In this document: in pieces, positions 1 through 64,000 of the stretch | How the letters are laid out: every line of letters starts with the position of its first letter | Position numbering within the stretch: position 1 is the stretch's first letter | Sequence record: NC_135728.1 | Length of the DNA stretch: 64,000 nt | Reading direction: 5' to 3' (one strand) | Source of the DNA: a phage | Program-made: the position numbers and the translations under genes | Notes under the pieces: model-generated | What the model was told of the DNA's origin: nothing | Databases searched by the model: none | What the model saw: only the letters and a program-made list of their open reading frames with translations

Positions 1-94
1 TAAAAAGGCAGGCGGTGTTGTCCTTGATTGATCATTGACATAACCACAAGGACGTGGTATTGTTACCTCATAAAATGTTTAGGAGGGCTTAACC

Positions 95-301
95 ATGAAA
101 GATTTTCTGTTGGCAATTTTGTTCATGGCAGCATGTCTGGCCTGTGGTGTCGTGTTTGCAGGTGAAACAGCGTATCTTGTCGATGTATATCGGGACAATG
201 GTAAACGTATTTGCCTTTATGAGACAAGTCAAGGTGAGCTCTACGAGCTTGTGAAACAAGGCGAGGCTGGATCTTGTCCTCGCACCCATTTCTTTGAATG
301 A
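95..301 (+). CDS. small protein with N-terminal signal/TM-like segment
   Basis: 68-aa ORF with RBS-like aggagg upstream; N-terminus LLAILFMAACLACGVVFA is hydrophobic. Confidence 0.4.
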   Translation: MKDFLLAILFMAACLACGVVFAGETAYLVDVYRDNGKRICLYETSQGELYELVKQGEAGSCPRTHFFE

Positions 302-310
302 GGAGAATAC

Positions 311-775
311 GTGGAAGACGGACGTTTAATGAAGTCTGAACGCAGGCTTATTGTGCAACTGATCCCAGAAACAGCTTGGTATAATAACCTCCGAAACGCT
401 GTGAAGAAGAGTGAGTGGGATAAGATCCGTAAGAAGTGCTACAGAGAAGCCAACTACACTTGCGAGGTGTGCGGAGGTAAAGGCAGCAAACATCCAGTGG
501 AGTGTCATGAACTTTACACTTTCGAAGAAGGAGTGATCCGTCTTGTCGGACTGATAGCGTTGTGCCCAGACTGTCACACATCGGTGCATCCTGGGTTAGC
601 AAATATCCGTGGAAAGTATGCTCAGGCAGTTAATCAGTTGGCTAAGGTGAATAAGATCACCAAGGGTATGGCAGAGGCGTATTACCGAGACTGCTTTGCA
701 GAGTGGCGTGAGCTTAGTAAAGTTCCAGAATGGAAGACTGACTTTTCGTGGATAGAGGGTTACCTTGATGGCTAA
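311..775 (+). CDS. HNH/zinc-finger nuclease-like protein
   Basis: GTG start 6 nt after gaggag RBS; CEVCGG...ECHE...LCPDCHTSVH arrangement resembles HNH zinc-binding motif. Confidence 0.45.
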   Translation: MEDGRLMKSERRLIVQLIPETAWYNNLRNAVKKSEWDKIRKKCYREANYTCEVCGGKGSKHPVECHELYTFEEGVIRLVGLIALCPDCHTSVHPGLANIRGKYAQAVNQLAKVNKITKGMAEAYYRDCFAEWRELSKVPEWKTDFSWIEGYLDG

Positions 776-1058
776 GAAACCTGTAAAAGAGAAATTTGAT
801 AAGACAGCTTTTGTATTCGATACACCTTTGGACGATATCATCAGAGGTATGCAAGCCTTGTATCGGAAGTCTGAATCTGAGCAGCTGTCGGAATCAGAGC
901 TTTACTGGTTGGGTTGGTGGGAGCTTAATCTACCTAAAGCTGAAAGCTCTGATCTAAAAACCGTTAAAACGTGTGCCCAAGAAAATGCTGCACTTGGAAT
1001 TTACCACAAAAGAAAAAGATCAACAAAAAGCTCTCCAAGAAAGACTAAAAAGTCTTGA
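765..1058 (+). CDS. hypothetical protein, lysine-rich C-terminus
   Basis: 97-aa ORF overlapping upstream stop (translational coupling). Confidence 0.35.
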   Translation: MMAKKPVKEKFDKTAFVFDTPLDDIIRGMQALYRKSESEQLSESELYWLGWWELNLPKAESSDLKTVKTCAQENAALGIYHKRKRSTKSSPRKTKKS

Positions 1059-1084
1059 CAAATGAGTCTCTGATCTGATATTAT
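1055..1084 (+). promoter_or_regulatory. sigma70-like promoter TTGACA-N18-TATTAT
   Basis: Consensus -35 hexamer and near-consensus -10 read directly, followed by aggag RBS and ATG at 1118. Confidence 0.5.
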
Positions 1085-1117
1085 CAGTTAACTATTTATT
1101 AACTAGGAGAACTAGGT

Positions 1118-1426
1118 ATGCTTAAAATTTTTATTGTTGAAGATAAAGATATCGTCCAGTTGTATGCAAACGAGAATCACAAAGGTATGATTCTGAAGAA
1201 GGCAAAAAACCTTCATGAAAACACAATTCAACCGGGTGATGTAATTAAGATCTGTGGTTATATGATACCAGACTCCTTGATGAAAATAACCCACCACTGG
1301 GGGTCTAATCCGTTCCTTTTTGAAAAGTATTGGGATGTTGAGTCACTTATTGCAGAGAGTGATGATGCATTTCATTACAGCATCCAACCATCTTGCAGAA
1401 TAACTAACAGGAGGGGCTTTGAGTAG
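1118..1426 (+). CDS. hypothetical protein
   Basis: 102-aa ORF with aggag RBS, downstream of promoter. Confidence 0.5.
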   Translation: MLKIFIVEDKDIVQLYANENHKGMILKKAKNLHENTIQPGDVIKICGYMIPDSLMKITHHWGSNPFLFEKYWDVESLIAESDDAFHYSIQPSCRITNRRGFE

Positions 1427-2558
1427 AGAATATCCACTTATTGAATCTGTAGATTGTCTTGCTGATCTTCTCGAACCTGACGCTATAGTTTATTATGACT
1501 TCGACCAGGTTGCATATCAAGCTGCGGCAAGTTGTGAAAAAAGGACAATTGAGGTAACACACAAAGCCTCCGGACGTAAGAAGATGTTTAAAACACGAAC
1601 AGAGTTCTGGGGGCGGCAGAAAAACACCGTTGGTGGTTGGTTAAAAGCTGAGAATACCAACCGTGAAGCCGCATGTAAAAAGGCTGGAAAGGAGTTTATT
1701 CCGTGGACACGCGAAGATTTCGATGTCTTGGATATCCAAACCCCTGATCCTGTAGAGAACTGCTTACACACAATTAAGTGTAAAGCTAATGCAGTTCTTA
1801 ACTATCTTGGTATTCCGGAAGAGCGATGTGTCGGGGTGTTGGGAGGCACAGGTAACTTCAGACTAGATCTTCCAATGCCGGAAAGATACAAAGCCAACCG
1901 TAACAATACTCTTCGACCACTGCTGCTTGGAGATGCAAGACAGTATCTCCAAAAGCAGTATAATGCTCAAGTGATCAACGGTATCGAGGCTGACGACTGG
2001 TTAGCTATCCAGCAATTTGAAGGTTGGAACCACTACCAAAAAACAGGTAAGTTCAACAAGTTTATTATCTCTATTGATAAGGACCAAAGAACACTACCTG
2101 GACTTGTGTTCGATCCCATGCGAAACGATAAGGGAGATTTTGTAAGGGAAACCCCTATGCTGATCGATAACGGCATGGGAAACATCTTCATGAAGCCTAA
2201 TGGAGAGGTTGGTGGTTACGGAATGCTGTTCTTCGGATACCAAATGCTGTGTGGTGACTCTGCTGACAACATCAAGCCGTATCAAGGACTTATCGGTAAG
2301 GGTAAGTTCGGGGATGCCTCAGCATTCTACCTGCTGTCTCAGTGCAGCACTCCAAAGGAGATGTGGGTGGCTATTATTGATCAGTACAAGAAGTGGTTCC
2401 CGAAAGGTGTTGTTAAGTATACTGACTTCAATGGCATTGATCGTAGAATTTCCGTAGGTCAATGGATGAGTATAATTTTTGACTGTTTGTATATGAAGCG
2501 AACATTCAATGATCAAACAAAACTTGTTAACGTTCTTAGAAATGTTGGAGCAATTTGA
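1419..2558 (+). CDS. 5'-3' exonuclease / flap endonuclease (FEN family)
   Basis: Motifs YKANR, GIEADDWLA and H3TH-like GDSADNIKPYQGLIGKGKFG match the 5' nuclease family of Pol I N-domain/phage FEN. Confidence 0.65.
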   Translation: MSREYPLIESVDCLADLLEPDAIVYYDFDQVAYQAAASCEKRTIEVTHKASGRKKMFKTRTEFWGRQKNTVGGWLKAENTNREAACKKAGKEFIPWTREDFDVLDIQTPDPVENCLHTIKCKANAVLNYLGIPEERCVGVLGGTGNFRLDLPMPERYKANRNNTLRPLLLGDARQYLQKQYNAQVINGIEADDWLAIQQFEGWNHYQKTGKFNKFIISIDKDQRTLPGLVFDPMRNDKGDFVRETPMLIDNGMGNIFMKPNGEVGGYGMLFFGYQMLCGDSADNIKPYQGLIGKGKFGDASAFYLLSQCSTPKEMWVAIIDQYKKWFPKGVVKYTDFNGIDRRISVGQWMSIIFDCLYMKRTFNDQTKLVNVLRNVGAI

Positions 2559-2890
2559 TGACTAAAAATGCTGTAGATAATGCAATTATGGAAGCTGTTT
2601 TTGAGGATGATCATACAACAGGGACACTTAAAACAAAAAACACATTTATTGTTGCCACAGGTATGTGGCGGTTGTACGAAGATGACACTATTGCATACAT
2701 CTTGTATACTGATGATTACGCAGATGACCGTGTATGGTCTGCTGTTTTAAAAGAGGATTGTGAGCTGATTGAGGGCGAGCGGTTATGCATGTTCACCAGT
2801 GTGGAAACAGATGTTAAGCTTTGCTCTCTCGTCTTGTTCAAAGATAAGGCTTATGCTCCTGATGAAGGAGAGGAGGATGAGAGAGCATGA
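2555..2890 (+). CDS. hypothetical acidic protein
   Basis: 111-aa ORF, start overlaps upstream stop. Confidence 0.45.
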   Translation: MMTKNAVDNAIMEAVFEDDHTTGTLKTKNTFIVATGMWRLYEDDTIAYILYTDDYADDRVWSAVLKEDCELIEGERLCMFTSVETDVKLCSLVLFKDKAYAPDEGEEDERA

Positions 2891-3516
2891 GAGAGCGTCT
2901 ATTATCCATAGACCAGTCGTTGACACACACAGCTTGCGTTGTATGGGACGATGGAAAGCCTGTTCATAAGGTTGTGTTACGAACTCAAAGCTCATCTGCA
3001 AAAGAGAAGAAACCAGGGACGGTTTCTTTTGCAACAGCTGCTGAGCGCATTGACTGGATCTGCAAACAGGTCAGATATTATATCCACACGCACGGAGTTG
3101 ACACCGTGGTTATGGAAGGGCTTTCCTTTGGATCACGCGGTGATGCCACACGTGAGCTGGCTGGGCTGTTTTACGGTCTTGAAATTATGCTTTGGGATGC
3201 CTTAGCTGATTGTGAAAATGACGGCCTGTTTAAGGTCCACACAGTGACACCAACAACTGCCAAAAAGTTTGCTCGTAGTCATCTTCCTGAAGAACTTGCT
3301 TTTGAGGAGAAGAAAAAGCTTGACAAAAAGACAGGTAAAGAGCATACTGTGAAGAAACCTGTTACAATGGATAAAAAGTTGATGGTTAAGGCCTGCGAAG
3401 TATCTGAACCTGGGTTCCTAGATGGGATCAATTTGGTACAAGGTAAGGCCGATCTCGCAGATGCTTATTGGATAGGCAGGGCTCATCTGGAGGGATTATC
3501 GCAAAGCGTAAAATAA
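2887..3516 (+). CDS. hypothetical protein (possible RNase H-fold nuclease)
   Basis: 209-aa ORF; SIDQS...VVMEGLSFGSRGD loosely resembles RuvC-like acidic motif spacing; weak. Confidence 0.4.
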   Translation: MRERLLSIDQSLTHTACVVWDDGKPVHKVVLRTQSSSAKEKKPGTVSFATAAERIDWICKQVRYYIHTHGVDTVVMEGLSFGSRGDATRELAGLFYGLEIMLWDALADCENDGLFKVHTVTPTTAKKFARSHLPEELAFEEKKKLDKKTGKEHTVKKPVTMDKKLMVKACEVSEPGFLDGINLVQGKADLADAYWIGRAHLEGLSQSVK

Positions 3517-4073
3517 GAAAGAAAGCTGTCAAAGCCCCAGTTCATAACGGGTGGTTAAAAGATTCTAAGGACATAGCCAACTTTCGAAAAGAATTGTCAG
3601 AGGAGCAGGATGGTCTTGATCCGATCTTGTGCGAGCCACTTCGTAAGCCTTGTTTAGATCATGATCATCTGACTGGTCGTTGCAGGGGTGTTTTGTCTCA
3701 ATGCACTAATACCTTTGAGGGATATGTGCTTAAATACTGGATGAAATACTGTAACGAGTATACAGATTGCAGTTTATCAGAGGCGTTGCGCCGGATGGCT
3801 GACTATTTGGAGAAAGACTACAGCGACTTCCCGCTCCACAAAAACTACAGAGATGATATGACAAAGTTCTTGAGGAGATGCTCTAAAGCTACGATTATTG
3901 CACGAGCAGAATCAGATCTAAATCTTGTCATTAATCCGGAGTGCACCAAGCATGAGGCTATTGAGTTCTACATGCAGGAGTTTATAAAGAAAACTGAGGA
4001 GAGAGATTTCTATGGGGATGAAAAAGGTATTCAATCCTTGCGACTCAGTCCTGATCAGGATGAAATACCGTAA
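3468..4073 (+). CDS. endonuclease VII-like (HNH family) junction-resolving nuclease
   Basis: CLDHDHLTGRCRGVLSQCTNTFEG matches the T4 endonuclease VII signature (LDHDH..G..RG.LC..CN..EG); start uncertain, ORF overlaps upstream gene. Confidence 0.6.
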   Translation: MDRQGSSGGIIAKRKIRKKAVKAPVHNGWLKDSKDIANFRKELSEEQDGLDPILCEPLRKPCLDHDHLTGRCRGVLSQCTNTFEGYVLKYWMKYCNEYTDCSLSEALRRMADYLEKDYSDFPLHKNYRDDMTKFLRRCSKATIIARAESDLNLVINPECTKHEAIEFYMQEFIKKTEERDFYGDEKGIQSLRLSPDQDEIP

Positions 4074-4233
4074 CTGGAAAGGTGTTGTTGCAGATCGCTG
4101 CGTTACTGAGCCTAATTTATGGTTTGGATCTACAGAGTATCATAAAGAAGAGCAGTGGTTGATGCGTGCCTTCGATGTAGACAAGGGCGAATATCGTGAC
4201 TTCGCTTTAAAAGACATTCTTCAGTTTTACTAA
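4060..4233 (+). CDS. hypothetical small protein
   Basis: ORF track 4012..4233; an internal ATG overlapping the upstream stop is the likelier start. Confidence 0.3.
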   Translation: MKYRNWKGVVADRCVTEPNLWFGSTEYHKEEQWLMRAFDVDKGEYRDFALKDILQFY

Positions 4234-4245
4234 GGAATCTTAACG

Positions 4246-5229
4246 ATGATGACAAAGTTAACTCTTGAGCAAATTTTAACACTAAAGCAACAGGGATACA
4301 CTAATAGACAAATTGCTCGTGAATTTTTAGGCCGTGAGTCACGTGAGAGCTGGATCCGACTACAGCTTAAACGTGCACAAGAGAATATGTCAGAGATTGT
4401 AGGAGAAGCAACGGAGCGCTTCCTTGAAGAACACAAAGGTGCTAAAGTTTGGGTGTATGATACAGAGACATCCCCAACAAACGGCTGGTTCTTTGGGCAC
4501 TATAAGACCAACATTCAAACCTGTGGTATTGAAGTTATGCCCTATATGCTAACTTTCGCAGGTAAGTGGTTAGACAGCCCTAGTGTGGTTGACTGCGCTC
4601 TTCCAGATTACAAAATGTGGGATGAAGATATTCACAATGATCTCGAATTGATTCAGGATTTGTGGTATTATCTGGATAAATGCGATGTCGCAGTAGCCCA
4701 CAATTCAGGTTTTGACTGCGGGTGGGCCAACCAACGATTTGCATTTCACGGGTTGCCTCCAACAAGCCCCTACAAAGAGGTTGACACCCTTAAAATGATC
4801 AAGAAGGCATTCCGTTTGAATGCAAACACTTTGGAGTATGCATGCAAATACTTCCAACTGGCCAGACAGAAACTGATTGATCACACATTTGAAATGTGGA
4901 TCAAGTGTGTCCATGGCGATCTTGAGGCATTTAAACAGATGCGGGAGTATAATGTTGGTGATATCCTGTCTCTGGAAGGACTGTATTTGCTGGCTCGCCC
5001 GTTTGCTAAGCAGCACCCAAACATGTCATTGTACTACCAGGACGAGGAGCCAAAGGTTCGTTGCCCACGCTGTGGTGGAGAACACTTTCACGAGGAAGAA
5101 GCTTTGGCATATACTCAGCTGAGTGCATTTAAAACATACCGCTGCGAAGGTTGTGGATCTGTTGTTCGTGACCGTAACAACATCCGTACCAGAGAAGAAA
5201 TGAAAAACACCCTGATTCAGATAATCTAA
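4246..5229 (+). CDS. DEDD-family 3'-5' exonuclease with C-terminal zinc ribbon
   Basis: VYDTETS (Exo I), VAHNSGFD (Exo II), VGDILSLEGLY (Exo III-like), then CPRCGG...CEGCG. Confidence 0.5.
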   Translation: MMTKLTLEQILTLKQQGYTNRQIAREFLGRESRESWIRLQLKRAQENMSEIVGEATERFLEEHKGAKVWVYDTETSPTNGWFFGHYKTNIQTCGIEVMPYMLTFAGKWLDSPSVVDCALPDYKMWDEDIHNDLELIQDLWYYLDKCDVAVAHNSGFDCGWANQRFAFHGLPPTSPYKEVDTLKMIKKAFRLNANTLEYACKYFQLARQKLIDHTFEMWIKCVHGDLEAFKQMREYNVGDILSLEGLYLLARPFAKQHPNMSLYYQDEEPKVRCPRCGGEHFHEEEALAYTQLSAFKTYRCEGCGSVVRDRNNIRTREEMKNTLIQII

Positions 5230-5237
5230 CAATTATA

Positions 5238-5265
5238 GGGAGGCTTGCGCCTCCCTTTTCCTTTT
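5238..5265 (+). terminator. rho-independent terminator-like hairpin
   Basis: GGGAGGC-TTGC-GCCTCCC stem-loop followed by TTTTCCTTTT just after stop of 4246..5229. Confidence 0.5.
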
Positions 5266-5274
5266 GGAGGCACT

Positions 5275-6093
5275 TTGAGCAAGAAAGAGTCCAACGACAA
5301 ATATTACACAAACCCTGAGTATGCAGAATATCTTGTTGGTAAAGTAAAAGACAAGTATGGGAATTGTGCATACGTTGAGCCTTCTGCTGGAAGGGGTTCT
5401 TTTTCAAAACTATTTTCAAAGATACTGTCGTACGATCTAGTACCAGATCCTGAATTTGAAGGACCAACACAGTGCATTCAGGCAAACTTCTTGGAGGTGC
5501 ATCCTAAGGCAGATGTCTTCATAGGTAACCCACCATTTGGCAAGAATTCATCTTTAGCTTGCAAATTCTTTAACCATTGTGCATCATTGCTAGAGCTTGG
5601 CGGGGCTATAGCCTTCATCTTGCCACGGACATTTGAAAAAATATTTTTTGCAAACAAACTGGACATGTCTATGCACCTTGTCTACAGCGAAAGGTGCCCT
5701 AAGAACTCGTTTTTACTTAATGGCAAACCTTACGACGTGCCATGTGTTTTCCAAATTTGGGAGAAAAAGGCGTGCAATAGGGATCCTGTAGAGATTGGAG
5801 AGAATAAGTTATTTTCTTTTAGCACTCCGGATGACTACGACTTCTGTGTAAGACGTGTTGGGTATAATGCTGGAAAAGTATTGGGGGATGATGACCCAAA
5901 ATCTGAAGAATCGACATATTTCATAAAATCTTTAGTTGACGGTGTTGACAGAGTGTTTGCCGAATGCTATTCTTCTTTTCAAGAAGAAGCAGGTAAGACT
6001 GCTGGAATGAAGAGTATAGGCAAGAAAGAACTACAATACATTTTGGAGACCCGGTATGATCAAAAGCATAGACTTGACCAAAGAACTTACTGA
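5275..6093 (+). CDS. N6-adenine DNA methyltransferase (NPPF motif)
   Basis: SAM-binding-like EPSAGRGSF and catalytic GNPPFG; likely TTG start at 5275 after ggagg RBS (ORF track starts 5245 inside the terminator hairpin). Confidence 0.55.
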   Translation: MSKKESNDKYYTNPEYAEYLVGKVKDKYGNCAYVEPSAGRGSFSKLFSKILSYDLVPDPEFEGPTQCIQANFLEVHPKADVFIGNPPFGKNSSLACKFFNHCASLLELGGAIAFILPRTFEKIFFANKLDMSMHLVYSERCPKNSFLLNGKPYDVPCVFQIWEKKACNRDPVEIGENKLFSFSTPDDYDFCVRRVGYNAGKVLGDDDPKSEESTYFIKSLVDGVDRVFAECYSSFQEEAGKTAGMKSIGKKELQYILETRYDQKHRLDQRTY

Positions 6094-6514
6094 TGCAAAA
6101 GCTTTTGGTGAGACAGCGGTACAAAGAGGCCAGGCGATGGGACTGGCACTACCTTTCGTCTTAAAAGAGCACTTTACAGATTTTCAACTTATCAAAGGTG
6201 ATAAGGGAATGCTTATCCTGGAGCATAAGTTGAGTAAGAAACGCTACAAAGTTGTTTTTAATTCTAAAGCCCCAACAAAACTTGGATTCAGAACTTACAA
6301 TCTCAACCCATCCTATACTAAGGGTGTTGGAAGGGTAGAACAACAGCATTTCAGTGCTAGAGCTTCTTTAGCCCCTTTGATGCTAAATTTCTCAGGAGTG
6401 GCTTTAGGATACCTTGATAAGAAAAGAGTTCTTCATGTCCGTTTCACAGACTTTGTAACGCTTTTAGCTAACAACGAAGTTGATGAAAAGGGACGTGTAA
6501 AAACAAACTTCTAA
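6056..6514 (+). CDS. hypothetical protein
   Basis: 152-aa ORF; start uncertain, overlaps upstream gene. Confidence 0.4.
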   Translation: MIKSIDLTKELTDAKAFGETAVQRGQAMGLALPFVLKEHFTDFQLIKGDKGMLILEHKLSKKRYKVVFNSKAPTKLGFRTYNLNPSYTKGVGRVEQQHFSARASLAPLMLNFSGVALGYLDKKRVLHVRFTDFVTLLANNEVDEKGRVKTNF

Positions 6515-6529
6515 TAACGCATAGTATGA

Positions 6530-6733
6530 TTGGAGACCGCAATGACACTAAAGTTAACAATTCCAGACAGCTTTTCAGAAAACTTTATCCCAGAAATGAT
6601 GGGTAAGATGCGATCATTGCTTGATCAGATTGAGGAAGCTGTTTGGGAAGACGATGCTGTAGTGGCTAACGAGCTAGTAGATAAGTGTAAAAGTATTATT
6701 GATGCAGTTGAAGAATACTACGGAGGTTTTTGA
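6530..6733 (+). CDS. hypothetical small acidic protein
   Basis: 67-aa ORF with RBS ggagacc; stop overlaps next start. Confidence 0.4.
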   Translation: METAMTLKLTIPDSFSENFIPEMMGKMRSLLDQIEEAVWEDDAVVANELVDKCKSIIDAVEEYYGGF

Positions 6734-7347
6734 TGGATATTATTGTTCTTAACGCCCCACCCAGCAGCGGTAAGGATCACATTGCAGATCTCTTGTTGGA
6801 AGCTATTCCTAACTCACACCATCGTGAGGTTAAGGAGATGCTCTTCAGCGTGGCAATTAAGGCAGCTGGTGTAACTCCTCAACTCTGGAATGCACTTTAT
6901 GACCGCCACTACAAAGAAGAGCCTTGCCCTTTCTTAATGATAGACGGCAAGCATGTTTCTCCGCGAGAGTGGATGATCCATTGTAGTGAAAATCTGATTA
7001 AACCTATCTTTGGTGAAGATGCTTTCGGTAAGGCCGCAGTCACATCCTTGAAGAAAGATTTCCCTAAAGGTAAAGGGGTTGTTGTTTACTCCGATGGTGG
7101 ATTTAAAGAGGAGCTGGCGTGCCTTAGTGAGTACGCATACAGCACAGGTGGAGATCTGTTGTTGTTCCGTATTCACCGTGTCGGATATGACTGGGGAAAT
7201 GATTCCAGAACCTATCTAAGTCTGGAAAAGAACGGAATAAAAGGGATTGAGTTCGATGTTGTAAATCCTGAAGGTGCACCTTGGGAATGTGCATCGGAGA
7301 TTGTGTGCAAGTATATTGATGCTAAAGAGGCCCAAGAAGAATGTTAA
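6730..7347 (+). CDS. deoxynucleoside monophosphate kinase-like
   Basis: N-terminal IIVLNAPPSSGKDHIADLL resembles the P-loop of T4 gp1 dNMP kinase (LSGVKRSGKDTTADFI). Confidence 0.5.
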   Translation: MMDIIVLNAPPSSGKDHIADLLLEAIPNSHHREVKEMLFSVAIKAAGVTPQLWNALYDRHYKEEPCPFLMIDGKHVSPREWMIHCSENLIKPIFGEDAFGKAAVTSLKKDFPKGKGVVVYSDGGFKEELACLSEYAYSTGGDLLLFRIHRVGYDWGNDSRTYLSLEKNGIKGIEFDVVNPEGAPWECASEIVCKYIDAKEAQEEC

Positions 7348-7934
7348 TCGGAATTGATGTAGATTTGACACTGGTAGATTCAGGAACAGCATGGTGGGAG
7401 TGGTTGGAGCGTTTGTATGGTCCAGCCAGTAAGACAGTCGTTAAACCTTCTAATGGGCTGATGTATTACGATCTGTCAAAGTATTGGCCTGATCGCCCCA
7501 AAGAAAACATCATAGGACCTTTTGATTTCTGGAGTGATCCGTTCCTCTACGACTTCCTTAAGCCTGAAGAGGGGGCTATTGAGGTTATGAAAGATTTGGT
7601 GGCTCGCGGTCACAAGCTCGCATTTATCTCGGTATGCAAGAAAGGTCACCTTGCATCTAAATCAAGGTTCTTAAAGCGTTGGACCAGTGATTTTATGGAT
7701 CTGGATGATCACACCCAGGGTCACGGCTTCTACGCCACACATTTCAAAGGTAATGTGGCTGTAGATGTTATAATTGACGACAGGCATGAATACCTGAACC
7801 AATTCGCTTCACGACCTGAAGTTATTAAAATCCTAAAAGACACACCTTATGAGCAATTCGAGGAGTTAAAGGTCAGTGTTGACTATACCACTAATAGCTG
7901 GTATAAAATAGGAAAGTTTTTAGAAGGTATTTGA
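7341..7934 (+). CDS. HAD-superfamily phosphatase (5'-deoxynucleotidase-like)
   Basis: N-terminal GIDVDLTLVD matches HAD motif I (DxDxT/V). Confidence 0.5.
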   Translation: MLIGIDVDLTLVDSGTAWWEWLERLYGPASKTVVKPSNGLMYYDLSKYWPDRPKENIIGPFDFWSDPFLYDFLKPEEGAIEVMKDLVARGHKLAFISVCKKGHLASKSRFLKRWTSDFMDLDDHTQGHGFYATHFKGNVAVDVIIDDRHEYLNQFASRPEVIKILKDTPYEQFEELKVSVDYTTNSWYKIGKFLEGI

Positions 7935-7935
7935 A

Positions 7936-8136
7936 ATGGGCAGATGTTCTAAAGGTGGCGATCCTGTAGTCAGATACGGTGACTGGCTGGAGGTATATGA
8001 TCTGGGGGGCAAGCTAGTGTATGCCTCCAGGATCACCCAAGACATGTGCTCTGATATGTTTAACAGATACCTTGCATTTAAGGCTAACATAAGCCCAGAC
8101 GAAATTTCCAAAATTAAAACAAGGAGAGCTAAATAA
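7936..8136 (+). CDS. hypothetical protein
   Basis: 66-aa ORF abutting neighbours. Confidence 0.35.
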   Translation: MGRCSKGGDPVVRYGDWLEVYDLGGKLVYASRITQDMCSDMFNRYLAFKANISPDEISKIKTRRAK

Positions 8137-9119
8137 TGCTAAAACTGTGCACTGCAAAGATTATTGCTGACAGCATTTCCGAGAAAGGTAAGCGTATCAC
8201 CACTTTTGAGCTAGAGTATCCTCGAATTATTCACTCAGAGCTTATGACGCACCGAGTGTTCAGCCGAAACGCCATGTCTTCCCGTGCAGTACCTGTCGGC
8301 AAGATGCTGCAACAGATTGTGGAGAACCCTGCAATGCCAGTACGCTTCGGTGTAAATAAGCGGGGGATGGAAGATGGTGGAGAACACGATCAAAAGATCC
8401 GTGTAGAGTACACTGACATGGAGTTAACTCCTGAAGAGTTTTGGAAAGAAGCTGCAAAAAACGCAGCTTGGCATGCAGAGAAGTTCGCCCTTGCTGGTTA
8501 CCATAAGCAAGTATGTAACCGCTTAGTGGAGCCGTTTCAGCGCATGAAAACAGTTGTAACAAGCACAGAGTGGAATAATTTCTTCCATCTCCGTTGCTGG
8601 CACGATGCGGACCCTACTATTCAGATGTTGGCTAATTGCATGTGGGAGGCTCTTATGAATAGCACTCCTGAAATCCTTAAACCTGGTCAATGGCACACAC
8701 CATATGTAGAGCACGTTTATTTGGACGGCGAGTTTAACTATGCTGTACGTGACACAGAAGGAAAGCTTTGCATTCTCGATACTGGAGAAGCTCTGTCTAT
8801 TAGTGCTAGTTGCTGTGCACAAGTATCTTATCGAAATATTGACAGCACGTTTGAAAAGGCAGACAGTGTGGCTAAAAAATTGATTGGTGGGGATCGTATT
8901 CATGCAAGCCCTTACGAGCACCAAGCAACACCTATGGATCACGATAACGCAATGGAACGTTTAAACTACTATCTATCTTCATGTGAAATCACACAAGACA
9001 GCTGTGTTTGGCAGGAAGGTGTAACCCATCAAGACCGTGATGGTAAATTCTGGTCTGCCAACTTTTGTGGGTGGGTTCAGCACAGACAACTGCTTAATAA
9101 CCACTTCGTGAAAGGTTAA
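8136..9119 (+). CDS. thyX: flavin-dependent thymidylate synthase ThyX-like
   Basis: THRVFSRNAMSSRAV aligns with the ThyX RHR-x7-S signature; sits in nucleotide-metabolism module; 327 aa is longer than typical ThyX. Confidence 0.5.
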   Translation: MLKLCTAKIIADSISEKGKRITTFELEYPRIIHSELMTHRVFSRNAMSSRAVPVGKMLQQIVENPAMPVRFGVNKRGMEDGGEHDQKIRVEYTDMELTPEEFWKEAAKNAAWHAEKFALAGYHKQVCNRLVEPFQRMKTVVTSTEWNNFFHLRCWHDADPTIQMLANCMWEALMNSTPEILKPGQWHTPYVEHVYLDGEFNYAVRDTEGKLCILDTGEALSISASCCAQVSYRNIDSTFEKADSVAKKLIGGDRIHASPYEHQATPMDHDNAMERLNYYLSSCEITQDSCVWQEGVTHQDRDGKFWSANFCGWVQHRQLLNNHFVKG

Positions 9120-9148
9120 TCCTATCACAGCGATAGGTAACTTTTGTG

Positions 9149-9177
9149 TTGACTAATATTATCAGATAATCTATAAT
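9149..9177 (+). promoter_or_regulatory. sigma70-like promoter TTGACT-N17-TATAAT
   Basis: Hexamers read directly upstream of ORF 9179..9679. Confidence 0.5.
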
Positions 9178-9217
9178 AATGGCTCACTTTGTTGGTGAGC
9201 CAGAAATGGAGACAGAT

Positions 9218-9679
9218 ATGAGTAATGTTATGATTCCTAAAAAGACATTTATTTCAGTTACTTTAGATTTCCTATCTACCGTACCTGGGTTTAACGTTCG
9301 CACACGAAACGGTCTCCGAGCTGCACTCTTCGCCGTAGGCTTTGATTTAAAAAATATTGATGTTCTCCGTGGAAAAAACGTTCGATGCAAAAATAAGCCA
9401 ACCCATTATCGAAAGGCAGATGTGTTTGCTGGTGTCATGCGTGCAGACTTTAGATACCCACAAATGTATAACGGTGTAGATATTTTAGATGTAGATAAAG
9501 CACCTGGTGAGGCAATGCTTGTTCAAGATCTTCCGTATGATATCCCAGTAGAAGATCGTGTTAATGTAAGAAAGTATACAAAACAATCTGAAAAGGCTGA
9601 AGATATTCATATTGTTGATGAACCTTTCAATTTTGAAGATCTGCATCGCCTAGAAAAATTATTCGGTATTGAAAGCTAA
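9218..9679 (+). CDS. hypothetical protein
   Basis: ORF track 9179..9679; ATG at 9218 preceded by ggaga RBS is the likelier start. Confidence 0.45.
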   Translation: MSNVMIPKKTFISVTLDFLSTVPGFNVRTRNGLRAALFAVGFDLKNIDVLRGKNVRCKNKPTHYRKADVFAGVMRADFRYPQMYNGVDILDVDKAPGEAMLVQDLPYDIPVEDRVNVRKYTKQSEKAEDIHIVDEPFNFEDLHRLEKLFGIES

Positions 9680-9920
9680 GGTGGTGAAGATGAGTCATAG
9701 CTCCAAGTGGAAGGATCTTGGTTTTGCAAGTCGGGCAGAGTATGTTGGTTGGCTTTGGTTCAACGGTCTGACAAACGATATTAAAATGTATGATGATGTT
9801 TATTATGACGAGTATACAGGTAAAATTATAAATATCTCTGTAGAAGAGGATACCTTTATCCAGCAAGATACTGATACCTGCCTTGATAAATACGTTAATG
9901 AAGTGGAGGAAGCAAATTGA
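9669..9920 (+). CDS. hypothetical protein
   Basis: 83-aa ORF coupled to neighbours. Confidence 0.4.
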   Translation: MKAKVVKMSHSSKWKDLGFASRAEYVGWLWFNGLTNDIKMYDDVYYDEYTGKIINISVEEDTFIQQDTDTCLDKYVNEVEEAN

Positions 9921-12232
9921 TCACCAAGGTAATTAAAAGCAACGGATGTGAAGTGGCATTCGATCCAGAACGTTTAAATAAGGCAGCTATTTTCGGTGAC
10001 GACGGTAACGGCAATTGGTCACACATTGCACTGGATGCATACAAACGACTGTATGATGGATGTACGACCAAAGAAGTTAACCAAGCTATCATAGACTCCT
10101 GTGTTAGCCGTAAAGACGAAGCACATTCCCGTATGGCTGGTCGTGTTCTTATTGGTCAGATTTATAAAGAGGCTTTTGGAGGGTTTACAAAGATCCCTTC
10201 ATTACCATCATTTTACAATACCATGGTTGAGAAAGGGTATTGGGAGGATATGGGTTATAGCTTTACCGAGCTAAATACTTTAGGCGCTGTTATTGACCAC
10301 AGTAAAGATCTCGGTTACGGCTATGCAGTCCTTAAACAGTTTCGCGACAAATACGGGATCAAGGATACTCTTAAAGACACCCTGTTTGAATCTCCCCAGA
10401 TGATGTTTATGGGGATAGCAATGGCTGTCATGAAGAATATGCCGAAAGAACGTCGTATCAACGATGTTGTAAAATTATACACTTATCTGTCCGACTTAAA
10501 GATCAATGCCCCGACACCGTACTTAAACGGGCTGCGCACAGGTAAGACAGGGTATGCATCTTGTTGTGTAATAAAAGCTGACGATACAGCAAAATCTATT
10601 GGTGTGGCACGTGAAGTTGCGTACACTATGACGGTTAACCAAGCAGGTATCGGCTACTATTTATCATCAAGATCTGCAGGCGATGGTGTTCGTGGTAACA
10701 CTATTAAACACATGGGTAAGATTCCATATTATCGAGGTATTGATGCTGGGGTTAAGGAGAACAGACAACAATCACGTGGCGGTTCTGCAACAGTATCATT
10801 CCTTGCACTGGATCCGCAGATTGATGAGCTAATCCGTTTGAGAAACCCTATGACTGTTGCTTCAAAAAGAATCAACACCATGGACTACTCTATAGGTATT
10901 AACAGGTCGTTTATCAACCGTGTGGCTAAGAATTTAGATTGGATGCTTGTTTCTTATAAGCACGCGCCTCAACTGCATGAGGGTATCTTCACCATGTCTA
11001 TGGAGGAGTTTGATGCAGAGGTTGATCGTATCGCTAAAGATGACAGTATTCCTAAAACATGGATCCGAGCTAGAGATCTTGCTGTTGAGCTGATCACGCA
11101 GCGTACTGAGGTGGGAAGACTGTACGTATACTGGACAGATGAGATGAATAGACATACACCTTTTAAAGATGTGATCTATTCAAGTAACCTGTGTGCAGAA
11201 ATAGCCCTCCCGACAAAAGGCTATTCAGATATGCGTAATATCTTCAAGTACGATGCTGATGATGGCGAGGTTGCATTGTGCTTCCTGTCATCTCTTGTAG
11301 CTGGAAGGGTTACCCCAGAGGAGTATGAGGATGTTGCATATTACACGGTGCTTATGATTGACAATGTTATGGAAATCATGACATATCCGTATGAAAATAT
11401 GGAGAGCACTGTTAAAAAACGCAGATCCATCGGGGTTGGCCTTACCAACGTTGCACATTTTATTGCCAGCCATAAGGTTACTTACGGATCTCCTGAAAGT
11501 AAACAGCTTGTTCACGATCTTGCAGAACTTCACAGCTACAGCTTGCATAAGGCAAGTTTACGGTTGGCAAAAGAGCGTGGTGTCTGCGAGTGGATGCATA
11601 AAACAAAATATCCAGAAGGTTGGTTACCAATCGACACCTATAACAAAGAGGTCGATAGCGTGGTGAAAGATCCTTCTCTTAAACAGGATTGGGAAGGGTT
11701 ACGTAAAGAAATCATTGAAAATGGTGGGCTACGTAATAGCGTTCTTGAAGCATATATGCCTAATGAAAGCTCTTCGCTGGCAACAAACACCACTAACGGG
11801 GTTTATCCTGTCCGTGAGCACATTATCTTTAAAAAATCGCCACAAGGGCAGGTGCTGTTTATCGTTCCTGAATACGATGAGCTGAAAGAGTATTACACTT
11901 CGGCTTGGGACGTTGATACTAACGACATGATCGATATGTATGCTGTGATTCAAAAATTCACAGGCCAGGCAATCAGCGCGGATTTATACATAGACTACAC
12001 CAAGTTGAAAGATGGTAAAATTTCAATGAAGGAGCAGCTAGGGTACCTTATCCGTGCCACTAAATTCGGGATGAAGACATGGTATTATTTAAACTCCAGG
12101 GTTGGTGCTGGTGACTCCTTGGCAGAGGAACTTCATGCCAAGAAACAAGCTGAAGATGAAACCAGAAAGAACTATCCTTTGATTGCAGATAGTTCAGTTG
12201 AAGATCCGTATTGCGAAAGCTGTGCATTGTAA
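9917..12232 (+). CDS. nrdA: ribonucleotide reductase class Ia large subunit
   Basis: 771 aa; N-terminal ATP-cone (VIKSNGCEVAFDPERLNKA); catalytic NLCAEIALPT; TTG start after ggagg RBS; followed by nrdB. Confidence 0.9.
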   Translation: MITKVIKSNGCEVAFDPERLNKAAIFGDDGNGNWSHIALDAYKRLYDGCTTKEVNQAIIDSCVSRKDEAHSRMAGRVLIGQIYKEAFGGFTKIPSLPSFYNTMVEKGYWEDMGYSFTELNTLGAVIDHSKDLGYGYAVLKQFRDKYGIKDTLKDTLFESPQMMFMGIAMAVMKNMPKERRINDVVKLYTYLSDLKINAPTPYLNGLRTGKTGYASCCVIKADDTAKSIGVAREVAYTMTVNQAGIGYYLSSRSAGDGVRGNTIKHMGKIPYYRGIDAGVKENRQQSRGGSATVSFLALDPQIDELIRLRNPMTVASKRINTMDYSIGINRSFINRVAKNLDWMLVSYKHAPQLHEGIFTMSMEEFDAEVDRIAKDDSIPKTWIRARDLAVELITQRTEVGRLYVYWTDEMNRHTPFKDVIYSSNLCAEIALPTKGYSDMRNIFKYDADDGEVALCFLSSLVAGRVTPEEYEDVAYYTVLMIDNVMEIMTYPYENMESTVKKRRSIGVGLTNVAHFIASHKVTYGSPESKQLVHDLAELHSYSLHKASLRLAKERGVCEWMHKTKYPEGWLPIDTYNKEVDSVVKDPSLKQDWEGLRKEIIENGGLRNSVLEAYMPNESSSLATNTTNGVYPVREHIIFKKSPQGQVLFIVPEYDELKEYYTSAWDVDTNDMIDMYAVIQKFTGQAISADLYIDYTKLKDGKISMKEQLGYLIRATKFGMKTWYYLNSRVGAGDSLAEELHAKKQAEDETRKNYPLIADSSVEDPYCESCAL

Positions 12233-12238
12233 TTTTAA

Positions 12239-12254
12239 AGGGGCTTCGGCCCCT
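12239..12254 (+). other. intercistronic stem-loop between nrdA and nrdB
   Basis: GGGGC-TTCG-GCCCC tetraloop hairpin between nrdA stop and nrdB RBS; no strong U-tract. Confidence 0.4.
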
Positions 12255-12271
12255 GTCTTAGAGGTAGAATA

Positions 12272-13360
12272 ATGGCTGTATTTAATGCTGAGAACACTGC
12301 TCATAAAACTGGTGACTATCCGCTGTTTTTAGGACAGCAAATGGGTATGTACGACTCTATTAACAAAAAATATCCACAACTGTTCGAACTGTACAAAAAA
12401 CAAAAAGAACAAGACTGGGCAGAGGATGAAGTGGATTTGTCGCAATCTATTTCAGATTTTGTAACATGCTCCAAGTCAACTTATGACGTGATGGTGCAGA
12501 CCTTGATGTGGCAATGGGAGGCTGATAGCGTTGCGGCAAGATCGATCATCTGCCTCTTTTCACCATTCATCACTAATAGTGAGCTTTTCACTCTATTGAT
12601 GAAACAGTCAGAGATTGAAGTTCTTCACGCACTAACCTACTCAGAGATTGTTAGACAATGCCTTCCTAATGCTCGGGAGATTATAGAAGAGATTCAGGAA
12701 AACCAGAACGTACTGAGCAGATCTGGAGTTATTGTCAAATACATGCAAGAGCTTGAGGTTATTGGTGCAAAATATCGACTGGATCCTTTTAGTGTTGAAG
12801 AAGATACTGTGCGGAAATGCATTCTTAGAGCGCTTTTTGCACTTTTAGCTCTAGAAAGTATTGAGTTTATTGCAAGTTTTGCATGCACTTTCGCAGTAGC
12901 TGAACAGGGTATTTTTGTTCAGGTGGCACAGCTTGTTCAAAAAATCATGCTTGACGAAATGCTACATTCGAAAGGTGATTTTGCCATCATTGATATCCTG
13001 CTTAATGATCCAGCATGGGAGAAAAGCTTCCTTGAGATAAAGGGAGAGTTAAAAGAGATTCTTGATGAAGTACGGACCAAGGAGTACGGTTGGAGTGACT
13101 ATATTTTCAGCGAAGGAAGAGCGATTATAGGTCTTAACTCACCGTTGCTTAAAGAATGGGTTGACTATAACTGCTCACCGATTTATGATTACTACGACAT
13201 CGACAAAGACTTTGTGCCGCCAACAAAGGACCCGCTACCGTTTATGCAGGTGTGGATGAAACCTTCATTGCAACAGACGGCTAACCAGGAAATGTCGAAC
13301 ACCGACTACCGAGTCAACACAACTGTTAACGACGCTGAAGAAGAAATTTGGGAGTTTTAA
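12272..13360 (+). CDS. nrdB: ribonucleotide reductase class Ia small subunit
   Basis: 362 aa directly downstream of nrdA; ferritin-like length and motif spacing (ESIEFIASFACTF..., DEMLH). Confidence 0.8.
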   Translation: MAVFNAENTAHKTGDYPLFLGQQMGMYDSINKKYPQLFELYKKQKEQDWAEDEVDLSQSISDFVTCSKSTYDVMVQTLMWQWEADSVAARSIICLFSPFITNSELFTLLMKQSEIEVLHALTYSEIVRQCLPNAREIIEEIQENQNVLSRSGVIVKYMQELEVIGAKYRLDPFSVEEDTVRKCILRALFALLALESIEFIASFACTFAVAEQGIFVQVAQLVQKIMLDEMLHSKGDFAIIDILLNDPAWEKSFLEIKGELKEILDEVRTKEYGWSDYIFSEGRAIIGLNSPLLKEWVDYNCSPIYDYYDIDKDFVPPTKDPLPFMQVWMKPSLQQTANQEMSNTDYRVNTTVNDAEEEIWEF

Positions 13361-13363
13361 TAT

Positions 13364-13642
13364 ATGAGCTGTGAAAAATCTTTTTTCTTTATTATTTACG
13401 GTAAAGATAACTGCCCACATTGTGTAAGAGCAAAAGAATTTGCAGTCAGTAAAGGTCTGCCTTTTGTATATAAGACACTTGGAGAGGGATACACAAAAGA
13501 AGAGCTTATTGAGAAGTGTAGTCCAATCGTCCCAAGAACGTTACCGCAGATCTTCTTAGAAAGCGATCTTGATAGTGTCCATGTAGGTGGTGCCGACGAT
13601 TTCATCTCTTTTGTTAAGAATGATTTTGGAGAGAAAAAGTGA
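13364..13642 (+). CDS. glutaredoxin/NrdH-like redoxin
   Basis: 92 aa with CPHC active site in thioredoxin-fold context (IIYGKDNCPHCVRAKEF) between RNR genes. Confidence 0.65.
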   Translation: MSCEKSFFFIIYGKDNCPHCVRAKEFAVSKGLPFVYKTLGEGYTKEELIEKCSPIVPRTLPQIFLESDLDSVHVGGADDFISFVKNDFGEKK

Positions 13643-15762
13643 AAGTTGTAAAACGGGACGGTAGAGAAGAGGTCTATAACGGAATTAAGGTGATCAAGGC
13701 GGCAGAGTCCGCCTTACTTGAGTCTGGACATACTGAAGAAGAAGCTTACCGGATCGCCTGCGCGGTTAATGAAGTTGTTGCTAACAATCTACCAACCGAC
13801 CAGTGCACGATCTCTGTAAAAAATATCCATATCCTTGTTGAAGACGCTCTTATGGATATGGGTTTAAAATGTGCAGCCAGAGAATACATCCAGTATAGGC
13901 AGACAAGAGATAATAACAGAGAGGCAGGTGGAAAACTGCTTGCAGATATTAGTGGCTTCTTGGATCGCACTTGTGATGAATTTACAAAAGAAAACGCAAA
14001 TAAGCCTACCAACCATGTACACACTCATCGTGACCTGCTTGCAGGCATCCTTAGCAAACACCTTGCATCAACACAGATCCTGCCAGACCGTGTCTCCGAA
14101 GAGCACAATAAAGGCTTCATCCATGTGCATGATCTTGATTATTTGATCAGTCCGTTAACAAACTGTTGTTTGGTAAATTATCCAGATATGCTGGAAAACG
14201 GATTCAACATTGGTAACGCCCATGTCAGTAAGCCGAAGTCAATAGGGGTTGCAACAACAATCCTTAGCCAAATCTCTAGTGCGGTAGCTAGTGCTCAATA
14301 TGGCGGTCAGACTATGAGCCATATTGATCATTATCTGGCACAGTATGCTGAAGCAACCTATGAGAAGAACCTTAAATTTTGCCAGGAACATTGGTTGCCA
14401 GATGCTGAGACTGTTGCAATGCAAATGACAGATAAAGACGTATTTGACAGCATGCAGACTTTGCTCTATCAAATCAATACGTTAACTTCTGTCAACGGGC
14501 AAACTCCATTCATTACATTAAGTTTGGGTCTGGACACCTCAGTATTTGGTAGAATGATTACCAAAAACTACTTGAAAGTCCACAAAATGGGTCTTGGTGA
14601 AGAACGTATCACACCTGTGTTCCCTAAAGTGCTGTTCTTCCTAGAAGAGGGTGTCAACATGAACCCTGGAGATCCTAACTATGATTTGAAACGATTAGCT
14701 CTGGAATGCTCTGCAGAGCGGATTTATCCTGACTTTGTTTCTGTTCCACTAAATCGTAAAGTGACAGGCTCGACAGATGGCAAAGTAACGAGCATGGGTT
14801 GCCGGAGTTTTCTTAGCAAATACAATGACTTGGAAACAGGTGAGGAGAAATACCTCGGCAGATTCAATTTGGGTGTTGTTAGTCTTAACCTACCAATGAT
14901 TGCGGCAAAAGCTAAGACGGAAGGTGTTGATTTCTTTGCCGTTCTTGACGAATACCTGGATCTTGCATACGAGGCTCACCTTGTAAGGGTTAACCGTCTA
15001 AAAGGAACAAAGGCAGGGCAGAACCCTATCATGTGGTGTGAAGGTGCTCTTGCTCGCCTGGATCCTGAAGAGAGTATTGATAAACTCTTCTATGACGGGT
15101 ACGCTTCCATCAGTATTGGGTATATTGGTGTGTATGAAACCTGTCAGATTTTGGGCAGGGAGGGTGACAAGGCTTTAGCTCTTGGAATACTTCAGCACAT
15201 GAGAGATGCTTGCGAGCGATACAAGAAGGAAAGTAGACTAGCGTTTAGCTTGTACGGCACCCCTTCTGAGAGTCTATGCTATAAAGCTGCAACCTGTCTG
15301 GATCGTGAATATCCTGAAGTGTTGAAGCACGAGCATGAATATCTCACCAACAGTTTCCATCAGCCAGTGTGGATCAATAGCTCTCCTTTTGATAAGTGGG
15401 AATATGAGGAAGGTTTTGCTATGATCTCCTCTGGTGGCAACATCGGGTACGTAGAGACACCAAATCTGAAAAACAACTTAGATGCTTTAGAGGCTCTTGT
15501 TGACTTCGGGTATAAACACATTATGTATTTTGGTATTAACCAACCTGTGGATAAATGTCTCAAGTGTGGTTTCTCTGGTGAGTTCAGTGCAACAGCTAAA
15601 GGCTTTGTATGCCCAGAGTGTGGAAACCATGAAGAGGGAACGATCAGTGTGATCAGACGTGTATCCGGGTACCTGTCTAGTCCAAACTCCCGTCCTTACA
15701 ATAAAGGTAAGCAAGCGGAAGTTATCGAGCGGGTTAAGCACTATGGAAGTTGTAGTTGCTGA
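13639..15762 (+). CDS. nrdD: anaerobic ribonucleotide reductase class III
   Basis: 707 aa; ATP-cone N-terminus; C-terminal zinc ribbon CLKCG...CPECG and glycyl-radical motif RRVSGYL; GTG start. Confidence 0.9.
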   Translation: MKVVKRDGREEVYNGIKVIKAAESALLESGHTEEEAYRIACAVNEVVANNLPTDQCTISVKNIHILVEDALMDMGLKCAAREYIQYRQTRDNNREAGGKLLADISGFLDRTCDEFTKENANKPTNHVHTHRDLLAGILSKHLASTQILPDRVSEEHNKGFIHVHDLDYLISPLTNCCLVNYPDMLENGFNIGNAHVSKPKSIGVATTILSQISSAVASAQYGGQTMSHIDHYLAQYAEATYEKNLKFCQEHWLPDAETVAMQMTDKDVFDSMQTLLYQINTLTSVNGQTPFITLSLGLDTSVFGRMITKNYLKVHKMGLGEERITPVFPKVLFFLEEGVNMNPGDPNYDLKRLALECSAERIYPDFVSVPLNRKVTGSTDGKVTSMGCRSFLSKYNDLETGEEKYLGRFNLGVVSLNLPMIAAKAKTEGVDFFAVLDEYLDLAYEAHLVRVNRLKGTKAGQNPIMWCEGALARLDPEESIDKLFYDGYASISIGYIGVYETCQILGREGDKALALGILQHMRDACERYKKESRLAFSLYGTPSESLCYKAATCLDREYPEVLKHEHEYLTNSFHQPVWINSSPFDKWEYEEGFAMISSGGNIGYVETPNLKNNLDALEALVDFGYKHIMYFGINQPVDKCLKCGFSGEFSATAKGFVCPECGNHEEGTISVIRRVSGYLSSPNSRPYNKGKQAEVIERVKHYGSCSC

Positions 15763-15765
15763 TAC

Positions 15766-15795
15766 TTGACAAAAGCCACAAGGATGTGGCATATT
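15766..15795 (+). promoter_or_regulatory. promoter with palindromic operator in spacer
   Basis: TTGACA then spacer containing palindrome GCCACAAGGATGTGGC then CATATT; precedes small ORF at 15826. Confidence 0.4.
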
Positions 15796-15825
15796 ATTGA
15801 CACACAGTGAGCTAGGAGGTACAGT

Positions 15826-15942
15826 ATGTCTAAAGGTATTTATAAAATTTGCAAGTGTGGTTGTCGTTGCAATCTTCGTTGGTGCAAGGCACTTGATGAT
15901 TTTATTTGGCATTGCCCTGAATGCGATGCGGAGTACTTATAA
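15826..15942 (+). CDS. small zinc-ribbon protein (38 aa)
   Basis: Below ORF-track cutoff; ATG after aggagg RBS; translation MSKGIYKICKCGCRCNLRWCKALDDFIWHCPECDAEYL carries paired Cys motifs. Confidence 0.35.
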   Translation: MSKGIYKICKCGCRCNLRWCKALDDFIWHCPECDAEYL

Positions 15943-16093
15943 GCATAAGGGGTCGAAATGCGGAAATCTATCAAGAAAATCAAGATAAGATTGTTGGTAC
16001 TGAAGCGTAAGTATAAAAAGTTATACGGCTTCATTAAATGGACTTTTATAGGTTTATCTTGAATAGAAGCACACCACAGAAGAGAGGTTCCTT

Positions 16094-16330
16094 ATGATAG
16101 GTGTCTGTGTAAAAGCTAACAGATGGTTTACATTCGGTAAGGATTACGAAATTATCTTTCATTCGGACAGAGCCACAACAGTAGAAAGCGATGATGGGTG
16201 CTACTGGTTCGTTAGTTACCATGGTGATGGGTATTATAGATCTACTGATTCCAGAGGGGAAGAAGCTGTTTTCTTAGATAGAGCTTATTGTGGGCCTGAA
16301 TATCCCTACCTCAAAGAGGATAAGGAATGA
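16094..16330 (+). CDS. hypothetical protein
   Basis: 78-aa ORF, stop overlaps nrdG start. Confidence 0.4.
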   Translation: MIGVCVKANRWFTFGKDYEIIFHSDRATTVESDDGCYWFVSYHGDGYYRSTDSRGEEAVFLDRAYCGPEYPYLKEDKE

Positions 16331-16800
16331 ATGTTGTTAATATTATAGAGTGTAGCATGGTTGACGGCCCAGGCATTAGGACAACGGTGTTCTGTTCTGG
16401 TTGCCCACATCACTGTGTCGGTTGCCAAAACAAAAGTGTTTGGTCACCAGCTAAAGGTGAACCGTTAACAAATGACACTATTGAGAGTATACTTCACTCT
16501 ATAGAGCCGAAACATATTACTGGCGTTACATTATGCGGTGGCGAACCTTTAGCGCCTTACAATATCGATGGTATGTACTCGATCATTCGCGCTATCCGTG
16601 AACGCTTCGGCAACACAAAAACTATCTGGGTGTACACAGGGTATTTGTTTGAAGAGGTTCCCGATCACATTAAAGATAGTGTCGATTACATTATGGATGG
16701 TAAGTACGAAAAAGATAACCCTACCAAAAAAACCTTCAGAGGTAGTGATAACCAAAGAATGTTTAAAAAGGTAGCAGGCGGTTGGGTTCAGGTTGACTAA
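16327..16800 (+). CDS. nrdG: anaerobic RNR activating enzyme (radical SAM)
   Basis: 157 aa; Cys cluster CSGCPHHCVGC near N-terminus; follows nrdD. Confidence 0.8.
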   Translation: MNVVNIIECSMVDGPGIRTTVFCSGCPHHCVGCQNKSVWSPAKGEPLTNDTIESILHSIEPKHITGVTLCGGEPLAPYNIDGMYSIIRAIRERFGNTKTIWVYTGYLFEEVPDHIKDSVDYIMDGKYEKDNPTKKTFRGSDNQRMFKKVAGGWVQVD

Positions 16801-16803
16801 TTG

Positions 16804-16833
16804 TTGACAAAGCTTTGTTAAGTTGGTTATAAT
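16804..16833 (+). promoter_or_regulatory. sigma70-like promoter TTGACA-N18-TATAAT
   Basis: Perfect -35 and -10 hexamers read directly; followed by aggagg RBS. Confidence 0.55.
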
Positions 16834-16856
16834 TAGGAAAGCAGAGGAGGTGCCAA

Positions 16857-16970
16857 ATGGCTAAAAAAGCCTTGAAGAAGGCGTACAAAAAAGAAATTGC
16901 GCTTGAGCTTAAGAAAAAACACAAGCGTGAAAAGAAACATCATGAGGATGAAGAGGGGGTGCAACAGTGA
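16857..16970 (+). CDS. small highly basic protein (37 aa)
   Basis: Below ORF-track cutoff; ATG after gaggagg RBS and consensus promoter; translation MAKKALKKAYKKEIALELKKKHKREKKHHEDEEGVQQ. Confidence 0.3.
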   Translation: MAKKALKKAYKKEIALELKKKHKREKKHHEDEEGVQQ

Positions 16971-17317
16971 CACAAGAACGTATCGATTTGGCTAATAAGT
17001 TTGTAGATCTCATTTTGCCACGGTTAGTTACTCAACATGCAGACGCTATTTCTACTAATCTTGATGGCTTACGCCTAATGCTGAATCGCACAGATGACCC
17101 TCGTATTCGGGCTGATTTAGAAGCCTCTGCCAACAAACTGGAAAAGTTCTTGCAAGTAGACACGCAAGAAGCCTTACACAAGATTATGGTGGAAGGTTTC
17201 TCTAAAGAATTTACCATTAAAGAGCTTAAGGAGCTGATCCACCAAGAAGAGATGAATATCCGAGTTCAGGCTGTTGCAAGCAGCATGGAAGCGGCTATTG
17301 AAAAACTGTTGCAGTAA
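16967..17317 (+). CDS. hypothetical protein
   Basis: 116-aa ORF, GTG start overlapping upstream stop. Confidence 0.4.
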   Translation: MTQERIDLANKFVDLILPRLVTQHADAISTNLDGLRLMLNRTDDPRIRADLEASANKLEKFLQVDTQEALHKIMVEGFSKEFTIKELKELIHQEEMNIRVQAVASSMEAAIEKLLQ

Positions 17318-17355
17318 AAGTACTTGACACATCTCAATCTGAAAGGAGTCCCAAC

Positions 17356-18144
17356 ATGGGTCGAGCTAAAGAAACAAAACGCATGCGTGATGAAGCTAGA
17401 GAGGCTCGCAAATCTGATCGCCTGCGTAAGGCTGCTGAGAAATTTGCTGACGAACGAGAGCACACAGCTCCAGCTCTCCGACCAATGAATAAAAAGCAGC
17501 AAAAGTATCTTGATTATCTAGGGTCACGTAAGATTATTATTGTAAACGGTGTGTTTGGATCCGGTAAGACATTCATGGCATCTGCATATGCAGGTGATCT
17601 TCTGCGTAAGAACGAGATTGATAAGATCATTGTTGCACGTCCTTACGTTCAGACAGGAAAGACTTCAGGATTTAAACCTGGAAATGCAATGCAGAAACTG
17701 TGGCCCTATCTTAGAAGCATGATGGACACGATTTGTCGTCGTGTTGGCAAAGGTGCTTTTGCCGCAATGCTGGGAGACGGTCAGAACAGCCGTATCGAGA
17801 TTTGTGAGGTTGAAAGCATTCGTGGTCGTAGTTTCGATGAGCGATGCTTTGTCCTGATTGACGAGGCACAGCAAACTAACCCTGAAGAAATGTTGTCAAT
17901 TATCACAAGGATCTCTGATCAGGCCACTCTTGTAATTATGGGAGATAATAGTCAACGTGACATCCCTGGTAAATCTGGCCTTGCATGGGTGACAGATTTC
18001 TTTACTCGTCATCCAGATCCTGAGGTTGGAATGATCAGCTTTGATAGTCCAGACGATGTCGTTCGTTCCGGGTTGGGTCGTCAGATTGCACTCAATCTTA
18101 TTGAGGATCGTGCAAATCATATTTGGACCCCTGTTTCCGAGTAA
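17356..18144 (+). CDS. phoH: PhoH-like ATPase
   Basis: Walker A GVFGSGKTF, Walker B-like VLIDEAQ, overall PhoH-like layout. Confidence 0.75.
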   Translation: MGRAKETKRMRDEAREARKSDRLRKAAEKFADEREHTAPALRPMNKKQQKYLDYLGSRKIIIVNGVFGSGKTFMASAYAGDLLRKNEIDKIIVARPYVQTGKTSGFKPGNAMQKLWPYLRSMMDTICRRVGKGAFAAMLGDGQNSRIEICEVESIRGRSFDERCFVLIDEAQQTNPEEMLSIITRISDQATLVIMGDNSQRDIPGKSGLAWVTDFFTRHPDPEVGMISFDSPDDVVRSGLGRQIALNLIEDRANHIWTPVSE

Positions 18145-18151
18145 CACAGAA

Positions 18152-18175
18152 GGGTGGTTATTCCACCCTTAGATA
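18152..18175 (+). terminator. rho-independent terminator-like hairpin
   Basis: GGGTGG-TTATT-CCACCC stem-loop then T-rich tail after phoH stop. Confidence 0.45.
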
Positions 18176-18187
18176 TCTAAAACAGTT

Positions 18188-18216
18188 GTTGACAAATAGG
18201 TAAGCTTTAGATATTA
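18188..18216 (+). promoter_or_regulatory. sigma70-like promoter TTGACA-N17-TATTAT
   Basis: Hexamers read directly; followed by RBS and ATG at 18243. Confidence 0.5.
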
Positions 18217-18242
18217 TTATCGGACAAGGAGAAGGAGATAGT

Positions 18243-18554
18243 ATGGCTACAGTACAAGAGAAACTGAATAAAATATACTGCCTGTTTGTCTATAACGGCG
18301 AGACAATTCTGGCATATAAAGGATCCAAGAATGTATGGATCAAGGACAGTGGTGGTAATATAATCAACTTAGCGTTGCTACGTGAGCGCCGACACAGATT
18401 CTTTATCGAGTCTCGGATTATTGAAAGCAGCACCTGCTACAGAACAGGCGATAAAGTAATTGTTGACAATGATACGTGGTATGTGGTAGACTGGCAATCA
18501 TTGAGCTGTGATGCTTCTGACAATCGTAAGTATTCTATAGTGATTGCTAAATAA
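18243..18554 (+). CDS. hypothetical protein
   Basis: 103-aa ORF downstream of promoter with aggaga RBS. Confidence 0.5.
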   Translation: MATVQEKLNKIYCLFVYNGETILAYKGSKNVWIKDSGGNIINLALLRERRHRFFIESRIIESSTCYRTGDKVIVDNDTWYVVDWQSLSCDASDNRKYSIVIAK

Positions 18555-18613
18555 AGGTAAATGTGAATCAGGTTTAATAAATAGCTTTCAACTTCCAATA
18601 TTAAGGATTTCTC

Positions 18614-19663
18614 ATGAATTTAACACCTCGCAGCACCATGGTACACGGCATGAAAGAAAAACAGAACGGTTTCGAACCTATGAGTAATAAAATGTTTGGT
18701 ATGCCAGGTGGTATTATGGAAACATACAGCTACCCAACACCAGTTGTTGACCACGTTCTTTATATCGACGATTTGGAAGACTTACAAGATCATATGTCTC
18801 GTCTACAGACGATCCGTATGGCTCAGCCGGAAGAAAGCATTCGGGTGATCATCAATAGCCCTGGGGGTTGCGTGCACATTGCAATGGCTTATCTGCAGGC
18901 ATTCCGTGAGTCTCAGGCAAGCGTTGTTGCACATGCTGAAGGGATGTGCTGCTCTGCGGGAACAATCTTATGGCTGGGTTGCAAAGAGCGCACTGTTGCT
19001 CCGGACACAGAGTTTATGTTCCACTACTACCAAGGTGGCACCTATGGTAACGGTGTGAACATGAATACCCAGATCAACTACTGGAAGAAACGTTTTGAAC
19101 GCCTGATCGAAAAATACTACGGTGGGGTGTTAACAGAAGATGAGATCGCATCCATCACAGCTGGCGGTGAAGTGTGGTTAGATGGAGAAGAGCTGGCATC
19201 TAGAACTGGTGCTATCATTCTGGACGATGAAAACATTCAGCGCATTCAGAATGGACAGAAACCGAAAAAGCTTTTGGCAAAAAGTGATGAAGAAGGTGTG
19301 CTAGGCGAAGCAGGCCTGCCAGAGATTCACCAATGCACATCTCTGGACGAGCTGGTTCATGCTGTTGAGTCTGCAAAAGCAAATGGTATGAAAGATGATG
19401 TTCACACTGTGTTCCTGAATCTGCAGATGGAAAGTGGCGAGACAGTCAGGATCGCCCTGGGTGAAATTACTTCAGAAGATCTGCAGCGATTCTCTGTCGT
19501 CGAACTTCAGGATATTCTGTCTCAATTGAAGACTACTCTGAACGGCGGTGAAGAGGTTAAGGTGAAAGACAAGACCCGCAAGCGTCTGATGGACAATATC
19601 ATTAAAACAGCAAAAGAGCTCAATGAAAAAATCCTGGGTTCAGGAATTGTCGAAGAAGCTTAA
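18614..19663 (+). CDS. ClpP-like serine protease-fold protein
   Basis: IINSPGGCVH, GMCCSAGT and MFHYYQGG resemble ClpP motifs (INSPGG, GxAAS, HQP) with substitutions; long acidic C-terminal extension. Confidence 0.45.
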   Translation: MNLTPRSTMVHGMKEKQNGFEPMSNKMFGMPGGIMETYSYPTPVVDHVLYIDDLEDLQDHMSRLQTIRMAQPEESIRVIINSPGGCVHIAMAYLQAFRESQASVVAHAEGMCCSAGTILWLGCKERTVAPDTEFMFHYYQGGTYGNGVNMNTQINYWKKRFERLIEKYYGGVLTEDEIASITAGGEVWLDGEELASRTGAIILDDENIQRIQNGQKPKKLLAKSDEEGVLGEAGLPEIHQCTSLDELVHAVESAKANGMKDDVHTVFLNLQMESGETVRIALGEITSEDLQRFSVVELQDILSQLKTTLNGGEEVKVKDKTRKRLMDNIIKTAKELNEKILGSGIVEEA

Positions 19664-19676
19664 ACATTAATTCTAA

Positions 19677-19700
19677 AGCCCTCTTCGGAGGGCTTTTATG
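19677..19700 (+). terminator. rho-independent terminator
   Basis: GCCCTC-TTCG-GAGGGC hairpin followed by TTTTAT. Confidence 0.55.
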
Positions 19701-19714
19701 ATCTGGAGATTTGC

Positions 19715-20248
19715 ATGACTTGTGCTAGAAAACCTGATGAACAACGTAACGCATACGATGAGTATGTGACACCGGAGTGGTGTGCAGAAGGGCTGTATGA
19801 CCTTATTCCGTTCCCAGAGGACTGGACCTACTTAGAGCCTTGCAGGAATAGTGCCTCAGGTGTGTTCTACTCCCGTATGCCGTTAGGATCTGCATGGGGA
19901 GAAATCCAAGAAGGTGTTGACTATCTGAATACAGAATACAACCATGTTGACTGTATTATCACCAACCCACCATACAGTCTGGCCCGTGAGTTTGTAGACA
20001 AGGCGTTGAAAGATGCTGACGTAGTTATTATGCTTTTGCGTCTTAATTTTCTGGAAAGCAAAGCCAGATTTGAATGGTGGCTTGATAATGCACCTACCAC
20101 TGTGATCACAATATCTAAGCGTCCATCATTTCAATCAAATGGTAGAACTGACGGGCAAGCATATGCATATTTTGTGTGGGATAAGAAAAACCGTTTAGAC
20201 TTGCCGCCATTTATGTGGTTGGCACCCCCAGAGGTAGACCTGAAATGA
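19715..20248 (+). CDS. DNA methyltransferase-like (NPPY motif)
   Basis: 177 aa with catalytic-type motif IITNPPYS; short for a complete methyltransferase. Confidence 0.45.
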   Translation: MTCARKPDEQRNAYDEYVTPEWCAEGLYDLIPFPEDWTYLEPCRNSASGVFYSRMPLGSAWGEIQEGVDYLNTEYNHVDCIITNPPYSLAREFVDKALKDADVVIMLLRLNFLESKARFEWWLDNAPTTVITISKRPSFQSNGRTDGQAYAYFVWDKKNRLDLPPFMWLAPPEVDLK

Positions 20249-20529
20249 AAATGAGTGCTAAGGACAAATTACACCAACTGGCGCTAAAACGTCCTGTAAC
20301 GCTTCCTGACGAGCTTAACTCTATTTATGATGCGATTGTAGGGGAGATACAAAATAAAGCGTTAGCAGGCTTTCTGGGATGCGGATTTTCGATAAATCTA
20401 CCCTCGCATCTCTCAGATTACTTCCCGCATATTGTTGGGGATTTGAGGGCAGGAGGTCTGCAGGTAGATGTTGTTGGCATCTCTCCAGAGAAAAATAACA
20501 CGGTTGCCTACTTGACAGTAACTTGGTAG
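20215..20529 (+). CDS. hypothetical protein
   Basis: 104-aa ORF overlapping upstream gene end. Confidence 0.35.
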   Translation: MVGTPRGRPEMKMSAKDKLHQLALKRPVTLPDELNSIYDAIVGEIQNKALAGFLGCGFSINLPSHLSDYFPHIVGDLRAGGLQVDVVGISPEKNNTVAYLTVTW

Positions 20530-20536
20530 TTGTGTA

Positions 20537-20803
20537 TTGTTGTTATCAACAAGGGGGTCATTTATGTACAAGTCATTTTCAATTTACTCAAGACAGGCGA
20601 AACATTACACAGAGATTCTAATCACTCAGAAAAAATCTGTAGAAGGTGAGTGGGAATATCATCATAAAATGTTGCGTCCAGACTGGGTTTTTGATAGGCT
20701 TATTGCTATGATCCCTCTTGGAGAAGTATACCCTCTGACAGGTCATAGGGATGCTTGGGATTTAATTGATTACATAGATTCATTTAAGGAGCCTAGTGTA
20801 TGA
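20537..20803 (+). CDS. hypothetical protein
   Basis: 88-aa ORF, stop overlaps next start. Confidence 0.4.
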   Translation: MLLSTRGSFMYKSFSIYSRQAKHYTEILITQKKSVEGEWEYHHKMLRPDWVFDRLIAMIPLGEVYPLTGHRDAWDLIDYIDSFKEPSV

Positions 20804-21198
20804 AGATTGAGATCACTAAAGAAGGTAAGAAAGTGTCTGGCGATTATGCAACAGTAATTCGGGATGTAATGTTCGAAGTAACCCAGACTGGTACGTCTAA
20901 GGTTGGTCAAACGGTAAGTGTGCAAGGTAATATTGCCGCAGGTGAAAAGATAATCATCGTGATCAAAGGACAAGACCCTGTGGAAGGAACAGTGGGCCGA
21001 GGAGGCTACCTGTGTATTTCTGAAGAACCTCGTATGCTGGTTGCTGATAACTCCACAGGTAAAAAGCGGGTATGTAACACGGACGAGGTGATGATTATCT
21101 ATCCAGTCAACCCAGATGATCCGGCAACATGGATTGTGGGAAATGAAATCTTCTCTTTAGAAGAGTTATCCTTCCCAGCTCCGCGCTCTGTTCAGTAA
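20800..21198 (+). CDS. hypothetical protein (start of small-gene array)
   Basis: 132-aa ORF with ggag RBS, MKIEIT N-terminus. Confidence 0.45.
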   Translation: MKIEITKEGKKVSGDYATVIRDVMFEVTQTGTSKVGQTVSVQGNIAAGEKIIIVIKGQDPVEGTVGRGGYLCISEEPRMLVADNSTGKKRVCNTDEVMIIYPVNPDDPATWIVGNEIFSLEELSFPAPRSVQ

Positions 21199-21237
21199 TA
21201 ATTTATCTTACCAGGGACGGTAGAAGTAGGAGGTAGC

Positions 21238-21471
21238 ATGAAAGTTAAATTTCTTACAGATTTAGGGTACCCTTCCTTGGTTGACTGTGTTGGTAAAATT
21301 GTGGAAGCAAAACGGCTATCTGCAAACGAGAATGTTGTCATGGTTAAGGGAAAAGATTTATTAGCTGCAGGTGCAGAGTCTGGCAGGGTCTCTCCTGACT
21401 ATACGTATTACCTGTCTTTAAGTAATCTACCAGAACGAGGCGGCAAAGGCCTTGAAGTTGTGGAGGAGTGA
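21238..21471 (+). CDS. small acidic protein, paralog family A
   Basis: MKVKFL N-terminus, GK...VKGKDLLAAGA core, LEVVEE C-terminus; paralogous to 24892 and 25109. Confidence 0.5.
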   Translation: MKVKFLTDLGYPSLVDCVGKIVEAKRLSANENVVMVKGKDLLAAGAESGRVSPDYTYYLSLSNLPERGGKGLEVVEE

Positions 21472-22001
21472 CAGGTATGCTTCTGATTAACTGGGAAGAC
21501 CTCTATGGGGACAAAGACCCTGTTGCGTTTGTTGATCGTAGATGGAGATATACTGAAGAACAACTGGCTGCAAAAAATTTAACTGCAAAACGCAGAAAGA
21601 TCATCCAGTGCAAGTATAAATACGCACAGTTTGCTGCAAAAGTGTCTCCCCAAATCGAGAGCTTTGTGCTTAAATTGTATGACGAGTACCTCAAATTCAA
21701 ACTGGATTTTGTACAGGTATACCGTGCACAGATACGCCCAGATACCAGCATTTGTAGATGGAAGGTTGTTTGTGACGGTAAAGATTTGCCACTCAGCTTG
21801 ACAATTGAGCAGCGTTGGGGGTATCATGAGTGCGGTCTGTATGAGACTTGGGATGTCATTGTAGATCCTGCTAAGTACCTGAACACAGAGGAGCTGGAAT
21901 ATATCAATAAGGTTATTCTCGATATGTTTTTCAGATACACCTGTGAAAACTCTGAGAAAGAACGGGATAATTTTCTTGACACCATCAGCAACCATCTGTA
22001 G
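21468..22001 (+). CDS. hypothetical protein
   Basis: 177-aa ORF coupled to upstream stop. Confidence 0.45.
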   Translation: MTGMLLINWEDLYGDKDPVAFVDRRWRYTEEQLAAKNLTAKRRKIIQCKYKYAQFAAKVSPQIESFVLKLYDEYLKFKLDFVQVYRAQIRPDTSICRWKVVCDGKDLPLSLTIEQRWGYHECGLYETWDVIVDPAKYLNTEELEYINKVILDMFFRYTCENSEKERDNFLDTISNHL

Positions 22002-22031
22002 TATACAATTTAACCTACAAAGGGAGGGCTA

Positions 22032-22268
22032 ATGAGTATAAATGTTGTGCTAATAGGTTACCTGGTAATAGCAGTTATAACAGCGGTATTCTTGACAGGT
22101 ATATGCATCGTGTCTAGACGAAGGGTGAAGTTTGATGATTTTATCACCATCATCACTGCTGCACCTTTTTGGCCTATTGTTATCTTCATCGTAATAATGT
22201 GCCTAGTTGATTACTACAAGAATATCCGTAAGGAGAAAAAGGAGAGTAGGGATGGAGACCGCGCCTAA
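22032..22268 (+). CDS. small membrane protein
   Basis: 78 aa with two hydrophobic segments. Confidence 0.4.
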   Translation: MSINVVLIGYLVIAVITAVFLTGICIVSRRRVKFDDFITIITAAPFWPIVIFIVIMCLVDYYKNIRKEKKESRDGDRA

Positions 22269-22469
22269 AACTGTTTATACTGTTCTTAAAGAGATTGCGT
22301 TCTACGCAGATCTTAGCCAGGCACCTTTATGGGAAAAGAGCATGTATTTAAAATGGTGCGTTAATTTATGGAGACCTTCCAGTGTTTCAAGCCATGTTTA
22401 TTGAGATGCTATCTGGGGTATTGTTACTGGTAGCCATCTTAGGTGGTGCAGTTCTGATGTATAACTATC

Positions 22470-22673
22470 TTGAAAAAGGAGACAGCAATGGCAAAAAATA
22501 AATCTTTAGAGCAGGCTGAAAACCTTCTCCACGAGCTAGTAAAGGAGTGGAAAGTTGAATACTCAGATTTTAATGCACGAGAGGGTGAAGATTATTGGCC
22601 TACGGAGCGCTCAGAGGGCGAATGGTATCAAGATTTTATAGAGTGGTTATATCAGACGTGTGATGAGGGGTGA
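22470..22673 (+). CDS. hypothetical small acidic protein
   Basis: 67-aa ORF with aggaga RBS. Confidence 0.4.
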   Translation: MKKETAMAKNKSLEQAENLLHELVKEWKVEYSDFNAREGEDYWPTERSEGEWYQDFIEWLYQTCDEG

Positions 22674-23131
22674 CGATGTTTGTTAAATATGTAAAAACGT
22701 GCCTCAACAGTCTTGGCAGAGAGCATTGGTACACCTTACTTGAAAAAGGAGAAATTTTAACAAAATCTGGAAAGATAACTTTGATACCCTTGGACGATAA
22801 AGACCCGTCACTCCTTGTCATAGATGATTACGTTACAGGTGTGTCGTACGAGGTCTCTGTGGAGAGGTTAATACGCAGATCTGGAGGTCCTTATGACCGA
22901 AGAGAGTATGTTTTCGATTCTGTTACAGAGAAGGAAGATCCGTCTCTAATGTTCAGGATGGTAATCAGAGATATGAGGTCATCTATAGACAGGATCGTAA
23001 AGGACATTAAGGAGCCTTTTAGGGTAAAAGTTAAGAAGTTTTTTGATTCTAAGATTAACATACTTGCCGTTGTGCTAGGCGTAATTCAACTTCTGTTAAT
23101 TTTGCACTATCTTGAACTGTTGTTTAAGTAG
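22670..23131 (+). CDS. hypothetical protein with C-terminal TM segment
   Basis: 153-aa ORF coupled to upstream gene; hydrophobic C-terminus. Confidence 0.45.
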   Translation: MTMFVKYVKTCLNSLGREHWYTLLEKGEILTKSGKITLIPLDDKDPSLLVIDDYVTGVSYEVSVERLIRRSGGPYDRREYVFDSVTEKEDPSLMFRMVIRDMRSSIDRIVKDIKEPFRVKVKKFFDSKINILAVVLGVIQLLLILHYLELLFK

Positions 23132-23191
23132 TGTGCAATAAGGCACAAAGGATGTGCCATAACTAAATAAACTAAGAAAGAGGTAGAGAGA

Positions 23192-23539
23192 ATGCCAAAG
23201 ATTAAATCGATATTAATGTGGGTAGCTGTTGTGGCTTTTGTAGGATACTGGACTTGGGAAACTGAATTAAAAGATATCGGATATACCAGTCTTGAGAACA
23301 AGGCGTGCATTGGCATAACCGATGCATTCAGGCAAAATGCTATGGATCACGAATGTGTCGATGCAGACATAGATGAGAAACTGTCTAAGGACAAAGACTT
23401 CTACCACGGGTATGCTTTGCTTGATAGTGGAGACACTGTAGAGTTCTGGTCGTGGTTCCGTAAAGATGGAACAATAAAAACAGCAGTAAAGATCTCTAAC
23501 AAAGAGTTAATGCTGTTGCAGCAGAAGGAGGCTCAATGA
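23192..23539 (+). CDS. hypothetical protein with N-terminal TM segment
   Basis: 115 aa; RBS agaggtagag; preceded by palindrome GGCACAAAGGATGTGCC. Confidence 0.45.
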   Translation: MPKIKSILMWVAVVAFVGYWTWETELKDIGYTSLENKACIGITDAFRQNAMDHECVDADIDEKLSKDKDFYHGYALLDSGDTVEFWSWFRKDGTIKTAVKISNKELMLLQQKEAQ

Positions 23540-23823
23540 TCTGGATATCCTATGCTGATGGCACCATGCTGTATACTGCAGGTACCAGATATGAGGTTCA
23601 GGAGAACGATAAAAAATTTATCGTAAGAACATTTGACAAGGACGACAACCTTTTGCTAGAATTAACTTACAAGGTTGGGGATGTATCTAGCATCCAGTTG
23701 GATTGCGGTCATAAAGATAACCCACTCAAGAAACCTGGGGTAGGTAAAGCTTCAGAAAAACGCCTGTCTCGTATTGCAGAAAGCGTTTCTGCACAAAAAT
23801 CTAAGAAGGGGACTAGAAAATGA
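23536..23823 (+). CDS. hypothetical protein
   Basis: 95-aa ORF, coupled. Confidence 0.4.
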   Translation: MIWISYADGTMLYTAGTRYEVQENDKKFIVRTFDKDDNLLLELTYKVGDVSSIQLDCGHKDNPLKKPGVGKASEKRLSRIAESVSAQKSKKGTRK

Positions 23824-24014
23824 AAAACTTACGTTTTAACACTTATTACTACAACACATTGAATGATTTGTATTATATTGTTCGAAGTAAAAGTCCTGAA
23901 ACAGTCCTATTCTGCCGCGAACCTTTCAAAGGGGAGGAAGTAGAGTCTGAGATGAATGTTAGCCATATTACCTCTTTGTTGCTCTCAGGTGCAATGGAAG
24001 AAGCAATATTCTAA
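23820..24014 (+). CDS. hypothetical protein
   Basis: 64-aa ORF, coupled. Confidence 0.35.
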   Translation: MKNLRFNTYYYNTLNDLYYIVRSKSPETVLFCREPFKGEEVESEMNVSHITSLLLSGAMEEAIF

Positions 24015-24033
24015 ACCAGGCGGGAGGGTTTTT

Positions 24034-24219
24034 ATGAAGCACTATTGTCTGTCTGGTAGAATGGGTGCAGATTGTGATTGGGTTTTCTTAAAACTTGTCA
24101 GTATTCGAGAGTTCATCCCAGAGGAAGAGCAAGAAAGTGAGCTGATGTCATGGATCAACCATTACGGTAACACTTTTCGGCATGTTAAGGTGGAAGAGTT
24201 GCCAAGCGAGGCTGATTGA
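24034..24219 (+). CDS. hypothetical protein
   Basis: ORF track 23956..24219; internal ATG at 24034 with RBS gggaggg is the likelier start. Confidence 0.35.
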   Translation: MKHYCLSGRMGADCDWVFLKLVSIREFIPEEEQESELMSWINHYGNTFRHVKVEELPSEAD

Positions 24220-24314
24220 CTATGATTGCATCAATATTAACGTTTATGGGCGGCGTGGCATTCGGATTCATTGTTTGCCTGTTTATAGTGATTATGTCTA
24301 TGCGAGGCTGAATT

Positions 24315-24611
24315 ATGAAACTTTTTGAGTGGTTTAAAAAGTTTAAATATAAAGCTGTAGCCATCGTGCCATGGTCCATTCAATGGGTGGACGATGAGGG
24401 ATTACCAATTCCAGGTGATAAAGACACGGGATACTGGATCATGCTTGAAAACGGGTTTGGAAAGCGAAAATATACGTGCACAAACTCTACTCGATCTGCA
24501 CTTAATAGAGTGCCTGGTTACAAACTTATGGTTGTGTGGAAAATGTCAGGGGTGCCTCCAGCTAATGCTCAATTTCTTACTGACAATCCAACCACGGTGG
24601 AGGGAGATTGA
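24315..24611 (+). CDS. hypothetical protein
   Basis: 98-aa ORF. Confidence 0.4.
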   Translation: MKLFEWFKKFKYKAVAIVPWSIQWVDDEGLPIPGDKDTGYWIMLENGFGKRKYTCTNSTRSALNRVPGYKLMVVWKMSGVPPANAQFLTDNPTTVEGD

Positions 24612-24895
24612 TAATGAAAAAGATTAACAGTGGTGAAGTTGAGTTTAAACTTGTCGGGAAAGGCACTTACTGGGAAGTTCGTCAAAAGGTATATTTGTTC
24701 GGTCTTATTCCCTATTGGTCTAAATTCTACTGGGGAGCTAACGAGTTGGGAAGATACGCCACCAAATCAATGGCACTTATTGGTATAGCAGAGTACATTG
24801 CAGCCAGAGATAGGGTTGGAGACACTTATTACTATACTGCGGACGATATTCGTAACAGTGTTTACGTCCCACAACCACCTGATGGGGACCGTTGA
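24608..24895 (+). CDS. hypothetical protein
   Basis: 95-aa ORF, coupled. Confidence 0.4.
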   Translation: MIMKKINSGEVEFKLVGKGTYWEVRQKVYLFGLIPYWSKFYWGANELGRYATKSMALIGIAEYIAARDRVGDTYYYTADDIRNSVYVPQPPDGDR

Positions 24896-25119
24896 TGAAA
24901 GTTAAAGTTTTAGATTCAAGCTTCTATATTGGTCAGGAGCCTTTAGTAGGGAAAGTGTTTACTGCTGTCCCTAACGAAGATTATCCTGACCTTTTAAAAA
25001 TAAAAGGTGCAGATCTTATTGCCGCTGGTGCATCTCAGGACTGCTTTGACAGTCAGTGGACCTACAACTTTGCCCTAGGTGAGGATGTAGAGGTAGTGGA
25101 GGACGATCATGAAGGTTAA
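24892..25119 (+). CDS. small acidic protein, paralog family A
   Basis: MKVKVL...GK...IKGADLIAAGA...VEVVED; paralog of 21238 and 25109. Confidence 0.5.
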   Translation: MMKVKVLDSSFYIGQEPLVGKVFTAVPNEDYPDLLKIKGADLIAAGASQDCFDSQWTYNFALGEDVEVVEDDHEG

Positions 25120-25363
25120 AATTCTTGATTCTAACGTCTACTTGGGACAATCCTTCCTGAAGGGAAAGGTCGTTCCTGCGGTATACTTTGAAGGGTTGCC
25201 GTGGGATGATCCTGTGCGGCAACATCACAGTTATGTAGGCCACAACGTGGTGTTTATCTTGGGATCAGACCTGATCACCGCTGGTGCACCTGAATATTAT
25301 TTCGGGGAAGAGTCCTATTATGCCTTTGGGGTAGGGTCAGATGCGGATATTGTAGAGCTGTGA
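25109..25363 (+). CDS. small acidic protein, paralog family A
   Basis: MKVKIL...GK...SDLITAGA...IVEL; paralog of 21238 and 24892. Confidence 0.5.
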   Translation: MKVKILDSNVYLGQSFLKGKVVPAVYFEGLPWDDPVRQHHSYVGHNVVFILGSDLITAGAPEYYFGEESYYAFGVGSDADIVEL

Positions 25364-25375
25364 TGGGTAACCGTT

Positions 25376-25774
25376 GTGAAAAATAAACTGTTTAAAGTTA
25401 CAATGAAAATTCGCGGAGCTTGGAGCGTAAAGCAAGGGCGTATTCCGGAATTTGAGAAAGACTTCTACGTAGTCTCCACCTCGGAGGAGGCTGCATGCTG
25501 GCAGGCTGGCTATGCCTATGCAAGAACCTGGTACGAAGGATACCAGACCGGGGGATATGACGGAGAAATTATCAGCAGAGGTGTGGAAGAAATTAATGTG
25601 TTGACAAGTGAAAAAGTTTTTGTTATAGTGCATCCAGATTCCAGAGTGAAGCATTACTGGAACGCCAGAACAAAAACTTGGACACCGTTTGCAGATTCTG
25701 CTACGCCACTTTTAAACCAGAAAGCTCTTGACTCTGCCCCAAGTTATGGGATTGTTGAAGAAAAGCTAAACTGA
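25376..25774 (+). CDS. hypothetical protein, paralog family B
   Basis: C-terminal HPDS...YW...WTP motif shared with 27581..27976. Confidence 0.45.
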   Translation: MKNKLFKVTMKIRGAWSVKQGRIPEFEKDFYVVSTSEEAACWQAGYAYARTWYEGYQTGGYDGEIISRGVEEINVLTSEKVFVIVHPDSRVKHYWNARTKTWTPFADSATPLLNQKALDSAPSYGIVEEKLN

Positions 25775-25791
25775 AACAGTGAGGTACTAAC

Positions 25792-26082
25792 ATGATGGAT
25801 TTAGTTCTGGACACGGATAACACCGGAGAGTTTAAAAAGGATGGTGTAACAAGCGTTGACCAATCCTTCCCTGCCAAGATTGACTCAAAATGGACCTACA
25901 AGTTCGATGGAGAGATCTTCGCAAATGATGAGAAGGTTGTAGATGCTGCAGCCATTTTGAACGCTCTAGGGTACGACCCTGTGAATTCTTTGATCAAGGA
26001 TCCTGTTGAGTTTGCAGAGTATGTTCGAAAAATGGCAGATCTTGCTGTGGATATTTTAAAAACTATCGACGACAAGCTGTAA
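25792..26082 (+). CDS. hypothetical acidic protein
   Basis: 96-aa ORF with gaggtac RBS. Confidence 0.45.
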   Translation: MMDLVLDTDNTGEFKKDGVTSVDQSFPAKIDSKWTYKFDGEIFANDEKVVDAAAILNALGYDPVNSLIKDPVEFAEYVRKMADLAVDILKTIDDKL

Positions 26083-26126
26083 AAACTGTTGACACAACGC
26101 TTCAGATTTAGTATCATTGTTTTCAA

Positions 26127-26152
26127 AGAGGGTTTGGTTCCCTCTTCTTTAA
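26127..26152 (+). terminator. rho-independent terminator-like hairpin
   Basis: GAGGG-TTTGGTT-CCCTC then TTCTTTAAAA. Confidence 0.45.
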
Positions 26153-26164
26153 AAGGAACACGTT

Positions 26165-26482
26165 ATGCAAATTGAAATCACTGGCAACGTAGAAATCACT
26201 GAAGGTATGGTGTCTTTCATTTCCCACAAAATGTCTAAGCTGGAGCGTTTGCACCCATCTGCCAACTATGCACGTGTGAGTGTAAAAGTTGAAAATGATC
26301 ACCAGGAAGTTATGGCGTTCATTTTTGACAATTCTGGAAAAGAAGTTATTGCCAAGGCTAAAGGCAGTGATGCTTACGAGGCAACTGACCGTATGGTAGA
26401 TGTTGCAGCACGTCAGCTGGCTAAATGCGGTGGAAAGAAAGGTAAGGGGAAAGGCAAAGTAAAGATTGACTTTGGAGAATGA
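26165..26482 (+). CDS. hypothetical protein
   Basis: 105-aa ORF; glycine/lysine-rich basic C-terminus. Confidence 0.45.
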   Translation: MQIEITGNVEITEGMVSFISHKMSKLERLHPSANYARVSVKVENDHQEVMAFIFDNSGKEVIAKAKGSDAYEATDRMVDVAARQLAKCGGKKGKGKGKVKIDFGE

Positions 26483-26619
26483 GGTGCTACAATGGGTGTG
26501 ATTAAGAAATTAGTCCCAAATGTAGAGATTGCATGCTTTGAAATTATGTTTGCAATCGCAGTTGTAGTTAATGTGTTAGGTTACGGCTATTAATATCAAA
26601 TAATTGAGGAGACCTCTAA

Positions 26620-26889
26620 ATGAAAATTAAATTATTCAAAACCGAGCTGGCAGACAAAAACTGTGGACTGGTTGAAGGCATGATTGTCGAAGCACAACCA
26701 GTTGACTATATGAAGGTGGTTCGTGATGCCCTGGGTGAAGGTTTTGATCTGATGGAGCCAGCTCTGCGAGAAGATGTTATCGAGATGGCTAAAAAGCACA
26801 CACCTGAAGGCATGGTGGTGTTTGTTGCACCGGGTAACGGAGAAGAGTTGATTGTAACTCCTGATGTGTATGAGATTGTAGAGGAATAA
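26620..26889 (+). CDS. small acidic protein, paralog family (VEE tail)
   Basis: MKIKLF N-terminus, YEIVEE C-terminus; RBS gaggag. Confidence 0.45.
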   Translation: MKIKLFKTELADKNCGLVEGMIVEAQPVDYMKVVRDALGEGFDLMEPALREDVIEMAKKHTPEGMVVFVAPGNGEELIVTPDVYEIVEE

Positions 26890-26980
26890 TCCTGCTTGGA
26901 TTAGCAGGCTTCCTCGATAAGGAAGGTTTGTAATTATTTGTGGGAAAGGAATCCCAATCTCTTACCAGAGGTGATACTAT

Positions 26981-27244
26981 ATGATTGTTTATTTTAAAAC
27001 TTCAGGTGGATACCCTGATTCTCAAAGCTTGATCGGAAAAACGTGCACAGCATACTCACCTCTTGATGAGGAGGTAGGCGATATTCTACGAAATATGTAT
27101 CGGATTGATCCTCAAGAAGCTTTTGATCAAAATCTTGTATTTGTCAAGGGCTCAGACATGAAGTCTTTGGGAGCATTCCCTGAAGCAGATGATGATGCCG
27201 TTTATTCGTTCATGACTCCTTTTGAAGCTATGGTTATTGGGTGA
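26981..27244 (+). CDS. small acidic protein, related to family A
   Basis: GK...VFVKGSDMKSLGA core resembles family A. Confidence 0.4.
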   Translation: MIVYFKTSGGYPDSQSLIGKTCTAYSPLDEEVGDILRNMYRIDPQEAFDQNLVFVKGSDMKSLGAFPEADDDAVYSFMTPFEAMVIG

Positions 27245-27248
27245 TAAT

Positions 27249-27581
27249 ATGAAAGTACGCTTTATTGGTGAAACAATTCCTGTGCATCTCCGGTCGCCTG
27301 AGGATTCTGCAGATCTTGCATCTCAAAAGGCGAGAGGCTATGATAAGAAAGTAATCTCAACCGATGTAGTGCTTGAGGCTACTAGTCTACCTGACCCCGC
27401 TGCATTCTTTAATCATTATGGATACTATTTCAGCAATCTGATGAATATCGGTGAGCTTGTGTTTATTAGTGGTGGAGAAATTGTTAGCAAGCTTGGCGGC
27501 GATCCGGATGTCTTTCATGAAACCTGTCCTTTTGCATTTGTGGTGGGTTCAGATGTGGAAGTTATTGAGGAGGTGCGGTAA
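27249..27581 (+). CDS. small acidic protein (VEVIEE tail)
   Basis: ORF track 27222..27581; MKVRFIG start at 27249 more consistent with family N-termini. Confidence 0.45.
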   Translation: MKVRFIGETIPVHLRSPEDSADLASQKARGYDKKVISTDVVLEATSLPDPAAFFNHYGYYFSNLMNIGELVFISGGEIVSKLGGDPDVFHETCPFAFVVGSDVEVIEEVR

Positions 27582-27976
27582 TGGTAAGCCTATACCGTGT
27601 TGAGTATAGCTCAGATACTGTATACAACGTAAGAAGCAAAGATCGCAGCGACAGAGTGCAAGAAATGTATGTTCTTGCCGACAGTCCGTTATCTGCAGCG
27701 TTCAAGGCAGGGGCTCTTGCATCTCGTTGGAAATTTGAAGGCGGATCTTTCTATGAAGAAACCCTTGAAGATTCTGTTGTTATTTCTTCTGTAGAGGTTT
27801 CAGATGACTACGAAGGGAAAAAGTTCGTAATGCGGCACCCACACAGTAACATTGCGTACTACTGGGATGTTCTGAACAACGAGTGGACCCCAGATCTTCA
27901 GAAGGCTACTGTGCTAACACCGTTTTTGGCAGATAAGTTCCCACCAGAAGGTAATTTATCCGCACTGTTTCAGTAA
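27581..27976 (+). CDS. hypothetical protein, paralog family B
   Basis: RHPHS...YYW...WTP motif shared with 25376..25774. Confidence 0.45.
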   Translation: MVSLYRVEYSSDTVYNVRSKDRSDRVQEMYVLADSPLSAAFKAGALASRWKFEGGSFYEETLEDSVVISSVEVSDDYEGKKFVMRHPHSNIAYYWDVLNNEWTPDLQKATVLTPFLADKFPPEGNLSALFQ

Positions 27977-28052
27977 TTTTCTTGCACACAGGTGTTGACA
28001 ACACCAACCCTGTGTGAAATAATACCTTCATCTTAACAAGACAGGAGACTGA

Positions 28053-28313
28053 TTGATGAAGATTAAATTGAAAAACCTTGAAACGGCAGAGATTCAGGAC
28101 GGTGTAGATTTCCGTTCTAAAGATGGTGACATCTTAGAGGTAAATCTTCCAACCTACGAGCTGATTAAAGGTTTTGGCAACGTTCAGGAAGAGGATATTC
28201 CAGAAATTCTTATGATGTTGATTCTTGACGGAACTGTGTTTGTAGGTGAAGGTGAGAACGCTATTGCAATCCCAGGCCATTTTTATGAAGTAGTTGACGA
28301 AGAGGTGCTGTAA
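28053..28313 (+). CDS. small acidic protein (family with MKIKL N-terminus)
   Basis: 86 aa, aggag RBS, C-terminal EVVDEEVL. Confidence 0.45.
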   Translation: MMKIKLKNLETAEIQDGVDFRSKDGDILEVNLPTYELIKGFGNVQEEDIPEILMMLILDGTVFVGEGENAIAIPGHFYEVVDEEVL

Positions 28314-28664
28314 ATGAAAGTAGAAATTACTGGTTTTGATGTTAGTGTGGTTCCGGAAGATATTTTAGCTAACTTACCGGAAGGTTTTGGTAACGGTGTT
28401 GTGGTGGATGCTGTTCCTCCTACCAAAGACATTCTGCTGCAGTATGGTGTAGCAGAGGAAGATGTCGATAAAGTTCTTACAATGATGGCAATCGATCGTG
28501 TTGTCGTTGTTAAAGGTCTCGATAATTTTGAGAGTGATCCTCTGATTATTCGCGGAGATGACTACAAAATCATCGATAATGAAGGCCAAGAGTTCTATGA
28601 GCCTTGTGCAGAAGATATTCTTAACTTATTACTGGAAGCAGGCACCGAAGAGGAGGACGAATAA
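28314..28664 (+). CDS. small acidic protein
   Basis: 116 aa, MKVEITG N-terminus, acidic tail. Confidence 0.45.
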   Translation: MKVEITGFDVSVVPEDILANLPEGFGNGVVVDAVPPTKDILLQYGVAEEDVDKVLTMMAIDRVVVVKGLDNFESDPLIIRGDDYKIIDNEGQEFYEPCAEDILNLLLEAGTEEEDE

Positions 28665-28993
28665 TGAAGATTGACCCGTTACTGAAGGCTCGTGCAGAAA
28701 AAGCGTACACCATTAAGTTGACCAACTTGGTTCCTACTTGTCATCCGGATGTAGGTTGGCCAGAAGGTTTGGTGGAGGGAACTGTAACAGCTGCATACCT
28801 TCCTAACATCAAATACCTCATGGAAATCTTGGAGCTGGATGAGGAAACGGCAGAAGAGTTCCAGTTGGACATGAAACAAAGTGGGACTCTGGTTATTCAC
28901 GGGTGGTACAATACTAAAGATGCAGAAGATCCTCTGGTAACTTCTAATCTGGCATATGAAATCTTAGGACCTTTGAACCTGGAGGAAGACTAA
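28664..28993 (+). CDS. small acidic protein
   Basis: 109 aa, coupled (ATG overlaps upstream stop). Confidence 0.45.
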   Translation: MKIDPLLKARAEKAYTIKLTNLVPTCHPDVGWPEGLVEGTVTAAYLPNIKYLMEILELDEETAEEFQLDMKQSGTLVIHGWYNTKDAEDPLVTSNLAYEILGPLNLEED

Positions 28994-29280
28994 TGAAAGA
29001 TCTGGTTAAGATTAAGATTAAAGATACCAATGGAGAACTCAGCCATTTTGGAATTAATGATGGTGACGAGCTGATCGCACACCTGCCTACCAAGGAGGTT
29101 GTAAGCAAAGCAGTTGCCGGAGAAGAAGCTGCAATGCAGGCTGCAGGTGTGGATGAAAACTATGTAGCTATGTGCATGTGCCGAGATCAGGTTGTTCTGT
29201 ATAAAGCGTATCGACCAAACGGAGCCACGGAGTGGCTTGTATTCCGACCCGAAGGATATGAAATCTTAGAGGCACTGTGA
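28993..29280 (+). CDS. small acidic protein
   Basis: 95 aa, coupled. Confidence 0.45.
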   Translation: MKDLVKIKIKDTNGELSHFGINDGDELIAHLPTKEVVSKAVAGEEAAMQAAGVDENYVAMCMCRDQVVLYKAYRPNGATEWLVFRPEGYEILEAL

Positions 29281-29369
29281 TAAATCTTGCCAAGGTTGCA
29301 ACGGCACTGTTAATTATTTGCTGGTCAGTAACCTTAACACTGTGTCTTGTATTTCAGTGAGGTGCTTGT

Positions 29370-29633
29370 ATGAACATCCTGATGTGGGTTATAGCAGTGG
29401 CGTTTGTTGCATGTTTTTGCTGCTGGGTTGCGGTGAGGATTTCTGTAGCTACCCTTCGGAAGTTGGGGTTCTCAGAATGGGATATTAATATCCTTTCTTT
29501 TCGCAATGAAACAATCTCAGCCGCCCTGCTTTGTAAGAAATTCAAGTGGGAACCTTGTGAGGTCATGAACTATCTAAGAACAGGTGATATTCCTGAAAGA
29601 TTTAAAAAAGTTCTTGACGGCAAGGATAAATGA
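29370..29633 (+). CDS. small membrane protein
   Basis: 87 aa, N-terminal TM (ILMWVIAVAFVACFCCWVAV). Confidence 0.4.
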   Translation: MNILMWVIAVAFVACFCCWVAVRISVATLRKLGFSEWDINILSFRNETISAALLCKKFKWEPCEVMNYLRTGDIPERFKKVLDGKDK

Positions 29634-29788
29634 CAGTATAGTGACTAACAAGAGGTGAGGAGTGACTGATTTTACTGAAGCTTTAATGATGGCCTTGTCT
29701 GTTTTAGCGCTATCGGTGTGTTTTGGGGCGTTATTCACATCTCTGGTTAAAGTTTTACATACAGTATTATTACCCAAGGAGCGCAGTA

Positions 29789-30040
29789 ATGACGAAGATT
29801 GACTTGAATGCTGGCGACCATGTTGTTGTCAAATGCATCGGAGATTATCTTGGATTCACAATCGGCAATACTTATGAGGCGGTAGTGGCGAAGGTTTATC
29901 ATGATAAAGTCCTCAGTCTTGTATTTGACTGCGATGATGATGGGGATGACCGATACGTCTGTGAGGTGCTGGCACGAGACGATAGTGAAGACCAGAAATT
30001 CCTGGTTATTGAACTGAACGGTATTTTTGTAGAACGTTAA
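29789..30040 (+). CDS. hypothetical acidic protein
   Basis: ORF track 29723..30040; ATG at 29789 after aggagcg RBS is the likelier start. Confidence 0.4.
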   Translation: MTKIDLNAGDHVVVKCIGDYLGFTIGNTYEAVVAKVYHDKVLSLVFDCDDDGDDRYVCEVLARDDSEDQKFLVIELNGIFVER

Positions 30041-30068
30041 TTTAAAACAACATAAGGAGACTCTTACT

Positions 30069-30374
30069 ATGGCTAAATCTAAAGTTGAACTGTTCACCTC
30101 TCTTCCTTCTGACACTGCAGAACGTGATCGCCTTCGCAAAACAATCGAAGAACTGGTGGAACTCCAGCTTCAGATTAAAGATCTGAAAGATGCCATCAAG
30201 GATATCATTCTTGTTGAGAAGCAGGATCATCTGTATTCTCCTAAATTCATCAAATCTTTGGTGGCTACAGAGTTTGATATCCGCTACGAAGCTGAAAAAC
30301 GTCGCGCTAAGATTGAAGAAGAGGTTGAGCACATGTCTGAGGCAGACATTCTGTTCAAACGCTCTGTAGAATAA
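30069..30374 (+). CDS. hypothetical coiled-coil protein
   Basis: 101 aa, aggaga RBS. Confidence 0.45.
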   Translation: MAKSKVELFTSLPSDTAERDRLRKTIEELVELQLQIKDLKDAIKDIILVEKQDHLYSPKFIKSLVATEFDIRYEAEKRRAKIEEEVEHMSEADILFKRSVE

Positions 30375-30381
30375 TATGGCA

Positions 30382-30410
30382 GAGGGGCTACGGCCCCTCT
30401 TTCACTATTT
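30382..30410 (+). terminator. rho-independent terminator
   Basis: GAGGGGC-TACG-GCCCCTC hairpin then TTTCACTATTT after stop of 30069..30374. Confidence 0.5.
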
Positions 30411-30426
30411 GCAAAAGGAACCAGCT

Positions 30427-30753
30427 ATGAGAATGCCAATCACTGTGAAAGAGCTAAATGAACGTGATGCAGGTGGTCTATGGCCTGCACGAAAAATCCG
30501 CTGCGTCTATATGAAAGAGAATCTTGAACATCTTGATCAACAGATCAAGGTCGGTGATATTTTCGAGGTCTTCTACTCCAATCGTCGCAACTGGGAAACC
30601 ATTCAGCCTTCTGGTTTTGTTCTTGCCAAACTTGACACTGGAGAAGTGATTATCCCTGGGTTGGATATTGTCTTCGAAATTATCCAGGAGTGGGATCCAG
30701 ATAAGATTAGATACGAAGAATTATTCGGTAAAGGTATTATCAAACCTGTGTGA
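30427..30753 (+). CDS. hypothetical protein
   Basis: ORF track 30376..30753 starts inside terminator hairpin; ATG at 30427 after aaggaa RBS is the likelier start. Confidence 0.45.
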   Translation: MRMPITVKELNERDAGGLWPARKIRCVYMKENLEHLDQQIKVGDIFEVFYSNRRNWETIQPSGFVLAKLDTGEVIIPGLDIVFEIIQEWDPDKIRYEELFGKGIIKPV

Positions 30754-31061
30754 GGTGGATTATGTCTACAAAGGCGGCTAAATACTCCTATATGCCATCA
30801 ACCTCTGCAGAGGTAGACTTTAGTTTCGATGTATTTCCACTGTTTGAGGTGGTTCTGGCATACCCTACAATACTATCTACTCCTGAATCACTTGTGCCTG
30901 TTAAGTTGCAGAACGCTATGCATTCCATGCACTACAACAATAAATGTAGGCACAGATGGTGTCAGGACGAGGAAAAAGATTTGGATAGTTTGAGGGATTT
31001 TGACAGTCACCTTTTGACACCTTTCAGCTACTCCAACCTTGATAAGCCCTCATGGGTATAG
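30750..31061 (+). CDS. hypothetical protein
   Basis: 103-aa ORF, coupled. Confidence 0.4.
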   Translation: MRWIMSTKAAKYSYMPSTSAEVDFSFDVFPLFEVVLAYPTILSTPESLVPVKLQNAMHSMHYNNKCRHRWCQDEEKDLDSLRDFDSHLLTPFSYSNLDKPSWV

Positions 31062-31085
31062 CAAAATATCAAATTTAAGACACCT

Positions 31086-31112
31086 AGGACGCTCTGTGGC
31101 GTCCTTTTCTTT
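31086..31112 (+). terminator. rho-independent terminator
   Basis: GGACGC-TCTGT-GGCGTCC hairpin followed by TTTTCTTT. Confidence 0.6.
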
Positions 31113-31275
31113 ATCTGGTGCACGATTGCATACCTTGGGTAGTTAATCTCATTACAGAGCGTTTAAGAGCTTCCTACAAACAACTCCATATTTCGAGCGT
31201 AGCGAGAACGCACGTCCGTTTTGACCCAAATCACCATACGCTCGGATTTTAACCAAACCCTCGCGGCGTTTCTGT

Positions 31276-31305
31276 TGACACATTGCCGCTCCAGTGATAG
31301 TATCC
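31276..31305 (+). promoter_or_regulatory. sigma70-like promoter TTGACA-N17-TAGTAT
   Basis: Hexamers read directly upstream of small ORFs at about 31324. Confidence 0.45.
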
Positions 31306-31323
31306 ACACATAGTCTGGAGAAT

Positions 31324-31425
31324 ATGGAGTGCACAATGAAAACATTGTCCGAAGTTTTGGTGGTGATCCTGATGATCATTACGTCCATAGCGGCTGTTGC
31401 CGGAATACTCACGGGTGGAACATGA
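31324..31425 (+). CDS. small hydrophobic peptide (about 33 aa)
   Basis: Below ORF-track cutoff; ATG after ggag RBS; translation MECTMKTLSEVLVVILMIITSIAAVAGILTGGT; stop overlaps next ATG. Confidence 0.3.
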   Translation: MECTMKTLSEVLVVILMIITSIAAVAGILTGGT

Positions 31426-31634
31426 TAAACACACATGCATCTGAAGAGACATCCAAAGGAGTGACTATATGTCCCTTGACTGAGCCAGTGCAAGAGGAAA
31501 ACTTCGATTCTGAAGATTCTCCATCTTTGCTCCAGGTAGATCCTGAGGCTGATGACCTAACGTGGGAAGACATCGTAGATATCTGGTTCTCTATTATGCC
31601 TGAGCACGAAGAGTTCAGGGGTGGTAGACTATGA
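31422..31634 (+). CDS. hypothetical acidic protein
   Basis: Internal ATG of ORF 31329..31634 overlapping upstream stop (ATGA); acidic C-terminus. Confidence 0.35.
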   Translation: MINTHASEETSKGVTICPLTEPVQEENFDSEDSPSLLQVDPEADDLTWEDIVDIWFSIMPEHEEFRGGRL

Positions 31635-31755
31635 AGCACCGAGCCCACACAGGTTCCTCATGCTAAAGCATGGCCTGAAGAGGCAAACGTGTATAATTCC
31701 AGCGTATTGGGACGTATAAAACCCAGTTCACACTCTCATTTCCAGAGGAGATTTC

Positions 31756-31971
31756 ATGAAGATAGAAATATTTGGTGGGGCTGACAACACTCGTGGCCTG
31801 ATTTACCTTGAATTCGATGAATCATACCTGCCAGAGGTGTTAAATATGGACTCTGTTGCTGAGGCTTTGGGAGTAAGTCCTAAAGATCTCCACTCTGGTG
31901 CTGAGATTGATGGTTGGGAGGAGACCATGAACATCGATTTCAGTGAAGTAGGGGATGAACCACTGGACTGA
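31756..31971 (+). CDS. small acidic protein (MKIEIF N-terminus)
   Basis: 71 aa, RBS gaggag; last plus-strand gene before the non-coding region. Confidence 0.45.
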   Translation: MKIEIFGGADNTRGLIYLEFDESYLPEVLNMDSVAEALGVSPKDLHSGAEIDGWEETMNIDFSEVGDEPLD

Positions 31972-32199
31972 CACACAATTAGTTGCCCGGCTAAAGTGCT
32001 GGGAGCACCCATAACACATCTTTCAACTAAATTTCCTACCACCACAATCACTTACCTCCCACACATGACTGTTTGCTTGTTTAGTGAGCAGTCATGCCTT
32101 GACATTCTTGCCTATCCTGATAAAATTAAGTTCTTCTCTTTTCTTTTACCGAGTAATTCGGGTTTTCTGTTCTCTTCGGTTTGAAGGGGTATGGAGATA

Positions 32200-32840
32200 C
32201 ACCTGAGTGAACAGGGTGAACAACCGAACCATTGGCTATGGCATTAGCATGGCGAAGCGGACGGGTGACGAAAGAGGGGCCGGAGGACACCAGTCACTGC
32301 CATATGATATATGGGTGATAACCTGAAGAGTCTGAATAAGTGTTTAAGTACCAGTCAGAGGAAAAGGTGAATGGTAGCCGAAGGGGGAGGGGGGTTACCT
32401 GCTTCTGTAAACATGCATCTGAAATACTACTTTAGATAACCTGAACCTGCCTTTCTGACAAATATTCCCTATTAAACTTGAATTATTTATAGAAAATACC
32501 ACAACACCACTTAAGTCTTTGATTTTACACACAAATCTTACAGATATTAAACCTCTCTATTTAACATACCTGTAACATATACTATACTCCACCTGTCTGA
32601 TCAATTTCCCCAACTACATCCCCATATTTTCCCTGTCTGTACTACCCCTGCCCCGCCGGGAGTCCCGTCATATCTGGCTTTCCAGCAAATATCACACCCA
32701 CAAATATCATCACCTGAAGAGGGTTTCATCCCATAATACATGCCTTACCTGAAGAGCGCTTCATATACCCCGTAAATTTTTTAATTGACCCCCTCCCCGC
32801 CGCCGGAGGGGTTGGCTTTTCCCACACAAACCTGAAGAGT
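32200..32840. repeat. dispersed ACCTGAAGAG repeats in non-coding region
   Basis: ACCTGAAGAG read at about 32322, 32712, 32750 and 32830, with ACCTGA half-sites at about 32205 and 32440. Confidence 0.5.
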
Positions 32841-33394
32841 CAGCCAGAAATATCTGAACAGCCAGTTATACCACGATTTTGTGCTTGTCCTACAGGAGTG
32901 CTTCCCTGTCAGGAGCCGGTAGCGACTGGAGTGCTGCCAGGCGGACGAAATGGGAATACTTCTCATTCTTATAACAATTCTCAAATATCGAGGCAGTGAG
33001 GCAAATTAATAGGTGAGGCCGTTCACACAGTGGCACAACATTTGCAACCTATCTTGTGGGATTGAATGAGAATACCTATCATTGTGAGAACTGTTATCAT
33101 TACGGGCAATTTAACATAATACCCATTATGCGCACCACTGGCGATACATACAGGGATTTATAACATGAGTTACTGTTTACGTATATAACAATTATATTTC
33201 TTACTATTTGTGTGGGATATAGTTAGCAGCCGATAGATTAGATATTGACCTGCAGACTTCCAACCGTCTAGACGTCTAAACGCCCACACAACAAGGTTTA
33301 TACATACATTACTGAATGTAAACAGGGCCGCAAAAATGCTACCATACAAGATTGTAAATTTTTCATGCAGCACTTGACAAAGAGGAGAAAAACT

Positions 33395-33476
33395 TGTCTG
33401 ACACTTTAGACACAATAGTGACATAATATGACACCTTTGACACACTGGACACATTAAACATAATTGACATGCCTGA
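33395..33476. repeat. array of (T/A/G)GACA(C/T) hexamers at about 10-bp spacing
   Basis: tgacac, agacac, tgacat, tgacac, tgacac, ggacac, tgacat read in series in AT-rich context. Confidence 0.5.
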
Positions 33477-33509
33477 CTGTTTACATAGCTAACTATTTAC
33501 TAAAAAATG

Positions 33510-33850
33510 ATAAGCCATGCCATTCGTTTGCATGATAAAGATTAGCAAGTTAATAATCTTTCGCTGGCTATGCCAGGTGACCTTTGGTCACCCCTTCGGG
33601 TGTTTCTATGACATAATATAAAAGCAGGGCAACTATTAGCAGATCATAGTTGCCTTGCTTGTTAACACCCTTGAGACGAAGGCTTTGCCTGAGTTTATGT
33701 CATGATTAACTAAATACAAGGCAACTATGATCTGATTAATAGTTTGCAGACAAACTATCACGGGGGTGATGGTTACTGCTTTTATATTATGTCGCGACTC
33801 CGTCGCGCCATGCCATTCGTTTGCATAGTTGCCTTATTGTTACGAATAAA
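33510..33850. repeat. inverted and direct repeat complex
   Basis: 18-bp perfect inverted repeat GACATAATATAAAAGCAG / CTGCTTTTATATTATGTC (about 33611 and 33777); direct repeat GCCATGCCATTCGTTTGCAT (about 33515 and 33808); palindromes GGTGACCTTTGGTCACC and GGCAACTAT...ATAGTTGCC. Confidence 0.55.
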
Positions 33851-34452
33851 ACAATTGCATTGTTAATGATTTCTTATCTTTCTCTTAGTCATCTAATGAT
33901 TCCAGTCAGTCTAGTAATGTACAGTAAACATTAGACGACTAAAGATTTCCCTGTTTATGATAACTCACCGTGATAATTTCAGGCTGTTTACTAAAAATGT
34001 TGACACCTAAGCTGATTTATGTTATGCAGTTTACACGAATAATTATTTTATGCAGGTATTGACTATTCCGTTATTCTATGGTTGGAATAAATACTTAGCA
34101 GACTATAGAATGGTGAGCGTACGTAAATTCTGAGATCTGGCGGCTATAGTTATACTCGATTTTTCACGTAGAACACGCTTTTGTGAGTGTGTAAGTGTAT
34201 GACTTATAAAGATTTTTAGTTGTTGACAAGATATTGAAGATGTGCATCAGGTTAAATTTTGTGCAATAGCGGCATTACGTGCAATTCTGAGAGAGAAAAC
34301 GGGTAAAAATGGCCCTGCTACCACAAGATGAAAGATTATGCAATAGTTATTTTTATATGTATATTTGTACAGTAGGGTTAATTGCTGGCTTGTTGATTAT
34401 TCCACTTGCCAGGTGGGGCCGTTTGTGGTAGGAGAAATACAGACAAAAAGAA

Positions 34453-34480
34453 AGGGGCCTTTTAAAGCCCCTGATAGTTT
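34453..34480 (-). terminator. rho-independent terminator (minus strand)
   Basis: Minus-strand hairpin AGGGGC-TTTAAAA-GGCCCCT followed by TTCTTTTTGTCT after stop of 34491..34910. Confidence 0.5.
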
Positions 34481-34490
34481 AGTTAAGAAA

Positions 34491-34910
34491 TTATAATGAT
34501 TCGTATATTTCAAAAATCCGATTTGCCAGGTCGTTACGGTAGCGGAATTTTTCCTCACGTTTGATCATCAGATCTTTAAAGCCATATTCTTTAAGCACTT
34601 CATTAACTTTATGGCGGCATACCTTCATATTATCTTGTGCGTCACCAATAAACTTGTTGCTATGGTGCATGGCTTTAATTTCTTCTTCCAGGACCAGGGC
34701 AACTATGCGGACCGGATCAAGCTGATAGGCGGTAACATCAATGCGGCATTGTAAACGGCTTTTTACGTCTGCCACCGGATATACTGCAACCTCTTCCCCG
34801 TCAACATTGACAATAATTAGTTTACCATCGATTTCGAATCCTTTCGCCGCCGGACCGTGACAAAAAGCGTTATCAAAGCTATATGCCGGATTATTAGATT
34901 TAATGTTCAT
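34491..34910 (-). CDS. hypothetical protein
   Basis: 139-aa ORF with agagg RBS and upstream promoter. Confidence 0.5.
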   Translation of the reverse strand: MNIKSNNPAYSFDNAFCHGPAAKGFEIDGKLIIVNVDGEEVAVYPVADVKSRLQCRIDVTAYQLDPVRIVALVLEEEIKAMHHSNKFIGDAQDNMKVCRHKVNEVLKEYGFKDLMIKREEKFRYRNDLANRIFEIYESL

Positions 34911-34959
34911 GGTGTTTTTACCTCTTAGTTAATTTTCTTACAACTTCCCTTCAAAAAAG

Positions 34960-34988
34960 AATATAGCAAAACTGCCGATCCTTGTCAA
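34960..34988 (-). promoter_or_regulatory. sigma70-like promoter TTGACA-N17-TATATT with palindrome over -35
   Basis: Minus-strand hexamers read directly; ATCCTTGGTTGACAAGGAT palindrome spans the -35. Confidence 0.5.
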
Positions 34989-35055
34989 CCAAGGATAGCA
35001 TAATTTTTATGTGATCAAGGGGCTTTATTGCCCCCTGATCGTGCAACTTGTTGTA

Positions 35056-35319
35056 TTATTTGTTACTCATCCAGTTTTCCCAGGCTGCCTGATAATCTGC
35101 CTCACTGCGGCGGATCTCTTCTTGCTCTTCAAGTCGGATCTCTTCTTCCAGGTACCCCAAGATATCGGCTTTCTTGGTCTGGCGTAACATCCAATCATCT
35201 TTTTTACGGGTAAAGATCTTATATGCTTTCTCGCAAACCTCTTTTTTGCTACCTTTTTGGACTTCAAGAACTTTGTAGGCCATGTACTGAACTAGTTTAA
35301 GCTGATCAAGACGTTTCAT
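35056..35319 (-). CDS. hypothetical protein
   Basis: 87-aa ORF with agagg RBS. Confidence 0.45.
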   Translation of the reverse strand: MKRLDQLKLVQYMAYKVLEVQKGSKKEVCEKAYKIFTRKKDDWMLRQTKKADILGYLEEEIRLEEQEEIRRSEADYQAAWENWMSNK

Positions 35320-35379
35320 GATGTTTACCTCTTTGTGTGGTTCTGATTAGTGGGCCTCCCGGCCCGTGTCATTATCTTA

Positions 35380-35652
35380 TTACTTACGGCGGCAGAATTC
35401 AAGCGTTTTTAATTGATAATCTTCCTCAGCCTGGAGTACAACCGCCTCGATCATTTCGTTGGCATTGTTGAAGCCATACCCTTTAGCGAACTCGTCCGCA
35501 CCACCTTCGTGATCATGTTCTGCGTTCATCGCTTCCACAAAATGGAATTCCAAATTGTTGAGGTAGGGGCTTGATGTGCCGTCTTCTTTTTCGATGAGAT
35601 CCCAAATAGCATTAAAACGTGATTCGACTTCTTGATTAATCCAGCTTGACAT
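35380..35652 (-). CDS. hypothetical acidic protein
   Basis: 90-aa ORF; upstream promoter and UTR hairpin. Confidence 0.45.
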   Translation of the reverse strand: MSSWINQEVESRFNAIWDLIEKEDGTSSPYLNNLEFHFVEAMNAEHDHEGGADEFAKGYGFNNANEMIEAVVLQAEEDYQLKTLEFCRRK

Positions 35653-35694
35653 AGTGTTTTCCTCTCTTCTGGTTGTTGTGTGGGCACCTTTGCC

Positions 35695-35730
35695 CCTTCA
35701 AGATAAATGTTACCCCACCCCCTGGCAGAT
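35695..35730 (-). promoter_or_regulatory. promoter TTGACA-N17-TAACAT plus 5' UTR hairpin
   Basis: Minus-strand TTGACATCTGCCAGGGGGTGGGGTAACAT followed by GGGCA-AAGG-TGCCC hairpin and RBS. Confidence 0.4.
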
Positions 35731-35870
35731 GTCAACGGTTTTTATAGTTCTTATATGACAGGCAGGCCTGGTGATTGTCTCCCCCTGTTCCCAAGTGCCG
35801 CCCGTTTAATAAGAATAGCAAAAGGGGCCGAACAAGTCAACCCCAAAATCAGTACCAAAACACTTTTTAT

Positions 35871-36182
35871 TTATACGGTCCGGTCATTGGCCTTTGTCCA
35901 GGACCTGGCGATCCGTTTCCCAGTCACCTGGAACGGAGACTGCATTGTGTGTAGTGAATCCAGCGTAAGGGAGGACCGTTTACGGCGTATCTTCAGGATC
36001 GCCAATGTATTGTCCATCTCACGGCCAGGTCCTGGGCGGTATGGTGTGCCTCCAGCGTTAAGGTTGATGATCTCATGTATTGAGATCCGGCGTTGTTTTG
36101 CTTCCGCATCTTTGAAGATAGCCAGTGGAGGCGCTATGCGTTGCCGATACCAATCTAAAACGGTTGGCGTAATAGCGATCAT
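35871..36182 (-). CDS. hypothetical protein
   Basis: 103-aa ORF whose start overlaps the stop of 36179..36370 (ATGA), consistent with the minus-strand cluster. Confidence 0.4.
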   Translation of the reverse strand: MIAITPTVLDWYRQRIAPPLAIFKDAEAKQRRISIHEIINLNAGGTPYRPGPGREMDNTLAILKIRRKRSSLTLDSLHTMQSPFQVTGKRIARSWTKANDRTV

Positions 36183-36370
36183 ATTTTACCCCCTATGTAG
36201 TCCGGTCGGTTTTTCTCTGTCATGCGTTTAAGCAATTCTTGCATATGGCCTATAGCTTGTAGCGTGTCTTCTTCCAGGCTTGAATCTACATAATCAGGAT
36301 CGTCTATCACCTTTTTATGATTATGATAACGCAGTACCGCCAATACCTTTCTAACTTGTTCAGTATTCAT
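36179..36370 (-). CDS. hypothetical protein
   Basis: 63-aa ORF. Confidence 0.4.
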   Translation of the reverse strand: MNTEQVRKVLAVLRYHNHKKVIDDPDYVDSSLEEDTLQAIGHMQELLKRMTEKNRPDYIGGKI

Positions 36371-36386
36371 TTTACATCGCCCTTAC

Positions 36387-36677
36387 TTATTGTTGGCGGT
36401 TTACGTAAGCTTTACCGTTTACCGTCATCGGCAAATCTTCCAGGCCTGGATCTTCCTTAAGGTCGCGAGCAAGTTCACCGCACCGGATACCCTCGAATCC
36501 GTAGTACTCTGTTGTACCGTCATTAAAAGTTTTAGTGGCAAGGCATAAGCGATAAGTAACCCCGATTCGATTGACGGCATGAATATCCGTTAGATTAACC
36601 TCTTTTGCCAGCTCATTAGCCATTGCAGGCGCACTAAGTCCAACAACCAGGGCAACCACTGCGATCATCTTTTTCAT
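36387..36677 (-). CDS. secreted protein with signal peptide
   Basis: N-terminus MKKMIAVVALVVGLSAPAMA is a classical signal peptide. Confidence 0.5.
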   Translation of the reverse strand: MKKMIAVVALVVGLSAPAMANELAKEVNLTDIHAVNRIGVTYRLCLATKTFNDGTTEYYGFEGIRCGELARDLKEDPGLEDLPMTVNGKAYVNRQQ

Positions 36678-36768
36678 TGTGTCTATCCTCTTTCTGCTAC
36701 GTTTAAGGCGGCGGTAACCGCCTGTTTATGATTTGTTGGTTAATTTTCGGGTATCGGTATAAATTAAA

Positions 36769-36984
36769 CTATGCTGTACGCTCAACTATAACAACGGTTT
36801 GGGGGATCTCCCCTTCCACCACTAGTAAGGCCTTTTTCTGCGTGATAGATATCTTTACCCGTTGCAGCGTGGCGGTGAAGTCTTTCATTTCGTCACGCGG
36901 TGTTTTAGTGCAGTACCAGATCTCAGGCTTGCCGATCTGTAAGTTGCGTAAAAATTCTGTTTTGCCCGTTTTGTTAGTGATCAT
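36769..36984 (-). CDS. hypothetical protein
   Basis: 71-aa ORF. Confidence 0.4.
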   Translation of the reverse strand: MITNKTGKTEFLRNLQIGKPEIWYCTKTPRDEMKDFTATLQRVKISITQKKALLVVEGEIPQTVVIVERTA

Positions 36985-36996
36985 TTGCCAACCTCA

Positions 36997-37098
36997 CCCG
37001 ATACCGTTGGAAGACAAGATCATATTAGACATGGTTGCAATCAGGCCAATACCCAGGGCAATAATCAAGATCACTGCATCGATTAATTTCTGTTTCAT
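36997..37098 (-). CDS. small hydrophobic peptide (about 33 aa)
   Basis: Below ORF-track cutoff; translation MKQKLIDAVILIIALGIGLIATMSNMILSSNGIG; coordinates approximate. Confidence 0.3.
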
Positions 37099-37175
37099 GG
37101 TGTTTATTCTCTTCTGTTAGTAACCTTATTCATGGGGCCGCTACCACAGCCCCAGGGTAAGGCGGCTATGTGCTT

Positions 37176-37421
37176 TTAGTGTTTCATTCCAACCATCGCG
37201 GCACGGATCGCCGTAGTGCTGTACTTGAAGCCGTCCGGGGTCTTATCTTGTCCGGTTAGCTCCAGAAAAAGCATCATATCCCGCGCCGCATCATTACGAT
37301 TAGCATTAGCGTTAATAAAGCCTTGGGCCAACCGGTACAATGACTCATCGTTATTAATCCAAAGGCTTACATTCCAATGAGTTTTGTTTTTGTAACCGTT
37401 ATAACCTTTATTGCTTTTCAT
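37176..37421 (-). CDS. hypothetical protein
   Basis: 81-aa ORF with agaggtaaaca RBS. Confidence 0.45.
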   Translation of the reverse strand: MKSNKGYNGYKNKTHWNVSLWINNDESLYRLAQGFINANANRNDAARDMMLFLELTGQDKTPDGFKYSTTAIRAAMVGMKH

Positions 37422-37513
37422 GGTGTTTACCTCTTCTTTGTTCCGGGGTGGCGGATCATTCTACCACCTTATGTATTATGCTTTGTTAGATGGTTGTTTG
37501 TTGTCAAACTATT

Positions 37514-37693
37514 TTAACGATAATCATCGTACGCTTTATTAACCTGGCGAATATAACATTCAAAAGCTAGATCAATAGATTCATATTCACGGATATACTC
37601 ACCATAGGAAACCACATACATTTCTATAGCTTCCTCATATGCGAGGAGAATAGAATCTAAGCCTACGATCTCGGTCTTTGCAATAATAGCCAT
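37514..37693 (-). CDS. hypothetical protein (59 aa)
   Basis: Just below ORF-track cutoff; ATG after agagga RBS; translation begins MAIIAKTEIVGLDSILLAYEE; coordinates approximate. Confidence 0.4.
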   Translation of the reverse strand: MAIIAKTEIVGLDSILLAYEEAIEMYVVSYGEYIREYESIDLAFECYIRQVNKAYDDYR

Positions 37694-37768
37694 GATTTTT
37701 ATCCTCTTTGTGGTTGGTGGGGCTTGTTGCTCCCTTTGATTTATATATTACAGTTTTATATGGTCATG

Positions 37769-38002
37769 TCAACTATTTTCAAAAAATTTTTCTGCTGTGA
37801 TATTCTTCCCGGTAGGGTTCGCTACTTTCAAAATTCTATCATGCACCGGACGCCCGAAAGAATAAGATCCGTATACAGTAAACCAATAATCACCGTCAGG
37901 CTGTACTATTACCGCCGCATATGGTACGCCTTTTTCGTTTTTGCTGACAAAATAGATCACATTGCCATTAATAGCCTCAGCGCGTTTAATTTGTTCCATC
38001 AT
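37769..38002 (-). CDS. hypothetical protein
   Basis: 77-aa ORF with agagg RBS. Confidence 0.45.
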   Translation of the reverse strand: MMEQIKRAEAINGNVIYFVSKNEKGVPYAAVIVQPDGDYWFTVYGSYSFGRPVHDRILKVANPTGKNITAEKFFENS

Positions 38003-38056
38003 GATGATTTACCTCTCTTTATTTTCATAATTGGGGCCTTTTCGGCCCCGCCAGGT

Positions 38057-38341
38057 TTATTTATTGATAGCGTGCAGCGGGAAAGCTACGCCAGGTTGAT
38101 AAATAACCTTTACAACCTCATCAGGACAAAAGAAGTTGCAGAACTCACCGCAGTAGGCCTCATCCTCTTTCAACTCTTCATTAACATACTCAAAAAAGTA
38201 GTCGATGCTTGGATAATCCTGGCCGGGATTATAGTCAACCATCGTTAATAATAACTCTTGATCATTCCGTAGGATATGCATACCCGCTTTTAAGTATTTT
38301 GCTTCCATTTCTACTACATCGCCAGCGGTAACAATAGCCAT
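38057..38341 (-). CDS. hypothetical protein
   Basis: 94-aa ORF; MAIVTAGDV N-terminus resembles 37514..37693. Confidence 0.45.
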   Translation of the reverse strand: MAIVTAGDVVEMEAKYLKAGMHILRNDQELLLTMVDYNPGQDYPSIDYFFEYVNEELKEDEAYCGEFCNFFCPDEVVKVIYQPGVAFPLHAINK

Positions 38342-38543
38342 GATTTTAACTCCTATCTATCTGGTCAATGATTGGGGGCCTCCCCCCTCGACAACTCTTA
38401 TTATCCATATTGTCGGGAATGATGCAAGTACTTCTTTAAAAATTTTTTAAGCGCCTTAGGGCCGTTGTAACGTCAAAACAATAAAGGCTATGCGATTGCA
38501 TAGCCTGCTAGTGTTTAGGTCGCTGTAGGCCCTGCCTGGGGCC

Positions 38544-38894
38544 TTATTTTGCATTCTTGCCTGTATTGCCGCCACGGTACCAGCGTTTGCGGTGAAAATG
38601 GTAATAATCCCCCTCGGCATTAAACATCAGATGATTTTCAATAACCAGCTTACGAAGGTGGGCCGGATCTTGTTCCATTCTTGCCAGATTCCGGCGGCTG
38701 TTACGTAAACGGATAAATTCCATATTCAGGCCGTTGATTGCAGCATGGATGTTAAAGTAACCACCTTTGAGACGTTCACGCATGGCGTTAAGCTCAACAC
38801 AATATACAGATTTCTCACAAATCAAGGTATTAGCTAGGGCGCGGACCTGGGCAAGGGGGTTAAGCTCATTAAGGTAATATAATTTAACTTTCAT
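38544..38894 (-). CDS. hypothetical protein
   Basis: 116-aa ORF. Confidence 0.45.
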   Translation of the reverse strand: MKVKLYYLNELNPLAQVRALANTLICEKSVYCVELNAMRERLKGGYFNIHAAINGLNMEFIRLRNSRRNLARMEQDPAHLRKLVIENHLMFNAEGDYYHFHRKRWYRGGNTGKNAK

Positions 38895-38911
38895 AAAATC
38901 ACCTGTTGAAA

Positions 38912-39220
38912 TTAGTTTGAGAAAACATCGTTCACAATAGCGATCACAATGCCGCTCACCTTGTCACGGTCAACAATGCACAAATCACCATAGATCATGT
39001 GGTAGTCTGGATGATCTTTCACAGAATAGTCAATAAGTGTTTTCTTGTCATCCAGCTTCGTAACTTCCATTCTCATAACGATATGAGAATCATCAAAGGC
39101 ATTATTCCGAAAAGTCATAGCCTGACCGCCAGGGCACCCAGTGATCTCCACTTCCACACCATCTACGATCTGACCATCAAAGAAATAAAGATTATTAGCC
39201 TGGATAAACATGTCTATCAC
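38912..39220 (-). CDS. hypothetical protein
   Basis: 102-aa ORF downstream of copy 1 of the repeated promoter element. Confidence 0.45.
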   Translation of the reverse strand: MIDMFIQANNLYFFDGQIVDGVEVEITGCPGGQAMTFRNNAFDDSHIVMRMEVTKLDDKKTLIDYSVKDHPDYHMIYGDLCIVDRDKVSGIVIAIVNDVFSN

Positions 39221-39257
39221 TCCTTGTTAACTGCGTGGTATTTTAACAGGGTTTAAA

Positions 39258-39303
39258 TTTACTTTATTGATGGCCCTGGAGTCAAGGCCATCTAAAAATA
39301 AAT
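39258..39303 (-). promoter_or_regulatory. repeated palindromic promoter element, copy 1
   Basis: Minus strand AGATGGCCTTGACTCCAGGGCCATCAATAAAGTAAAT: TTGACT-N18-TAAATT with GATGGCC...GGCCATC palindrome. Confidence 0.45.
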
Positions 39304-39304
39304 T

Positions 39305-39505
39305 TTACAGGCCTACAATCTCTTTGATTCGTTTAACCGCTGCCTCAGCGCCTTGGGGGTAAAAATTATGGTAACCAATCACGCGAGTGATACTAATCGC
39401 CGTTTGATGATCTTCATAGTCGCCCTTGAAGATTTCTTGACCGTCAATCAGCACGGCAATTTTTTCTTCTTTTTTGAAGTTAATAACGCGGATATTGTTG
39501 CTCAT
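39305..39505 (-). CDS. hypothetical protein
   Basis: 66-aa ORF with aggaga RBS. Confidence 0.45.
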   Translation of the reverse strand: MSNNIRVINFKKEEKIAVLIDGQEIFKGDYEDHQTAISITRVIGYHNFYPQGAEAAVKRIKEIVGL

Positions 39506-39654
39506 TTTGTTTCTCCTTTCTGGTTTTTGTGGTGGTGGGGATTAGCTCCCCCCGTTGATTGTTATTATCCACATTCCGGACCGGATTGCAACACCCCGGA
39601 AGAAAATTTTTTTTTTTTTTTAAAGATAGGCCCCCATGATCGGGGGCCGTTATC

Positions 39655-39771
39655 AGTTACTTACAGCGATAAAATACATCCCTACGCCTAACAATATTTC
39701 AAGGGCGATGATCTCAAGCCATACCATAGCACGGCGCGCCTTATCGGTGCGGGGCTTATCCTTGGTTGTCA
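39655..39771 (-). CDS. small hydrophobic peptide (about 38 aa)
   Basis: Below ORF-track cutoff; strong RBS ggagggaagggggag; translation MTTKDKPRTDKARRAMVWLEIIALEILLGVGMYFIAVSN; coordinates approximate. Confidence 0.3.
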
Positions 39772-39792
39772 TCGTCTCCCCCTTCCCTCCTG

Positions 39793-40014
39793 TTAGCAGT
39801 TACGTGGTTTGCAATGGCCCCCAGGAGTATTATCACCACGCACATTGCAAGAAAAATTATCTCTGTCGTTGTTCGATCCATTGTTATAAAATTCCTCAAG
39901 ATCAGGCCTGAAAATAAAGCGTTCGTTATTGAATCCGTCACGCCAGGCGGCTGGCTTCAAATCTTCACTAAAGGGATTAATTAACGTGGCATTATTTAAA
40001 CGGTTGGCCCACAT
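39793..40014 (-). CDS. hypothetical protein
   Basis: ORF track 39793..40032; ATG at 40014 after gagaggaa RBS is the likelier start. Confidence 0.4.
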   Translation of the reverse strand: MWANRLNNATLINPFSEDLKPAAWRDGFNNERFIFRPDLEEFYNNGSNNDRDNFSCNVRGDNTPGGHCKPRNC

Positions 40015-40396
40015 ATTTTCTATTCCTCTCAAATAGGCGATCCGCCTCAGTTAAACATATCTCATGGGCTTGATCTCTGGTTTTAGCCTCATCAAAAACC
40101 TGTTGTGCCAGGCTGCAGCGTAGGGAGACTGGAAGATCGCTATAATAGGCGTTGACAAACGTTTGAGCGTCGTACAGGTCTGAAAATACTTTACCCTTTC
40201 TATTATTCCCCTTGTCAACAATTGCAAGGATAACCAATACAATAGTTGCGACTACCCCCAGGAAAATAGATATAATAAACCATAAAAAGGCGGATCTTCC
40301 CATCTTGCCAGCGATCCAGGCGTTAAACAAGGCAACCAATACAGCCAAAATAATAAATTCCATTCTATGTACCTCTTTTACAGTTCTGATTAACAA
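39992..40396 (-). CDS. membrane protein
   Basis: 134 aa with two TM-like segments (FIILAVLVALFNAWIAG, FLWFIISIFLGVVATIVLVILAIV). Confidence 0.5.
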   Translation of the reverse strand: MLIRTVKEVHRMEFIILAVLVALFNAWIAGKMGRSAFLWFIISIFLGVVATIVLVILAIVDKGNNRKGKVFSDLYDAQTFVNAYYSDLPVSLRCSLAQQVFDEAKTRDQAHEICLTEADRLFERNRKYVGQPFK

Positions 40397-40427
40397 TAAG
40401 GCGGCAAATATGCCGCCTGTTACCTGA

Positions 40428-40808
40428 TTAAAAATTATCGCCGTAAATCTTTCCGCTTTCTACCCATACCACCACGCGAGGCATACTATCCCACACGTCT
40501 TGTTTTAGATTGAGCGCGTGCAATTCTTCGGTGGTGCTCATACCGGGCACGGGCTGATTGTATACTGCAAAACGACCGCCTGCATAATCATAGGCCAGGG
40601 TTAAATCACACTGGATCATCTTTTTGATCATGGCATTAAGCATGGCGTTAGCCGCATATTGATCACGTTTTAAAGGCAACTCTTTGATTAGTTTGCGATA
40701 GTTTTCGATATGGTCGCACACTGTTTCACGTGGAAGATCTTTCATATCCTCGCGAAAGGTAACCAGGTTAAACATAACGGTGTCAATGGCTTTAGTGGTG
40801 CTTTTCAT
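40428..40808 (-). CDS. hypothetical protein
   Basis: 126-aa ORF with agagga RBS. Confidence 0.5.
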   Translation of the reverse strand: MKSTTKAIDTVMFNLVTFREDMKDLPRETVCDHIENYRKLIKELPLKRDQYAANAMLNAMIKKMIQCDLTLAYDYAGGRFAVYNQPVPGMSTTEELHALNLKQDVWDSMPRVVVWVESGKIYGDNF

Positions 40809-40896
40809 GATGTTTTCCTCTTTGTTTTGTGTGGGGCAAACGTCTTGCCCCTTGAGTTTTAATATAGCAGGTTTTTAGGTTATTGCAACACTTTAT

Positions 40897-41520
40897 TTAT
40901 GAAAAAGTCATCTCGCCATATTCATCCACATCAAACCGCCAATCATTGGCCTCGATAAGGCCGATCAGGTTTTCGGTAGTAAATTGTTCAAGATAAGCTT
41001 GCTCCAGGTCTACGTAAACCTTGCGGGATAGCTCCCGTACCGTCTCGGTGATCAGCTCTTCCAGCTCTTCAACTTTGTCCTCTTGCTTGGTGGTCAGGTC
41101 TAGCCAATTAGTATCGATGCACCCTCCTATTGTGTTTTCGTGGTGATAATGGCTAAACGGGATACGTTCAACACTGGCTGATAGTTCGCCATCGTGCATT
41201 GTGCCGAACAAGTGACGAATTGATCGGAACTTGGTCAGGGCCTTTACTTTACGCAAGAATTTTTCTAAATCCACGTTTTCCGCACTGATTGACGCGCCGT
41301 CACCCTGGCACCAAAAGCCTGACCAATGTACTTCGGTATCTTCAAGGCCATACTCTGGAAAAACATATTCTTTATAGTATTCAATTACACTTTCTGCAAA
41401 AAAGTTATCCCCGCTGTGTTCTTCTCTTTCGCGTACCATTTCAATGGCTTTTTCTTTTTGTTCGTCGGTCAGCACGTCGAAAGATAAATTGTAACCTGTG
41501 GTAATGTTAACGGTGGTCAT
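40897..41520 (-). CDS. hypothetical acidic protein
   Basis: 207-aa ORF with aggag RBS, downstream of promoter and UTR hairpin. Confidence 0.5.
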   Translation of the reverse strand: MTTVNITTGYNLSFDVLTDEQKEKAIEMVREREEHSGDNFFAESVIEYYKEYVFPEYGLEDTEVHWSGFWCQGDGASISAENVDLEKFLRKVKALTKFRSIRHLFGTMHDGELSASVERIPFSHYHHENTIGGCIDTNWLDLTTKQEDKVEELEELITETVRELSRKVYVDLEQAYLEQFTTENLIGLIEANDWRFDVDEYGEMTFS

Positions 41521-41578
41521 GATATTTTCTCCTGTTTTCTTTGTTAGTGGCGGGAAGTTTTCCCGCCTATGTTTTTTA

Positions 41579-41606
41579 ATTATACTTATTGAGATTTACT
41601 TGTCAA
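41579..41606 (-). promoter_or_regulatory. sigma70-like promoter TTGACA-N16-TATAAT
   Basis: Minus-strand consensus hexamers; transcript leader contains GGCGGGAAAACTTCCCGCC hairpin (plus coords about 41548-41566). Confidence 0.55.
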
Positions 41607-41856
41607 CACTATTTTTTAAATTATTGTGGCGCAAAATGTTTAAAATCTTCTCAACGTCATCAACACGGCGGCAATTTTTAAACGCTACCAATTGCCCCAT
41701 GATTTTAATCACTGGGCGGCCTTGCCAGTGCCCCTGAAGAAAGCGCGCCTTGACTTTATCGGTGGAACTATCACGCCACCAAATAGCCTTGTTGTTGCAG
41801 TAGTAAAAATTATTCAGGATAACATCAACTTTATCAAAATTTTTTAATTTACGCAT
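41596..41856 (-). CDS. hypothetical protein
   Basis: 86-aa ORF. Confidence 0.45.
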   Translation of the reverse strand: MRKLKNFDKVDVILNNFYYCNNKAIWWRDSSTDKVKARFLQGHWQGRPVIKIMGQLVAFKNCRRVDDVEKILNILRHNNLKNSVDK

Positions 41857-41894
41857 GGCGTTTACTCCTTTCTCTCTTTGATGTGGTTAGTATA

Positions 41895-41925
41895 GCTAAC
41901 CTGTTGACGATGTCAATGATATTTT
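41895..41925 (-). promoter_or_regulatory. sigma70-like promoter TTGACA-N16-TATACT
   Basis: Minus-strand hexamers read directly upstream of 41596..41856. Confidence 0.45.
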
Positions 41926-42035
41926 TAACGCCACAAAACGGCCCTGGGCGATGTTTTCAGGTTAAAGGGGGCGATTGCATAGGTGGGGGGCCTTTTTGGC
42001 ACTTATAGGGCCAACCAGGGGCGCTATTCGTAGGG

Positions 42036-42068
42036 TAGAAATAAAAAGCCCCGCACGATGGCGGGGCG
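42036..42068 (-). terminator. rho-independent terminator (minus strand)
   Basis: Minus-strand GCCCCGCC-ATCGT-GCGGGGC hairpin then TTTTTATTTCT after stop of 42076..42297. Confidence 0.6.
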
Positions 42069-42075
42069 TTGGTTG

Positions 42076-42297
42076 TTAGTTGCCTTTGTGGCGGTATCGT
42101 TCCGCCTGCCGTTCACGTTCCAAAAGGAGGCCCGGCAATTTACGATCATAATGATTTCGCCAGATCTTCCCAAATCTTTTTGGCTTATTCAGTTTATTGT
42201 TACGCTGGCGGCGTTCCGGCAGCTCTTCGGAATCATGAGATCGCTTTACAATTTTCTCAAAATTAATCTTCATATATTCCCCCCTTGCTAACTTCAA
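42076..42297 (-). CDS. hypothetical basic protein
   Basis: 73-aa ORF. Confidence 0.4.
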   Translation of the reverse strand: MKLARGEYMKINFEKIVKRSHDSEELPERRQRNNKLNKPKRFGKIWRNHYDRKLPGLLLERERQAERYRHKGN

Positions 42298-42616
42298 TAT
42301 TGGCCTGAATAGCCCGGATACGGCGCTTTATAACTTCCTGATCTGTGTGATCGTATCCCCAAAAGTCCACAATTTTTGCGCCCCCTGCCTCCAAGCGGTA
42401 TAGTGTTTCCTGCATCTTGTAAGCCGGGATCGGTCGCGGTGTTACTTGGTCACCTTCTTTATTTTTATACTTTATAATATAATCTTCGTTATCGTTGAAT
42501 GTCCAAAATGGATATTCTGCAAGGGCGGTACTTCCTCTTTCCTTTTTATCCTGGATCTTGTTTACAATTAAAGCCGTAGCAATAGCGCCAATAATAAAAC
42601 TAGCCCCGCTGATCAT
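42263..42616 (-). CDS. membrane-anchored protein
   Basis: 117 aa with N-terminal TM (ISGASFIIGAIATALIV). Confidence 0.45.
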   Translation of the reverse strand: MISGASFIIGAIATALIVNKIQDKKERGSTALAEYPFWTFNDNEDYIIKYKNKEGDQVTPRPIPAYKMQETLYRLEAGGAKIVDFWGYDHTDQEVIKRRIRAIQANIEVSKGGIYED

Positions 42617-42690
42617 GTACTTTCTCCTTTCAAGGTGTTAATAAATTATCTTTATAGATGGCCCTGCAGCCAGGACCACCGAAAAAATAA

Positions 42691-42936
42691 CTATTTCACA
42701 ATGCCTACAAAACAGATCCCGCCTTCACCTATATAAGCAATATCGGTCACTTTGTAGTTGGTCAAGATCTGTTTATTTAGATCATTAATAAAATCGGTCA
42801 TTGCGTTGGTGTAGTTGTCTTCCGTATCTAAGGCATAATCCCAGGTGTAAACCTTTTTACGTCCGAAGCCTTTTACCATGATACGGGCGCTTTTGGTGTT
42901 GGTAGGGGCATAATATTTGGTGATTAGTGCTGCCAT
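42691..42936 (-). CDS. hypothetical protein
   Basis: 81-aa ORF downstream of copy 2 of the repeated promoter element. Confidence 0.45.
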   Translation of the reverse strand: MAALITKYYAPTNTKSARIMVKGFGRKKVYTWDYALDTEDNYTNAMTDFINDLNKQILTNYKVTDIAYIGEGGICFVGIVK

Positions 42937-42979
42937 GGTTTTAACTCCTATGCATTAGTTCAGTGTTAACAGTATAAAG

Positions 42980-43026
42980 TTTACTTTATTGATGGCCCTG
43001 GTGTCAAGGCCATCTAAAAATAAACT
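42980..43026 (-). promoter_or_regulatory. repeated palindromic promoter element, copy 2
   Basis: Minus strand AGATGGCCTTGACACCAGGGCCATCAATAAAGTAAACT: TTGACA-N18-TAAACT; identical to copy 3. Confidence 0.45.
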
Positions 43027-43367
43027 TACTCGTTTTCTTCCAGCTCCGCAAGCTCTTCTTTTGCTTCTTCCAACTCTGTCTGCAATTCCTGATATTCTTC
43101 ATCGTCCTCAATATCCAGGCTGTCGATGTAGTCGCTAAATCCGCAGCGGTAAGCGATAGGATCTAGCTCCTTGAGGATACGCGACGGAAGAAAAGAAATG
43201 TTTCCGATCATAATTTCGCCGTAGATCTCGTCCAACCATTCATCATAGTTTTCGTCGTACTTGTCCTCGTCGATTTCAAAGTTATCGATCTTATTCTCAA
43301 GGTCTGCGATCTGTTTTTTCAGGGCAGCGATCTGAATAGCTTTTTCTGCGGCGGTCATAGTAGTCAT
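43026..43367 (-). CDS. hypothetical acidic coiled-coil protein
   Basis: 113-aa ORF with aggaga RBS, downstream of promoter and UTR hairpin. Confidence 0.5.
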   Translation of the reverse strand: MTTMTAAEKAIQIAALKKQIADLENKIDNFEIDEDKYDENYDEWLDEIYGEIMIGNISFLPSRILKELDPIAYRCGFSDYIDSLDIEDDEEYQELQTELEEAKEELAELEENE

Positions 43368-43418
43368 GGTGTTTTTCTCCTTTTGTGTGTTCTGGGAAGT
43401 TTTCCCGTTTATGTGTTT

Positions 43419-43446
43419 AGTATACTGATCTAAGTTAGCTTGTCAA
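43419..43446 (-). promoter_or_regulatory. sigma70-like promoter TTGACA-N16-TATACT
   Basis: Minus-strand hexamers; leader contains CGGGAAAACTTCCCAG hairpin. Confidence 0.5.
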
Positions 43447-43566
43447 TTAAAAGTTTAAGAAAAATTTTGCGACACTGTTGGCGCTACCCATCAACATTTG
43501 CGCCAGGATGTAACCAATGATGCAAACGATAATAGTTACCTTTGTGTGCTGGCGTGTAGTACTCAT
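43447..43566 (-). CDS. small hydrophobic peptide (about 39 aa)
   Basis: Below ORF-track cutoff; RBS aaggggg; translation MSTTRQHTKVTIIVCIIGYILAQMLMGSANSVAKFFLNF; coordinates approximate. Confidence 0.3.
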   Translation of the reverse strand: MSTTRQHTKVTIIVCIIGYILAQMLMGSANSVAKFFLNF

Positions 43567-43600
43567 CTTCAAGCCCCCTTTTTAGCTTAACTGGGATTAG

Positions 43601-43647
43601 TTTACTTTATTGATGGCCCTGGTGTCAAGGCCATCTAAAAATAAACT
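43601..43647 (-). promoter_or_regulatory. repeated palindromic promoter element, copy 3
   Basis: Same 47-bp sequence as copy 2. Confidence 0.45.
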
Positions 43648-44042
43648 TAGTAAGTTTTCAGTACTTTCCCGTCCAGTCTGTCAAGCTGGATCTCGATAGC
43701 TGCAGAAAACCTATTATAAACCACATCGCCCATGGAGTCCAGCCAATCTATGACGTTATACACCTGCTCTTTATTCTTGCAAGTCCGGATCCGTTTCATT
43801 ACGTAAGACGGATCAATATTAGTGCTCTCGTTGTTGTGGTCATGCGCCTGGCCTGCTGCATTAGTTATAGATTTTACAACCACCTGAAAGGGCTTTAAGG
43901 TGCCTTTTGCGTTCATCTCACGCGCTTTTGCGGCGCGGTTGTTATATGTTACACAACGGCGGCAAATGTTGACCAAATGCATATCAATAATTTTTTCATC
44001 GTTTGCCAGTTCGTTCATGATGCGGCGTACGTTCTTATTCAT
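43647..44042 (-). CDS. hypothetical protein
   Basis: 131-aa ORF with aggaaa RBS. Confidence 0.5.
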   Translation of the reverse strand: MNKNVRRIMNELANDEKIIDMHLVNICRRCVTYNNRAAKAREMNAKGTLKPFQVVVKSITNAAGQAHDHNNESTNIDPSYVMKRIRTCKNKEQVYNVIDWLDSMGDVVYNRFSAAIEIQLDRLDGKVLKTY

Positions 44043-44090
44043 GATCTTTTTCCTTTGTGTTGGCGGGAAACATTCCCGCCTTTTGTGCCT

Positions 44091-44118
44091 AGTTTACTTG
44101 AATTTTGCAGCGTGTCAA
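44091..44118 (-). promoter_or_regulatory. sigma70-like promoter TTGACA-N16-TAAACT
   Basis: Minus-strand hexamers; leader contains GGCGGGAATGTTTCCCGCC hairpin (about 44062-44080). Confidence 0.5.
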
Positions 44119-44124
44119 TGATTT

Positions 44125-44523
44125 TTATTCGTGGGCGCATGTTACAATGTGCTTTTTATAGCCTAGATGATCAGCAAGTGCCGACAAAAACTCTTCTTCA
44201 TAGATCCAGCCGTTGGCAGTGATCCCCATAGCATTTAATGCGCTCTCAAGTGCTGCGTTAGCTTTATCATAACCGTATCCGCTGGCCTTGCCGCCAGTAT
44301 AACCGTACTTATTGTTCTTGCTGTCGTGCATCCAAAAGACGCAATAATGAGTATTACCGCTGGAGGCGGCATAATACCGGATCTCAGCTACTTCGTGCAA
44401 ATTATTGTCATCGTCCAGGCCCACCAGATTATAAGCCTTATAAAATCCACGATCACGGCGGCAGTTCTTGACATCAGAAAAAGAAAAGTCCGCATTATCA
44501 AAATTAAAGGTGGTGGTTTTCAT
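44125..44523 (-). CDS. hypothetical protein
   Basis: 132-aa ORF with agagga RBS. Confidence 0.5.
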   Translation of the reverse strand: MKTTTFNFDNADFSFSDVKNCRRDRGFYKAYNLVGLDDDNNLHEVAEIRYYAASSGNTHYCVFWMHDSKNNKYGYTGGKASGYGYDKANAALESALNAMGITANGWIYEEEFLSALADHLGYKKHIVTCAHE

Positions 44524-44587
44524 GATTTTATCCTCTTAGTGTCTTTTGTGCTTTTAGTGTATTTGGTGTCGTACTATATGTCAATAC

Positions 44588-44785
44588 TTATTTTTTATTA
44601 AACCAGTGGTTGATCTGGCCTTTTGTCAGGGCGCAACGATTAAGCTGTTGCCGGGTATAGCTCTGACCACGACGGAATTTATAAAGGCCTTGCCCGTTGT
44701 TGATGGTTACATCCACCCGGCAAATCACTTGATCCGTGACCACCTGGCGAGTGTTGCGACGTACTTTGATTCCGTAGGCGTTCAT
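44588..44785 (-). CDS. hypothetical basic protein
   Basis: 65-aa ORF with agagga RBS. Confidence 0.45.
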   Translation of the reverse strand: MNAYGIKVRRNTRQVVTDQVICRVDVTINNGQGLYKFRRGQSYTRQQLNRCALTKGQINHWFNKK

Positions 44786-44849
44786 GATTTTTTATCCTCT
44801 TTGTTAATTAGTGCGGTGTTGTTCACCTTGCGATAATAAGAATAACAAG

Positions 44850-44885
44850 AACTGCCCGAGCTGTCAACCATTATGTAAAATTATT
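44850..44885 (-). promoter_or_regulatory. sigma70-like promoter TTGACA-N17-TATTCT
   Basis: Minus-strand hexamers upstream of 44588..44785 with AT-rich upstream tract. Confidence 0.4.
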
Positions 44886-45014
44886 TTTTGGGTAGAATTC
44901 TCCAGCCGCCACCCCTGCCAGGTTTGCAAGCTTTCACTCTCCCACCTGGTCAGTTAGGTCCTGCTAGGGCTGGCCCCGCCAGGTTGCAGCAGTTGACGCA
45001 CTATGTTAGAAAAA

Positions 45015-45145
45015 TTTTTTGAAAAGTGTTGACAACGGCCCCACCAGGTGGCACAATATACATATCGAAAGGACGGCAGGCACCGGTGACGGGGGAGACA
45101 ACCACCGGGGATGGGCGCTGCATAAAATGAGAACGGTTATCATTA
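45015..45145 (+). ncRNA. candidate small RNA 1 (promoter plus structured region)
   Basis: AT-rich UP-like tract then TTGACA-N17-CACAAT; downstream GC-rich palindromic segment CACCGGTGACGGGGGAGACAACCACCGGGG and 3' motif GAGAACGGTTATCATT; no ORF. Confidence 0.3.
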
Positions 45146-45174
45146 TCATTTAAAAATTTATGCAAAAAGTCCTT

Positions 45175-45285
45175 GCTTTCTTTGTCCTGTGTGATACTAT
45201 AATAACAAGCCGGGGCAGCAGGGGCCGGGAGACAATCACCGGGCCTGCCCGTTATTCTGCAAACGAGAATGATTATCATTCAAAA
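45175..45285 (+). ncRNA. candidate small RNA 2 (promoter plus structured region)
   Basis: TTGCTT-N16-TACTAT with TG extension; downstream GC-rich segment GGGGCAGCAGGGGCCGGGAGACAATCACCGGGCCTGCCCG and 3' motif GAGAATGATTATCATT parallel to candidate 1. Confidence 0.3.
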
Positions 45286-45394
45286 TTCTAAATGAGAACT
45301 CCTCGCATTTAATAAATTTAATTAGCATGCTAATTACCATCCGTAACAATTTCCTATAAAACAGTATCCACTAAAATATTCCCATATAGAAATT

Positions 45395-45800
45395 TTAAAA
45401 ATCCATTTCTGAAAACGAAAAATCGATTTCGTCCCCAAAAATTTCAGGTCGAGAGCCGGAACGATTTCCAGAAAATCCGATTCAGAAAACGAAAAACAGA
45501 TCGAGTACTGAGAAATTTATCGAGAAAAATTTTCAGAAAATTCAATCTTTGAAATGAAAAACAGATCGAGTACCTGGAAAGCTGCACCGCAACTTCAAGA
45601 TAGTGGTTAGATTGTTACCATAGAAGGTCAAGGGTAAGTGGAGGGAGTTATAGTAGAAGGATGTGAGTATGTGCAGGAAATCTGTAATGGTGGTCTGGAA
45701 TATGGTGCAAACGATAGGATGGGTGATTCAGCTTGTCGCGCCCACTCTGAAAAAATCCATTTTAGTTTTCGATCCATTTTCTGATTTTCTAAGGATTTTA
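45395..45800. repeat. degenerate TTC(A/T)GAAAA repeat array
   Basis: At least 7 copies of TTCAGAAAA/TTCTGAAAA/TCCAGAAAA plus longer repeats GAAAACGAAAAA(T/C)(C/A)GAT and AAATCCATTTTAG x2. Confidence 0.5.
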
Positions 45801-45886
45801 AAATATCCAGCCCGGTGAAATATCAAAAGGAGGAAATCCATTTTAGAAATCCTCCTTACACTTGATATGCCAGGAATTTTCAAGTA

Positions 45887-46216
45887 TCAGCTGTCTTTGT
45901 TTTTAGGTTTGTACATGCGCAGAGGTATGGTCTTTGTAACATTCCATTTCCTCAACCCTTCCCAGCTCCAGTTGTGGGCGTGATACCCGGTTATGCATGC
46001 ACTGCTGGCGTGATCATAGGCATAAGAGAACGCTATGCGTAACAGGTGGGGCCAGTCTCTCCACGGCTGTGGTCCGTAAGCCTTTCTCCAACACCGACAT
46101 AAACTAAATGTCTCAAGAATAGGCAGGATAACAAATCCATACACCACCACCAAGATGATCAGCGCAATGATTGTCAGGAATACATACCCTGCAGTTGAAA
46201 TGATGATCTCTGTCAT
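45887..46216 (-). CDS. membrane protein
   Basis: 109 aa with N-terminal TM segments. Confidence 0.5.
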   Translation of the reverse strand: MTEIIISTAGYVFLTIIALIILVVVYGFVILPILETFSLCRCWRKAYGPQPWRDWPHLLRIAFSYAYDHASSACITGYHAHNWSWEGLRKWNVTKTIPLRMYKPKNKDS

Positions 46217-46413
46217 TTGTCATCCCCTTTACGAATATAGATGTGTGAGCCTGCCTGTATATAAATTTCTCGACCATCTTCTGCAAAGATGTGGAATACA
46301 CGGTCACCTTCGTATTCAACACGAGATATCTTCATAACGGTCTTCCCACCAGGAATGCGGATCTCATCCCCCACAGCAATGTTCCATGCAGATTTAAGCT
46401 TAAACATCGACAC
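46213..46413 (-). CDS. hypothetical protein
   Basis: 66-aa ORF, coupled. Confidence 0.4.
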   Translation of the reverse strand: MSMFKLKSAWNIAVGDEIRIPGGKTVMKISRVEYEGDRVFHIFAEDGREIYIQAGSHIYIRKGDDK

Positions 46414-46645
46414 CCTCCTTTGGGAACTTGAACTCTGGCATAGCCATATACGCTACAACAGGGTTGTGATCAAAGTAGAACTGACCATTAATTATCCCAG
46501 TTTTTTGCACATAGTCACCAGATCCTGCAAGAACAACCTCGCAAGCTCCGAAATCTACATTGCCATCCTCATCAGCCATGGCTACGATATACTTTCCAAG
46601 AGGCATGTTTTTAACGCCGTCTACAAATGTCCACTCTGTGTTCAT
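46400..46645 (-). CDS. hypothetical protein
   Basis: 81-aa ORF, coupled. Confidence 0.4.
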   Translation of the reverse strand: MNTEWTFVDGVKNMPLGKYIVAMADEDGNVDFGACEVVLAGSGDYVQKTGIINGQFYFDHNPVVAYMAMPEFKFPKEGVDV

Positions 46646-46654
46646 ACTTTACCC

Positions 46655-46987
46655 TTAAGGTAGCCAGTAAACAATCTCGCCTTTCAGCTTCATGTCGTTT
46701 CCAACATAAATTTGCCAGCCATCCATTTTAGCAACTGTAGGCCCAAAGTCATCCGCACCCCTTACCTCTTTCCAGGCTCCGTAGTCAGGTTGCCAGATAT
46801 AGAATCCACCTTCTTTGTCCCATGCTCCGTACACTACGTTCAACAGGTTTCCCATTGCAACAATGGTGGGCCGTGGGAATAATACATCTACAGATGCGCC
46901 ACAATTTCGAGTATCTTTTAAGTTGCAATCCCAAAAGATGTCTGCCAGTGTGGCGGCGATAGCTTTACGTCTTTCTAGTGTTACCAT
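46655..46987 (-). CDS. hypothetical protein
   Basis: 110-aa ORF. Confidence 0.45.
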   Translation of the reverse strand: MVTLERRKAIAATLADIFWDCNLKDTRNCGASVDVLFPRPTIVAMGNLLNVVYGAWDKEGGFYIWQPDYGAWKEVRGADDFGPTVAKMDGWQIYVGNDMKLKGEIVYWLP

Positions 46988-46996
46988 ATATCATAC

Positions 46997-47188
46997 TCAC
47001 TTGTTGTTAATAAGTTCTAAAACTTTCTGTCTTACTTTGTCAAGGTCTGTTGATTCAAAAACTGTGCGATATCCCCAACTTTGCCCATAGGAGTGACTGC
47101 AATCACCGTAGCACCATTGCTCAATTTGATAGTATTCAAGGAACGGGTGCTGTCTAACTATGATACCATCCCGGTTAAAAATTACCAT
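46997..47188 (-). CDS. hypothetical protein
   Basis: 63-aa ORF. Confidence 0.4.
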   Translation of the reverse strand: MVIFNRDGIIVRQHPFLEYYQIEQWCYGDCSHSYGQSWGYRTVFESTDLDKVRQKVLELINNK

Positions 47189-47251
47189 AATACATCGCTC
47201 TCTTTTAGTTTATGCGTATACTATACACTGCAGTTTTCAGATGTCAACCTC

Positions 47252-47446
47252 TTATAGATTGCTCCAGTACAATCGGCATTTACATTTTGGGCAATGAGGT
47301 TCTTTTATGTAATAACCATCAGTCTTTGGAACACTTTTTGGTGCAGTTTTAAGATTGTACCGAGTAAAACACCGGAAGCAGGTTACCTCTCCGACTTGTT
47401 GATCGTTGATCCACTCACCAGAGTAAAGCTCTTTCTTGTTTCTCAT
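47252..47446 (-). CDS. small zinc-ribbon protein
   Basis: ORF track 47252..47503; ATG at 47446 after gggagag RBS; CFRC...CPKCKC paired Cys motifs. Confidence 0.4.
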   Translation of the reverse strand: MRNKKELYSGEWINDQQVGEVTCFRCFTRYNLKTAPKSVPKTDGYYIKEPHCPKCKCRLYWSNL

Positions 47447-47643
47447 AATTCTCTCCCTAATCCTCTGCAATCTTCTACCAGAATCTCCAGCCAGAAAGCA
47501 CAAGGGAACACTTTAAGGATTGAATCTTTACTCGGTTCGGAAGTTCTTTTTCCGTAGGGCAGGTAGAAATACCCTCCTGCAGATTCGAACACGGCCCCTT
47601 CGGTCGTATCTATCACAGCCAGAATTAAGATTTTAGTCTCCAT
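47443..47643 (-). CDS. hypothetical protein
   Basis: 66-aa ORF, stop overlaps next start. Confidence 0.4.
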   Translation of the reverse strand: METKILILAVIDTTEGAVFESAGGYFYLPYGKRTSEPSKDSILKVFPCAFWLEILVEDCRGLGREL

Positions 47644-47696
47644 AGTGCTCCCTCTCTCAATCGTTGTGGTGACTATACCATCTCAAAAGTCAGCTG

Positions 47697-48254
47697 TCAA
47701 CACTCTTTGTATTCCACCACGATAATATCTATATCAAAAGTGGCAAGGTTAATAACGTCCTCTACATGCTCCCACTTCAAACCGCCTATGCCGCACCCGA
47801 TTTTGGGGATGTAGAATGGTAAAGTCGATCCACTGAATACCTCATTGACCAGCTCAAAGCCTTTCAGGATTGAGAAATATTCAGCATTAGGCCCTGGGTA
47901 GAACTGAGTATACAGATTGATTCCGTAGACAATACCTCTCGGAGATGAGTGCTCCCATCGGGAGAACGCACCCAGTTTACTTAGGCAACCGTGTCTGGTC
48001 TCTTTGTCGGCTGACAATGCTTGAGGAAACTCACGGGCAATCTGTTTTGCTATGCCCTTACCCATCGTGTGGAAGCAGTTACAACCGTGGATCAGGTGAC
48101 CAGCACCGCTCTTAAAAAGGGAGATTAAATCTCCCTCTACAGTATCAATAATCACGGTATGCCAGCTCCTCTTCCGCAATTTCAAAAAACTCATCCCAAC
48201 CTTGTGGCATATTTGAGTTGCCGAAGTGGCTTTCATAGTAAAGGTTCTCACCAC
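47697..48254 (-). CDS. macro domain (ADP-ribose binding/hydrolase-like) protein
   Basis: VIIDTVEGDLISLFKSGAGHLIHGCNCFHTMGKGIAKQI matches the macro-domain N-terminal signature; true start probably internal because ORF overlaps upstream gene. Confidence 0.55.
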   Translation of the reverse strand: MVRTFTMKATSATQICHKVGMSFLKLRKRSWHTVIIDTVEGDLISLFKSGAGHLIHGCNCFHTMGKGIAKQIAREFPQALSADKETRHGCLSKLGAFSRWEHSSPRGIVYGINLYTQFYPGPNAEYFSILKGFELVNEVFSGSTLPFYIPKIGCGIGGLKWEHVEDVINLATFDIDIIVVEYKEC

Positions 48255-48570
48255 TTGGAAGATAGAAATCTGTTACCTCGTAGAATCCACAATCGTCGCA
48301 CTCGCCTTCTTCAAACTTGGCCTCAACCTTAATACCGAGGAAGGTGAAAAGTTTATGTATATCTTCAGTTTCGAACTCCCAGTGAATGTTGTTTTCCGCA
48401 TCGGTGTAGAACTGGATCAGCAGACCATTGTCCAGTTTACCAAAATACTCTGTGAAGTAACTCCCTTCCCAGAAATCTTTATGACAAATAATATCCATGC
48501 GCTTACCCATAATAATGGTGTGAGCGTTTTGGGCATCGTCATGAATCAGTTTTGGCATTTCATAGATCAT
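48145..48570 (-). CDS. hypothetical acidic protein
   Basis: 141-aa ORF. Confidence 0.45.
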   Translation of the reverse strand: MIYEMPKLIHDDAQNAHTIIMGKRMDIICHKDFWEGSYFTEYFGKLDNGLLIQFYTDAENNIHWEFETEDIHKLFTFLGIKVEAKFEEGECDDCGFYEVTDFYLPSGENLYYESHFGNSNMPQGWDEFFEIAEEELAYRDY

Positions 48571-48638
48571 CTTAGTTCTCCGGGTTCAACAGGTGGTGGT
48601 GCTACAGGAAGATCATAAAACATAGCTATCACAGTCTC

Positions 48639-48836
48639 TTACACAGGAATTGCTTCAAACAGGCCGTTATCTATACCGTCCTTCAGATAGAGATTATATT
48701 CTATGTCGGTATCTGTATAAAAGGCAGCATCCAGCATTCTATCTGTGAGTCCATCCATTGGGTGGAGAAACCACCACCCACGCCAGTCAAAGTAACAGCC
48801 TGGTGCATCTTCTCTTACACGGATTCGATAAATCAT
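48639..48836 (-). CDS. hypothetical protein
   Basis: 65-aa ORF. Confidence 0.4.
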   Translation of the reverse strand: MIYRIRVREDAPGCYFDWRGWWFLHPMDGLTDRMLDAAFYTDTDIEYNLYLKDGIDNGLFEAIPV

Positions 48837-48931
48837 GGGCAGTGGCCTCCTGTTAGTTATACATCCCAGTTTTCTTCGTTCATCACGTCCTCCAGTCTAT
48901 GAAGTTATAATTGCACACCTTTCAACCTGTG

Positions 48932-49348
48932 TCAACAGAAAACTTCAACAAACTCTTCCACAGTTTTAATGTCGTGGGAAAAAGGTTTACGGCTATAACG
49001 GGCAATAGCACTATCAACCACCGCCCGGTACTCCAAATCTTCAGAATATTTCATGAAGCATTGCAGTGTTTCTGGACAGATAGCTAGATAGCTCCACCAC
49101 CCTTCATCAGATTGATAGTCAAAGCCCATGCTCTCCAACCATGAAGCATATACTCCAGCACCCTCAAGCCAGTGGGTATTTTCATCCAGAAACTTGTTAA
49201 CAGACATGTGAGCTTCTAAGCACTTGTCCAGCTCTTTTCCGTTAACCAGCCACGCACTGACTGTGGCACATCCAAGGTCTACAGATTGAGTTGACAGGTT
49301 GTATTGGTCATAGTTCTCAGGTTTAACAATGATATCTTCTAATGTCAT
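48932..49348 (-). CDS. hypothetical acidic protein
   Basis: 138-aa ORF. Confidence 0.45.
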   Translation of the reverse strand: MTLEDIIVKPENYDQYNLSTQSVDLGCATVSAWLVNGKELDKCLEAHMSVNKFLDENTHWLEGAGVYASWLESMGFDYQSDEGWWSYLAICPETLQCFMKYSEDLEYRAVVDSAIARYSRKPFSHDIKTVEEFVEVFC

Positions 49349-49410
49349 TTTTCAGATCTCCTTATACAAAAATGCCCCACCCTTTCGGGCAGGGCTATGT
49401 TAACTAGATG

Positions 49411-50637
49411 TTAGAAGGGGATGTCATCATCAAAGGCGTACTGTGCTGGATTCTGATCCATCGGGTCGTCTTCCCCATCATTTACAGGAGGAGCGTCTAC
49501 AGTGTTTTGCTGTGGAGCTGCTTCCTGTTTGGCAGCCTGAGGTTCTTGATGGTCAGTTGACCCAGCACCGTTCTTGATCCAATCGTACAACGGCTCAGCC
49601 AGATTAGTCAACACATCTTTTGCTTCTGCAGTAATTGCCGCTGCAAAATCATCAACTTTCGTTTTCTTGTCAATACGGCGACAAGCGTTCAACACCGCAT
49701 TACCGACACTGGCACCTACTTCATCTTCAGTTCGGTTGGTGGCTTGAGCATACTCTTTCTTAAGCTCAATGGTGACTACGTGCAGTGCTTTAGCCACACC
49801 TAGTGGGTCGTCTACCTTAAACCCGCGATCCAGGATGATTTGCAACGCATTGATGCTATGCCCAGTCTCCACACCAATAGGGTCGTAAGAGGATTTACGC
49901 TTGCCACCAGAGCCTTGAGTGCCGTTCTCTGCCTTAGGTGGGTAGGCTTTGAAACCACTGATAATGTTTCCGGTGTCTTTGTCAACAATGGCTGCAACAC
50001 GACCACCTACCACCAGGTCTTTAAGCTGCTCATCAGTGACAACCATAGCACCTTCGCCAATCTTGTGGTCATTAACAGTAACCACGTTGCCAACAATCTG
50101 AGCCACATCGCCATAGATGCGTAAAACGTCCTGATTGGCATTCTGCTGAGGTTTCTGCTTCTGACCTTGTGATTGTGCACCTTGTTGCTGTTTTTGCTGC
50201 TGAGTCGCTGCTGGAGCCTCTCCTGCACCCAGCTTAACCATCTTAGCCAGTGAGCCTTTGTAGTAGGTCTTACCGTTATGCTCGTTTGCCTTCAAAGGAA
50301 TATTTACGATCCATCCTGTCGTTACGGTTTCCCACTTGTCATCAATCTTAACAGAGACAGAGTCTTGATGACCCGGTTTAAGCAGCTTATCACCCATGCT
50401 GATCCAGACTTCTTCACCACCTTGAAGCAGGTTATCAGAGGAATCCAGTTCAGAAATCAGTAAAGAGATGGTGTGGCTGGACTCAATTTTCTTACCTTGC
50501 CACACGGTGGTTTTAATACCTGTTGCAGGATCAGCCCCTTTAATAGGTTTGATGCTAACACGTTTGATCATACCGTGAGCCAGTAAAACAGTTTCACGCG
50601 GATTCATCGGGTTAGCAAATTGTTGAATAACGCTCAT
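49411..50637 (-). CDS. ssb: single-stranded DNA-binding protein-like (DDDIPF tail)
   Basis: C-terminus ends AQYAFDDDIPF, the acidic SSB tail; preceded by Q/P-rich low-complexity linker; 408 aa. Confidence 0.6.
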   Translation of the reverse strand: MSVIQQFANPMNPRETVLLAHGMIKRVSIKPIKGADPATGIKTTVWQGKKIESSHTISLLISELDSSDNLLQGGEEVWISMGDKLLKPGHQDSVSVKIDDKWETVTTGWIVNIPLKANEHNGKTYYKGSLAKMVKLGAGEAPAATQQQKQQQGAQSQGQKQKPQQNANQDVLRIYGDVAQIVGNVVTVNDHKIGEGAMVVTDEQLKDLVVGGRVAAIVDKDTGNIISGFKAYPPKAENGTQGSGGKRKSSYDPIGVETGHSINALQIILDRGFKVDDPLGVAKALHVVTIELKKEYAQATNRTEDEVGASVGNAVLNACRRIDKKTKVDDFAAAITAEAKDVLTNLAEPLYDWIKNGAGSTDHQEPQAAKQEAAPQQNTVDAPPVNDGEDDPMDQNPAQYAFDDDIPF

Positions 50638-51002
50638 TATTTATCTCCTTGTTCTTCGTTAGTGTTTGCCGTGTGTGCAAACCCTGCTTGAATTAATTTG
50701 TCCTGAACTTGAGCCAATAGGCCCATTGCAAAACTTGTGGTCCCAGAGAGGGCCATTAGCATATCTCGTTGTTGAGCTACCCAACCTAAGGCATAGTCCA
50801 AACGACGATATTTTTCTTCTTCGCGCAGAGCCTGAAATAATTGTTCAGCCTCCGGTTGTTGTGTGAGCTCCTGAAGTCTTCCCATGAAAGAAGAAAGCAC
50901 TAGCAAAAGAGACACTTGATCTTTACTTAACCCTAAGAAAAATTCTTGAGGTTGTTCTTGCTCGTTCATCGCAACCGACTCTTGATCGTTCATTTGTTCC
51001 AT
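50637..51002 (-). CDS. hypothetical protein
   Basis: 121-aa ORF, coupled to ssb-like gene. Confidence 0.45.
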   Translation of the reverse strand: MEQMNDQESVAMNEQEQPQEFFLGLSKDQVSLLLVLSSFMGRLQELTQQPEAEQLFQALREEEKYRRLDYALGWVAQQRDMLMALSGTTSFAMGLLAQVQDKLIQAGFAHTANTNEEQGDK

Positions 51003-51085
51003 TATGGAATCTCCGATTTTATTTGAACAACATAGAAGGAGACACTATTTTAGCATCCCCTTCTGTAAATTACAATATGTATTTG

Positions 51086-51331
51086 TTAGCCAATCACTTC
51101 AAAAGTTCCCCAATTCCCGTCCAGCAGGCAGGTGATCGGATCCCCATCGTCGTCAAAGATTTCAAAGTTCTCAGCATCCAGGATGTGGCCCTCGAACACA
51201 ATACTTTCGTCGCCACCACCAGAAATAACAGCGTATTCCTTACCTTGAGTCAAGTTTTGACATCCTTTGCCACCAAAACCTACTTCAACACAACGTACTT
51301 TCTGTCCTGCGCGAGCAACTGCTTCAGTCAT
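51086..51331 (-). CDS. small acidic protein
   Basis: 81-aa ORF. Confidence 0.4.
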   Translation of the reverse strand: MTEAVARAGQKVRCVEVGFGGKGCQNLTQGKEYAVISGGGDESIVFEGHILDAENFEIFDDDGDPITCLLDGNWGTFEVIG

Positions 51332-51348
51332 CTTAAGGTCTCCTGATA

Positions 51349-51669
51349 TTAATCGTCAAGTTCAAAATAGATTTTAACAGCTTCATCAAAGATTGGAATC
51401 TCGATGTTGTTGATAAGCTGCCAAACTACCATATCTTTACCTGGGTCTGGGAGAATGTCAACCTTTCTCCATGCGCTGTATACCCAGTTCGGACCGCCTT
51501 CTGCACTAACTGGCAGATTTTCACCAGCTTCTTGTAGATACTTATACAGCAAAAGATATTCTGGATACTCTAGAACACTGTCCTCTGTGGTATATAGCAG
51601 TTCACGGTATACTTTTAAGAACCCTGCTGGGGTGATGTTTTCAGTCTTCATTTGCTGCTTCTCCTGCAT
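51349..51669 (-). CDS. hypothetical protein
   Basis: 106-aa ORF. Confidence 0.4.
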   Translation of the reverse strand: MQEKQQMKTENITPAGFLKVYRELLYTTEDSVLEYPEYLLLYKYLQEAGENLPVSAEGGPNWVYSAWRKVDILPDPGKDMVVWQLINNIEIPIFDEAVKIYFELDD

Positions 51670-52033
51670 TCATCAGATCTGCCATAGCGTCGCCCACGAA
51701 GAGAACAACCCCATCGTTCACCGCGTCAGCATCATCTTTGTTGACGTTGCTGAATTTAGGACACACAGCAATAATCATATAGACACCGTTACCCATCTGA
51801 ACTGTCCGTGTGGTGCACATCATGGCTGTATTTGTACCTTCTTTGAAGGCGAAGCCTTGAAGACGCTCCTCTAGAGTGTTACCGGTAGATTTCAGAAGCG
51901 CCAGCTCGTCCAAGGCATAGATGATATCTCCGGAAGTTAGTGTTGCCTTGCCATCAGATACCATAATCACTCCATCAGCACCATCAAGCTTAGAGGCTTC
52001 AAAGATATTGATATCCCAAATATTTTTCATCAC
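51641..52033 (-). CDS. hypothetical protein
   Basis: 130-aa ORF. Confidence 0.45.
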   Translation of the reverse strand: MMKNIWDINIFEASKLDGADGVIMVSDGKATLTSGDIIYALDELALLKSTGNTLEERLQGFAFKEGTNTAMMCTTRTVQMGNGVYMIIAVCPKFSNVNKDDADAVNDGVVLFVGDAMADLMNAGEAANED

Positions 52034-52362
52034 GCTTCCTCATCATCTAAGTAATCATCAAGAGAGGTGAAGATTTCACCGAAGTATTCTAAGATTTCTA
52101 GCTCACGTGTGGTGCAGCAAACATAATCGCCTTGGTCGTCCTTAATAGTGGCCTCTTTACCCAGAATATCTACTTCAAGTTCATCGTTCAACAGGACGGC
52201 CCCTGTGTAAACTTTGTCGGCTGTGCAGTCCCGAAAAGCAGAGTCTTTCTCCAGATAGTCTGGCTTAACCTTGGCTTTAATTCGTTGATATTGTTTGGTC
52301 ATTGCTGTGGTCCCCTTTCGTTTTGATAGGGCCATTATATTAGGCCCTATCACTGTTGTCAA
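52030..52362 (-). CDS. small acidic protein, paralog family C
   Basis: KPDYLEKDSAFRDCTADKVY parallels KPECVANDRAFKDCTIGAIY of 52366..52620. Confidence 0.45.
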   Translation of the reverse strand: MTTVIGPNIMALSKRKGTTAMTKQYQRIKAKVKPDYLEKDSAFRDCTADKVYTGAVLLNDELEVDILGKEATIKDDQGDYVCCTTRELEILEYFGEIFTSLDDYLDDEEA

Positions 52363-52365
52363 GTA

Positions 52366-52620
52366 TTAATGTTCAGGTTTTACAAAAACTACCTCATTAA
52401 CAGTGCACCAGACAGAGTCTCCTTCATCATCTTTAAAGGTAAGGCACTGTGCTGAGTTTTCCAGCTCATCAATCTCTTCTTGTGATAAAGGGGCCCCTTC
52501 TTCCAGAAGGGCTTTTACCAGAGGGTTCTCACAAAACTCTGCTTCATAGATTGCACCGATTGTGCAATCTTTAAAAGCTCGGTCATTTGCAACGCATTCT
52601 GGCTTCAAAGTAATTTTCAT
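52366..52620 (-). CDS. small acidic protein, paralog family C
   Basis: 84 aa; paralog of 52030..52362. Confidence 0.45.
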   Translation of the reverse strand: MKITLKPECVANDRAFKDCTIGAIYEAEFCENPLVKALLEEGAPLSQEEIDELENSAQCLTFKDDEGDSVWCTVNEVVFVKPEH

Positions 52621-52696
52621 CTTGGCAGTCTCCTTAGTTATTTAAAAATCAACGCTTTGTTTGTGTGAAGCATCTTATATCTAATCTTACTTCTTG

Positions 52697-53095
52697 TCAA
52701 TGGCTATTTTCAATCAGCCACACAGGGTCTAGGTAAATTTGTTGGCGTGTTGCCCAATGACAAACTTCATTGTACATCTGAATCTCTTTGTCCGTCAGTT
52801 CACGAATAGGCTCATCTATGCCCTCATTTTTGTGGTAATCCCAGTCGGCATCGATTTCCCACAACCATGACTTGTTGTCACCACGCTTACGCACACAAAA
52901 GTCACCTGGACGGCCTGCCAATGCATTTAAGAACTCGTTCTCCGCTCGCTCCTGAAGAATACTAAGGAGCAAAACGTTGGAGCATGACCGTAAAATATGC
53001 TTCAGCTCACAATCATCAATCTCAACTTCAATACGTTGTTTGACTGTGTGGGTACCTTTTACTAACATCCTACCTCCTCTAAACGAACTCTGCAA
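52697..53095 (-). CDS. hypothetical protein
   Basis: 132-aa ORF. Confidence 0.45.
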   Translation of the reverse strand: MQSSFRGGRMLVKGTHTVKQRIEVEIDDCELKHILRSCSNVLLLSILQERAENEFLNALAGRPGDFCVRKRGDNKSWLWEIDADWDYHKNEGIDEPIRELTDKEIQMYNEVCHWATRQQIYLDPVWLIENSH

Positions 53096-53273
53096 GAGTT
53101 GTGTTGTTCACTGCACCGCAGTAAATGGAGTATCCCAGCCCATTAGAGTGCAGAAACCACGGCGTGCCGAAATTATCTTTCACGTAGACATCGCCGTTGT
53201 TTGTAAAGGGCCAATATTCTTCACCAAGGGTAAAATACCTATTCATACCTTCAGCAAGATACTTTACTTTCAT
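53079..53273 (-). CDS. small protein (MKVKYL N-terminus)
   Basis: 64-aa ORF. Confidence 0.4.
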   Translation of the reverse strand: MKVKYLAEGMNRYFTLGEEYWPFTNNGDVYVKDNFGTPWFLHSNGLGYSIYCGAVNNTTLAEFV

Positions 53274-53497
53274 AGGTCCTCTTCAACAACTACAAACTTG
53301 GCAAGCAAAGTGGTTCCGTAGATATGATACTCACCGTTTGCGAGGTGAGAGATATACCAGGCAACCCCTTCCTCGTCTTTAATCATTTTGTTTGCACGAG
53401 CTTTATCGTAATAAACCTCGTAGGTCTTTCCTTCTTTAAAGAATGACAGGTCTGTCATCTTTTCTTCTACAAAGGTAGCTTTAACCAAAGTCGTCAT
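53270..53497 (-). CDS. small acidic protein (VVVEEDL tail)
   Basis: 75-aa ORF. Confidence 0.4.
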   Translation of the reverse strand: MTTLVKATFVEEKMTDLSFFKEGKTYEVYYDKARANKMIKDEEGVAWYISHLANGEYHIYGTTLLAKFVVVEEDL

Positions 53498-53868
53498 TGA
53501 TCGGTCTCCTTCTTGTTAAGTCTGAATACTGCAATAATAGTATTCCCAAGGTGCAGTGTCAAGTCATTTCCAAGGTACCACAGCATCCCACGGTCATCTT
53601 TAATGAAAGGGTAACAATCTGGTGCCTTCCAGACATTGTACACTTTCCCAACCTGAAAGAAATCAGGCCCTGTTGGTATTTTGGTGCCAGGCCACACTTG
53701 AGATACCTGAACACACTCCACCTGCATAATAACAGGAATGGTCATGGATGTAAATGTTTTTGTTGGCTCTACTACCATAAAAGTCTCCTCTTTGCTCAAC
53801 AGCACCTCCCTGTGCTGATAGTTTACATTAGTGACAATCCCCCCAGTTACGACCACACAAGTATTCAC
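53494..53868 (-). CDS. hypothetical protein
   Basis: 124-aa ORF; its 5' end overlaps polymerase exon 2 so the true start may be internal. Confidence 0.35.
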   Translation of the reverse strand: MNTCVVVTGGIVTNVNYQHREVLLSKEETFMVVEPTKTFTSMTIPVIMQVECVQVSQVWPGTKIPTGPDFFQVGKVYNVWKAPDCYPFIKDDRGMLWYLGNDLTLHLGNTIIAVFRLNKKETDQ

Positions 53869-54181
53869 CTGTGATCTGGAACGGGACTCCCATCATTTTA
53901 GAAGCTTGCCAGAAGCAATGCACCACCATTTCACCCACAGGGCTCCAGATAAGTTCAAGCTTTCCGTCATCGTTCAGGATAGGATCGTACACCGTGTTTC
54001 CGTCTCTGTCAACCACTTCGTTTCCGTCCTCATCCTTGCGTGCCTTTTTGTACTTATGACCGTCGAACACATGAAGTTTGGCTTCCTGCTCTGCCTTAAA
54101 TGCCTCCAGTTGCTCAATTGTGTCGAAGGTGTACACAGTCTTATACTTAGGCGTGTCAGGCACTTGAAGTTGGTACTCATC
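53828..54181 (-). CDS. DNA polymerase (family A), exon 2
   Basis: Begins DEYQLQV, completing motif C (YHDE) when joined to exon 1; C-terminus VPFQITGEYLCGRNWGDCH parallels Pol I C-terminus VPLLVEVGSGENWDQAH. Confidence 0.7.
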   Translation of the reverse strand, partial: DEYQLQVPDTPKYKTVYTFDTIEQLEAFKAEQEAKLHVFDGHKYKKARKDEDGNEVVDRDGNTVYDPILNDDGKLELIWSPVGEMVVHCFWQASKMMGVPFQITGEYLCGRNWGDCH

Positions 54182-54457
54182 CAATAGTTCAGGTAGGTCG
54201 TTAAGCTACCCCGCACCATTACGTGCATAGCCATACGTTTTCACGTAGGATCGGACCATCTCATATTCCTATGATAAGCAACCACAGGAATCCTCCCATT
54301 TCGACCGCACTTGCTGGTCTACTTCCTTTCGGAATGGCCTCTGAGCGTTCGCTCTTTTGAGCGCTTCGTTGCGGATTACCTTGCCATAAGGTTTAGGCTT
54401 CCCGCAGTTAAAGAGGTTATTCGACATAGATTACTCTATGAAGCCACAATGTTATTT
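54182..54457 (-). other. group I self-splicing intron in DNA polymerase gene
   Basis: 5' exon ends in U with U-G pair to guide sequence GUGG; intron ends in G; P10 pairing CAUU with exon-2 GAUG; core elements P AACUGCGGGAAG, Q AAUCCGCAAC, R CUCAGAGGCC, S GAGAUGGUCC in canonical order. Confidence 0.75.
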
Positions 54458-56881
54458 ATGGTAATAAATAATACGACGAACACCTTCATCGTACCACCCA
54501 CGCTTCACCATTTGGTGGTGCATGAGTATCCCAACTAAGTCACACAGCGATGCACCACCATTTTGTTGGTATGCATTAAGTAAAGAGTGTTTAGATCTGG
54601 TCCAGATAGCATGACCATCGAAAGAGTAGATAAACTTCTTACCTGTTGCTTCCCAGAATTTCTCCAGATCCTCTTTGCGCCCCTTAAGACCGGGGTTGGC
54701 ATCCCAAAGTGCATCTATTACCCTTTGCCCCAACTCTGGAGAGATGTCCAACATATCTGCAACTTTATCTTTTTGTGCCCCGTACATAACACCATACGTG
54801 ATAGGTTTACCGTCGTTACGGGACACCTCTCTGCCTGCTACTTTTGTATATGCCTCGGCATTGTTTTGGTGTGCGTCTCCGTTACTTACAACATCATAAT
54901 ACAGGCCGTTGTCGAACTCAAAGGCACCCCAAGCCCCGATAAGCTGCTCTAAGTTGGACCCGTCAATACCGATCTGAAAGTATCCGGGAGGAACACCCCA
55001 TAGACTACGCATCTCTTTACCCATAACCACTTTAGGAGATGGTTTAGGCATGTTTGCACAAATACTGTGTTTCTGTCTGGAAGTGTTTGTTAGCCCAGAA
55101 CTTTTAGCAGGAAGCTTATGGTCAATCTTCAAACGTGGGTGATTAAGAAGACCAGTATCAACCTTATCCTCCTTGATTGGGTCAAGGACCGATCTGCGGT
55201 TTCGCAATGATAACCACAAGACGATATCTTTAGCCATCTCTCCGTTCAATTTTTCAAGATTCGGACACAGGTGTCCAAACGTATCTTTCAGTTGCGGAGA
55301 AGTAATAAGTGCCCTGGCTTTTCTACGTATTTTCCCGAACACTTCCTTTTTAATCCTTTCGGAGTTAGGAAAGCTTCGGAACTTGTGCACGGTTGTCTGG
55401 AACTTAGCATCAGTTTTGTTCCAGAAGTTGATAATTAGGTCACAATACTCTGACTCTAAAAGCTCGTCCATATAAGCATATACTCGTGCATCAACATCTG
55501 CATCAGGTAGAGCTTTCTTCTTGCTGTCTTTAGTTACATCCTTAGTTCTCCACATTGTCGGGAGCCAGCCAGCGCTGATCAGATACCGCTTAATGTCGTC
55601 CTGATTGCTGATTTTCATAGGTATCTTGCAGTCCGGCATTCGCTTCTGCTGTAGATCACTTATTGCCTGATCCATCAGCTCTTTAGGCAAAGGGTGTGGT
55701 GTGGAAGTTCCCTTAATATAGCCTCTCAAGAAATCAGCCATCTTATCGGGGTCTTTGCAGCCCATCTCTTCACACCATTTTATCCCCATCTTGCTGACAT
55801 CCCCTGTAGAGGTAAATGCTCTCTTAGGCGGGGCTTTGAACTCTAAAGCGCTCATGTCTACAGGATAGCCAAGCTTATCTTTTAACCATTTCCAACCATT
55901 ATTAGAGATTGTCCCGTCTTGGTTAAACGGCTTTTCAGGGAACTTGGGCCGCTGAGACATTGACAGCTCTTTTAAAGGCAGTTGTGGTTCAACACGATCA
56001 GCTATTTCTTTCATCCACGCATCGCAACGGTCACGTAAAGCAATAGCTCCATCTATGTCGAAGTATACACCCTGACGGGCCTGCAGCTCCATCAGGAAGT
56101 GCTGCAGCATGCCTCGACGTAATGCGTTCTTCCAGGTGATCTTCTTGAACCCTTTCGGCTTCTCTTTGGCAGGATCGTACATAAAGTTCTGCATGTCAGA
56201 TTTGCCGTAGAATACACCTTTTGATTCCGCTACCAGCTCTTTCCAGAGCAGCTCCTGGATGATAACGTCCTCGAATACACGATCCACATACTTCCACAAC
56301 GGGAGATCGCGCCAGTCATCAATTTGAACTTTCTGGTTACCAAGGGCGTAGCCCCATGCCATAAGACCGTGAGGTCCAACAGGCTGCATTTTCTTAGTAA
56401 CCGGGTTAAATACTGAGTCTGGACAACCTTTTGGCAAAGGTCGGTCAGGCCACAAAATTCGGCTCATAGCCAATGTATCAAACAGATTAACCTGGTGGTC
56501 GTTGATAGTCCCCATACACTTAGGATCACGGAACATATCAAAATGAATACCGGACAATCTCTCCATCAGCATAAAGTCGTAGCTGTAGCAGTTGTGGCAG
56601 TTCAAAGCTGTGGGTGACCAGTCAGAATTGCCTGTAAGCCAACCTTCCAACTCTGAAAAATCTGCTATGCGAACTTCAAAATCTTTATAAAGAGTTTTCT
56701 TTGCCAGAATAAAGTTCTTAGCCTTCTCTATATCCTCTTCAGAGTAGTGTGTGCGGTCATTTAGAGGAAGGAACAGCATAAAACGGTTCTTATTCAGCTC
56801 TTTAAACAAGCCGCAGTGATAATAAAGATCTAGGTCTTCTAGTAAACCAGAGGCCTCCAGGTCGAAAGACCACATACTCAT
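54458..56881 (-). CDS. DNA polymerase (family A), exon 1
   Basis: 3'-5' exo motif FDLEASGL; polymerase motif A-like QIGIDGSNLEQ; motif B KPITYGVMYGA; ORF stops one codon after YYH, just before the expected HDE. Confidence 0.8.
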
Positions 56882-56939
56882 ATACAGTTCTCCTTAAAGG
56901 GGAGGCGGTTGTACTACCCCTCCCACTCTTGGTTAAACA

Positions 56940-59018
56940 TTAAAAAGGTGTTTCATCGTCTTCAAAACCGGGAACAGGGTCAGAGGACGGATCATCATAC
57001 GGAAGGTCTTCTTGTGTGTCAACAGGGTTAACAGTAGGAGTTACAACCTTATCAGCCACAACCCTACCTACAGGTGTTTCTACAACTGCGTGCTCTTGAT
57101 CCTCAAACATAGCTTGAGGTCTCCAAACAACCTCCCCACCTTCTCCGTCTGTGAACATCTGCATTTCTTTGTCCCAGTACCAGTTGCTGGCATCATGGAA
57201 CTTACCTGTGTGGGGATCCATAACTAAGGTATCCGCAATGCCTAACGTTTTTGCTGGGCGGTTTTTAAGACCTACCAGTCGGACACGTCCACGGGAACGA
57301 TCCACCATCTCTTCTGCCTCCACCCCAACAACTACCCAGCTAAGTTGCTCCAATCCGGCACTACCCCGAAGGTTCTCTTTTCGTACAGGATACCAGAAAG
57401 GTAACGGATTCCCATCCTTGTCCTTTGGAGGCACAATCTCTGTGCGTTTCAGGTGAGCGATCACCAAGATAAATACATTAAACTGCTTACAGAACGCGGC
57501 TAGTTGGGTCATAGCCATGTCCAGCTCTTTTCGCTCATCCTTAACATTAAGCCCTGAAATTACCATGGACAGGTGATCCAGCACAATATAACGGCAGTGA
57601 TACAGACACACCATTTGTTTAAGCTTAGTGATCAACTCATCTACAGGAATAGACCCAAAATGCTTGAACACTTTGATTTTTCCCGCCTTGGCCCAAGATT
57701 GGTGAATCTCAGCATGCTCCTGATCAGTCAGGAACTGACTAGGGTCTTCAACAAACTCTTTAACATCAAACCCCAACTGGTTGGCGTATAGAGAGTTAAT
57801 TGCTTCCTCAGGGTCCTCTTCAAGGTGAATCAGACACAGGCGATCATCCTCTTCATAATCATCGGCTTTAGGGCATGTAGGATCCATCAAGTATTTTGCA
57901 ATGCAGTGTTCTAGTTTCTTGGCTACAGTTGTTTTACCACCGCCAGATGGGCCTGTCAGCATCATCAAGGTGCCTTTGTGAAGTCCTTTCAGCATCTTCT
58001 GCAATTTAGGGAACTCCGCGCTGATATCTACGCCATTAGAAGTCTTCTTACGAAGAGATTCAATGGAGAAGTCTTCTAAATCAGATACAGCATCAGGCAC
58101 ATATTTGACTGGGTGACGGAACATGTTGACAATATCTTCCAGCTTTTTAGCCTTCAGCATGTCACGGATATCTTTTACACCGTCAGGGTCGTTTACCTCA
58201 CTGGGGTATTCCACGTGGTAAACGTTATCAGCCATCAAAAATGCCGCGATATTATGTGTGGCTTCAACACCTTTGATAACGTGTTTTTGCTTCTCTACCT
58301 CGTTAGCTGCATCGTTGTCCATTGCAAGGACCACTGTTCCGTAGCTACGGATAAATTTCTCATTGTTTGCAAAAGTATCTACTGCGTTTGCACATCCACA
58401 GTTAATTCCAACAAAAGGCAGGCAGGGTTTTCCTGCCAGATCACCCCCGTTGATAACTGCATCGATCCCGTCCTGGACCTCTTTAGCCCACTGTTTCACC
58501 TTTGCCGGGGCTTTAGCGTTGGTGAGAATCCCTTTTACTTGTATCTGATATGCAGCCTGCCATGCTGCAATAACATCGCCTTCCCCCTCACAAACGTTAA
58601 TCTGCTTACGGTTGTTAGAAGATGCACACAGCTTTTGCCCAAACATTTGGGAGTTAGCCTTTACGATCCCAACCGTCGTAAAGTGCCCACGTTGCTCTTT
58701 GGGGATCGTCCAGTCACGCTTTTTGAAACCGGACAGATTCCCGTAGCGGTCGTAATATGGAAAATATGTTGCAGTAACTGTCACACCGTCTTCTTGGGAC
58801 AATGCTGATCGCACACCAAAATATTGTGCAGCCATCAGACCGATATTTTGTTGTGGGACAGGGACGATTTTAGTATTTTCTAAAACAGTCTCTACAGTTT
58901 CAACCTCTTTTTCATCACGATAGTCTCGTTTCACACTTCCCCCACTTTTATACTTAGTTGCTTTCGGGTTTGGCTCACCGAAACGGTTATATGCAGATGC
59001 CATAAATTTACTTCCCAT
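56940..59018 (-). CDS. primase-helicase (TOPRIM primase plus DnaB-like helicase)
   Basis: TOPRIM-like CEGEGDVIAAW in N-terminal half; Walker A MLTGPSGGGKTT and Walker B-like LIHLEED in C-terminal half. Confidence 0.75.
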   Translation of the reverse strand: MGSKFMASAYNRFGEPNPKATKYKSGGSVKRDYRDEKEVETVETVLENTKIVPVPQQNIGLMAAQYFGVRSALSQEDGVTVTATYFPYYDRYGNLSGFKKRDWTIPKEQRGHFTTVGIVKANSQMFGQKLCASSNNRKQINVCEGEGDVIAAWQAAYQIQVKGILTNAKAPAKVKQWAKEVQDGIDAVINGGDLAGKPCLPFVGINCGCANAVDTFANNEKFIRSYGTVVLAMDNDAANEVEKQKHVIKGVEATHNIAAFLMADNVYHVEYPSEVNDPDGVKDIRDMLKAKKLEDIVNMFRHPVKYVPDAVSDLEDFSIESLRKKTSNGVDISAEFPKLQKMLKGLHKGTLMMLTGPSGGGKTTVAKKLEHCIAKYLMDPTCPKADDYEEDDRLCLIHLEEDPEEAINSLYANQLGFDVKEFVEDPSQFLTDQEHAEIHQSWAKAGKIKVFKHFGSIPVDELITKLKQMVCLYHCRYIVLDHLSMVISGLNVKDERKELDMAMTQLAAFCKQFNVFILVIAHLKRTEIVPPKDKDGNPLPFWYPVRKENLRGSAGLEQLSWVVVGVEAEEMVDRSRGRVRLVGLKNRPAKTLGIADTLVMDPHTGKFHDASNWYWDKEMQMFTDGEGGEVVWRPQAMFEDQEHAVVETPVGRVVADKVVTPTVNPVDTQEDLPYDDPSSDPVPGFEDDETPF

Positions 59019-59802
59019 TAATTCTGCTCCTTACCACAGGCTCGTTTGCTAAGAATACGGCTTTTGCCCAGCCACGGGGCGTGAGGCTTCGAATCATCTT
59101 CGTCCTTGCACTTTTTCCACCTAGCTTAGCGTGTTGCATGGAATACCCGCTAACCGCGTCAACTATTTGCGGGACAGGTTTTGTGGCCGGGATTATAAAT
59201 CCATTACCTATCCAGCCGCAAGTTATTTTTGGATAGGCATCGCGTGGAGCTATAAATTCAGGAAACCAAGGGTTTACATCATCCTCCGGTAAATACCCGC
59301 CATAGTCAGAAGGATGAAAACGGTAATCAGGTTTGCGCCACAGTGTGGACATAACACCTACAGGATTCTCTACATGCCACGGGCAATCGTAAATCTCTCC
59401 CAGCTCTTCCGCAACCCGAGCATCCTTTACAGCATTAATTTGGATCATAGGGTCCTTAGCCAGCTTTTTCTTAAAATGTGCAGCACCTGATACCGCTAAA
59501 TGCGTGCACGGAGGAAATGCAAGAATAAAGTCTGGAGCTGGGTACATGCAAAAAGTTTCCTGAGGGAACCATGGGTCAATCCAATAATCCACATAGTGAA
59601 TGTTGGGATGATCGGTTATCACCTCTGCATAACTGCCGTGATCAGCACCTTCTGCATTAAAGCACAGGCACAGGTACCCAGCTTTTGCCCAGTCAATGAC
59701 TGCACCACCAGACCCGTCAAATAGACTCCACACAACACCTTTGTGGTAGTGTTCTTTGTAGATAAATTTCAATTTGCTGTCTCCTAATGCAAAAAGCCCC
59801 AC
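59008..59802 (-). CDS. C5-cytosine methyltransferase-like protein (PCT variant)
   Basis: Motif I SLFDGSGGAV, motif IV AFPPCTHLAVSGA with Thr replacing the usual Gln, motif VI HVENPVG; 264 aa with no obvious target-recognition domain. Confidence 0.5.
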   Translation of the reverse strand: MGLFALGDSKLKFIYKEHYHKGVVWSLFDGSGGAVIDWAKAGYLCLCFNAEGADHGSYAEVITDHPNIHYVDYWIDPWFPQETFCMYPAPDFILAFPPCTHLAVSGAAHFKKKLAKDPMIQINAVKDARVAEELGEIYDCPWHVENPVGVMSTLWRKPDYRFHPSDYGGYLPEDDVNPWFPEFIAPRDAYPKITCGWIGNGFIIPATKPVPQIVDAVSGYSMQHAKLGGKSARTKMIRSLTPRGWAKAVFLANEPVVRSRINGK

Positions 59803-59823
59803 CCTTTCGGGCAGGGCCTAGTG

Positions 59824-60306
59824 TTAAACCCGGATACCTATTGTATACTCGGTGGATACCAATGTCAAATCTAAATTTAAAATTTCTTGCATCTCATAGT
59901 ATGCGTCCAGGGTGAGATACATTTCCCCATCCTTTTCTACATACTTGTCCAAGTGCTTGAGGCATTTCGGATAACTATCGAGTGCAGCTTTCAGACACTC
60001 AAACTCTGTGCTGTTGATGAGTCCTTCCATCTTGGCTACCCGTTCTGGGGTAACGATAGCACTGTAGTGAGATTTAGCTTCCTGAATGCAATGGGTCCAA
60101 GCATCAACTTTCTCTTCGAAAAGTCCGAAGAATTTCTTTTTGGTGAGCTTCAGATTCTTTAAGTGCTTAAGCACTCGGTTGCCGATCACAGCCACATCAC
60201 GAAACTTAAGGATCACTTTGTCGATATCTTCGCGACCTATTTTCACAAAACAGGCCTTACACATTTCAGGGGAGGAATAACCAACTTTCCACATAAAATC
60301 TGACAT
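59824..60306 (-). CDS. hypothetical protein
   Basis: 160-aa ORF with aggaga RBS. Confidence 0.5.
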   Translation of the reverse strand: MSDFMWKVGYSSPEMCKACFVKIGREDIDKVILKFRDVAVIGNRVLKHLKNLKLTKKKFFGLFEEKVDAWTHCIQEAKSHYSAIVTPERVAKMEGLINSTEFECLKAALDSYPKCLKHLDKYVEKDGEMYLTLDAYYEMQEILNLDLTLVSTEYTIGIRV

Positions 60307-60318
60307 ACCACCTTCTCC

Positions 60319-60714
60319 TTATTCCTGAAAAGCAACGATATCATATGAACTTGCAGACGATCCTAGTGAAGAATGACTCCAGTCTAGGTTATCAGAGTAG
60401 TCAGCGTACTGTGCACCACTACGTAGTTTATATTTTACCCACTTACCTGGTGCAGGGTTTTCACCACCTTCCCATACTTCCCAGTCTTCTGACAGGCCGT
60501 CCTGAGGGTAGTCATCCACCTCACTAATAATCTTAGGGTTTGGCACCAAGACCCATGCAGGCTCTTCCTTCCGGGTAAGTGTCCACACAGCGTAGGTATC
60601 TGAGCAGGCGCATGATAGCAAAGTATATCCACTATTCAGAACTTCTGCAAGCTCTTTTTCAGCATCTTCCAATTTGGTTAAGTGGTATTGGATAATCTTT
60701 ACACCTGTAATCAT
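60319..60714 (-). CDS. hypothetical protein
   Basis: 131-aa ORF. Confidence 0.45.
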   Translation of the reverse strand: MITGVKIIQYHLTKLEDAEKELAEVLNSGYTLLSCACSDTYAVWTLTRKEEPAWVLVPNPKIISEVDDYPQDGLSEDWEVWEGGENPAPGKWVKYKLRSGAQYADYSDNLDWSHSSLGSSASSYDIVAFQE

Positions 60715-61016
60715 CAGAAACCTCCAACTTCTTCAGCAAATGCAGCTGCTGTCGTCGCTGCATCCAGATAGGACTCTAGTTCACGGGCTGCACGTTTGTA
60801 AATTGAGTGGCGCATATCGTTTGGTAGTTGGTGGAAGTCCACCTCTTCACCGTTGTGGTAAACACGCACATCGGTAATTTGTCTAAATCCGTAATAGTCA
60901 ACATCAGAGTCACGGCACTCCGAGTCTGGCAACTGGACAACTGCTTGAGCTTCCACAGTAAACATATCGTCAAGTTCGAAATCGATTTCAAAAGTGTATG
61001 GTTTATAACGTTTCAT
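60714..61016 (-). CDS. hypothetical protein
   Basis: 100-aa ORF, coupled. Confidence 0.45.
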   Translation of the reverse strand: MKRYKPYTFEIDFELDDMFTVEAQAVVQLPDSECRDSDVDYYGFRQITDVRVYHNGEEVDFHQLPNDMRHSIYKRAARELESYLDAATTAAAFAEEVGGF

Positions 61017-61076
61017 CGTTTAGTGCTTCCTTAGTTTTTGTGGGGAGGAGTGCCTCCCCTTTAGACTAACATCTTA

Positions 61077-61418
61077 CTACTGAAGGTCTTCAGAGTCAAG
61101 CTCAAAAAGAATCAAACTGTGCATTCCTGCAGAGAGATCAACGCACCCTGCAATAATAAGGGTCTGATAGTAAGGTTCAGCACCCTCAATGTCTTCGTTA
61201 AAATCTACAACAAGATAGTCACCTTTGTTAAAGGTGTATTTGTCCGATGTAAACGCAAAACCTGCCCAGTCCCCGACTGCAGGATCTTTATCAACCACCT
61301 TTGTTAGCAGCAGGTCTTTTTCACGAGATCTTTTAGTAAAATCGTGAATCACAACATCCTTCTCTTCAGGAGTTGGATTGCCACACACGTAGTTAACTAT
61401 ATTTCTCCACAAACTCAT
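61077..61418 (-). CDS. hypothetical protein
   Basis: 113-aa ORF, start overlaps helicase stop. Confidence 0.45.
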   Translation of the reverse strand: MSLWRNIVNYVCGNPTPEEKDVVIHDFTKRSREKDLLLTKVVDKDPAVGDWAGFAFTSDKYTFNKGDYLVVDFNEDIEGAEPYYQTLIIAGCVDLSAGMHSLILFELDSEDLQ

Positions 61419-62785
61419 ACGTCCCCCTCTTCTGCTCTGGTTTCAAAATCTTTCCTGACAATTTTGTCTAAGTCAGGGAATGTTGTATTGTAAAACTCTA
61501 CGACTCGCGGGTCAACAATAATGTCAACTTCTCTTAGTGGACGCAACAAGTTTATTCCTTGTATTGTCTTAACTCTACTCAAAGCAACATACGTCATCCC
61601 AGGAGAGAAAGCTCCGTTCTTTCCAAGGTCCAGGTTGTAACAATCTAGCGTAAGTCCTTGACTTTTATGAGATGTTACGGCGTACCCAGATTTCAGAGGA
61701 AGTTGCCTGTATGATCCAATCACTACCCTCTCTATAAACTTCTCCATCTTCCTTTCTGCAATGTTGTATCTTTGAGATGGCTTATACTCGTTATTCTCCC
61801 ACAACCTTTGCTCTATGTCAACCTGTGTTCCATCTTCAAGCTCCACCACCACCGCCTTGTTCTTAAATTTAACAATCGTGGCACGTGTTCCGTTAACATA
61901 ATAAGGTACTTTGTGCGTCGGGTCAACATCGTTGGCGGTTATCATAACCTTCATGCCAATTTTCAACTTCATCTCCTGCTCAACTGGCAGGGTGGAGGGA
62001 AACTTACCCTTCATTTCACCAGTGTATACCTTTTCTGGGGCGTTGATGGCATCATAGAACCTTCTGTTCACTTCCTCCGCTTGTTTGTTGGTGGCGCAAA
62101 TTGTGAGAGCGTCTGTTGGTACACCGCCTTTGTAACAACGAGCATTAAGTTCTGCTACAACCTCTTTTATGCGACGACCCTCACGAACACAGTTGAGCAT
62201 TGTGGCAAATCGAATAGACTCCTGTCGGAACTGATCTACTAGGGCTATGTTGTGGAGGTCAAGCTCTTTCCAAGATTCGGTATAGCAACACAGGTCCGTA
62301 TGGTAGAAGTTGAAGTAGGCTTCCTTCTCCATAGAAGAGACAACAGGAGGTGCTTGGTAAAAATCACCAAACAATATGACCTGTATGCCTCCGAAAGGTT
62401 TGTCATTTTTTCGAAGGAAGCGGAGTTTCCTATCCATCTCTATAAACTTATCAGCACGGATCATAGAGATTTCATCGATAATTAGGATGGTAAATGCCTT
62501 GCTTTTCAAAGGCTTTGCTGTTTTTGCCCTTATTGCAGTCCAGTCCGACTCCATGCTCACACCTGCTGCAAGATCGAATGTTCGGTGTGCTGTTGCTCCA
62601 TTAACGTTTAATGCGGCTACCCCTGTCGGGGCAACCGTTATGCAAGAGTCTCCATACATGGACTGGATCATGTTGATGAGATACGTCTTCCCACAACCTG
62701 CGGGTCCTGAAACGAAGACATTCTCACCGCTCATGATTGCAATGAGGGCAGCATCTGTGCCTACGTCATACTGCCCTTTTTCCAT
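61415..62785 (-). CDS. Pif1/RecD-like (Dda-type) SF1 helicase
   Basis: Walker A VSGPAGCGKTYL, Walker B ILIIDEISM, C-terminal GMTYVALSRVKT motif typical of RecD/Pif1 family. Confidence 0.75.
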   Translation of the reverse strand: MEKGQYDVGTDAALIAIMSGENVFVSGPAGCGKTYLINMIQSMYGDSCITVAPTGVAALNVNGATAHRTFDLAAGVSMESDWTAIRAKTAKPLKSKAFTILIIDEISMIRADKFIEMDRKLRFLRKNDKPFGGIQVILFGDFYQAPPVVSSMEKEAYFNFYHTDLCCYTESWKELDLHNIALVDQFRQESIRFATMLNCVREGRRIKEVVAELNARCYKGGVPTDALTICATNKQAEEVNRRFYDAINAPEKVYTGEMKGKFPSTLPVEQEMKLKIGMKVMITANDVDPTHKVPYYVNGTRATIVKFKNKAVVVELEDGTQVDIEQRLWENNEYKPSQRYNIAERKMEKFIERVVIGSYRQLPLKSGYAVTSHKSQGLTLDCYNLDLGKNGAFSPGMTYVALSRVKTIQGINLLRPLREVDIIVDPRVVEFYNTTFPDLDKIVRKDFETRAEEGDV

Positions 62786-63990
62786 TACGCCTCCTCGTAG
62801 ATAATGTCGATGATGTTACCATCACGGTCAACTACGTATTCAATCGGATCGCCATCTTTGCGCGATTCCGGTGCTGCTACGATTTCGTAGCGGCATGCAC
62901 GGCACTTAGCACTGTTGTGTTGGTATGGCACACTAACCACATCCGCAGGGTCAACCATAACCATCATTACGGTGCCATAGCCAGCTGCATACTCTTTGCT
63001 GGCGCAGTGCAGGCCATAAGAACACGCAGCTTCCGGATCATCTTCTACAAAGTTACGAGGCATGGATACAAAAGCACCCTGGTATTGTGGAACTTTACCG
63101 CTGTGCCAATCCACCCACTTGCCTCCGTTAAACTGAACCCCTTTATAGCAAATGATTCGACCATCTTCTGCAACCTGGATGTCATTAGCCTGCATGAAAT
63201 CGTAGAGCATGTTCACAGATTTTGCAGACGGGTTGCGTAGCAGACGGACAAGGAATTTAACATATCGGTCGTCCAGTGTTCCATCTACATAATCTTCCTC
63301 AATTTTCTTTGCAATGGTAGATTGCATCTCTACACCGTAGTAATAGAGCTTACCATCTTTCATAATCAGGTTGTCTGCAAGTGTAGTGAACTCATTCTTG
63401 CGTTCCAACCAGACAAGGATTTCACCAATTGCCTCGTCATATTTCTGAACAGAGATATGGTCGAAGACTTTCTGGTAAACTTCTTCACTTTCACTGCGGC
63501 GAATTTCAAAAATACCTTCGTTGCAGGTGATTTGGAGAAGTTCTCCACAAATAACTACTAAAGGCTCTATGCTTCGAGTCTGTTGTTGAGAAACACTGCT
63601 TACCACCTCCAGCACCGGATCTTTGACTTCTACTGAAGGTTCTTCTGACTTGATTGCTACTCCAGTGAACCCCACACCGTGAACAACGCACAGTGGGTAT
63701 ACCACACTCCAACGTTTAACGGAACCTTCTCCTGAATCTAAGATCATGGCGTACTTACCGTTGTCTTCCAGTCCGTAGCGGAATAAACGGGCCTCTTCGC
63801 GGGTTTCAAAATCCTCACGGGTATAGCAGACACTGTCTCGGTCAGGATCAAACAGCTCTGGGGCACCTACTGCCAGTGTCCATGTTGTAGTACCTTTCTC
63901 AATAGCACATGTGAAACCCTTCTTCTCAAGTTCTGCACGGCGGTCGCGTGCTTCTTTACGAGTTTTGAAATGTTCGTAGATGAAAATCAT
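62785..63990 (-). CDS. hypothetical protein with tandem N-terminal repeat
   Basis: 401 aa; N-terminus carries two copies of an approximately 25-aa motif (FKTRKEARDRRAELEKKGF / FETREEARLFRYGLEDNGK). Confidence 0.5.
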   Translation of the reverse strand: MIFIYEHFKTRKEARDRRAELEKKGFTCAIEKGTTTWTLAVGAPELFDPDRDSVCYTREDFETREEARLFRYGLEDNGKYAMILDSGEGSVKRWSVVYPLCVVHGVGFTGVAIKSEEPSVEVKDPVLEVVSSVSQQQTRSIEPLVVICGELLQITCNEGIFEIRRSESEEVYQKVFDHISVQKYDEAIGEILVWLERKNEFTTLADNLIMKDGKLYYYGVEMQSTIAKKIEEDYVDGTLDDRYVKFLVRLLRNPSAKSVNMLYDFMQANDIQVAEDGRIICYKGVQFNGGKWVDWHSGKVPQYQGAFVSMPRNFVEDDPEAACSYGLHCASKEYAAGYGTVMMVMVDPADVVSVPYQHNSAKCRACRYEIVAAPESRKDGDPIEYVVDRDGNIIDIIYEEA

Positions 63991-64000
63991 AGCTGTCTCC

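Follow-up and report, generated by a model that had tools for sequence, protein, structure and literature searches.

Organisation and conservation of the locus

The window, by which we mean the whole stretch of 64,000 nucleotides analysed (NC_135728.1), is by its sequence part of a Vequintavirus (rV5-like) genome from an E. coli phage. It includes a 1.1-kb gene-free stretch at 44800-45886, the left boundary of which is a minus-strand promoter at 44839..44867. From left to right, the following features were recognised.

44839..44867, minus strand: predicted sigma-70 promoter TTGACA-N17-TATTCT of the leftward early genes (10/12 matches, TG before the -10)
44890..45000, plus strand: decayed remnant of the 'RNA A' unit conserved in other genera, recognised by comparison with them
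45009..45057, plus strand: predicted promoter P1, TTGACA-N17-CACAAT (10/12 matches)
45076..45121, plus strand: hairpin of element 1, loop motif GGGAGACAACCACC (45093-45106), folding z -1.4
45127..45147, no strand assigned: Fur-box-like operator 1, ATGAGAACGGTTATCAT (consensus scan 15/19 on the plus strand)
45173..45200, plus strand: predicted promoter P2, TTGCTT-N16-TG-n-TACTAT (weak -35, extended -10)
45213..45250, plus strand: hairpin of element 2 (GGGCA.../...TGCCC), loop motif GGGAGACAATCACC (45227-45240), folding z -2.39
45251..45283, no strand assigned: Fur-box-like operator 2, ACGAGAATGATTATCAT at 45263-45279, 19-mer at 45265-45283 (scan and identities)
45292..45336, no strand assigned: degenerate third box ATGAGAACTCCTCGCAT (45292-45308) and perfect palindrome TAATTAGCATGCTAATTA (45319-45336), from a sequence scan
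45385..45580, plus strand: array of three direct repeats of ~57 nt, 69% AT (repeat search)
45576..45750, plus strand: fast-evolving, G-rich, C-poor, length-conserved candidate structured RNA domain (compensatory changes)
45751..45827, plus strand: conserved block with AAATCCATTTTAG (45753; also at 45834 and 45399) and AAATATC boxes (45801, 45818), from repeat and conservation analysis
45828..45856, minus strand: hairpin AGGAGGA...TCCTCCT, directly past the stop of the minus-strand gene 45887..46216

The locus is 94% conserved across more than 100 genomes, and a syntenic locus of shared architecture is found in Vequintavirinae, Phapecoctavirus and an Aeromonas Plateaulakevirus. It opens with sigma-70 promoters that point rightward, antisense to the early genes on both sides; next come a GC-rich hairpin, the loop of which (AGACAAnCA) is conserved, and a palindromic box, then an AT-rich array of three ~65-75-bp repeats and a ~225-bp spacer, and lastly AAATATC boxes and a terminator hairpin. 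The window genome carries two tandem copies of the promoter/hairpin/operator unit ahead of the array. This order of elements is kept in Mydovirus-like Klebsiella phages, Serratia Kashira, Certrevirus (phiTE, CR8, F2M1E), Seunavirus (GEC_vB_MG, 4MG), Phapecoctavirus ukendt and Aeromonas 2L372X; the genes beside the locus differ among these lineages, yet the order is constant. An earlier reading of this DNA from its letters alone (the sequence-only reading) had made its case depend in part on conservation of the elements in relatives, and the same order was found across genera. Among Vequintavirus genomes, 0-12% of sites per 25 nt vary in elements 1 and 2 (45026-45300), compared with 8-20% in the adjoining genes. 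Literature searches returned neither a paper describing the locus nor transcript data for any relative.

P1 consists of an A/T-rich upstream tract, TGTTGACA (-35 at 45029-45034), a spacer of 17 nt and CACAAT (45052-45057). The site claimed by the sequence-only reading, with its upstream tract, is present at 45029-45057, and P1 as predicted by the scan has the marks of a sigma-70 promoter (-35 and -10 hexamers separated by 16-18 nt, A at -11 and T at -7). It also agrees with the early-promoter consensus published for Certrevirus (PMC7344957). The sequence of P2 is likewise there, but it is the weaker site and falls below the -35 rule of the scan, with TTGCTT matching 3/6 at 45173 and a 5/6 -10 in TG-n-TACTAT at 45192-45200; its counterparts in other genera read TTGCAA-N17-TATATT and TTGATC-N16-TATTAT. 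Two promoter-like sites in the region against 3.0 expected do not exceed chance. Support for the promoters comes instead from ten lineages, where predicted plus-strand sites are kept at syntenic positions (29 plus-strand against 13 minus-strand sigma-70 matches).

The GC-rich structured segments described after each promoter exist, but their plus-strand folding scores are modest (-1.4 for element 1, about -2.4 for element 2, the latter with -0.61 on the minus strand). Qualitatively, the stems of these promoter-proximal hairpins vary among genera around an invariant loop, with wobble changes that are valid on the plus strand alone. RNAalifold applied to the hairpin unit across genera returned no consensus hairpin and recovered the palindromic box alone, because the hairpin arms are out of register in the MAFFT alignment. 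To the left, the 'RNA A' remnant retains a -10-like TAGAAT at 44893-44898 and an inner hairpin CCAGGT...ACCTGG, and 44890..45000 gives no folding signal (z +0.87). Most Vequintavirus genomes have a 177-bp insertion at ~44920 that carries a minus-strand 58-aa ORF.

The array consists of three direct repeats starting at 45385, 45459 and 45524, which are 63-75% alike and spaced 74 and 65 bp apart, so that the longer direct repeats seen from the letters alone are real. The short repeat TTC(A/T)GAAAA is indeed clustered, four of the window's seven exact matches falling inside 130 bp of the array, but the count of at least seven copies was overstated: three exact plus-strand copies are present (45407, 45481, 45532), of which one reads on the minus strand too, and seven are reached only with one mismatch and both strands. 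Nor is TTCAGAAAA the repeat unit, as had been proposed; the meaningful unit is 65-74 bp long, with the core GATCGAGTAC (45499, 45564) and TCGAGAGCC at 45449. Every Vequintavirinae genus examined, and the Aeromonas phage as well, has three homologous units with the core GATCGAGAnCC; Phapecoctavirus ukendt has a different array. Many DNA repeats in the same orientation are better explained by DNA-binding proteins than by an RNA product, an observation that speaks against an RNA reading. ToxI mimicry was also considered for the array and rejected, since no ToxI-like match occurs in the window or at related loci and the pseudo-ToxI of phiTE lies at another locus. That antitoxin mimic (106714-106772 in phiTE) resembles the present locus in belonging to the same phage group and in being non-coding, repeat-bearing and fast-evolving, but differs from it in repeat length (ToxI ~36 nt) and phasing.

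At the right-hand end, the hairpin at 45828..45856 is probably the terminator of gene 45887..46216. A T-to-C variant keeps a G-U pair on the minus strand only, and in two genomes with a different sequence the pairing is kept.

A structured segment under selection

Between genomes, identity is only 70-73% in the segment 45576-45750 but 91-95% in its flanks, and the difference at third codon positions is 9-18%; the segment therefore changes faster than silent sites, with its length kept. In a 31-pair structure, standard pairs make up 95.3% of cells, whereas shuffles reach 91.7% (0/500) and slid partners 29-48%, and double changes involving seven pairs occupy 20 cells against 8.9 in shuffles (0/500). 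The sample consisted of 13 related genomes with about four allele classes, and the shuffle control therefore overstates the significance of these values; a scan of IMG/VR for further Vequintavirus alleles gave one contig. Many of the changes convert G-U to G-C or A-U, so that pairing is valid on the plus strand alone. Folding with covariation analysis, proposed earlier as a check, thus supports a plus-strand fold, but places the best-supported structured RNA further to the right than the promoter-proximal segments, where the sequence-only reading had seen nothing.

Because covariation and G-U wobble show selection on the plus-strand fold, a non-coding plus-strand RNA is plausible. This part of the earlier suggestion of small regulatory RNAs survives; a small RNA bounded by a terminator does not, since no plus-strand intrinsic terminator was found in 44600-50000 (the locus and the next 4 kb) and no discrete small RNA is therefore defined. 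Rfam gave no match in the locus at the gathering threshold, and chance-level scores only at E<=10, for the window and four other genera. ARAGORN found no tRNA or tmRNA in the window or at the Klebsiella phage locus, and the tRNA-Met, tRNA-Ile and tRNA-Lys annotated here in a Klebsiella phage record were rejected, as Rfam found no tRNA either. A role of the G-rich segment as a CsrA sponge was likewise set aside: one near-consensus GUAGAAGGAUGU is present, but in the alignment the GGA motifs vary between alleles.

Palindromic boxes resembling Fur operators

The sequence-only reading had noted that both units end in a shared motif, GAGAAYGRTTATCATT, which it took for a 3' motif of RNA. The recurrence is confirmed (45129 and 45265, with a one-mismatch copy at 33086; three matches against 0.12 expected), but the motif, of the form ATGAGAA-N3-TTATCAT, is better described as a palindromic, Fur-box-like DNA operator. 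Natural Fur sites usually match about 11-16 of the 19 consensus positions. Scanned on the plus strand with the 19-bp consensus GATAATGATAATCATTATC (PMC3788343), box 1 (45129) matches 15/19 and box 2 (45265) 14/19. On the minus strand, hand counts gave 16/19 for operator 1, which reads GATAATGATAACCGTTCTC, and 15/19 for box 2, in which the 13-nt core AATGATAATCATT is exact. Against the 7-1-7 inverted repeat TGATAATnATTATCA, box 2 reads TGATAATCATTCTCg with 1-2 mismatches and box 1 has three. Overlapping Fur-like sites lie 6 bp apart at 45123/45129 and at 45259/45265, in keeping with the 3- or 6-bp spacing rule for overlapping Fur sites (PMC2189734). The left half of operator 2 also pairs in a small plus-strand hairpin (45251-45273), and on the minus strand this box sits inside the 18-nt spacer of a weak promoter, TTGAAT (45283-45278) and CAGAAT (45259-45254).

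At the sequence level, the boxes are related to established Fur-regulated promoters. When E. coli was searched with 38 nt around box 2, the top match was the intergenic region between nupC and mntH (19/19 in 3923 records), and a query around the box of a Salmonella phage matched the yhhY-yhhX (ryhB) promoter. Compared directly, element 2 agrees with the ryhB promoter at 21/23 positions on one strand and, on the opposite one, with the mntH promoter at 19/19; the Klebsiella-phage box matches ryhB at 21/22. These matches came from short box queries only; a 131-nt blastn search of element 2 against E. coli gave nothing at E<=1, and a literal search of the literature for the box sequence did not find it. 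The limits of the mntH Fur box are taken here from the sequence and from those reportedly given by Patzer and Hantke in 2001. The ryhB site is a 25-bit Fur site confirmed by gel shift (PMC2189734), and mntH is repressed by Fur (PMC8970401; Patzer and Hantke 2001, cited in PMC2189734 and PMC3788343). Overlapping sites 6 bp apart are common to the phage and these operators, and the minus-strand box within a -35/-10 spacer recalls mntH. Unlike them, the phage sites lie in a gene-free locus of a virulent phage, downstream of strong promoters instead of just overlapping one, and their consensus has a variable centre, Fur binding at them being a prediction.

Across genera the box consensus is ATGAGAA-N3-TTMTCAT, with a free 3-nt centre (CGG, CCA and CTC were seen). 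Fur sites have an AAT-n-ATT core, from which this differs, and a phage protein could therefore be the binder. The box family TGAKAATNATTMTCA has eight matches in the window against 1.8 expected, seven of which lie in or border the window's two non-coding regions, and an unrelated phage contig (L006) has arrays of four boxes at a spacing too tight for promoters. Two to eight Fur sites per genome bring the phage no obvious benefit, an observation that counts against a Fur-gated RNA locus. Near-copies of Fur sites suggest that a virulent phage may read the iron status of its host.

A possible Fur-gated RNA locus and its alternatives

Taking the elements together, we tentatively regard the locus as a Fur-gated, rightward-transcribed non-coding RNA locus, a reading that has a reasonable chance of being right and a somewhat larger one of being wrong; Fur binding, promoter firing, the direction of the iron response and the role of the RNA are all inferred. 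Host sigma-70 RNA polymerase would read the locus rightward, against the flow of the surrounding early genes. Each unit would consist of a promoter, a GC-rich hairpin with the loop AGACAAnCA and a putative Fur operator, and downstream of the two units would follow the AT-rich three-repeat array, a structured RNA domain of ~170 nt and the terminator of the next gene. With iron present, Fur-Fe2+ would sit on the operators, which lie ~70 bp downstream of the predicted P1 and P2 starts and overlap the weak leftward promoter, and its occupancy would set the amount of rightward transcription into the repeat array and the structured domain. With Fur off, the leftward box promoter may fire into P2 (convergent interference), altering read-through. 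The product would be a non-coding transcript whose amount is set by host iron status. Among known systems, genes for RyhB-type small RNAs come close, in that a putative Fur operator adjoins non-coding sequence under RNA-structure selection and an iron response is predicted; unlike them, the phage locus has no RyhB similarity beyond the operator and no Rho-independent terminator or defined 3' end, and its strongest promoters, P1 and P2, lie upstream of the operator without being overlapped by it.

A replication origin of the T7 or T4 type, which the sequence-only reading had entertained as a second origin-like locus, is rather unlikely but deserves serious attention, and would be compatible with the Fur-gated reading, as Fur would then gate origin firing. 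Tandem promoters for host RNA polymerase would fire into AT-rich repeats, the transcript opening or priming the DNA as an R-loop, and the repeat families GATCGAGWAC, AAATATC and AAATCCATTT would be binding sites for replication proteins. The promoters, the AT-rich repeats and the repeat families are real: tandem plus-strand promoters precede a 69% AT block with three phased repeats, and, as in iteron origins, direct repeats adjoin an AT-rich element with two further repeat families. In the segment that follows, the non-template strand is rich in G and poor in C (GC skew +0.33, compared with -0.2 in the flank), a bias conducive to R-loops, but this richness is not universal (Klebsiella -0.13, Seunavirus -0.02). 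A constant 224-239 bp separates the repeat arrays in 10 of 11 lineages, with unrelated sequence between them, the AAATATC boxes are 11-13 bp apart in other genera, and the predicted transcripts have neither a coding target nor a terminator. The likeness to the T7 primary origin (tandem promoters 1.1A/1.1B and an AT-rich region) and to the R-loop origins oriF/oriG of T4, in that two or three tandem promoters lead into an AT-rich block and then a G-rich non-template stretch, extends to a T7-like primase-helicase and polymerase in rV5-like phages (PMC3606486), and ColE1 RNA II, a primer, with RNA I offers a parallel to the structured, fast-evolving predicted transcript. The locus departs from these systems in that its promoters are of the kind used by host RNA polymerase and that several families of repeats, along with Fur-like boxes, are present.

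Against an origin stands the lack of an adjoining initiator gene, of conserved DnaA boxes and of GATC enrichment. The adjacent small plus-strand ORF varies among genera and is missing here, and the flanking proteins are of unassigned function and not conserved between genera. Same-orientation repeats beside AT-rich DNA, and AAATATC boxes about one helical turn apart in other genera, recall the iteron origins (lambda ori, P1 oriR, R6K), but the main repeats are 65-75 bp apart, unlike classical iterons. GC and AT skew levels do change at the locus, but the sign of the shift is that expected at a terminus or where one gene class gives way to another. RNA-fold covariation is nothing that an origin of the T7 or T4 type requires, and the window's other non-coding region (32.8-35.3 kb), in which GACAC words stand at helical spacing, looks no less like an origin.

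Improbable, in our estimate, is a boundary or operator region acting at the DNA level, made up of the right-hand terminators, the left-hand promoter and operators for a phage-encoded regulator, in which the plus-strand promoters would be incidental or would block read-through convergently and the likeness to Fur boxes would be convergent. It would account for the minus-strand promoter at 44867-44839, for the terminator hairpin at 45828-45856 that tolerates changes on the minus strand only, for the minus-strand hairpin plus T-run in repeat unit 1 and for the change in composition and gene class at the locus. The free 3-nt box centre, unlike Fur sites, and the marking of both non-coding regions by the same boxes, as in a phage regulon, also point this way. 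Two independent box queries of the whole E. coli collection, however, had two classical Fur promoters as their best matches, the plus-strand promoters are kept in position and quality in ten lineages, wobble and compensatory changes in 45576-45750 are specific to the plus strand, and the genes beside the locus include no conserved candidate for a regulator.

Less probable still is a Fur decoy, in which boxes of high affinity, carried on the phage genome at hundreds of copies, would titrate Fur and so release host iron uptake and other functions under Fur repression, to the advantage of the phage. The boxes are similar to the strongest Fur sites in nature (ryhB, 25 bits), are clustered in the window phage, and in contig L006 form the tight arrays mentioned above. 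Fur is present at thousands of copies per cell, which counts against titration by boxes that number only about eight in a window of 64 kb, roughly half a genome, and strict placement of the box after the hairpin unit in every genus favours a local regulatory role.

It is scarcely credible that the locus holds small minus-strand genes as in public records, where a 92-aa ORF and ORFs of 32-84 aa over 45628-45883 are annotated in rV5, FV3, Murica, FFH2, MaxTheCat and Mangalyan, one of them preceded by a Shine-Dalgarno-like GGAGGA, since this GGAGGA is one arm of the terminator hairpin, the right-hand annotations conflict in frame and length from genome to genome and the 92-aa ORF does not behave as a gene. 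That ORF, the longest (45001..45279, minus strand, over elements 1 and 2; hypothetical in rV5, Murica and FFH2), has variable sites of 12/11/13 by codon position in 13 Vequintavirus genomes, against 20/11/51 in the adjacent real gene. It has 1-2-nt gaps in 4 of the 13 genomes and two stops in one, and in Klebsiella phages a stop follows after seven codons in the same conserved DNA; neither a ribosome-binding site nor a Pfam family was found for it. The flat profile, frameshifts and stops rule it out as a protein gene and bear out the earlier claim that the region is non-coding. The small plus-strand ORFs of other genera have no homologues in the window. The analysis thereby clears several spurious genes out of more than 100 genome annotations.

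Returning to the Fur-gated reading, a wider proposal, which we consider speculative and rather doubtful, is that virulent rV5-like phages and their relatives (at least three taxa, eight host genera) carry host Fur operators matching ryhB and mntH that gate a rightward non-coding transcript, so that host iron status would adjust phage development, either through the start of replication or through an RNA with a regulatory or decoy role. Its ~170-nt structured core, apparently under diversifying selection, could be a specificity determinant between co-infecting phages or a decoy against host defence. The fast-evolving, structure-constrained segment is a candidate for a new phage non-coding RNA. 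With their broad host range, the rV5-like phages are of interest as candidates in therapy and biocontrol; in them this locus has been annotated as hypothetical ORFs only, and a conserved set of cis-elements is now defined for their engineering. If Fur truly binds, a strictly lytic phage would be wiring the host metal sensor into its own programme, and the outcome of infection would depend on iron, which is limiting in the gut and at infection sites.

Setting and non-coding status of the locus

The gene-free locus at 44800-45886 sits within a long run of small minus-strand early genes, extending leftward from the DNA polymerase and primase-helicase genes. On searching with 1.25 kb around the locus, 121 phage records were matched (107 over at least 80% of the query, most at 90-95% identity), comprising Vequintavirus genomes (rV5, FV3, Murica, FFH2, BASEL phages) and unannotated records named Campylobacter phages that are 99.8% identical. 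The latter, 'Campylobacter phage A147/A135', are the closest records; the genome itself is a Vequintavirus of E. coli, and for those 16-17 records the host given is probably in error. Two features lie at the edges of the locus:

44867-44839, minus strand: sigma-70 promoter of the leftward genes, from a promoter scan
45828-45856, minus strand: hairpin, terminator-like for the right-hand minus-strand gene, whose natural variants stay paired only on this strand

With the promoter of the leftward genes at one edge and this terminator-like hairpin at the other, the locus thus stands by itself, flanked on each side by a minus-strand transcription unit. Skew levels also shift here (window 35000-64000), GC skew being about -0.065 to the left and -0.12 to the right and AT skew about -0.14 and -0.07, which suggests that two gene classes or two replication-strand regimes meet at the locus. 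Within the DNA polymerase gene, a group I intron (RF00028, 64.7 bits) was found at 54232-54467 on the minus strand; the MaxTheCat polymerase CDS is annotated as a join of two pieces.

The sequence-only reading had found no credible ORFs in this region, and this is borne out. A 92-aa minus-strand ORF fails the codon-position test (variable sites 12/11/13 by codon position vs 20/11/51 in the adjoining gene), is thrown out of frame by gaps in four genomes, contains stops in one, and is stopped after seven codons in Klebsiella phages, though the DNA there is conserved. A search for a ribosome-binding site and for a Pfam family found neither for this ORF, and its annotation as a gene in rV5, Murica and FFH2 is contradicted by the flat codon profile, frameshifts and stops. 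Downstream of the plus-strand promoters P1 and P2 there is no plus-strand ORF or terminator for more than 4 kb, and the locus matched no Rfam family, tRNA or ToxI-like repeat. In Klebsiella phage K45PH128C2 (OY978796 10349-11044), tRNA-Lys, tRNA-Ile and tRNA-Met are annotated at the locus, where ARAGORN finds none; the coordinates of these features are probably misplaced. The pseudo-ToxI of phiTE is located elsewhere in that genome than the counterpart of our locus; its published repeats (phiTE 106680-106820, position 1480-1620 of the fetched locus L027) lie inside a split-tRNA-like sequence, with TCTATAGCTCAGC before and GCAGGTCCGAGGTTCGAACCCGTCCAGTTCCACCA after them.

Promoters, repeats and Fur-box-like operators

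Elements 1 and 2 are tandem duplications of each other with a period of 134-142 bp, each consisting of a promoter, a hairpin with the loop AGACAAnCA and a palindromic box. The first proposed promoter-like element was confirmed: P1, TTGACA-N17-CACAAT (45029-45057), is preceded by an A/T tract and agrees with the early-promoter consensus of Certrevirus (PMC7344957). The second, P2 (TTGCTT-N16-TGaTACTAT, 45173-45200), is present but has a poor -35 (3/6), on account of which a simple promoter scan missed it. The motif said to be shared by both elements, GAGAAYGRTTATCATT, does recur at 45129 (box 1) and 45265 (box 2), and with one mismatch at 33086 (3 matches in the window vs 0.12 expected). Downstream, the longer direct repeats proved to be three copies of a 57-nt unit (45385, 45459, 45524) in a block of 69% AT. 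The claim of at least seven TTC(A/T)GAAAA copies held in part: there are three exact plus-strand copies (45407, 45481, 45532), but seven are reached only with one mismatch and on both strands. Four of the seven exact TTCWGAAAA matches of the window fall at the locus.

Judged by sequence resemblance, the motif common to both elements is an operator of the Fur-box-like kind. Box 2, read on the minus strand, is TTGAATGATAATCATTCTC, and box 1 is GATAATGATAACCGTTCTC; counted by hand against the classical Fur box GATAATGATAATCATTATC (PMC3788343), they match at 15/19 and 16/19 positions, and a computed plus-strand scan gave 14/19 and 15/19. The sites overlap at a 6-bp offset, like Fur site clusters (PMC2189734). 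Among 5,426 complete E. coli genomes, the best match to a 38-nt query around box 2 was the nupC-mntH intergenic region (19/19 in 3,923 records), spanning the mntH -35 through the box, and a 34-nt query around a Salmonella-phage box matched the yhhY-yhhX interval, directly upstream of RyhB. Direct comparisons gave 21/23 for element 2 with ryhB, 19/19 for its reverse complement with mntH and 21/22 for the Klebsiella-phage box with ryhB. The ryhB Fur site, confirmed by gel shift, ranks among the strongest of E. coli (PMC2189734); mntH is repressed by Fur and MntR (PMC8970401; Patzer and Hantke 2001 as cited in PMC2189734, PMC3788343).

On the minus strand, TTGAAT-N18-CAGAAT (45283..45254) has box 2 in its spacer, arranged as in a Fur-repressed promoter; this predicted promoter would point at P2 across the hairpin. 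The same layout over the box is present in most genera, the -11 A being missing in the Klebsiella phages, phiTE and the Aeromonas phage. The box family TGAKAATNATTMTCA has eight matches in the window (1.8 expected), seven of them within or at the edge of its two non-coding regions (32951, 32969, 33067, 33085, 33533, 45128, 45264) and the eighth, at 35414, just past the edge of the first. An important caveat is that the cross-genus box consensus, ATGAGAA-N3-TTMTCAT, has a free centre and departs slightly from the core of Fur sites, so the boxes may instead be bound by a protein of the phage.

That first region (32800-35300, 2.5 kb, between convergent gene blocks) carries the same box family at 32950 (ATGGGAATACTTCTCAT), 33066, 33084 and 33533, a series of GACAC/GACAT words recurring about every 10-11 bp (33390-33480) and five plus-strand terminator-like hairpins (6 terminator-like sites in all vs 1.7 expected), and may hold small RNAs or an origin. 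Unrelated phage contigs and an E. coli prophage likewise carry the box, as TGAGAATGATTMTCA (fetched loci L006 1560-1670, L014 2597-2615, L039 1490-1520), singly or, in one contig, as four tandem copies with GC-rich spacers, 5' of genes resembling small terminase subunits. Full-text literature searches returned nothing on Fur boxes in virulent phages; for phage genomes, the sole mention concerned sitABCD in lambdoid prophages.

Conservation across genera and signs of selection on RNA

Searched at high sensitivity, elements 1 and 2 retrieved 272 records. The stretch from hairpin loop to motif is 75-88% conserved in other genera, and the exact 19-mer of box 2 is found in 15 IMG/VR contigs, phiTE among them. 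A lack of conservation of the elements in related genomes had been named as part of what would refute the idea; side-by-side reading of the loci showed the same architecture in Klebsiella and Raoultella Mydovirus-like phages, Serratia Kashira, Certrevirus (phiTE, CR8, F2M1E), Seunavirus (GEC_vB_MG, 4MG), Phapecoctavirus ukendt (a different subfamily) and Aeromonas phage 2L372X (Plateaulakevirus). In the window's plus-strand orientation, the order is:

1. variable small plus-strand ORF, of three unrelated families by lineage; absent in the window
2. sigma-70 promoter, then the highly conserved GC-rich RNA A (GACGCCACCCCACGGCGAAAAGGCGGGGCTAAC...)
3. second promoter, then the RNA B hairpin, with loop AGACAAnCA(CC) kept and stems differing
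4. one to three palindromic boxes
5. third promoter, in some genera only
6. A5T6 tract and three 63-78-bp repeats ending GATCGAGAnCC; a different array in Phapecoctavirus ukendt
7. spacer, then AAATATC(A) boxes, then the end of the next minus-strand gene

Across ten loci, syntenic promoter-like sites number 29 on the plus strand vs 13 on the minus strand. In 10/11 lineages the last GATCGAG repeat and the first AAATATC box lie 224-239 bp apart, with unrelated intervening sequence.

RNA A (GACGCCACCCCACGGCGAAAAGGCGGGGCTAAC...GGAAGGTGGATCGCCGGTAGCTCG) is about 90 nt long, directly 3' of a strong sigma-70 promoter (2306-2400 in the K45PH128C2 locus, L003; also L004, L010, L015, L022-L026). It is nearly invariant among genera, its inner hairpin covaries (ACCAGG/CCUGGU, GCCG/CGGC) and its loop length changes are not multiples of three; it gave no Rfam match and no thermodynamic signal. 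In other genera, immediately 5' of the -35 of the hairpin-unit promoter stands TTTGTAAAGAAnnGTAAAGA, GTAAA-N5-GTAAA, which we take to be the CpxR-P consensus (L003 2410-2437, L015, L022, L023, L024, L025); the window lacks it. Vequintavirus retains only a decayed remnant of RNA A, at 44890-45000, and has RNA B duplicated into elements 1 and 2. Most Vequintavirus genomes have a 177-bp insertion at 44920 (1672-1848 in fetched locus L002) that encodes a 58-aa protein on the minus strand. With the direct repeat CCCYGCCAGGTT on either side, the insertion has the look of a small gene cassette put into the decayed RNA A.

RNA-level selection signals favour the plus strand. For the GC-rich structured segments proposed earlier, element 2 beats shuffles on the plus strand only (z -2.39 vs -0.61), and the pairing signals of this unit, RNA A and RNA B are qualitative. 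In the outer stems of RNA B there are G-U pairs, and positions alternating between U and C, that are compatible with pairing on the plus strand only; RNAalifold on a MAFFT alignment of the hairpin unit recovered the palindrome alone.

The segment 45576-45750, a candidate plus-strand structured RNA domain 3' of the array, evolves fast. Within Vequintavirus it has 45-60% variable sites; adjoining genes vary more than elements 1 and 2, the repeats and 45751-45850 do. Its identity goes down to 70-73% in 29 genomes with flanks 91-95% identical, the flanking genes differ by only 9-18% at third codon positions, and the length of the segment is constant within 3 nt. The covariation check on RNA folding, run here on 13 sequences (eight of them additional alleles fetched), yielded a 31-pair structure under RNAalifold, the covariation term being -4 kcal/mol. 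Standard pairs formed in 95.3% of cells, vs 91.7% on shuffling (0/500 reaching the observed value) and 29-48% with slid partners, and 20 cells changed on both sides, vs 8.9 (0/500) and 0-9, the shuffle control being generous because the 13 sequences represent about four allele classes and two of these sequences look recombinant. A large share of one-sided changes convert G-U to G-C or A-U, which on the opposite strand would be an A-C mismatch, and the minus-strand consensus is poorer (29 pairs, 4 compensatory). An alternative long-range helix, 45580-45585 with 45731-45736, has C-G, A-U and U-A at one position. The equivalent Klebsiella-phage spacer is not variable and carries TTGAGATA repeats instead.

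Proposed working and alternatives

We tentatively favour, at somewhat less than even confidence, a Fur-gated, rightward-transcribed non-coding locus. P1 and P2 would be early sigma-70 promoters whose transcripts have no coding target; in each transcript the conserved hairpin would form first and the Fur operator would then be crossed, so that Fur occupancy would set read-through to the repeat array and structured segment. On Fur departure the convergent box promoter would fire, also setting read-through.

Less probable, and able to coexist with Fur gating, is a transcript that activates or primes a replication origin, as in T7, T4 oriF/oriG or ColE1. The tandem promoters, the AT-rich (69%) repeat block, a G-rich non-template stretch, the constant spacing between repeat arrays and a T7-like replisome speak for it, and the rV5 authors were unable to locate an origin (PMC3606486); however, an initiator gene, DnaA boxes and GATC enrichment are absent, the repeat period is unusual and the region at 32.8-35.3 kb is at least as origin-like. 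Ranked below the origin, and improbable, is a DNA-level boundary only, with operators for a phage protein. A Fur decoy, also weaker than the origin, is more doubtful still, and encoded small proteins are very improbable.

Full-text literature searches turned up neither a description of the locus nor a transcriptome of any relative, the rV5 paper mentioning only a 'non-coding' box in its map (PMC3606486). Read as a Fur-gated non-coding locus, it combines known kinds, a Fur operator and a phage non-coding or origin-type locus, and is outside every curated family; both the link to Fur and the structured segment that evolves so fast can be tested directly.

Follow-up and report, generated by a model that had tools for sequence, protein, structure and literature searches.

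The window, a stretch of 64,000 nucleotides from record NC_135728.1, comes from a virulent, rV5-like E. coli myovirus, a Vequintavirus. Across the 3 kb that surround the macro gene treated here, identity is 99% with Escherichia phages phiWec193/196 and 90-96% with over 100 further vequintaviruses. Sixteen records under the name 'Campylobacter phage' (host C. jejuni; e.g. MG065644, MG065690) also match the macro region, the eight listed at 95-99.6% identity, which points to a host label in error or to contamination by a coliphage. The leftward-transcribed arm carries, in order, rIIB, a helicase, methyltransferases, an AAA ATPase, the DNA polymerase and then a long run of small ORFs of unassigned function that includes the macro gene. 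The sequence-only reading had placed the gene next to the replication module, which holds only loosely; exon 2 of the polymerase ends at 53831, ~5.7 kb and ~17 small ORFs away, so that the two are not truly adjacent. Pfam and PHROG searches of the ten ORFs flanking the macro gene gave no informative assignment except one zinc-binding domain. The polymerase gene (53831-56881, minus strand) is itself split by a group I intron at ~54182-54457 (Rfam RF00028, 64.7 bits, E 4e-14, at 54232-54467), exon 1 (56881-54458) and exon 2 (54181-53831) corresponding to residues 1-808 and 809-925 of the uninterrupted JES2013 polymerase at 98-99% identity. This intron was the sole match of the Rfam scan, which showed no RNA element near the macro gene, and scans for tRNAs and tandem repeats were negative.

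The gene had previously been given as 47697-48254. An ORF is present there (the maximal ORF of the listing, minus strand, 185 aa from a GTG), and in its translation GHLIHGCNCFHTMGKGIAKQI at 48039-48101 is an exact match to the signature G.L..GCNC...MG.GIA.QI, but the start had been set 99 nt too far upstream. The macro gene proper is most likely 47697-48155 on the minus strand, i.e. 152 aa and a TGA stop, read from a GTG at 48155. This start is favored by the overlap with the upstream gene and the GAGGAG site (Table 1), by the starts of the RB49 and T4 Tk.4 homologs, by homolog length and by the RefSeq model: the RB49 and T4 proteins begin at a position that aligns with GTG 48155 (MIID.../MIVK...) and have in-frame stops immediately upstream, the homologs are ~150 aa long, and the 459-nt version of the gene is the annotation in RefSeq NC_022323 and in phage BP9. 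Read in the macro frame, 48156-48254 shows radical substitutions between relatives, and the in-frame upstream ATG of one GenBank annotation is not conserved in rV5_ev147. The 185-aa ORF and a 179-aa GenBank model were both dropped in favor of the 152-aa GTG start, on the grounds of the ATG lost in rV5_ev147, the ribosome binding site and the homolog starts.

The stop of orf141 overlaps the macro start by 11 nt, and the two genes are therefore likely to share a transcript and to be translationally coupled. A short transcription unit of orf65, orf141 and the macro gene is suggested by one terminator-like hairpin and by sigma-70-like promoter matches, all of them consensus matches only. The transcription unit upstream of this one contains a gene (49411-50637, minus strand) for a conserved 408-aa protein (phrog_4477) with a Gln-rich low-complexity center and no Pfam match. 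Between the homologs of this ORF and of a 138-aa ORF, phages JES2013, ECML-10, HeinrichReichert and others carry a ~640-bp insertion with an endonuclease VII or homing endonuclease; comparison with the JES2013 locus (22917-23540) shows the insertion to be absent at window positions 49349-49410, where the window has a terminator-like hairpin (49374-49395).

Table 1. Position of the macro gene, its predicted functional motifs and its expression signals in the window
Feature	Position	Strand	Remarks
Macro-domain gene	47697..48155	-	Stand-alone macrodomain, Tk.4/AdfM/Adpp family (phrog_335); profiles, AlphaFold2 model, dN/dS
P117-K-I-G-C-G-I-G-G125	47781..47807	-	Second glycine-rich (diphosphate-binding) loop by alignment; Gly opposite TARG1 Asp125
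N80-L-Y-T-Q84	47904..47918	-	Q84 at the position of the catalytic Lys of DarG (K80) and TARG1 (K84), equivalent to SCO6735 Gln85
M31-G-K-G-I-A36	48048..48065	-	First ADP-ribose-binding glycine loop (macrodomain GxG motif) by alignment
H23-G-C-N26-C27	48075..48089	-	N26 equivalent to SCO6735 N27 and the DarG catalytic-site Asn; H23 to SCO6735 H24 and Poa1p H23
Upstream gene (orf141), 141 aa	48145..48570	-	phrog_8157, unknown function; stop overlaps macro start
5' extension of 185-aa ORF	48156..48254	-	Inside the upstream gene; most likely untranslated in the macro frame
Shine-Dalgarno sequence GAGGAG	48166..48171	-	10 nt upstream of the GTG; direct sequence reading
Sigma-70-like promoter match	48907..48935	-	TTGACA-17-AATTAT with TG; consensus match only; possible promoter of orf65, orf141 and the macro gene

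Profiles, fold and residue conservation establish beyond reasonable doubt that the product is a macrodomain. The Pfam Macro profile PF01661 matches it at E 2.2e-6, with 28 bits against a gathering cut-off of 22, and phrog_335 matches at E 1.9e-59 to 3.8e-59; DarG is its best match both in the PADLOC defence library (E 5.5e-14) and in NCBIfam (E 1.4e-12, macro part only). The AlphaFold2 model, built with 42 homologs as input, has a mean pLDDT of 96.4 and a pTM of 0.90, and shows as its predicted fold the three-layer alpha/beta arrangement with two glycine-rich ADP-ribose-binding loops, MGKGIA and IGCGIGG, that are invariant or nearly so. The macro-domain call of the sequence-only reading is thus borne out by the exact signature, by the Pfam score above cut-off, by phrog_335, by the fold and by the conserved residues. 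The top Foldseek matches in the PDB are TARG1, which ranks first, Poa1p, the DarG macrodomains and SCO6735, all at probability 1.0, with TM values of 0.71-0.77 for the TARG1/Poa1p neighbors; the best 18 all belong to the ALC1-like/TARG1-Poa1p-DarG class, and the coronavirus and alphavirus macrodomains rank later. A profile-to-PDB search retrieves essentially this class alone, with E 1e-9 to 1e-15 for DarG, SCO6735, TARG1, BT1257 and Poa1p and a weaker E 2e-4 for TTHA0132. The protein is in this ALC1-like/TARG1-Poa1p-DarG class, and not in the MacroD, PARG or viral Mac1 classes. DarG proper was ruled out, since the NCBIfam DarG equivalog NF048014 gives 47.6 bits against a cut-off of 250, the match covering profile positions 3-143 of 338 in a protein of 152 aa, the C-terminal DarT-binding domain is absent, and the catalytic Lys is replaced by Gln.

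Alignment of the active site points to a particular type of macrodomain. In the 42-sequence family alignment G24, N26, C27, M31, G34, A36, D50, N80, Y82, Q84, P117, I119, G120 and G125 are invariant, and the Gln84 position, which was checked in 235 family sequences, is Gln in every full-length member. By the profile and multiple alignments the macro protein lacks the Lys84/Asp125 dyad of TARG1, the aligned residues being Q84 and G124. Its H23, N26, Q84 and G120-G125 loop align with H24, N27, Q85 and the G126/G128 loop of SCO6735 from Streptomyces coelicolor, and an equivalent of SCO6735 K89 is absent. SCO6735 frees thymidine in DNA of ADP-ribose, an activity for which Gln85 is essential, and it rescues cells from DarT; its His, Asn and loop-Gly residues matter by mutagenesis, and it also hydrolyses protein-linked ADP-ribose (PMC9411070). 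Loss of catalytic residues, which had been named beforehand as grounds against a functional macro domain, is found in part: the canonical Lys of DarG and TARG1 is gone, yet in its place stands an invariant Gln that is functional in SCO6735 and present in T4 Tk.4 and in the Adpp protein of Vibrio phage Gary. Since this Gln is essential in SCO6735 and invariant in the family, the missing Lys appears not to signify loss of function but to mark a Gln-type subfamily. By this alignment Q84 and N26 are the residues to mutate.

The macro gene is under purifying selection, with dN/dS of 0.10-0.12 against four relatives. Natural loss-of-function alleles nevertheless occur in some relatives (P0017, P0040 and P0055, contigs of 32-135 kb). 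In one 135.5-kb relative a deletion at a QFY microhomology fuses the upstream ORF (...LLIQFY) with the C-terminal part of the macro protein (QFYPGPN...); two other relatives have a frameshifted gene. These deleted or frameshifted copies imply that the gene is dispensable in nature, as expected for a conditionally useful accessory counter-defence gene.

Among phage proteins, sequence comparison makes the macro protein a member of the Tk.4/AdfM/Adpp family with its SCO6735-like Gln active site. T4 Tk.4 (AdfM, NP_049723) is 39% identical over its full length (residues 1-150 against 1-152, E 2e-40), and RB49 Tk.4, whose gene occupies the vs-tk locus as in T4, is 68% identical, a value that across phage families suggests horizontal exchange. 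The family comprises 1,153 clusters at 50% identity for E <= 1e-30 and 8,436 for E <= 1e-10, and tblastn finds homologs in at least 2,777 of 50,697 deposited phage genomes. Close Gln-type members also exist as macro-NADAR, macro-NADAR-DUF4326 and DUF4326-macro fusions (P0202, P0139, P0223 and P0185); the contigs of the macro-NADAR and DUF4326-macro fusions, which are virus-like and short or ORFan-rich, showed no DarT nearby. Such NADAR and DUF4326 fusions are as compatible with a role on small ADP-ribose derivatives as with DNA de-ADP-ribosylation (PMC9503650). A search of the window with a small, low-sensitivity NADAR HMM found no NADAR partner of the kind (AdfN) known in the Bas60-62 vequintaviruses.

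Two different counter-defence activities, both with the unusual Gln active site, were attributed to members of this family in 2025-2026. In a DarTG2 challenge of a T4 transposon library, tk.4 was the single significant (depleted) gene; a clean T4 tk.4 knockout is DarTG2-sensitive and the gene was named adfM, on evidence that is genetic and in preprint form (bioRxiv 10.1101/2025.11.20.689424). Adpp of Vibrio phage Gary (KNV71_gp137), which is 35-37% identical to the macro protein and has in common with it HxCNC, MGxG, N-x-Y-x-Q and IGCGxxG, converts ADPR-1''-phosphate to ADPR as a purified protein and is required for NARP1-AP to overcome aRES (bioRxiv 10.64898/2026.01.28.702374). The suggestions of the sequence-only reading, that a phage macro domain could counter defences that ADP-ribosylate DNA or proteins or could process NAD-derived signals, thus each have a homolog with experimental support, the former in T4 Tk.4 and the latter in Gary Adpp. 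In the unrelated phages Gary (1629-4659) and Acinetobacter phage Aci01-1 (904-4474) the macro homolog lies inside or beside the NARP1 genes, which encode the PRPS-like Adps and the NAMPT-like Namat, and RNA ligase genes are close by.

Of these activities the macro protein most probably has the former, i.e. it would be made early and, as an accessory enzyme, undo DarT2-type ADP-ribosylation of phage DNA, a reading to which a probability of roughly 0.55 may be given. The gene would be transcribed together with its small upstream neighbors from host-type promoters, within a small accessory-gene block downstream of the replication genes. From homology, the protein would bind the ADP-ribose moiety via the glycine loops MGKGIA and PKIGCGIGG and would hydrolyse the bond at ribose C1'', with N26 and Q84 positioning substrate and water as proposed for SCO6735 and without a Lys/Asp dyad. 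The likeliest substrate would be ADP-ribose on thymine of single-stranded phage DNA, placed there by DarT2 of DarTG2 systems, and its removal would let replication go on, as for T4 Tk.4 (AdfM). Because the DarG-type C-terminal DarT-binding domain is lacking, the protein would be expected to act on the product of DarT and not by sequestration of the toxin.

The preference for this anti-DarT2 role derives from the absence of NARP1 genes in the lineage together with a weakly supported tree grouping with Tk.4. The Adps and Namat proteins of Gary and Aci01-1, used as tblastn queries at E <= 0.01, gave no match in either the window or the complete JES2013 genome, and this removes the context of the known phosphatase role. 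T4 likewise has no NARP1 pair and yet has the DarTG2 phenotype, so that genomic context appears to discriminate somewhat. Pairwise identity does not, as T4 Tk.4 (39%), Gary Adpp (37%) and the Aci01-1 member (39%) stand nearly equally close to the macro protein and the active-site residues of Tk.4 and Adpp are equal, which counts against the DarT2 role. Also against it, the neighbor-joining tree places the window/RB49 clade with the T4 Tk.4 group at only 69/100 bootstraps with respect to Gary Adpp and 53/100 with respect to the other NARP1-linked member; the two NARP1-linked macrodomains, Gary and Aci01-1, are not sister lineages in this tree. The predicted pI of 5.8 is mildly acidic, unlike the basic DNA-acting macrodomains of SCO6735 and M. 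tuberculosis DarG, but the DNA-acting PhiKZ AdfM is acidic too, and overall charge is therefore no indicator of DNA binding.

The main rival, though an unlikely one, is an Adpp/Poa1p-type phosphatase that would act on a small molecule, converting ADPR-1''-phosphate to ADPR. Its substrate would be supplied by NAD+ phosphorylase defences of the RES type (aRES), or else would derive from the ADPr>P of a predicted Sir2-based RNA-repair module of the phage. Besides the family membership, common motifs and demonstrated biochemistry of Adpp, this rival draws on Poa1p, which is among the top structural matches and whose H23 and S30 align with H23 and T30 of the macro protein, and on the scattered placement of NARP1-associated macrodomains in the tree, which suggests that phosphatase activity is widespread in the family. 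As to the endogenous source, Vequintavirus relatives encode a cluster (in JES2013 at 65.9-67.9 kb, ~2.5 kb before the window start) of a T4-like RNA ligase, cREC, Sir2 (PF02146, E 7e-28) and MazG; Iyer et al. 2022 (PMC9503650) predict that such a cluster is an NAD+-consuming RNA-repair module that releases ADPr>P, which would be a possible substrate for a Poa1p-like macrodomain. This chemistry is itself a prediction, however, the macro gene is unlinked to the Sir2 cluster (~50 kb off in JES2013), and sirtuins of this type are not coupled to a Macro gene (PMC9503650). With neither Adps nor Namat encoded, dephosphorylation of ADPR-1''-phosphate would furthermore not rebuild NAD+, and T4, despite its likewise lacking NARP1, shows the DarTG2 phenotype through Tk.4. 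Adpp also has a 7-residue insertion after the Gln that is absent from the window, RB49 and T4 proteins. The length of this loop was tried as a discrete marker of AdfM and Adpp and dropped, as it varies continuously across the family.

A tentative and improbable alternative to any such division of labor is that Gln-type phage macrodomains are generalist hydrolases of C1''-linked ADP-ribose, in which one active site serves two counter-defence routes. The Vequintavirus enzyme may then both strip DarT2 thymine adducts and dephosphorylate ADPR-1''-phosphate, whether from a RES-type source or from the Sir2/RNA-ligase module. The scattered NARP1-linked members in the tree and the identical catalytic residues allow such breadth, and if it exists AdfM and Adpp are two names for one promiscuous family and not two specialised lineages.

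It is distinctly improbable that the protein acts like TARG1/OARD1, in de-ADP-ribosylation of proteins or RNA or in deacetylation of O-acetyl-ADP-ribose, with another host defence or sirtuin by-products as its target. TARG1 is the top structural match, SCO6735 does accept protein-linked ADP-ribose, JES2013 encodes a Sir2-family protein and some GenBank records use the name O-acetyl-ADP-ribose deacetylase. These database names are automatic transfers and not tests, however, the Lys84/Asp125 dyad that serves Glu/Asp-linked protein substrates is replaced by Q84 and G124, and the Tk.4/AdfM/Adpp family includes no homolog with a demonstrated protein or RNA target. An annotation check also found no ADP-ribosyltransferase anywhere in JES2013, and a phage enzyme as the counterpart of the macrodomain was rejected on this basis. 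Most improbable of all is a non-catalytic action, by sequestration of an ADP-ribose-derived immune signal or by direct binding and inhibition of DarT: the SCO6735 mutant Q85A, although catalytically inactive, retains in vitro inhibition of DarT (PMC9411070), one fusion relative gives a weak ThsA_Macro match and phage sponges for NAD-derived signals are known, but the SCO6735-type hydrolysis residues are all invariant across hundreds of clusters, and the macro protein has neither a ThsA_Macro match nor the DarT-binding C-terminal domain of DarG.

Several GenBank records already name the Vequintavirus gene, variously as macro domain protein, phosphatase or O-acetyl-ADP-ribose deacetylase, and none of the papers searched tests or discusses its product. 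The counter-defence functions of the family were themselves published in 2025-2026, and the gene therefore adds a member to an already described family and not a new kind of system. What is gained here is the corrected gene model and the singling out of Q84 and N26. Sequence alone does not so far tell an AdfM role from an Adpp role; the macro protein is nonetheless a real anti-defence candidate, and its remaining value is as a test case of whether the Gln-type phage macrodomains are specialised or promiscuous. Vequintaviruses are broad-host-range phage-therapy candidates, and a probable anti-DarTG2 enzyme or ADPR-1''-phosphate phosphatase encoded by them helps to predict which host defences they evade.

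Of the known cellular macrodomains, SCO6735 (PDB 5E3B) resembles the macro protein in active-site type, as it is ALC1-like and has Gln for the catalytic Lys. It is only 23-27% identical to the macro protein, however, and is a bacterial protein with a basic pI of 9.7 and a longer mobile loop that carries K89; its K34 has an equivalent, K33, in the macro protein that is not conserved across the phage family. The DarG2 macrodomains of T. aquaticus and M. tuberculosis, and gp104 of PhiKZ, share with the macro protein the fold class, the conserved Asn and both glycine loops, but have a catalytic Lys (DarG K80, PhiKZ gp104 K78) where the macro protein has Gln, and DarG has in addition its DarT-binding C-terminal domain. 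PhiKZ gp104, the chimallivirus AdfM, also belongs to phrog_335 although its identity to the macro protein is only 21-26%. Human TARG1/OARD1, distinguished by its K84/D125 dyad, and yeast Poa1p, whose N-terminal third is almost in register with the macro protein (H23, C25, N26 and C27 aligned), are eukaryotic cellular proteins with a different biology.

Within the phage family, Gary Adpp is Poa1p-like and equal to the macro protein in its active-site residues, the Gln included, but its gene sits between Adps and Namat in one operon, both of which this Vequintavirus lineage lacks. The T4 and RB49 Tk.4 proteins share more of the general organization: they are stand-alone proteins of 151-155 aa in PHROG 335 with an equal start position, and have the motifs HGCNCFHTMG, NLYTQFxPGPNxEY and IGxGIG in common with the macro protein. 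Like T4 tk.4, the Vequintavirus gene is a non-essential accessory gene in a large virulent E. coli myovirus. The genes differ in locus, the T4 and RB49 genes lying between vs and tk and the Vequintavirus gene among small unknown ORFs downstream of the replication genes, and in that the DarTG2 phenotype is demonstrated for T4 tk.4 only.

Follow-up and report, generated by a model that had tools for sequence, protein, structure and literature searches.

Gene organization at the locus

The sequence described here (hereafter 'the window') is a stretch of phage DNA of 64,000 nucleotides from record NC_135728.1, within which an earlier reading of the letters had singled out an open reading frame at positions 49411-50637 as encoding an unusually long protein resembling SSB (the protein that binds single-stranded DNA). 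Those coordinates proved accurate, and the strand, which the original prediction had not given, is minus. The gene, its upstream neighbour and their signals are as follows:

49411..50637, minus strand: coding sequence of 408 codons with an ATG start and a TAA stop (49411-49413), from the list of open reading frames and its translation
50645..50650, minus strand: Shine-Dalgarno sequence AAGGAG, 7 nucleotides 5' of the ATG, from direct reading
50637..51002, minus strand: gene for a 121-residue protein (PHROG 7310) with an acidic N-terminus and without a Pfam match
49364..49395, minus strand: intrinsic terminator with a 9-bp stem (7 G-C pairs), a GAAA loop and a T-run, from a terminator scan and direct reading

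Because the Shine-Dalgarno sequence lies 7 nucleotides upstream of the start and a strong terminator begins 16 nucleotides past the stop codon, the 408-codon frame is, to judge by its signals, a real gene; the sequence of the terminator is also kept in a related locus (L012) that is discussed below. The ATG of the gene shares one base with the TAA of the 121-codon gene (TAATG), an overlap that suggests translational coupling between the two, and the encoded protein ends in ...NPAQYAFDDDIPF.

Just 5' of the 121-codon gene, consensus scans alone placed a terminator-like hairpin (stem of 14 bp) that is overlapped by a promoter-like site (51034-51075, minus strand), and on the basis of those two elements the 121- and 408-codon genes may form a bicistronic unit flanked by terminators. 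Three genes downstream of the 408-codon gene, a 185-codon reading frame (47697-48254, minus strand), which overlaps the end of a 141-codon frame, matched the Macro domain (PF01661, E=2.2e-6) and may have an ADP-ribose-processing function.

Predicted domain architecture

An AlphaFold2 model, built on an alignment of 22 sequences, resolved the protein into three confidently predicted domains, with disordered segments (pLDDT <50) between and after them at residues 141-169, 237-250 and 359-408. From the N- to the C-terminus, the predicted arrangement is:

50218..50637, minus strand: OB1, an elaborated, all-beta N-terminal OB fold (residues 1-140; AlphaFold2), with a pI of 8.8 and no cysteines
50131..50217, minus strand: linker 1, disordered and rich in Q, P and K (residues 141-169; pLDDT <50), of varying length in homologues (alignment indels)
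49936..50130, minus strand: OB2, a minimal second OB fold of the order beta1-2-3-alpha-beta4-5 (residues 170-234; AlphaFold2), acidic, with a pI of 4.7
49888..49935, minus strand: linker 2, short, disordered and basic, rich in G, S and K (residues 235-250; pLDDT <50 at 237-250, and charge)
49570..49887, minus strand: four-helix domain (residues 251-356; AlphaFold2), with a pLDDT of about 91 over residues 253-355
49414..49569, minus strand: acidic disordered tail (residues 357-408; pLDDT <50, and charge), with a net charge of -11
49414-49437, minus strand: SSB-type tip AFDDDIPF at the end of the acidic tail

Much of what had been proposed from the letters alone was borne out by this arrangement. 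The DDDIPF ending of SSB type is present, and the protein's final 8-11 residues line up with the tail of Escherichia coli SSB (PPMDFDDDIPF); the length of 408 residues is indeed about twice that of a typical SSB (178 residues in E. coli SSB, a sequence verified against PDB entry 1eqq); and the string that had been quoted as a long low-complexity, Q/P-rich linker, QQQKQQQGAQSQGQKQKPQQ, corresponds to residues 146-165, inside linker 1. The domain prediction that had been called for as a check found an N-terminal OB fold, both in the AlphaFold2 model and in its fold matches, and the suggested fusion of an OB fold to an extra domain is supported as a predicted structure, in the form of two OB folds and a four-helix domain.

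The distribution of charge is likewise reminiscent of SSB, with a basic OB1, basic linkers and a strongly acidic tail, and with the acidic OB2 as an exception. The solved structures nearest to OB1 are binders of single-stranded DNA (ssDNA), which dominate its best fold matches:

Mitochondrial Rim1: 7.7
Thermus SSB: 7.6
Stn1: 7.5-7.6
Bacillus subtilis SsbB: 7.5
E. coli SSB: 7.2
RPA32: 7.2
RecO: 7.0-7.1

DUF2815 and the Enc34 SSB were also among the matches, as were the OB domain of proteasomal Rpt, a superantigen and an OBody. As far as predicted structure goes, the SSB-like interpretation is supported.

OB folds also act as protein-binding domains, as the matches to Rpt, the superantigen and the OBody illustrate, and both folds of this protein might serve in that capacity without contacting nucleic acid, so that the protein would be a scaffold or regulator of the replisome with the tip as its sole SSB-like feature. 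The acidity of OB2 would suit such a role, as would the finding of no homology, by sequence, to OB families that bind DNA; the prevalence of ssDNA binders among the best fold matches speaks against it, as do the overall basic character of OB1, its conserved aromatic and basic positions (H55, W78, K87, K97, W102, H/Y120, K123 and Y126) and the functional tie of the protein to an ssDNA-based defence system, described below. We regard this explanation as very improbable.

A further alternative is that the protein is a RecO-like recombination mediator or strand-annealing protein that acts in recombination-dependent replication, rather than at the fork as an SSB. The succession of an OB fold and a helical bundle does resemble the domain order of RecO, and the phage genome has genes for exonucleases and for a resolvase of the endonuclease VII type. 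The matches to RecO, however, are no better than those to generic OB folds, and the helical domain lacks a RecO match: a fold search with that domain returned only a designed helical repeat and the N-domain of serine acetyltransferase, which are uninformative. Furthermore, the protein contains no zinc motif (OB1 is devoid of cysteines), RecO binds the SSB tip and does not itself carry one, and a disordered linker with an acidic tip after it characterizes SSBs and not mediators. This alternative appears quite improbable as well.

Sequence classification and family

The protein matched a PHROG over its full length (phrog_4477, 'unknown function'; E=1.7e-171, residues 1-408 against positions 1-393 of the 393-position profile). 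Pfam yielded no credible match to the 408-residue protein, nor to any member of a diverse set of 115 from the family, and the NCBIfam model for SSB (TIGR00621) scored 13 bits, below its cutoff of 53.95, with residues 331-408 alone matched and the OB domain not recognized. For PHROGs annotated as SSB, matches were confined to the final ~40 residues of relatives of the short form. Searches of PDB sequences, using either the single sequence or the family profile, returned only the SSB tail and spurious matches to acidic tails; in the comparison of the profile with all PDB sequences, just the segment 'ppfDfdddiPF' aligned with the corresponding residues of E. coli SSB (1eqq). Comparison of the OB1 alignment with single archetype sequences by hhalign gave probabilities of 0.1% for the OB domain of E. 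coli SSB and 0.2% for T7 gp2.5. At the level of sequence, the likeness to SSB is confined to the tail, and the protein lies outside the canonical SSB, gp2.5 and gp32 families, while being SSB-like in its architecture and context.

Megablast searches placed the window among the vequintaviruses (rV5-like myophages of E. coli), with matches in 116 phage records, the best of which was vB_EcoM-Pr121LW (98.9%). About 115 of those 116 records contain the 408-codon gene, at 91-99% nucleotide identity and nearly always under the label 'hypothetical protein'; in the record of phage JLBYU08, both the gene and its upstream neighbour are labelled 'putative single-stranded DNA-binding protein'. More distant relatives, at 27-40% identity, were found by tblastn in 132 further records, which correspond to phages of roughly 140-150 kb that infect Klebsiella, Salmonella, Cronobacter, Pectobacterium, Erwinia, Serratia and Acinetobacter. 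An exhaustive search by profile, across 1.84 billion representatives, identified 255 family proteins (as 50%-identity representatives, at E<=0.001), in two forms: a long form of about 350-430 residues with both OB folds, and a commoner short form of about 260-300 residues that lacks OB2. This survey of a phage-restricted, non-canonical family with long and short forms is new here.

The best-conserved part of the family is the four-helix domain, with D252, the motif G255xxxG259-H260-xx-N263 and G308xxxG312; among 115 sequences, G312 is invariant, D252 is an aspartate in 98, and Y351 is variable. Nearly every member has an acidic tail with [I/L/V]-P-F at its end: of 203 proteins collected from the family, 172 terminate in P/D-F/W, 14 continue past that ending by a short extension, and the remaining 17 are mostly fragmentary sequences. 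Because the chance of finding a given hexapeptide at a C-terminus is ~1.6e-8 under uniform composition, the DDDIPF tip is not a chance occurrence, a conclusion to which the conservation of the ending in the family adds weight.

Genomic context

Within the window, genes for a PIF1-like helicase, a Toprim/DnaB-family primase-helicase and a family-A polymerase lie upstream of the gene and share its orientation. Of 24 independent loci, considered with 10 kb of flanking sequence, 16 have homologues of the polymerase and the primase-helicase upstream on the gene's own strand, and in the remaining clade they lie at or just past the edge of that flank; the gene order is common to relatives at 30-36% identity. 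A complete Vequintavirus genome also encodes a ligase, RNase H, exonucleases, ribonucleotide reductases and an endonuclease VII-type resolvase. In that liberally annotated genome there is no second SSB annotation, and tblastn searches with E. coli SSB, T7 gp2.5 and T4 gp32 (each query first verified against its PDB entry) gave no match in it or in the window other than the tail of the 408-codon frame, which was also the sole match to residues 134-178 of E. coli SSB. Other OB-fold proteins may be present among its roughly 150 hypothetical genes.

Several neighbouring features were recorded in the course of this analysis. The DnaB-family primase-helicase (692 residues, 56940-59018, minus strand) itself ends in an acidic tail (...GFEDDETPF), which recalls the Phe-ended acidic tails common to T7 gp4 and gp2.5; a T7-like sharing of tails between helicase and SSB was rejected as a trait of the family, the primase-helicases of distant relatives (L004 and L005) being without such a tail. 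A group I intron at 54232-54467 on the minus strand (Rfam RF00028, 64.7 bits, E=1.3e-15) splits the family-A polymerase gene, with exon 1 in an 809-codon frame (54452..56881) and exon 2 corresponding to a 118-codon frame (53828..54184), in agreement with the two-piece join annotated in phage Bas52. In the locus of a distant short-form relative (L005:9837-10001), the SSB-like gene is directly preceded by one that matches T7 gp5.9 (PF25708), a family of RecBCD inhibitors.

The 121-residue protein encoded immediately upstream is distributed in a strict pattern: a homologue lies directly 5' of the gene at each of the 14 long-form loci examined, and at none of the 10 short-form loci. This co-occurrence, which is new here, suggests from gene content that the 121-residue protein partners with the second OB fold, and it is on that account that we nominate it as a partner of the two-OB form. 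No support was found for the 'putative SSB' label that the 121-codon gene bears in one GenBank record.

Insertion and extension at the tip

In a subset of otherwise near-identical vequintaviruses, the codons of the tip are interrupted. The corresponding elements are as follows:

L012:2660-3480 and L013 (phage Mangalyan, OR449013, CDS _217/_218): insertion of ~640 bp within the DDDIPF codons, corresponding to window positions 49414-49437
L010:7150-7260 and family members P0001, P0006, P0019, P0044, P0047, P0050, P0058, P0092, P0159 and P0163: included among the carriers of a C-terminal extension

The insertion supplies a re-coded tip and 15 additional codons, resulting in a protein of 423 residues, and those 15 codons overlap the start of a 207-codon, Cys-rich frame within the insertion that is annotated as 'putative endonuclease VII'. 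Ahead of the shared terminator, the vequintaviruses that bear the insertion retain a degenerate trace of the former tip, and the two-piece pattern was seen in about 7 of the 25 best records. By these features the insertion is of the homing-endonuclease type, with the conserved tip-coding DNA as its apparent target; this observation, too, is new here.

The 15-residue extension of the vequintaviruses, APVGLQYGKSRIHAL, belongs to a more widely distributed motif, [AS]P[VI]GLQY-x4-5-[ILV][YH]x[LM], which follows D[IV]PF in 14-15 of the 203 family members and occurs in both long and short forms. A literature search for the motif found nothing. The idea that the extension is a mere artefact of the overlap with the endonuclease gene was rejected, as the lineage of P0047 has the extension without an endonuclease gene; because of that lineage, the extension is probably an alternative C-terminus of native origin, carried along by co-conversion in the course of homing. 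Given the established structures of SSB tips, the extension should block recognition of the carboxylate of the terminal Phe. Since cultured, viable vequintaviruses (for example, Mangalyan) carry the insertion and thereby bury the tip under 15 additional residues, a free tip may not be essential.

Relationship to a trigger of the DRT10 defence system

A bioRxiv preprint of 30 April 2026 described a protein of Escherichia phage RudolfGeigy/Bas52, a vequintavirus of the BASEL collection, on which activation of the reverse-transcriptase defence DRT10 (UG17) depends (Bas52_0087, QXV84166.1; 10.64898/2026.04.29.721553). The authors described its two OB folds, disordered C-terminus and FDDDIPF ending, called it SSB-like on the basis of Phold and AF2, and reported two mutants that escape DRT10, D252V and Y351C, with both substitutions assigned to a 'putative oligomerization interface' (10.64898/2026.04.29.721553). 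The protein encoded in the window is identical to Bas52_0087 at 401 of 408 positions (98%), with equal length and no gaps; the seven substitutions include one in the context of the tip (YSFDDDIPF in Bas52_0087 and YAFDDDIPF in the window). The gene order of Bas52 runs from bas52_0075 (primase/helicase) and bas52_0076 (polymerase) to bas52_0086 (the 121-codon gene) and then bas52_0087. In light of this identity and the shared neighbourhood, the 408-residue protein is, by sequence comparison, the orthologue of Bas52_0087, and its recognition here is a rediscovery of a protein that had already been described.

Both escape positions, D252 (49882-49884) and Y351 (49585-49587), are present in the protein of the window, and in the AlphaFold2 model both fall in the four-helix domain, D252 directly before helix 1 and Y351 within helix 4. 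The mapping of the two residues to that domain is new here, while the genetics of DRT10 triggering come from Bas52 only (10.64898/2026.04.29.721553).

The same study described DRT10 as built on ssDNA (cDNA) and modulated by the dosage of ExoI (SbcB), the over-expression of which weakens the defence, and its authors suggested a competition with SbcB that is based on the tip (10.64898/2026.04.29.721553). Such observations invite the view that the protein is primarily a decoy or adaptor for the host interactome, in which the DDDIPF tip titrates or redirects host clients of SSB (ExoI/SbcB, RecQ, PriA, Ung and others) so as to shield the ends of phage ssDNA or to disable host repair, with OB folds that serve only in targeting or bind no DNA. 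The antagonism between ExoI over-expression and DRT10 triggering is in keeping with that view, as are the exact copying of the host tip and its retention throughout the family, and a family hallmark that consists of the helical domain and tail rather than the OB domain. Against it, over-expression of Bas52_0087 alone was neither toxic to E. coli nor sufficient to trigger DRT10 (10.64898/2026.04.29.721553), the position in the replication module and the lack of another SSB are better suited to a role in the replisome, and variants that bury the tip under the extension are viable. We consider a primary role as decoy or adaptor to be unlikely.

Proposed function

The reading that we favour, with a probability of roughly 0.6, is that the 408-residue protein is the phage's own ssDNA-binding protein, associated with the fork or replisome and belonging to a non-canonical, phage-restricted family (PHROG 4477/Bas52_0087). 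The arguments for it are that the solved structures nearest to OB1 are ssDNA binders and a second OB fold is present; that the layout of OB fold, disordered Q/P linker, acidic tail and terminal DDDIPF is that of an SSB; that the tip is conserved across the family of 255 representatives; that the gene follows those for the primase-helicase and polymerase in the window and in 16 of 24 loci, including relatives at 30% identity; that in a complete Vequintavirus genome, which brings replisome genes of its own, neither annotation nor BLAST reveals another SSB, gp2.5 or gp32; and that an orthologue of 98% identity is needed to trigger the ssDNA-based DRT10. Arrayed against it are the lack of sequence homology to any characterized SSB, the acidity of OB2, the harmlessness of over-expressed Bas52_0087, which argues against a strong sequestration of the host SSB interactome, and the viability of vequintaviruses with 15 residues beyond DDDIPF.

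From the predicted fold, conservation, genomic context and established SSB biology, we infer how such a phage SSB might act. The mildly basic OB1, with its conserved aromatic and lysine positions, would coat ssDNA at the phage fork; the conserved four-helix domain, with its two GxxxG-type motifs, would provide self-association or contact with a partner, and it is in this domain that both DRT10 escape mutations fall. The acidic, disordered tail would then offer a host-type DDDIPF tip on phage ssDNA, and thereby recruit, or compete for, host proteins that bind such tips, among which SSB-tip biology points to ExoI/SbcB, chi, PriA and RecQ, and possibly also to replisome proteins of the phage. The acidic OB2 might be an accessory module and, as it is found only together with the 121-codon gene, perhaps the docking site of the 121-residue protein.

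A broader proposal, which is possible but doubtful, is that PHROG 4477 constitutes a distinct class of phage SSBs, defined not by the OB fold but by a GxxxG-rich, four-helix self-association domain and a host-mimicking tip. The optional acidic OB2 would work with the 121-residue partner, DRT10 would sense the helical domain and not DNA binding as such, and the 15-residue motif added in some lineages would be encoded by DNA that serves as a homing site.

The protein shows that a phage can set the protein-recruitment tip of the host SSB on an unrelated body. Several practical consequences follow, none of which alters the conclusion that the feature itself had already been described in the 2026 preprint. 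About 115 Vequintavirus records, most of which list the gene as 'hypothetical protein', could be re-annotated as 'SSB-like protein, DRT10 trigger'; the four-helix domain, in which both known escape mutations lie, is the place to seek an interface for sensing or oligomerization; the natural variants with a buried tip offer a ready means to test if replication, or the triggering of DRT10, depends on a free DDDIPF end; and the co-occurrence of the 121-codon gene with the two-OB form points to a partner protein.

Comparison with known systems

Among the proteins with which the 408-residue protein may be compared, RecO is distinguished by a helical/zinc domain of its own type, to which the helical domain here gave no match, and by binding the SSB tip, which the 408-residue protein carries. 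T4 gp32 shows no similarity by tblastn, and the absence of cysteine from OB1 means that there is no Zn-binding Cys/His motif of the gp32 type. RPA32 and Stn1 share the succession of an OB fold and a C-terminal protein-interaction domain, but they are eukaryotic, have winged-helix C-domains in place of a four-helix bundle, and are without an acidic SSB tip or sequence similarity.

The acidic C-terminal tail of T7 gp2.5, which ends in Phe, mediates protein contacts. With gp2.5 and DUF2815, the 408-residue protein has in common an OB fold, an acidic Phe-ended tail and the company of a Toprim-DnaB primase-helicase and a family-A polymerase; there is, however, no similarity of sequence or profile, and its fold is no closer to theirs than to other OB folds.

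Canonical SSB (E. coli SSB; PF00436, TIGR00621) shares the N-terminal OB fold, the disordered linker and the acidic DDDIPF tip. Its OB domain and that of the 408-residue protein are without sequence homology, OB1 is larger (140 residues, of which about 80 align), and OB2 and the four-helix domain are interposed between OB1 and the tail; oligomerization probably proceeds by a route other than the OB-OB tetramer interface of canonical SSB. Phage SSBs have recurrently been found to trigger bacterial immunity, as with retron Eco8 and DRT9, and now with DRT10.
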